In this document: in pieces, positions 1 to 25,561 of the stretch
How positions within the stretch are numbered: position 1 is the first letter of the stretch
How the letters are laid out: each line of letters begins with the position of its first letter
Assembly (NCBI RefSeq): GCF_004010195.1
Contig: NC_057755.1
Location: 9,800,202-9,825,762, forward strand
DNA length: 25,561 nt
Origin: Chiloscyllium plagiosum
Taxonomy: Eukaryota
Direction: 5' to 3'
Program-made: the position numbers and the translations under genes
Notes under the pieces: model-generated
Told to the model about the DNA's origin: nothing
What the model saw: the letters and a program-made list of their open reading frames with translations, nothing else
The model's database searches: none

Positions 1-108
1 TTGATGCTGATTTGTTGATCCAAAGGTCAGGCCTTTCTGAATGTGGATGCATTCCTTCATGGTGTTAATGATATTGAAATTCATTCCATTAAAGTCTAGA
101 ATTTCTAG

Positions 109-284
109 ATTCTGAGATGCCGGTGTTGGACTGGGGTGTACAAAGTTAAAAATCACACAACACCAGGTTATAGTCCAGCAGGTTTTATTGGAAGCACACT
201 AGCTTTCGGAGCAACGCTCCGAAAGCTAGTGTGCTTCCAGTAAAACCTGTTGGACTATAACCTGGTGTTGTGTGATTTTTAACT
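109..284. mobile_element. Non-autonomous Penelope-like (PLE) fold-back element
   Basis: Near-perfect hairpin 143-285 (70-bp arms, 3-nt loop AAC) plus a ~34-nt unpaired extension (109-142). Flanked by a 12-bp direct repeat TAGAATTTCTAG (97-108, 285-296). A second copy of the family lies at 21714-21889. PLE assignment rests on architecture and the hammerhead remnant. Confidence 0.8.
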
Positions 285-334
285 TAGAATTTCTAGGTAA
301 TGGTGACCAAGGCAACTTCTGTTTTTTTTTATTT

Positions 335-545
335 TAATTATTTATTCGCTTGTTCATGAGTTGTGGACTTTGCTGGTTTGTCTAGGATTTGTTGCCCATC
401 CCTGCTTGACATTATGACGGTCATAATCAATTTAAAGGATCTGGTTCATTCTTGTCCTCTTCAAGGAGGGGTATCTGCCATCCTTCCTAAGTCTAATCGA
501 CCTGTGTCCGGAGATCCACTGTTGTGGTTGGCTCTTAATTTCTTT
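335..545. mobile_element. Degenerate LINE 3' tail (minus, ~335-405) adjoining a SINE core relic (plus, ~410-545)
   Basis: Tail motif ...ATTTGTTGCCCATCCCT resembles 6750-6765, 8490-8505 and 11665-11690. The core (ATCTGGTTCA...CTGCCATCCTT) resembles the SINE at 7246-7625. Confidence 0.5.
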
Positions 546-811
546 GCAAAAAATAAAATCACCCAGCCAGTCCCTCAAGGAAGGGCAGCAGATGTTGGCT
601 CAATGGCAGGCACATCCAGGAGAGAGTCAGGAAAAAGAATAGTGCGTGTAATCTTGAGTATTGACTCAGTGTCCAGACTCCATTGAGATTCTGAATAGAC
701 ATAGATGGATAGCACTCCCATTGACTGTAGTTCAGGATGCACCAGTCACAGTGACTTGTTTTGCTGATGAGACCACTGGTTTTTGATGTGTTAATGTGGT
801 TCCCATTCAAA

Positions 812-818
812 TACTAAC
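812..818 (+). promoter_or_regulatory. Consensus splicing branch point TACTAAC (distant branch point candidate)
   Basis: Exact TACTAAC directly followed by a ~140-nt pyrimidine-rich tract. No AG occurs until 984-985. Confidence 0.55.
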
Positions 819-825
819 GTTGTGT

Positions 826-871
826 ATCTCTCTCCCCTTCCTCTCTCTCTCTCTGTGTCTCTCTCTCTCTC

Positions 872-940
<69 letters not shown>

Positions 941-976
941 GTCTCTCTCTCTCTCTGTCTCTCTCTCACACACACA
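826..976. repeat. Compound (CT)n/(CTGT)/(CA)n microsatellite
   Basis: Directly visible dinucleotide repeat. Confidence 0.97.
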
Positions 977-1003
977 TTTGGTGAGAAGCGGAGGATCCTG
1001 ATC

Positions 1004-1353
1004 ATAGATGAACAACGGCAGCGGGTAGAGGAGGCCGTGCTGTGCCAGGAAGTTGAGTGGGACCGTACCGACAGGCAGGCCAGCGGGCTGGTGTGGCAGC
1101 GTGTGGAGGCCTGGGGCCCGGACGCAGACGAGTCAGGGAAGGTGCTGGTGTCGGTGGCCGGTGTGCGAGGCCAGGAGCAGCACCCACCAACAACATTGCA
1201 GAGCCTGCCCCGCGATAGACCGGGTTCCTCCCCAGCCCAGCGTAGGCGCAAGTCGGAATATCCCCGCCGGCGGAGCTGCATCTCGTTCACGTTCGGTGGG
1301 GCGGAGCTGAGCACAGGCCATCCTGAAGAAGGCGAGGAGCCGGTGGAGATCCG
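1004..1353 (+). CDS. ZFP91: ZFP91-like zinc finger protein, first coding exon (5' boundary uncertain)
   Basis: GC/CpG-rich open frame (I/M)DEQRQRVEEAVLCQEVEW...LPRDRPGSSPAQRRRKSEYPRRRSCISF...EEPVEIR ending at the strong donor CG|GTGAGT (GT 1354-1355, phase 2). RRRKSEYPRRR matches the RRRKAEYPRRR motif I recall from the human ZFP91 N-terminus. No in-frame ATG; ATA at 1004 sits in Kozak context. Acceptor candidates end at 985, 988 and 1007. Confidence 0.75.
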
Positions 1354-1489
1354 GTGAGTGGAGAGCACGTGTGGAGGTGGGTGAGTCACCCGGTGTCCAG
1401 GGCCTTCTGTGCTTTGGAAAGGGATGACTGATGTTTGGGGGAGTTGGGGAAGTGTACCCAAAGGTGGAGAGATTGATGATGAAGGCATG

Positions 1490-1960
1490 AGTGTTCCTTT
1501 CAGACTCATGGAAATGACTGTTTCGAAGAGGGATTGACTATCAAACAAACCAGAAGGAGCACTATCCTTTGCCATGCACACCTGAGCAGCATGAGGGTAC
1601 TCAGCCTCAACTGGTGGGAAAGATATTCAGGATCAGATCTGCAGGGAAACTCTGAAGAGATGCAGAAACTACAGTTTAGTGATAACGGACGACTTCAGTT
1701 TTCTGAATGTGGAAAGGGGCAAATCGTGTTAGAAAGTATTTATTGTACGTATTTGGGAGACTATTTTTGATGTGCCTATTCTGGCTGACGGAGGAAGGAT
1801 TCTGGTTGGTTGGGAATGCTCTGAATCCGGTCGATCAGGTGTGAGGGAACTTTGGGGGATCAGTGATCAGCGCTAACCTAATGTTTCCAACGTTGTCTAA
1901 AATAACCACATTGGAGGTAGGCCAAATTCTACATTTGGAGGGAAAGCTGTCACAAGCAAA
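1490..1960 (+). mobile_element. Old CR1 LINE relic (endonuclease region)
   Basis: Frameshifted residues resembling CR1 ORF2 EN (…GKDIQDQICRE…ERCRNYSLVITDDF…). Confidence 0.55.
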
Positions 1961-2399
1961 ATTGTGCAAAAAAGAACAATTGGCTGTTTTTTAATGAGGA
2001 AATGGTTCATGTGCCCAAGATGGAGCAGCCAAGTACAGAGCACTGAGACAGCAAGAACTTATGAAGCAGAAAAAAGATGAGTACAAAAATATGTCAAGTT
2101 GACAATACAAGTGCAAATCCAAGTTTTAGTTCCAAATGGAGAGGGTTGAGAAGTCAGGGCTACTTTACATGGAGATTGTTGAAGCAAACTTTGCTGGAAA
2201 CAGTCAGAATTGAAGGGTTTGGACAGAGTCGCCCAAGATCAACTTATTCTTGTTGGTGTGAAGGCTGTAATTTGAGGTTATTGGCCAATGACTCATCAGT
2301 GACACGTGAAACGTTTACTTTTGCACTTGGTGGACCTGTGTGCTTGAAATCTAGAATGCACTGCTTGTATTGTTTTTCCCCCCTCATCGTCCTCCCTAG

Positions 2400-2545
2400 G
2401 TTTATGGGCTGCTCCAAATCTATGCCCCCTCCCATTCTTGTCTCCTCTATAAGCAGGAACAGCTCATCTATTCTATCCATCATTTTGAAAATCCTTTATC
2501 AAATCTCCAGTCAGCCACCTTCTCTCCAAAGAAAGCAATGCCAAT
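2400..2545 (-). mobile_element. Old CR1 3' ORF2 relic
   Basis: Similar to the CR1 segment at 3200-3290 (…atcattttgaaaatc…ccttctctccaaagaaa). Confidence 0.5.
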
Positions 2546-2882
2546 GGGGAAACATGGTATGCAGTCCTGACCCCACTTCAGATGACTTATTGTAATAACA
2601 ATAGTGATGATCTCAGTGCTGGTTACAGTCTATGACCAAGCAGCCATGACATCAGTGTGTAGAAGTTTCTCATTACCTCGGTCCCGATAGGCAGTTTGTT
2701 AAGCTGGGGCTCTGTAAATCTTAGCTCGAGAGAAACAAACTTAAGCAGCAACTACCTTTGCAACATTCCATTACTTTCTACTTTTCAACAAGGTAGCTGC
2801 TCAGCCTCCCAAACCATTAGTGAATATGGACCCATTCTAACTGACCTCTCCTCATAGGACAGAGCACTCCTTCCAGGAATCA

Positions 2883-4192
2883 GTCATAGAGATGGACCGC
2901 ATGGAAACAGACCCTTCGGTCCAACCCGTCCATGCCGACCAGATATCCCAGCTCAATCTAGTCCCACCGAGTCCCAGCCCATATCTCTCCAAACCCTTCT
3001 TATTCATATACCCATCCAAATGCCTCTTCAATGTTGGAATTGTACCAGCCTCCACCACTTCCTCTGGCAGCTTATTCCATGCACGTACCATCCTCCGTGT
3101 GAAACAGTTGCCCCTTAGGTCTCTTTTATATCTTTCCCATCTCACCCTAAACCTGTGCCCTCTAGTTCTGGACTCCCCGACCCCAGGGAAAAGACTTTGT
3201 CTATTTACCCTATCCATGCCTCTCATAATTTTGTAAACCTCTATAAGGTCACCCCTCAGCCTCCGACGCTCCAGGGAAAACAGCCCCAGCCTGTTCAGCC
3301 TCTCCCTATAGCTCAAATCCTCCAACCCTGGCAATATCCTTGCAAATCTTTTCGGAGCCCTTTCAAGTTTCACAACATCTTTCCGAAAGGAAGGAGACCA
3401 GAATTGCACGCAATATTCCAACAGTGGCCTAACCAATGTCCTGTACAGCTGCAACATGACCTCCCAAAGTCTGTACTCAATACTCTGACCAATAAAGGAA
3501 AGCATACCAAACGCCGCCTTCACTATCCTATCTACCTGCGAGTCCACTTTCAAGGAGCTATGAACCTGCACTCCAAGGTCTCTTTGTTCAGCAACACTCC
3601 CTGGGACCTTACCATTAAGTGTATAAGTCCTGCTAAGATTTGCATTCCCAAAATATATCACCTCTCGTTTAATTAAACTCAACTCCATCTGCCACTTCTC
3701 AGCCCACTGGCCCATCTGGTCAAGATCCTGTTGTAATCTGAGGTAACCTTCTTCGCTGTCCACTACACCTCCAATTTTGGTGTCATCTGCAAACGTACTA
3801 ACTGTACCTCTTATGCTCACATCCAAATCATTGATGTAAATGATATAAAGTAGTGGACCTAGCACCGATCCTTGTGGCACTCCACTATTCACAGGTCTCC
3901 AGTCTGAAAAACAACCCTCCACCACCACCCTCTATCTTCTACCTTTGAGCCAGTTCTGTATCCAAATGACTAATTCTCCCTGTATTTCATGAGATCTAAC
4001 CTTGCTAATCAGTCTCCCATGGGGAACCTTGTCGAATGCCTTACCATGTCCATAAAGATCACATCTATCGCTCTGTCCTCATCAATCCTCTTTGTTACTT
4101 CTTCAAAAAACTCAATCAAATTTGTGAGATATGATTTCCCATACACAAAGCCATGTTGACTATCCCAAATCAGTCCTTGCCTTTCCAAATAC
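2883..4192 (-). mobile_element. Young 5'-truncated CR1 LINE (RT C-terminal half + 3' UTR)
   Basis: ORF 2852-3928(-) has SGVPQGSVLGPLL, FADDTK, LYRTLVRPLLEYCVQFWSP and RRLRGDLIEVYKI. ORF 4009-4197(-) has SQHGF…LTNLIEFFE. TCTATGAC tail at the left end; ATCA at both junctions (2879-2882, 4193-4196). Confidence 0.96.
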
Positions 4193-5204
4193 ATCAAGTG
4201 AATCTTTTACGGTAAGTATATCTTTCCTTTGGAATAAAAAAAAGCTAGTACACTGTACTCCTTCTTATCTCCTTAAAGCCCTTTGCCATTGCACCAAACC
4301 CTCATTTTCGTGAAACAAAGCACCTCTGTGAAGGCTTTTGGGATAGTATTTCTGTGTTCAATTTGTTGTGCCTAATTTGGAGTGTAAGTCCCAGTAGTGC
4401 AAAAGAGAGCAAAGTCTCCATCTGACCCCATGTTTTTCCTGCCCCTACAAGTGTTTGGTTGAGACAATGTAGAGGGTGCATTACTTTGCTACGCTGTATC
4501 TGAGAGTTTTGAATCTCCAAATTTTCACCCCAGATGATCTTTGCTCAGTTGTCAAGTATTTTCAAGACTGAGACTCATGGATCTTTGGACTTGCAGGGGA
4601 ATCAAGAGATTTGAAGATTAGGCAGGAAAGTGGAGTATATGTAAGATATCTACCTTACTCTATTGAAGGATGGAGGACCTTGAGTGGCTTTATGACCTTT
4701 TCCTGCACCTGTGGGGTTTTTTTTGTGTTTGTAGGTTTAGATTCATTTGGAGTCAACCCCACACAATATCTGTGCTTGATAGACCTTGTAGAGGGAACTT
4801 GATATCAAACCTGAAGTTTGGCATCCTCATCTTAGAAGACCATGTACCCTGATTGTGTGATCAAATGTTACAGCTGTGCACCCCTTTTCCAGGAGTCTCT
4901 CATGATAATATCAAAATGTGAGGTGAAAATAGTAGTACAGCATTGGGACAGTGGATCCGTCTGATTATACTGAATGAAGGAGCTGGGATGAATGGCATAC
5001 TCTTCCTTCATTCTTCAACATTTCTATATTTCTGTCAGTGATGCCATCATCCTTTAGGTAATGGCCAGTAATCATGACCGCGATTTCTGTTTTTCAGTAG
5101 CTGTGTGCACACATTCATTGGAGTTTTTTTTTTCAATATATTCCTCTATTCGAAGAATCAATCACTTTTTGACTTTCAGAAATATGTGGCTGCTCTTCAG
5201 TAGC

Positions 5205-6578
5205 CAAGGTGATGCTAATTTATCTCCTGTTAAAAAGCAAAAGCCTGGGAACTGTAAACTAGTGAGTCTGAAGTCAGTGGTGGGTAAGTTTTTGGAGGGG
5301 ATTCTGAGAGACAGGATTAACGTGTATTTGGAGAGGCAAGGACTAATTAGGGATATTGAGCATGGCATTGTGCATGAGAAATCGTGTCTCACAAACTTGA
5401 TTGAATGTTTTGAGAATGTGACCAGTAAGATAGATGAGGGCAAAGTGGTAGACCTTGTCTGTTTGAACTTTAGCAAGGTAAAACCATTGGCAACATTTCG
5501 CATGGTAGACTGGTGAGCAAAGTTACATCACACTGAGTTCAGGGAGACTTTGCCAATTGTATTCAAAATTGACTTGATGATACGAATCAAAAGGTTTCGG
5601 TGGAAGGTTGATTTTTGGACTGGGGGTCTGTAACCAGATGTATTCTGCAGGGATTGGTACTGGGTCCGCTATTGTTTGTCATTTATATAAACTGTTTGAA
5701 TGAGAATGCAGGAGGCATAATTACCAGTTTGTGGGTGACACCAAAATTGGTGAAGAAGGTTATCTCAGACTACAAAGGGATCTTGATCAATTGGACCAAT
5801 GGGTCCAGGATTGGCCCATTGATTTTAATTGAGATTAAGTTTAATTAAGGTAAATGCGAGATGTTGCATTTTGGTATGGTGAATGACGGTCGGACTTACA
5901 CAGTTGATGCTCGGGCCATGAACAGAATTGTCGAACAAAGGCACCTCAACCCCTCGGCATAGAGTTCCTTGAACGTTCCTTCACAGGTAGACAGGGTAGT
6001 AAAGAATGCACTTGGTGTGCTTGCTTTCACTGCTCAGACCATTAAGTATAGGACTTGGGATGTCATGCTGTGATTGTACAGGATGTTGGTTAGGCCACTT
6101 TTGGAGTACTGTGCACAGGTTCTGCTTGCCCTTGTAGTTGATTACACGGTGCAGAAAAGGATATTACAGGGACTGGAGGGTTTGAGCTCTGAGGAGAGGC
6201 TAGATAGGCTGGGAGTTCTTTTTACTGGAGCAACAGGGTTGAGGGATGACCTTATAAAGGTCTGCAAAATCATGAAGTGCATAGATAAGGTGAACAGCAA
6301 TGGTTGTTTACCTATGGTAGGGGAGTTCAAGACCAGAGGTCAAAATTTTAAGGTGAGAGGAGAAAGATTTAAGAGGGCTTTTGAAGGGACGAGGATGGTT
6401 CATGTGTGAGATGAACTGCCAGAGCAAATGTTTGATGCAGGTATAGTTTTTAAAAAATTGAAGACATTTGTCAGGTATGCACATAGGGATGTGAGCCAGG
6501 CCCAGGCAATTTGGACTAGTTTAGTCTGGGAAACCTGATTGGCAGGGACGAGTTGGACCAAAGGGTCTGTATGACTCT
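5205..6578 (+). mobile_element. Degenerate 5'-truncated CR1 LINE (RT to 3' end)
   Basis: Broken ORFs contain KPGNCKLVSLKSVVGK, KSCLTNLIECFE, QGLVLGPLLFVIYIN and YRMLVRPLLEYCAQ. Ends in a CR1 3' UTR and a TATGACTCT tail. Confidence 0.93.
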
Positions 6579-6707
6579 TAAAGCATTTTCTTGACCTTTG
6601 GCGGTCCCAAAGCACTTTACTTTTGAATGCGTAAGCATGGAGCCCCTCACTTTTGCGTGGTGTTTTTGAGAAATGTTTATGGTTCTTATCACCTTTCATC
6701 CCACTTT

Positions 6708-7720
6708 GTTATCATTCGTGGGATGATGTCTTTGCTGGCTGTGCCAGTGTTTATTACCCATCCCTAACTGCACTGGTGAATGCACGGTGAGATGACTGTT
6801 TTAAGTGCTGCTGTTCAGTTGTAGGTGTGGAGGGCCCGTAGGAAGGGCAATCTGGAATATTTCAATGTCCTCCTAGATGGTGGTGGTGGTGATTGTGGGT
6901 TTGGAGGTTGTTTCAGAAACCTCTCAATTCCTGCCATGCAACTTGGAGATGGCACCCATTGCTGCTATTGAGTGTCACTGGTGGAGGGAGTGATTGTCTG
7001 TGTCATTCAAGTGAGCTGCTTTGTCCTGGATGGTGTCAAGCTTCTTGTGTTGTTGGAGCTGCACTCATACAGGAAATTGGGACATATTCCACCATATTGC
7101 TGTTCTTGCGCCTTGTAGATGGGAACAGAGATAAGGTTCTTTCTGCAAGATTTCTAGCCTGTGACTTGCTCTTGTAGTTATATAGTGAATTTAGTTTTGT
7201 TTCTGGTCAACCCCTGTGATGTGGTTAGTGAGTGATTAAATGATAGTGAGGCAATGGTCTTGTAATAATTATTATTAGACTGTTAACCTCGAGACACGGG
7301 TATTGATCTGGCGACCAGGGTTCAAATCTCACCCCATGGCAGGTGGTGAAGTTTGAATTCAATAACAATCTGTCTTTAAGAGACCAGTGATGACCATGAA
7401 ACAAGTGTCATTTGTTGGGAAAAGAAAGTCATTTGTTGGGAAAAGAAAATCATCTGGTTCACTAACATCCTTTAGGGAAGAAAGCTGTCATCCTCACCTG
7501 GTCTGGCCTATATATACTCCAGACCCACAGCGATTTGGGTGACTCGTAACCCACTGGGCATTAAGGAATGGATAATAAACACTGTCGAACCCATTGATTC
7601 TCTCATCTGGTGAATTAATTTTTTTAAAAGTGCCATTTAATGTAAGGGGTCAGTGATTTGATGGAGATGGTCATTGCTCGGTACCTGGGTAACACAATAT
7701 TATTTGCCACTTGTCAGTTC
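6708..7720 (-). mobile_element. Degenerate L2/CR1-group LINE segment, interrupted by a SINE
   Basis: Starts with the shared 3' tail (CCAGTGTTTATTACCCATCCCTAACTGC). Decayed LINE-like sequence resumes after 7626. Confidence 0.55.
7246..7625 (+). mobile_element. tRNA-derived shark SINE with LINE-derived tail
   Basis: B-box-like GGGTTCAAATC (7318-7328). Central core also seen at ~410-545 and ~15990-16060. Internal 21-bp tandem duplication (7407-7427/7428-7448). Confidence 0.7.
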
Positions 7721-7950
7721 ACCCTTGATAGTTTTTCAGGCCAATCTTGAGCCTAATCAAATCTTTGCCTCCTGTTCCCTAATTCCCGTTCCTTCGTTCA
7801 GCGATATTTATTGGATGCAATTTTGTTAATAAAATACTCTTCCTTATATTCAAACCCCTGTTTGTAATCCTCTCCAGTCCTGCGAACTGTTTGTGCCATG
7901 CCTTGACTTCTGGCCTCTATTGCGTTCCTGATCATCTTCATTTCCCATTG

Positions 7951-8079
7951 TCTAGATGAGAGTGGTGCTGGAAAAGCAGAGCAGTTCAGGCAGCATCCGA
8001 GGAGTAGTAAAATCGACGTTTCGGGCAAAAGCCCTTCATCGGGAATACAGGCAGAGACCCTGAAGGGTGGAGAGATAAA
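7951..8079 (-). mobile_element. PLE pseudo-LTR fragment (same family as 10178-10915)
   Basis: Highly similar to 10178-10305. Imperfect flanking direct repeat ATCTTCATTTCCCATTG / ATCTCATTACCCATTG. Hammerhead remnant at 8015-8042(-) with the core mutated to CCGAUGA. Confidence 0.8.
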
Positions 8080-8159
8080 ATCTCATTACCCATTGACCTG
8101 GAGCTCTTGCACTCACATTTTAAAGCCCTTTATTCCTTTTAAGACTGCTATTTGAATTG

Positions 8160-8310
8160 TGCTGGATCAAAGACCTGGAGCTCCCTCCTTCCCTGCATTG
8201 TGGGTTGATTCCTGTTCGAGGTGGCTGCAGCTCACCCCCTCCTTGTTTGGAGCAATGTGGAATGGGCAATAAATGATGCTATGCCTAGAGACACTAACTA
8301 TCTGTTTGTT
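8160..8310 (+). mobile_element. LINE 3' end relic (L2/CR1-group)
   Basis: …GCAGCTCACC…AATGGGCAATAAATG tail, the reverse complement of the tails at 6750 and 11665. Confidence 0.55.
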
Positions 8311-8679
8311 CACCATGGGAATGATAAAGAAATATGCCATGTTAGCAAGTTGTGCTGAAGCAGTATAAGGAACCTTGTTGATTTTTTCATGTATTGTACA
8401 TTTTTTGTGTTATTCTGTTATCGCAGTAGTGGAGTACTTTCCAGTGTTCTTTTTTATTATTCTTTCTTTGGGATATGGGTATTGCTGCTGTGTTGCCCAT
8501 CCCCAATTATCCTTGAACTATGAGGCCACCGAAGAGTCGTGTGCATTGCCATATATATTTCCATGATGTCTTTATCTGATCTAGCCAACATATGATTCCT
8601 GATTTATAGCAATTTAATTGACTTTGAAATGGTCGAACAAGCCAGTCAATTGTGTCTAAGTGCTGCAAGGATGATTAAA

Positions 8680-10085
8680 GGAGTGAAACCAGATGGACTG
8701 CCCAGCATCAACAAAGTCTGCCAAACAAAACTACTGTGGTGCGTGTTGTCCTGTTGCCTCTGCAAGGTCATCCTTGCTGACATGTGGGGACTTTCACCAA
8801 AATTGTAGTAGCAGACCCACAGATCGGTCAAGCAAGTGCCCGACACAGTCATTCCCACAGAGTCATATCTTACCAAGTCCCAAGCAACACCATCACCGTC
8901 CCTGGGCATGATCAGTCCAGTGGTGGTGGCACAGCGGTGAATGCTCTGCCTGCCCTGGGAATCATCCACATTGACTCTGGGGCCAATGAATTCTCATGCT
9001 AAAAATGGTGCTTCTCTGTGTTCATCCTCACTTCAAGGAAGCGCTGTGGGTAGGTTGGGTGGGGAGGCAAGGCCACAGAATGAACACCAAGGGAAAGAAT
9101 CTCAGTCACTAAAAGTGGTTCAGCAACGCTGTTGACCAAATCGAAGGAGTCCCAAAGGACTTAGCTGCTAGACTGCATCAGTAACAGGGAGAGGGAATCA
9201 AACATCAAGAACTAAACACATCTTGTTTAGATTTTTCAAATTGAACTCCTTACACTGAGACAGCCTATTTCTCAACATTTCTGAACCATTGTTTCTTCAG
9301 ACGAAACTGTTTTACACAACTAATGCCCACCAAAATGTCTGGAAATTGAAACCAAAAGGCTTTGGGAGCTGAGAGTTTAACCTGAGCCAAACAAAACTGA
9401 TCCTTTTACTGAAAACCTAAAGCACTTCATTTTATTTTGTTCGATTGTGAAAACTCCCAACAAAGCCAAAACCTTGTTGCACTCCAGGGTGTCTCAATTT
9501 TTGAATTTGACAAAAAAAAAGTACGGCACCAGAAAGCATGATGAGCTAATTTTGAAACCCCTTCACATTCGGGCAAAAGGCGCATGCCACTGGTTCCAAA
9601 CTCTTAAATGTATATATGTTTCATGCTAACAATTTGAGGTGCTGCGTCATGAGGTACTATGGGTGGTCAGTAGAATTTTATTTAACCACAGTCTGTCACC
9701 TCATGGCTTAGTATGTAATCCACTTGAGCAGTATCACCAAGCTCATGGGTCAACCCTGCTTCAACAAAAAGTGCAGGAGAGCATGTCAGCAACTGTACCA
9801 GGCACCTGTAAACATGAGGCATAGTCCTGGTCAAGATATAAGACAAAACTGCCACATGTTCTTTACGATGTGTGGCAAGATAGGCAGCTAAGTGATTTTC
9901 CTAAGAATGGATCAGGTCAAAACTCTACATTCCTTGTACATCCAGTCTTGAATAGTGATGAATAATTTTTTAAAATACCTCAATGAAAAAGCAGGCTTTA
10001 CAAATAAACGTTGGAGTCTAGCACTGCAGTAAAAATAAGGCGAAAAGACAAGCAGCTTCAGTCAAAAGTGTTCATCTTCATCTGA
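8680..10085 (+). mobile_element. Highly degenerate L2/CR1-group LINE ORF2 (endonuclease start and linker)
   Basis: Residual translation …HRSVKQVPDTVIPTESYL…NTITVPG…GGGTAV…ALGIIHIDSG resembles an AP-endonuclease N-terminus. Linker-like remnants at 9700-10085. Confidence 0.6.
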
Positions 10086-10241
10086 TTTGGTTCACTCGTT
10101 ATATTCATAAGGAAAGGCTGCGTTGTGGCACAACTCTGTAGTTTGTGGGACAAAAGCTCAGACATAGATAGGGACATCTGGATCAATGGTGCTGGAAGAG
10201 CACAGCAGTTCAGGCAGCATCCGAGGAGCTTCAGCACAATC

Positions 10242-10269
10242 AACGTTTCGGGCAAAAGCCCTTCATCAG
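10242..10269 (-). ncRNA. Minimal hammerhead ribozyme motif (antisense copy, GUU triplet)
   Basis: Minus strand CUGAUGA-A-GGGC-UUUU-GCCC-GAAAC-GUU. Confidence 0.65.
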
Positions 10270-10416
10270 GAATAAAGGCAGAGAGCCTGAAGCGTGGAGA
10301 GATAAGCTAGGTGGAGGTGGAAAGAGAGTAGCATAGAGTACAGTGGGTGAGTGGGGGAGGAGATGAAGGTGGATAGGTCAGGGAGGAGAGGGTGGAGTGG
10401 ATAGGTGGAAAAGGAG

Positions 10417-10729
10417 NNNNNNNNNNNNNNNNNNNNNNNNNNNNNNNNNNNNNNNNNNNNNNNNNNNNNNNNNNNNNNNNNNNNNNNNNNNNNNNNNNNN
10501 NNNNNNNNNNNNNNNNNNNNNNNNNNNNNNNNNNNNNNNNNNNNNNNNNNNNNNNNNNNNNNNNNNNNNNNNNNNNNNNNNNNNNNNNNNNNNNNNNNNN
10601 NNNNNNNNNNNNNNNNNNNNNNNNNNNNNNNNNNNNNNNNNNNNNNNNNNNNNNNNNNNNNNNNNNNNNNNNNNNNNNNNNNNNNNNNNNNNNNNNNNNN
10701 NNNNNNNNNNNNNNNNNNNNNNNNNNNNN
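10417..10729. other. Assembly gap (313 N) inside the PLE
   Basis: Run of N between the inverted arms. Confidence 0.99.
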
Positions 10730-10784
10730 TCCCCCACCCTCCTCTAGCTTATCTCTCCACGCTTCAGGCTCTCTGCCTTTATTC

Positions 10785-10812
10785 CTGATGAAGGGCTTTT
10801 GCCCGAAACGTC
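10785..10812 (+). ncRNA. Minimal hammerhead ribozyme motif (sense to the host pre-mRNA, GUC triplet)
   Basis: CUGAUGA-A-GGGC-UUUU-GCCC-GAAAC-GUC: intact core, 4-bp stem II, palindromic ACGU stem III. Stem I is weak. Confidence 0.7.
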
Positions 10813-11619
10813 GATTGTGCTGAAGCTCCTCGGATGCTGCCTGAACTGCTGTGCTCTTCCAGCACCATTGATCCAGAATCTGGTTTCCAGCATCTGCAGT
10901 CATTGTTTTTAACTTATAGATAGGGACATGACCACTGTGCTTTCAGGAAATCTGTTTTACTTTCCTTTAACTTGAAGGTATTTAGTATCCTGTTAACTGA
11001 ATTAGATGCAACCAGAAGGGGAGCAGGTGTTGTTGGATAGCTCTTTCAAGAAGCTAGCACATGCCCAATGGACTGAGTGGTCCCTTTTGCAGTATGTTTC
11101 CAGGAAAGCTCCCAAACTAAGGAGCTGGGGCTGAACCACTGAAGAAGATGACTGTGTCTTTAAATGCAATAGTGAGCGGCAGGACTTGGAATAAACAATA
11201 GACAGTTTGTTAAAGGAAACCAAAAAACAGTGTCAGGAAGCAGCAATCTCCATCCAGTCGACTGACAATAGGAGCACTGTTCCTTTAAAGGAGAACCAAA
11301 GGTTCTGACTCCAGATAGTAATGGGATCTTGCATGGTATAACAAAAGTGCTAGTGTTCCTTAAATAACCATTGTACAAAGGAGGTCAAAGGGAGCACTTG
11401 TTTGTCTGGTCTGGGAGCTTAATATTTTGGCTGATGGAGAGAAAACGGATCGGTAAGTTTAGGGCTGTGTACTTGAGCTTGGCAAAATCCACTGCCTTTA
11501 TCCTACCTGGCAACACAACCCAGCCACCCTGTGGTCACTTAACTACATTGGTTCTGAGTCCAGCCGCACCTTTACTTTAAAAGTTCTTATCTTTGTTTTC
11601 AAATATGTCCCTGGATTCT

Positions 11620-12200
11620 TTTTAAATTGTTTTACGGAATGTGGGTGTCAATGTCTGGGCCAGCATTTATTGACCATCCCCAATTGCCCTTAAGGTGGTG
11701 GTGAGCTGCACTCTGACTAGTGCAGTCCACTTGCCTCTCACATGCTGAGCCCCATGGTTCTAACCTCATGTTTGTCCCTGATTTTGATAATCCATCATCC
11801 TTGATTGAACATTGAACTGCTCGGGTCCTAAACTCATGCGAATATATTCCGTAATAACCCACCCTCCTACAGGAACAGAAAATAGAAGCTGGAGTAGGCC
11901 ATTTGTCCCTTCAGACCTATTCTGCCATTCAATGCTGATCATTAATTCCATGCACCATTTCCGCTTTCTTCCCATAGCCTGAATCACTTTGGAGATATGT
12001 TTTAGCTGCTGCTCAAAAACATTTACTGTAGTGCTGATGTCAGGCTAACCAGTCTATAATTCCCTGTTTACTTTCTTCATAAATTGTGGGGCTGCATTCG
12101 AAACCCTCCAATCCTCAGGAACTGTATCAGTCTGTGCAATCTTGAAAGGTAATTATCATTGTATCCACTGTTTGTACGGCCACCTCCTTAAGTAGTTTTT
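11620..12200 (-). mobile_element. Cluster of old LINE relics (L2-like tail 11625-11710; CR1 3' end 11870-11990; CR1 ORF2 piece 12020-12200)
   Basis: Shared tail motif CCAGCATTTATTGACCATCCCCAATTGCCCT and CR1 3' UTR-like GGAGTAGGCCATT…CTGCCATTCAAT. Confidence 0.55.
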
Positions 12201-12589
12201 CTCCTCATCCTCAAACAGGCCAATCTTTAATTTTTGATAGTGAACATTCCTGTGATGTTGCAGTCGAATAAAGGTGATGTCTAAATGCAATTTGTGGTTG
12301 AATCCGGAGCCCGCCATTTGGCCAAGTTATGTTATTGTGATCCATGCACAAAACCAGGGATTGGTCCTGTTTGCAGAGCCAAATGTTGAGGACCCAGAGC
12401 ATGTGGTGAAGGGTCTCTTTGGACAGAGAAGCGCACTAAAATAAAGCGTTGATAAGGGTAGGGTGACTGAAGTGACGTCTGTGTCATTTAAAAAGTGCCA
12501 CTTCTCCAATTTGTTGGCAAATTATAAGCTCACATAATTCGAGGAGCTGGGAATCCATGGATTCAAATGGACAAAAAATGAATGGTTGA

Positions 12590-12720
12590 AACTAAAAAAC
12601 TGAAATTGTGTAGGAAACTCAGCAGATCTGGCAGCTCTGTGGTAAAGCAGAGTTACACATTTGGGTCCATCGACCGATCTGATGAAGTGCCCAACATCCA
12701 CAGTTCTTTGTTTTGTTTTA
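12590..12720. mobile_element. Old PLE-derived relic
   Basis: AAACTCAGCAGATCTGGCAGC…AGAGTTA resembles 14985-15035. Contains CTGATGAAG. Confidence 0.5.
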
Positions 12721-13109
12721 GTGGTGGCTGGTTGCTTTTCAGACGGAAGTGAAGTGGTATCTCCCAGCAGTTTCTCAGAGGTTTGGCAGACCTTTGGTTA
12801 ACCTGCACTTGAGGAACCATGCATGCTTGTTGATTAAATTCTCTGGATAATCAAGAGGTACGCATAACCGCAATAAACCTTCAAAATGCCAACATCCCTC
12901 AAAAAAAAATGTTGTGTGAAAACACCAACATAACACATAAAATACATGTAAAAACACACAGTAAGTTTTATAAATGTAATGCAGGGATACACACATCACT
13001 GTCGTAATTTACTTACAACACAAATACTTGGGCATCGTGGTAGATTGTGGTATTTGAGGTGTATAACTTTTGCCTGTTTATCAAGTTGGCAGTTTATCAA
13101 GAATGCTGG

Positions 13110-13577
13110 TTGTTAAGGTGCCAGTTAAAACAAAGTTTGCTGTACACCAACAACCTGGTTGTGGGTGTGCAAGACAGAATATGAGTTTGCAAATATCTTA
13201 AAGCTTCCGAATGCATCAAATGGGTGGGAGGGATGTCCAGGAGAGAGCAAAGATGGAGCAGTCTGATTAAATTTTAATTTTGAGAACCATGAAGTGATAC
13301 TCTGTGCCTGGCAAAATGGCAAGCAGCCATACAAGTTGAAAGATTTGTTAAGGTGCCAGTTAAAACAAAGTTTGCTGTACACCAACAACCTGGTTGTGGG
13401 TGTGCAAGACAGAATATGAGTTTGCAAATATCTTAAAGCTTCCGAATGCATCAAACGGGTGGGAGGGATGTCCAGGAGAGAGCAAAGATGGAGCAGTCTG
13501 ATGAAATTTTAATTTTGAGAACCATGAAGTGATACTCTGCCTGGCAAAATGGCAAGCAGCCATACAAGTTGAAAGAT
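13110..13577. repeat. Direct tandem duplication (235 + 233 bp)
   Basis: Units 13110-13344 and 13345-13577 differ by two substitutions and a 2-bp indel. Confidence 0.95.
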
Positions 13578-13917
13578 AGGACTCTAAGATGGCTCCGGGA
13601 GCAGTGATTTCTCTGCATGTGTATTGAAGGGCAGCAAGCCAAGTATGGTGGGGGGTCATCCAGTAGGATCGTCCATACCTCACAGCAAACCAAGGATGAC
13701 ACTAAACCCTTGCAAGTCATCGGTTCTGCCTCAAAGCGTGCAGAGGGCTTCACTTCAGTAGTGCGAGCGGTGAGATGTTGCAGCTCTGAGAGGTGACAAT
13801 GCACTGGTTGATCCCAGTGAAGCAGAGAGAGTTTTCACAACATAGATGCTGAGAGGCGTGTTCCTTGGGCTGCAGTGAGAAATATGGGAAACAGGATGTG
13901 CCTGATAGGGCAAAGAT

Positions 13918-14088
13918 GAGTCGAGTGGAGCTGGGAAAAGCACAGCAAGTGAAGCAGCATTAGAGGAGAAGGTTCTGACCTGAAACATCAATTCGCCTTC
14001 TCCTCTGATGCTGCTTGACCTGTTGTGCTTTTTCCAGCTCCACTGTTAATCCGCTCTGACTCTCCAGCATCTGCAGTTCTCATTGTCT
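13918..14088. mobile_element. Older PLE fold-back element
   Basis: Imperfect palindrome (GTGGAGCTGGGAAAAGCACAGCA… / …TGTTGTGCTTTTTCCAGCTCCAC) plus a CCAGCATCTGCAGT extension like 10888-10900. CAAAGAT on both flanks. Confidence 0.7.
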
Positions 14089-14971
14089 CAAAGATTAATA
14101 GGAACTGCATCACTTAAAAGTTGGTGAATCATTGGAATTCTTCACCACAGAAAACTTTTAGTGCTCACTTCTCTGGCATTTATCGAGGTTTTTAAACATA
14201 TATTTCCCATCAGCTTCTTGAGAGATGTTATAAAACACCTCTGGAGCAGGAGGGACTTGAGCATTAGTCTCCTGATGCAGAGGTGGTGGAAAGAGCTTCC
14301 CAGTTTATAGATTTTTAAACTTAAGATGGTAAAGGGATGAGGTGGATCCAAATTTGCAGTCCAGTGGTAATCTTATTAGAAGGCAGCATTTTTTTTAGGA
14401 CTTGTAGAGTTAGTTTCTACTACTGCCACTTGTGCTCCCAACTTTTAAAATTCCCTGAGAGAATACAGAAATTTGTGAAATCTCTTCAACGTGCTCAAAA
14501 TGATGGAGCATGTATTTTGAAAAAAAGCAGATAGAAAGTGACTTGTTCCATCAGTGATTGAAGCTCAGTAACAGAATTATAGGAGGAGAGTTGTCTTTGT
14601 CACTTAAGTTGTTGTGATTTGAAATGGGCTTTGTGGATAAACAGTGGCAGTAAATTCAATATCAAGTCTCAAGTGCAGTTAGATATATCCAAGAGAGAAT
14701 AAATGCAGAGCTGTGGGATGGAAAAAGCAAGACAGACAGATTGTGGAGGTGTCGAATGATGACGGGTGGTAAAACAATAAACAGAATCCCTTTATCTTCT
14801 CGTTGTGTGTCTTAACACTTATTGCTTTGAAGCTTTTCTTTTGTCTGAATTCATTTTTGCTGCTATGGCTCAATATCGAAATGTTTTTAGCAAAACTTTG
14901 CGTTGTTAAGCGCCTTGAGGCGTTTTTTAAAAAATGTCAAAGGGCGCTATGTAAATGTAAGTTATTTATTG

Positions 14972-15270
14972 TCACAGAAAATGCTGGAAATAGTCAGCAG
15001 GTCTGGCAGCTTCAATGGAGAGAGAAACCAAGTTAACGTTTCAGGTTAGTAACCTTTCATCAGAACTTGTTAGGCTATTGACTGGAAACGTGAACTCTGT
15101 TTCTCTTTCTTTCTCCCTTTGTCTCTTTGTCCATCTCTCTATCTCTTTTGTCCATCTCTCTATCTTCTCCTCTGTAATCCTGCCACAGATGCCCTGCCTG
15201 ATCTGATTATTTCCAGCATTTTGTTGTTGTTCATTTCGGGTTTCCAACATCCTGCCATGTTTCTTTTTCT
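14972..15270. mobile_element. Old PLE fold-back element
   Basis: AAAATGCTGGAAATA…TATTTCCAGCATTTT inverted arms, a TTTCCAACATC extension and an internal hammerhead motif. Confidence 0.7.
15029..15069 (-). ncRNA. Minimal hammerhead ribozyme motif with complete stem I
   Basis: Minus strand CAAGUU-CUGAUGA-A-AGGUU-ACU-AACCU-GAAAC-GUU-AACUUG: 6-bp stem I and 5-bp stem II. Confidence 0.65.
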
Positions 15271-15342
15271 CCTTTTGTTGTGAATGATGCCCGATGGTTG
15301 CCCCACCAGCTGTCACTCCTTTGTTCTTTGTTCTTGTTACAG

Positions 15343-15374
15343 AGATCTGCAGCGATTTGGTACTGCTCACAGAG
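15343..15374 (+). CDS. ZFP91: ZFP91-like micro-exon (32 nt)
   Basis: Strong acceptor TTTGTTCTTTGTTCTTGTTACAG| and donor AG|GTAAGC. Phase 2 to 1 exactly bridges the exon ending at 1353 and the exon starting at 19198, reading (R)DLQRFGTAHR(E) with no stop. Confidence 0.75.
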
Positions 15375-15854
15375 GTAAGCGGATTTCATGTTCCATTCAT
15401 TACCCCTTACCCGCCAGCTCCTGCAATCACGGGATGTTGGTGTCAGTTTATACATTGTTTGCAGAGCTCCCAGGCTGCAACCCCTTGTCATCTTAATGTC
15501 GTGTTAGAGGAGCAGGTCCAATTGGGCATTTAATTTGGCTTGTCGTGCTGAACCTGGCAGAGCTACATAAAGCCCCCAAACTGCTGTAGAGAGAGGGATG
15601 TGTTGGAAGGTGCTCCAGTAAGTTGCACCGATCTGTAAGATTTGTGTGGAATTGTTCCATCATTTGAGCTCCGAGACCGCGTCGGCCAGCACTGCCAGTG
15701 TGAGTGCGCGCAATGTGATTTGGAATGTGCAAGAAGATAAGGCAACTTAACCTAAACAGTAAAAAGTAAAAGACAGTGGTGGGGGAGAGAGGGACAGAGA
15801 ACTCCGAGGGCTCTCATATACTAATCATTAAAGGTAAAAGGCAGGCTGAGCAGA

Positions 15855-16720
15855 GACATGGTAGTGCCATGGCAAAGCTGCTGAATTGGACAGTCCACAG
15901 GCCCCAGGGTCACCGCTGTGGCAGCTCGTGGTAAGAAAGCCCTTATCATTTAAAAAAAAAATTTTGGGTAGCTAACGCTGAGACATCTTTCCTTCCCTGA
16001 TCTTGCCTGCATGAGACTCCAGACCCATGGTTGACTGTTGCCTGGCCTCTGAAATGACCTGGCGGGTCATTGCGTTCCCGATGGTGGCTCGCCTTCGTCT
16101 TCTCGAGCATTTAAGAACTAGCAGCGTCGCCAATTGGAACCCAATTCCCATCAAAGGACGTAGAGTTGAAGAAGCTGTGCGGGTAAGATGAGCAGAGTCT
16201 TGGACGTGGAGCGCAAGGAGAAGGAAGCTGCCCTAAGCCAATATAAGTCATTGGATAGCTCTCACATCATCCTTCTTGACCTGGGACTTGAGAGACGCAA
16301 CATCAAAACCCTGGCAAAAGAATTCGAAGAACGGAACCAGAATTGGGGTGAAGGGGTGTGTTTCAATTATTGGGAGAGACTGGAGAAGCTGAGTTCTTCG
16401 CCTTGGATTCTGGACATTGTCAATGTTGGGGGGCTCTCAATGAGTCAATAGGGAGAAGCTATTTCCACCATCAGGAGAGGGGATGCAGATGGAAGGCCAT
16501 TGACGAGAATAATAAGTGACAGGGAGATGGCTATTTAAGTTAACAATCCAACTAGTGAGTTGAATTGCGCACTTTAAAGGCTACATGAAGCAGACTGGAG
16601 TCCCTTTTCTAGAGGGACTTGGATGAATATTCAAGAGAAAAATACACGGCCAGAATAGAGGGGCAGCATTCGGGGCTTAATTGATATGTCTTTCGTGGCA
16701 TCAGCCCAAGCACTGAGCAG
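15855..16720 (+). mobile_element. SINE relic (~15855-16150) followed by a decayed CR1 3' part (~16160-16720)
   Basis: GACTCCAGACCC…TGGTTGACT core as at 7515-7545. CR1-like …ERLEKL… and GGGAGAAGCTATTTCCA remnants. Confidence 0.5.
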
Positions 16721-18478
16721 CCGATACACCTGAAAGCCAGTGCTGCTCTTAAACCATTTTCACCTCTCAGCTCTCAATTTCTTCTGCATGTTCAACTCCA
16801 ATTCCTTAGGGCCTAAATGCAGTTGACCTTTGGGAACATAGTGATGGGTTGATGAGATTTGCAGATGTGGAGGTGACTGACAGGCATAGTGGAGAGTGAG
16901 TTTCTGCGGGGAGGGTAGTGTCAGGCAATTTCCATAAGACCTGTGTGGCCCAGCCTCTTGCTGCCAGTGTTTTTGGTTGGGAGTGGGGGGGGGGGGGTTG
17001 TGGTGGAGGATGTCAGTGGTGGGGAATATTTTGTCCTTTATGGCTGCTATCAGTTGGCTCTGGTGTTGAGGCCCTGAGAGCTCGTCTTCCAACCCCCATC
17101 CATCGCTCGTTCACCTCATCCTGCTGTTGACATTGTCACCGCCGGCTGGCACACCCACTCTGCTAGAGAGTGCCATCCTGCGGGCACTGGTTGGTGTTGT
17201 GTTCAGTCTTGTGTTTTGCAGTCGTTGGTCATTGTGCTCGTTCAAGGACAGCTTGAATCTGGCTCAAGTGTGCGTGGGCTCTCGAGCTCAGGATGTTGGT
17301 TGGGTGGGGGTGCGGGGTGGGGACGGGAGGCTCAGGGCTCCTCACCGTGGACCCAGATCAGGAATCTGGTGTCTGCACCCGACCTGCGCACACTTCAATA
17401 CAGCTTCAGTTGTCCTTTAGAGGTGATGGATGGTAGTGCTGGAGAATGGAACCCGGTTCAGTCTCAATTTTGCTTTGTATAAATACCTGAGCATTTTATT
17501 CACCTTGCTTTATTTAAAGTTTCGCTGGGACGTTTGGAAATGGGAGGGTGATTCTTTGTGCCCAGCCCTTTTTTTTTGTTTAAATTGGTGCTTGGTATTT
17601 TGTAACACAGCACTGCCCCCCCATTCTCTATCATGTGTCGTAATTCCTTTTACCAGCCTTCTGCTAGTTCCCCACGTCTTCCATCTCTGTCCCCACACAG
17701 GAAACATAAGCAATATTGCTTCTGTGTCCATTCTCTGCACTCTCAAGCCTGAGCCAGGTTCCAGAATCAAGGAGCGTGGCAGTTCTGTGACATGAGTCTG
17801 GCAGAGCTCCCCGATTCACTTTCGTTCCTCGGGAGGGACAGAGGGAGTGGGTCTCTGGGTATCTGCTCGCTACCAACGCGAGATGCCATGTGTGACTTGG
17901 TGCAATACCATCAATCCTGGAGCTTGAGGGCAATCCCGGAGTCTTCCCACCACTGGAAAGGGTCAGTGGGCTGAATACTGGACTCGTGTGCCCTGGGTCA
18001 GCCTGGCGTTCCTTCTACCCTTAATTGTAGTCCATAGCTGGGCAGAGCTGGGAAAATTGAGTAACCAACTTGAAGCAAGTTTCCCAGAGCTGGGAAAATC
18101 TGCTCATCACTGCCAGGTGAATCAGTTCGGGCGCTGGAGCTCTCATGGTAAAGCATTGTTTCCAGGAACTGAAGTGTGTGTAGCTGGAGCAACAGTCACA
18201 GGGGAAGAGTCCTGGGTCAGGAAACCCACCTGACGTGGGGTACACAGCAGAATAGCGTGGAAACAAAGTGGGGCAGGAGGGAGAATGTGTGGAGTATTCG
18301 GGGTGGGATAGCAACAACAGGGGCCCACAGCGAGTGTGGGTATAATGTGCACAGCAGGAGCCCTTGGGTCAGGTCAGTTTTCCGGGTGGTGAACGGGTGC
18401 TTGGCTGCCAAAGGATCCAGCCATTGGGTAGGGAAGGTGTGTGTGTGTGTGTTGCTGGAGCGGCAATTGCTGCAGGAC

Positions 18479-18680
18479 CACTGAGAGGTCCCGTAATGTC
18501 GAAAGCACCTCATTTCCAGTCTTGTCATAAATCCCCACTGAGAGCTCCGGGAATGTCGTGAAGCCCCACTAAGGGCTCCCGCCATGTCGTAAAGGGCAAC
18601 TCAGAGCTGCCGTAATGTCTGGGGCTCCTGTTCTGTCGTGAGGCCCCACCCCAGGGGGCTCCGGTCCTGTTGTTAGGCCT
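18479..18680. repeat. Degenerate ~31-bp minisatellite
   Basis: About 6-7 units of consensus ~CACTGAGAGCTCCCGTAATGTCGTGAAGCCC. Confidence 0.7.
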
Positions 18681-19197
18681 GACAGGAGCGTTATAATCAG
18701 GCAAAATGAAAACTGACAGACCCACCCAGATCGGGGCCCAAGCAGTAAGTCCAGTTAAAGCATGTGGTCTTAAGATGTGTCCCAAATAAAGTTAGTGAGA
18801 TTTGCTGAGAGAATCCCTGAGATTTGCGTATGAACAGAAAGAGCACGTCAAATGGTTTGAGGACTGGGTGTATTCTTTACACGGCAGGACGGGGGAGGGA
18901 GGGACGTTGGTAGGTCCCTTTGTTGGGTTTTGCCTGGGTTCTCGTGGAGCCCGTTGGTCGAGGCTCTGGACGTTGAGTTTCATCTGTGACCGGAGAGAGC
19001 AGCCTTACCAGGATTGATGGTGTAATGCAGGATGCTGCCCACTTCAGGAAGCAGGCATTGCCTGGTGGTGGTGGTGTGGTTGGGAGGGAGGGGGTAGAGA
19101 GAGAGGGACGGTATGTGTGGGGTTGTGCTCTGCCCCCACCACCCCACCCTCCAAGAGTGCCGGCACGGTGACCTCGAGTTCTTGTTCTCCTCCGCAG

Positions 19198-19752
19198 AAA
19201 ACGGCGAGGGCCCCGCGTGCCGGCTGGACCTGCATACCTGTGGCGAGGCCCTGGGGGAGCTGGTGGGCTGGGCGCACAGCCACTGCCGGGGCTGTCCCCA
19301 CCCACCCGGCCTGAGGTACCTGCCGGCCGGCGGCACCACCCCTGCCGTGGCCGTCTGGGCCTGCCAGGCTGGCCATACCTACCGCTGGCGAGCGGCGGGA
19401 CACCACTTGAGAAGGAGAGGGCAGCAACGACGGCACCGGCGGCGAAACGCCGAGGCTGGAGGATCCCCCACGTTGGCCGCGACCACCACCACACCCGATA
19501 ACCAGGAGGAGGAGGAGGGAGGCAGTGGGCCAAACCCGGAACTGGAGTCAGCGCATGGCTCGGACTCTGAGGAGGCAGGAGGAGAGAGCAGCGAGGGCCA
19601 CCCGTCCCACTCCGTCGCCTCCCTGCGGATTGTGGAGTGCGAGCTGGAGGAGCAGGGGCCGGGCGGCAGGGGAGCCCGGCCTGGCTGGAAGGTGATCCCG
19701 TGTAAGGACGAGTGCTCGGACGAAGAGCTGCCCGATGATGGACTTGATCCAA
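19198..19752 (+). CDS. ZFP91: ZFP91-like exon (555 nt) with a ZNF276/653/692-type His/Cys module and an acidic region
   Basis: Acceptor TTCTTGTTCTCCTCCGCAG| and donor AA|GTATGT, phase 1-1, CpG-rich. Encodes ACRLDLHTCGEALGELVGWAHSHCRGCPHPPGLR…AVWACQAGHTYRW…EEEEGG…KVIPCKDECSDEELPDDGLDP. Confidence 0.85.
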
Positions 19753-20409
19753 GTATGTTTCCCGCTCAGTTGTCCCCATCGCCATCACTCCCGCCTCCCC
19801 CCATCCCAAACCCACTGACCCCAGCGCAGACCGAATCACAATTTATTCGAGAGTTTGGAATCCCTTTCCCACCACCGCCTTGCTTTTTTTTTTCAAACGG
19901 CTGGTACTCTGGCCCTGTTTAGCTCCCGTTTTAGTTCTTTTGAGGAGTCCAGTTTTAAAATTGTCAACAACAAAGCTTTTGTCTTACACAAGATCAAAGG
20001 TTAGTTTACTGCATAGCTACCGAATGCAGTTGCTAAGGGAAAAGTGATAATTTATTAACTCAAAGTACACTTACCAAGCCTCAGAGTAAGTACAGATCAG
20101 AGCTACATTTAAAGACAGACGTTCGATCTGTTATGGTTGCGGGCCTGACTTACTTGAAGATTTCTCCCGCCAGAGAGACGATTTTTTAAAATTTCAAGCT
20201 GCAATGGCTTTTGCAATGCAATGATTTGAGGTTTCTCCCACATCTGGTCTGAGCAGGACAGGTTCTGGGAAGGGGGTCCCTGTATTTTGCTTTTACAGCA
20301 CTGCAGGGTTGTTCTCCATGAAGCCTGGTTCAGCACAACAATCCATAATCAGTTTGCTTCACCCTGGAAAATGGCCCCTTTACCTGCCTTCTGTCAGTTA
20401 GCCAGAATT

Positions 20410-20503
20410 TCTGAATAGTGATCACTGGACCCGAAAAGTTAACTCTGCTTTCCCTCCACAGATGCTTCCAGATCTGCTGAGTTTTTCCAACTGTTTTTGT
20501 TTT
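20410..20503 (+). mobile_element. Old PLE pseudo-LTR relic
   Basis: GACCCGAAAAGTTAACTCTG…CCACAGATGC…GATCTGCTGAGTTTTTCCA resembles the right arm of the 14972 element. The ribozyme core is decayed. Confidence 0.55.
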
Positions 20504-20859
20504 GGGTGTCCTTACAGCCTGCCTTCCTCCTCTTCAGAAACTTTGAGTTGTCTCATTTCCATGTCCAATAATTAATTAAATTTTAACTATTTTTCTTTGT
20601 GAATGATGCTGAGGGGGACACATTACTCGGGCAGCTATTTTGGCTGTTGTGAATGAGCAAGATTAGTCACATGAATTTTGGGAATCTCCTAATACGATGT
20701 TAATTCAGTTTCAAAGTCGGGTTCGCCACCTCCTTTAAATAAAATACATAGCAGAATTGTTCAGTCCTGATAACCTTACCTATTGAATGTTAGTGAGCAG
20801 TGATAGTCATCGAACTCTCACACTTTCACCACTCCCAGTAAAAGGAATAAGGCAAGAAA

Positions 20860-21560
20860 GTGGAGTTTGAGGATTGTCACGTCAGCCATGATCTCACTGA
20901 ATGGCAGAGCAGACTCAATGGGCTGAATGGTCTACTTCTGGTCTAAATTTGGAAGGATGGAGATAGCTTGATTGCATAAGAAGAAAAACGGCAGCTTAAA
21001 TTCAATACATGGAATTGCAAAGCCATTCATTTTGCAAGAAACAAGATGCAATATAAAGGTTCTAATGGGGGATGCAGCTTATATATGCATAAACCGTTGA
21101 AAGTGTTCTGACAATTGCTACTGACTGCAGTCCAAAAGCAAGGAATTTATGCTCAACTGATATAAAACAACAGTTTCATTTTGTTTGCAGTACTGCATCC
21201 AGTTCTTGGCTGGGCTTTAGGGAGGGTGCCGAAGGGATTCACAAGAACTATTTCAGACGTGAAGAACTTCAGTCACACATATTGATTGGAGGAGTTAGGA
21301 CTGTTCTTCTTCAAGAATAAATAGTTAAGAGGTTTGACAGAGGCCTTCGAAATCATTAGTGGTCTGGACAGAGTAGAAAGGGAGAAACTATTCCAGTTAG
21401 TAGAAGAATGGAAGATCAGGGGGCACTGACTTTATGGTCATTGGCAAATGATGCCGTGGACGTGTGCAAACTTTGTCATGCAGCAAATGGTTTTGAACCT
21501 GTTAGGGATGAGTTGAATTGAGGAATTCAGAAGGAATTGGATTTACTCTCGAAAGGAGGA
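20860..21560 (+). mobile_element. Old CR1 relics (3' UTR, then ORF2 C-terminal part)
   Basis: CAGCCATGATCTCACTGAATGGC…GGGCTGAATGG 3' UTR, then decayed …YCIQF…LGLFF… remnants. Confidence 0.6.
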
Positions 21561-21713
21561 AGCTGGGTAAATGGTGCTTGTTCAGTTGCCCCCCCAGAGA
21601 TCCCCTGAAGTAGCTATTTGGTCTCCTGTGCTGTACAGGACATCAGTTAGGCCACTTGGAGTACTGTGTACACTTCTGGTCTCCCTCTTATCGGAAGGAT
21701 GTTGTGAAACTTG

Positions 21714-21889
21714 GGTTAAAAATCACACAACACCAGGTTATAGTCCAACAGGTTTATTTGGAAGCACTAGCTTTCGAGATGCTGCCCCTTCGAAGGAGAG
21801 TGCTTCCAAATAAACCTGTTGGACAATAACCTGGTGTTGGGTGACTTGTAAACATTGTCCACCCCAGTTCAACGCCAGCACGTCCAAAA
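21714..21889. mobile_element. PLE fold-back element (family of 109-284, opposite orientation)
   Basis: Same arm sequence AAAATCACACAACACCAGGTTATAGTCC, with the extension on the right. 13-bp TSD GTTGTGAAACTTG / GTTGTGACATTTG (21701-21713, 21890-21902). Confidence 0.85.
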
Positions 21890-22314
21890 GTTGTGACATT
21901 TGAAAGGGTTCAATAAAGATTTGCAAGGATGTTGCCAGGATTGGAGGTTTTGAGCAATAAGGAGAGGCTGAATTGGCTGGGGCGATTTTCCCTGGAGTAT
22001 CGTAGGGGTGACCTTGTGTAGATTTATAAAGCCATGAGGGGCATGGATAAGGTAAATAGACAAGATCTTTTCCCTGGGGTGAGGGAGTCCAGATCTGGAG
22101 GGCATAGGTTAGGGTGAGAAGGGAAAATGTAAAAGGGACATAGGAGGGAACTTTTTCCACACAGAGGGTGGTACAGTATGGAATGAGCTTTCAGAGGAAG
22201 TGGTGGAGGCTGGTACAATTACAACACTTAAAAGGCATCTGGATGGGTATATGAGTACCAAGGGTTTAGAGGGTATGGGCCAAATGCTGACGAATGGGAC
22301 TAGGTTAATTTAAG

Positions 22315-22575
22315 GGAAGGTTCAGTAGTTAGCACTGCTGCCTCACAGCACCAAGGTCCCAGGTTCGATTCCAGCCTCGGGCGACTGTCTGTGTGGCGTT
22401 TGCACATTCTCCCCGTGTCTGCGTGTGTTTCCTCCGGGTGCTCCCACAGTCCAAAGGTGTGCAGGTGAATTGGCCATGGTAAATTGCCCGTAGTGTTAGG
22501 TGCATTAGTCAGACGGAAATGGTCTGTGTGGCCTGGTTGGGCCGAAGGGCCTGTTTCCGCATTGTAGAGAATCTA
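22315..22575 (+). mobile_element. HE1-type (V-SINE) tRNA-derived SINE
   Basis: AGCACTGCTGCCTCACAGC head, B box GGTTCGATTCC (22362-22372), V-domain TGTGTGG…TTTGCACATTCTCCCCGTGTCTGCGTG and CR1-like tail GGGCCGAAGGGCCTGTTTCC. Confidence 0.9.
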
Positions 22576-22829
22576 AAGATATCTGGTCAGCATGAACTGG
22601 CAGGGAATAGATGGATATGGACCATGTGCAGGCAGCTGAGATTAGTTTGGAATGCCATCATGGTTGTCACAGACCTGATGGGCCAGGAGGTCTGTTCCTG
22701 TGCTGTACTGTTCTATGTTCAGTGGTTATTGTGGTTCTAAAAAAAAAGTGTTAGTGGGGAGGATATTATCATGGAATGTAGCCTGGCTAGCACAAAAGGG
22801 AACGATATAATGTGTGTCACAGGGATGTG

Positions 22830-23990
22830 TTCTTGGATCTCAAGCACTCACAATTTGTATCAATGATTTAGAATGAGGGGCAGAAGGTGTTTGTCCAATG
22901 CTGATGAGACATAGATTGGAAAGTAAGTTGTGGAGAGTGCATAAGTCTCTAAAATGTTTTACATGTGTTAGATGAGTGGGCAAGGATGTGGCAAATGGAG
23001 TGTAATGTGGGAAAATGTGACAGTCCAATTGGCAAAAAGAATAAAAAAACATATTAAATGGTGAGAGATCAGAGCCCTAAGATGCAAAGGAATCTGGATG
23101 TTCTCATATACAAATTACAAAAGAGTAGTGTGCAGGTACAGTAAGTAATTAGGAAAACCAGGAGAATTGAATGCAGAAGTGGGAATGATATTCCTTGTGA
23201 AACAGGGCACTGCTGAGACCACAACCTGAATACTATGTGCAGCTTCAGTCCCTTTAATTAAGGAATAATGTAAACGTGAATGTACAGTTCAGAGCGGGTT
23301 TACCAAACCAATACCTGGAATTGTCTTATTAGGGAAAAATTGGAAGTGACTTGATGGAAGTATCCAAAACTTGCAGCCTTGGGTGAGTATCTGTGTGGAG
23401 TTTACATGTTCTCCCTGTCTATGTGGGTTTCCTCCATGTACTCTGGCTTCCTCCCACAGTCCAAAAATGTGCAGGTGAAGTGAACTGGCCATGCTAAATT
23501 GCCCATCGTGTCTAGGGGTGCATAGGCTAGGTGGATTAACCATGGGAATGGAGAGTTAAAGGGAAAGGGTAGGGGAGTGGAGTGGGTCTGGGTCTGGGTG
23601 GGATGAGATGCTATTCGGAGGGTCAGTGTGGTCTCAATGGGCCGAATGACCTGCCTCTGCAGTTGTGGGATTCTATGCTATAATTCTACAAAATCATGAG
23701 TTCTTGACAATGTAGATGGATGCTTCCTCTTCTGGGAAGATCTGGAGGGAGGAGTCACTATTTAAAAATCAGATATTGCCTTGTTTCTGTTTAAATGGGC
23801 AATGTTTTTGAAGGTCTTGAGTCTTTGGAGCTGCTTTCCTGAAGAGGTGGCGAATATATTGAAGGCAGTGGTAGACGTACTTCAATTAGCAACAGGATGG
23901 CGGGTTGCAAGGGAGAGGCGAGAATGCAGATTTTAAGTTACAGTCAAGAGGGTGAATGGCTGCACCGTCTGTTTCTGAATGTTTGTTCAT
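22830..23990 (+). mobile_element. Old CR1 LINE (RT to 3' end), interrupted by an HE1 SINE
   Basis: Decayed GSVLG…ADET…, WQMECNVGKC and …RPQPEYYVQ remnants. Confidence 0.7.
23372..23688 (+). mobile_element. 5'-truncated HE1-type SINE
   Basis: V-domain and CCCACAGTCCAAA…GGCCATGCTAAATTGCCC shared with 22315-22575. ATTCTATG tail. Confidence 0.85.
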
Positions 23991-24010
23991 ATCTTGCCTC
24001 GCTCCCACTA

Positions 24011-24296
24011 CAGGGTCCTTGGGGCCTTTTTGGAATTCGGAACTTTTCAAATTTCGGAATACGTGACATCTTCACAGTGAAATTAAAAAACTATTAGCTA
24101 ACAGCAGATGCACGTGTGAGTAGTACGAGTGCTGAGACGCAGTTGATCCCTGTCAGTGTTGGGCCACACTGCCACGTCACAGATGAGTGATGTGCTTCAA
24201 GTGGGTGTGGAGTTGGGTCACCTGTTCACACACCAAAATGACACTCTCACTCCACGAAAAAGATTTTGGAATTTCGGATAAAGGATTGTGCACCTC
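24011..24296. mobile_element. Tc1/mariner-pogo (Tigger-like) MITE relic
   Basis: TA|CAGG … CGGATAAAGGATTGTGCACCTC|TA with subterminal TTTCGGA repeats. The left TIR is partly deleted. Confidence 0.55.
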
Positions 24297-24999
24297 TATC
24301 ACCACCTGAACTGGTGCAGAGGTCCAATAACAAAACACGAGAGACAATGGAAATCTTTCTCTTAAAAGAAACTCGGTCTGCCACTTGAAATGTCTGCCAG
24401 CATTTGGTGATATGGCCAGAGGATGGTACAATTTCTGTTGGTTTGTCTTCTGTGACGCATGATGAACTGGTGAACTGCAGTTCAGCATGCAGGGCACACT
24501 GGACTGCTTCCATGTTCACTGAGGACCTTTAGAAGCTGGTAACAGCAGTACCGGGGCAGATATTGCAGCATTGTCAGCAGTTCAGTGCAAGTGCCTGCAC
24601 TTCACAGCTGATGTAATATTTATCAAAATTTATAGCTCAGTAAACAGCCACTCAGTCAAGTCTCGCTGCAAAGCGATCCAACCCTGAAGAACTAACCATT
24701 TACTTTGCTCTATCTCACCTTTTGCCTTGACTTTATCTGCACTCTGGTTCTCTGTGGTTCCCTGTGGACTCTCTGGCATGCTCTTGCTCATTCACAATGT
24801 CAAATACTCCATTCTATTTCCCCCTCCCACTCCCTGGCTAGCAATCTTTCCTCCCCTTGTGATACCTTCCGTTTCTGACTGTTGTGCTCTCCTGCGCTAC
24901 CCACACTGCTGCATAATTTACCCATCGATCTACCTTCTCTCTCCCCTTCTGTTTGGACGGATGAGTTGTCAGCGCACACACCTCCTGAATATGTGGTTT

Positions 25000-25310
25000 C
25001 GTGGTCACATCCCAACTCCAGACCTTGAGCATAGAAATGAATTTTGACACTTAAGAAATGTACTGCATTTGAGTCAGTCAGCTGAGGCATGGTCTGCCAG
25101 TTGGGCTGGATATAAGATAACTTGCCACTAATTCAAAGAAAAGCAGCATTATCCCCAGTATCTGAGGCAATATATCTCCCTGGATTATGATTCGAAAAAA
25201 GAGTATCAGACCATTAACGCGTTGCTATTTGTGGAAACTTGTTGAGCATGTTTCCGACATTACAGATCATCATTAGTTGTGAAAGGCATTGCGAGGCCCA
25301 GTCAAGTTAT
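25000..25310 (+). mobile_element. Degenerate Deu-domain SINE (AmnSINE1/SacSINE1-like)
   Basis: …TTCAAAGAAAAGCAG…CCCCAGTATCTGAGGCAATAT…TTGCTATTTGTGG…TGTTTCCGACATTACA follows the Deu-SINE consensus as I recall it. Confidence 0.6.
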
Positions 25311-25561
25311 TTTTTGATCTGTCGTTCTCTTCCTGCTCTCTTCCCCTTCCCCCACTCCACTATCACGTTCTCACTCATCATCGTGCTCTCAGTGAAGCAG
25401 ATTCTGCTGTCTTCCTCCTGCTGCTCATCATTCGATCTCCCTCCATGCCCCCGTTTGACTGCTCTCTTTCCACTGTCTTCACAGTCTTCGTTCTTCGTGC
25501 CCCCCTCTCTGGCTTGCCCCCTCGCGCGTGCCCCCCCCTCTCTGCTCGCCCCTTCGCGCGT

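Follow-up and report, generated by a model that had tools for sequence, protein, structure and literature searches.

A 555-nt exon of the shark gene zfp91 was found to encode a conserved module of about 55 residues that is, as judged from comparison with Pfam, NCBIfam and the PDB, apparently unannotated. The exon is located in the window analysed here, a 25,561-nt stretch of the Chiloscyllium plagiosum genome; that it is real and homologous to the modules of the paralogues ZNF276, ZNF653 and ZNF692 is near certain. What is new is the domain family, the kind, a finger-associated effector domain, being already known. On balance, the module probably represents a zinc-stabilised, non-basic protein-interaction domain through which DNA-binding regulators recruit cofactors. 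An earlier note, made from the letters of the window, had proposed an ancestral H-C-C-H zinc-binding module of a four-gene family that was kept in shark ZFP91 and lost on the way to mammals. The core of this idea holds; it had to be corrected on the splicing (a micro-exon and a cassette exon), on the breadth of the family and on the date of the loss.

Gene identity and splicing of the module exon

As judged from its zinc fingers, the gene in the window is shark zfp91. The remaining exons, including those encoding the five fingers, are located on the same strand and contig at window-equivalent 26.9-60.9 kb, the finger exons 13-35 kb beyond the window. The finger array shares 92% identity with all eight bony-vertebrate ZFP91 rows compared, versus 62-70% with ZNF692, 47-51% with ZNF653 and 42-45% with ZNF276. 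In a midpoint-rooted tree of 25 finger arrays, for which paralogue labels were assigned by motif (source names later bore out 7 of 12), the gene was placed in the ZFP91 group (support 92/91), with ZFP91 as sister to the module-bearing ZNF692 (support 98/95). This grouping with ZFP91 rather than ZNF692, ZNF276 or ZNF653 agrees with the identification given in the earlier note. Furthermore, a search with the finger region returned 904 proteins, and the best 120 of these (22 from sharks and rays, 98 others) are overwhelmingly named ZFP91. The basic RRRK-x-EYPRRR motif and the LIC[EK]S motif are both present in the shark gene; YPRRR and LIC[EK]S are shared with bony-vertebrate ZFP91.

Concerning the genomic neighbourhood, none of six PF01110 matches, sought as a check of synteny with CNTF, lies on C46, the contig carrying zfp91, and the best match was found on an unplaced contig. 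In Mustelus (P0149/P0015) and lungfish (P0228/P0099), the znf692-like and zfp91 proteins share one longest contig figure (103,476,532 and 1,974,114,035, respectively), which suggests that these sister genes reside on one chromosome in both.

The coding exon bearing the basic motif RRRKSEYPRRR spans 989..1353 on the plus strand (start taken from model P0003, phase-2 donor after 1353), with the motif itself at 1241-1273, 18 kb upstream of the module exon. In the earlier note, the module exon had been joined to it directly and in frame. The motif is indeed present, but direct splicing from the donor after 1353 (phase 2) to the acceptor before 19198 (phase 1) yields five stops and is ruled out. 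In contrast, a route via a frame-restoring micro-exon of 32 nt at 15343..15374 (plus strand, phase 2 in and phase 1 out), recorded in spliced contigs of runs X1 and X5, keeps the frame with no stop in 233 codons; the RRRKSEY exon therefore reaches the module exon through the micro-exon. Loose contig ends join the 3' end of exon 989..1353 to the micro-exon, which is common to the included and skipped forms. An internal donor after 1295 is also in frame and is used by no model or contig examined.

The 555-nt exon itself (19198..19752, plus strand) is a cassette exon that is spliced both ways. It encodes the module, a basic/acidic linker and a second conserved block, and it is symmetric (phase 1/1); this symmetry and the frequent skipping had been missed in the earlier note. 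In run X1, a GT..AG joint connects 15374 to 19198, the exit lies at 19752, and a contig spans the whole exon with one other letter. The skip junction, leading from the micro-exon straight to the next exon, is present in contigs of both X1 and X5. Four runs were compared over 15200-19900. In X1, whose RNA status was guessed, though its contigs are spliced, contig depth as a rough measure amounted to 10.8 for the included versus 185 for the skipped form, an inclusion ratio that comes from the contigs of this one run. In X5, the skipped form had a depth of 23.8, and a 198-nt fragment from the exon, without a joint, one of 9.65; X15 provided six reads with no listed joint and X16 none. The included form is regarded only tentatively as a minor isoform, since contig depth measures expression poorly.

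Model P0003, the only module-bearing model seen for this species, is 100% identical to the module region and includes the micro-exon; it skips a small downstream exon at window-equivalent about 33100-38550 and ends out of frame without fingers. Models that combine the module and the fingers originate from other sharks. The sole ray model seen (P0025) is devoid of the module exon, which may be due to skipping.

Low inclusion in X1 and the ray model, together with the loss of the module in bony vertebrates described below, could be taken to mean that the shark exon is a decaying, functionless relic of a domain that is functional in the paralogues. Moreover, among shark and ray models containing the upstream motif, a biased sample, 17 of 39 skip the exon, the 22 that include it all being from sharks. 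This reading is given little probability. Module-including models from nine shark species keep the exon open and frame-preserving, with all ligands retained. Across sharks, the module is 81% identical versus 33% for the adjoining linker, which argues that it is under constraint, and the second conserved block reaches 84% in comparison with six other shark sequences.

This second block (19611..19727, plus strand) consists of two hydrophobic-plus-Cys stretches followed by acidic residues. It resembles a hydrophobic-Cys-acidic motif present later in ZFP91 and in KIAA1958, ZNF692 and ZNF653; a SUMO-interaction-like or phospho-dependent motif would be a guess.

Three further features of the locus were recorded. 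A degenerate partial copy of the post-cassette exon is located in the next intron at window-equivalent 28504-28584 (70% identity, stops). An intronic tandem duplication of about 235 nt at window 13110-13577 is near-perfect (99% identity) and represents either a recent duplication or an assembly artefact. Assembly gaps (N runs) occur in introns of the gene at window 10417-10729 and just past 25561.

Conserved residues and predicted fold of the module

Translation of 19218-19388 on the plus strand gives the peptide quoted in the earlier note, including H-x3-C and W-x-C-x2-G-H. The module core, L-x2-L-V-x-W-x3-H-x3-C-x3-P...W-x-C-x2-G-H-x-Y, is located at 19230..19388 (plus strand) and is predicted to comprise a helix and three strands. 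Among the proteins collected, 142 domain matches were obtained, 136 of them covering the full module. Residues H25, C29, P33, W50, C52 and H56 are kept in 136/136 of the latter, a count that includes the query and its shark orthologues and derives from a profile rewarding these very columns. The knuckle glycine G55 is retained in 130 of the 136 and belongs, with L15, L18, V19, W21 and L35, to the other strongly conserved positions; conserved positions other than the ligands are hydrophobic. As assumed in the earlier note, the four His/Cys positions align across ZNF276, ZNF653, ZNF692 and shark ZFP91, and the same applies to L-x2-L-V-x-W and the proline. When the exon peptide was shuffled 100,000 times, the loose two-half motif arose in five cases; a six-frame search of the window gave a single occurrence of the strict pattern.

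The putative ligands follow one another in the order H, C, C, H and form two pairs. The first pair, His 19281-19283 and Cys 19293-19295 (19281..19295, plus strand), is predicted to lie at the end of the helix, and the second, Cys 19362-19364 and His 19374-19376, belongs to the W-x-C-x2-G-H knuckle (19356..19376, plus strand). Given the invariance of these residues, it is highly probable that the module binds zinc, and the four Cys/His residues are likely to coordinate one zinc ion.

For the shark ZFP91 module, AlphaFold2 predicted, from a 58-row alignment, a helix at residues 12-28 and strands at 34-38, 47-51 and 57-61 (pLDDT 83, pTM 0.64). The same elements were obtained for the shark KIAA1958 module (46-row alignment, pLDDT 84.5), although the two models are not fully independent because their alignments share many family members. 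In the models, the helix terminates with His25 and Cys29, and the turn linking strands 2 and 3 has Cys52 and His56 on either side, a placement consistent with one zinc site. A complex prediction for two module copies with zinc scored 0.00, the alignment having been unused and the chain's own fold being uncertain.

In order to compare the module with known domains, sequence and structure databases were searched. Pfam provided no family for the window exon or the module at E<=10, including ZAD, KRAB, SCAN, BTB and zf-C2H2, and for the ZNF653 copy only DUF6248 (E 0.005) and DHH (E 0.16) were reported. NCBIfam gave nothing near the cut-off, PDB sequences no significant module match (best E 0.39), and the ESM Atlas a best value of 0.80, which is a lead only. 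Foldseek searches of the PDB and viral structures with the module models returned no match at E<=0.001. The best VIA-align results were Z 4.8 (rmsd 3.2, 59 aligned) and Z 4.3 (rmsd 3.5, 60 aligned); both are generic and none reached Z>=5. The absence of structure and family matches does not prove a new fold.

Two assignments to known zinc domains were rejected. A classical C2H2 finger follows C-x2-4-C-x12-H-x3-5-H and forms a hairpin and then a helix, whereas the module presents H, C, C, H with the helix first and has no zf-C2H2 match. Likewise, the module does not belong to PF14311 (DUF4379), a probable treble-clef, since a C-x2-C within 30 residues after the knuckle was found in 0/286 module carriers and Pfam gave no match. 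PF14311 shares the W-x-C-x2-G-H-x-aromatic knuckle (hhalign probability 86.6, over 20 columns only), and its repeats appear among the weaker module-profile matches, where they account for most multi-stretch hits and match the knuckle alone. However, the upstream H-x3-C occurs in 0/84 repeats and the downstream C-x2-C in 80/84, so that the order of the ligand pairs is reversed relative to the module.

Carriers of the module, ancestry and loss

The C. plagiosum genome harbours at least six intact single-copy module loci, on which repeated searches agree. Using tblastn with full-length relatives as well as source names, they were assigned to zfp91, znf276, znf653, a znf692-like fragment, kiaa1958 and a TF_AP-2-type gene. 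The possibility that the module belongs to a transposon still present in many copies in this genome was rejected, only six intact loci having been found (a lower bound). A profile built from the six sequences retrieved 288 proteins (E<=0.001) from 1.84 billion representatives, and 150 of the 288 were listed. Pfam analysis of 115 matches revealed the combinations ZAD + module + C2H2, module + C2H2, module + DUF3504, module + CCDC106 and module + TF_AP-2, and one weak BEN match (E 0.0065) was detected in a module carrier. The module is always N-terminal to a varying DNA-binding or transposon-derived part.

In one listing, 120 matches were ZNF276-type or unnamed. Looking up 30 carriers provided 26 named organisms, all jawed vertebrates, and no jawless or invertebrate carrier is present among the 150 of 288 matches listed. 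Of the carriers named in the earlier note, mouse ZNF653 and many tetrapod ZNF276 proteins were encountered; mammalian ZNF692 (HSREC...VWECSAGH) was not among the named matches, where ZNF692 carriers are from shark, ray and lungfish. Moreover, the restriction to four ZNF genes was too narrow: all four align, but KIAA1958, a KIAA1958-like gene and the AP-2-domain gene carry the module as well, so it is not confined to this family.

The last of these, located at C11:49192300-49232299, combines the module with a TF_AP-2 domain at the C-terminus (P0140, E 1.7e-14) and has a chimaera relative, LOC103185275. It may encode a cartilaginous-fish AP-2-like factor, since its named relatives besides this shark locus are from chimaera and skate only. 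In some fish kiaa1958-type models (P0134, P0142, P0145, P0213), CCDC106 replaces DUF3504 at the end or accompanies it, and a weak BEN match was obtained for one; KIAA1958 thus seems to possess more alternative last exons than the two described.

Regarding ancestry, zfp91 (RNA-confirmed), znf276 and znf692 (both predicted) each have a phase-1 acceptor at a distance of 71 nt upstream of the conserved Trp; in znf653, the predicted phase-1 acceptor precedes it by 41 nt. This match of phase and position in three of the four ZNF loci favours vertical descent of the exon, and the module was presumably present in the common ancestor of ZNF276, ZNF653, ZNF692 and ZFP91. Ancestral retention in shark ZFP91, as put forward in the earlier note, is favoured on the same grounds. 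A later acquisition by exon shuffling from KIAA1958 or another carrier, with the exon gained in sharks, would fit the observation that the best genome match of the window module is KIAA1958 (E 1e-7, 46%), followed by ZNF692 (E 2.9e-5, 38%). Yet the shared acceptor, the start of the KIAA1958 module at the initiator Met and the sister relationship of ZFP91 to module-bearing ZNF692 all disagree with such a gain, which appears extremely unlikely. Furthermore, a tree of the module (46 rows, 57 columns) separates ZNF276, ZNF653, KIAA1958 together with KIAA1958-like, and the AP-2 gene; its base is without resolution, and shark ZFP91 is not paired with KIAA1958.

Of the KIAA1958 and ZFP91 sequences, 6/6 and 11/12, respectively, contain the second motif (hydrophobic-C-E/K-S/T with acidic residues after it), as do some ZNF692 and ZNF653 proteins, its wording being closest between shark ZNF692 and KIAA1958. 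It was found in 0/5 ZNF276 sequences, and 7/8 KIAA1958-like sequences gave no match, the match in the eighth being without the pattern's context. In KIAA1958, the module exon is separate from the DUF3504 exons, and the module is single-copy at each of the six genome loci. According to the accessible part of PMC3212892, the DUF3504 exons of KIAA1958 are Crypton-derived and two DUF3504 isoforms use separate exons; that part gives no description of the N-terminal region. Presumably, the front part of KIAA1958 arose as a copy of this host exon, with transposon-derived last exons being joined to it. The direction from host to KIAA1958 stays a proposal because of the base of the module tree.

Host-transposase fusions (bioRxiv 10.1101/2020.05.07.082677, as far as its text was available) are similar in that a host regulatory exon is spliced to alternative transposon-derived last exons. 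In contrast to these, the host domain in KIAA1958 is the module and not KRAB, SCAN or SET, and the available main text of that preprint mentions none of KIAA1958, Crypton and DUF3504.

ZNF692 and ZNF653 share a basic helical region before the module (P0149, P0152) that has no Pfam match, and RRRKSEYPRRRSCISF of shark ZFP91 (window 1241-1295) may be a relic of it. This region may in turn resemble the N-terminus of a Kolobok transposase, with RRRKSEYPRRRSCISF as its remnant. Regarding a Kolobok link, the ESM Atlas returned only chordate ZNF692 and ZNF653 clusters, and the literature listing showed none.

The module appears to be absent from bony-vertebrate ZFP91. None of 98 non-shark ZFP91 proteins contains either half-motif or matches the profile (best domain 0.1 bits; none with a larger profile), and no cassette isoform was seen. 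These proteins originate from bichir, paddlefish, eels, tarpon, coelacanth, lungfish, amphibians, reptiles, birds and mammals; all are protein models, taken from the best 120 of 904 matches, in which a rarely included exon could be unannotated. As had been stated in the earlier note for human ZFP91, the tetrapod proteins compared show no module. However, with bichir, coelacanth and lungfish also lacking it, the loss is likely to be older than an event on the way to mammals and to have taken place in the bony-vertebrate stem.

Proposed function and alternative readings

An N-terminal, non-basic domain ahead of a variable DNA-binding part is the pattern known from KRAB, SCAN, BTB and ZAD. Like these, the module is a small N-terminal domain on its own exon before a C2H2 array, and in ZNF276 it sits directly after the ZAD (zf-AD, PF07776), which also binds zinc. 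It differs from all four in lacking a sequence match to any of them and in being unexpanded, at only six loci in this genome, and from ZAD in its predicted helix-plus-sheet with H-C-C-H instead of four Cys.

In the proposed mechanism, a helix lying on a three-stranded sheet, likely held by a single zinc ion through His, Cys, Cys and His, would offer a surface that recruits cofactor proteins for DNA-binding regulators, as KRAB, SCAN or ZAD do. In shark zfp91, exon inclusion would add this surface to the finger array, splicing serving as the switch. A copy of the host exon would have become the front of KIAA1958, spliced to transposon-derived last exons in the manner of KRAB in host-transposase fusions. 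ZNF653 is reported to be a co-repressor that binds the SF-1 ligand-binding domain and represses several nuclear receptors, the responsible region not being given in the accessible text (PMC6348741). The L-x2-L-V helix recalls an LxxLL box, which is a lead only.

A module that self-associates like ZAD, SCAN or BTB, forming homo- or heterodimers, e.g., of ZNF692 with KIAA1958, is considered unlikely. Besides the module, this family has another N-terminal domain, the ZAD of ZNF276, which mediates homodimerisation (PMC12649048, accessible part); a second dimer domain would be redundant in a protein that already possesses the ZAD. The helix is conserved at L15, L18, V19 and A22 plus W21, H25 and C29, possibly more than one packing face needs, and the N-terminal stretch of the module is partly conserved and of low confidence in both monomer models (pLDDT 58-59), although the monomer as such is predicted to fold with high confidence.

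Direct contact of the module with DNA or RNA as an extra zinc domain is very unlikely. All module carriers are proteins of a DNA-binding type, dsRNA-binding domains and zinc ribbons occur among weak Foldseek rows (none significant, E>0.5 throughout), and an Arg-rich stretch follows the module in shark ZFP91. This stretch, however, falls in the poorly conserved linker; the module shows no conserved basic column (none above 41% Lys/Arg) and a negative mean net charge of -1.4 (58 stretches), and in ZNF276 the C2H2 array is responsible for DNA binding (PMC9463175, accessible part).

For bony-vertebrate ZFP91, the accessible text of PMC13246443 describes a protein with five C2H2 fingers that regulates ubiquitination, binds TTAAAG and binds and activates promoters. 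Since it works there without the module, the latter is dispensable in bony-vertebrate ZFP91. A role of the module in the reported ubiquitination activity was rejected, human ZFP91 being without it.

In agreement with the earlier note, no functional description of the module was found in the full-text literature, a search scope with subscription journals mostly outside it. In their accessible parts, PMC12649048 and PMC9463175 give only ZAD and C2H2 as the domains of ZNF276, PMC13246443 characterises ZFP91 through its five fingers, and PMC8076635 holds nothing relevant to the module. Three of ZNF276, ZNF653, ZNF692 and KIAA1958 appear, with ZFP91, in the thalidomide-analogue (cereblon) degrader literature as far as it was accessible.

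The four proteins ZNF276, ZNF653, ZNF692 and KIAA1958 are poorly understood vertebrate nuclear proteins, and they share one apparently unannotated domain with a predicted fold. The module accordingly offers a concrete target, with four residues to mutate in one small domain, and bears on transcription control and the role of KIAA1958. In shark zfp91, splicing naturally provides forms with and without the domain, and the gene offers a clean case of a domain being lost by way of an optional exon. A more far-reaching reading, possible but doubtful, would define a fifth C2H2-finger effector class with an unsolved zinc fold (helix with H-x3-C first, hairpin with C-x2-G-H second) that had arisen by the time of the jawed-vertebrate ancestor. 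It would have been reused as the host portion in several transposon-capture genes (KIAA1958 with Crypton, CCDC106 or BEN ends; the AP-2 gene) and would link ZNF276, ZNF653, ZNF692 and KIAA1958 either through a shared cofactor or directly with one another; shark zfp91 would represent the splice-optional intermediate before complete loss.
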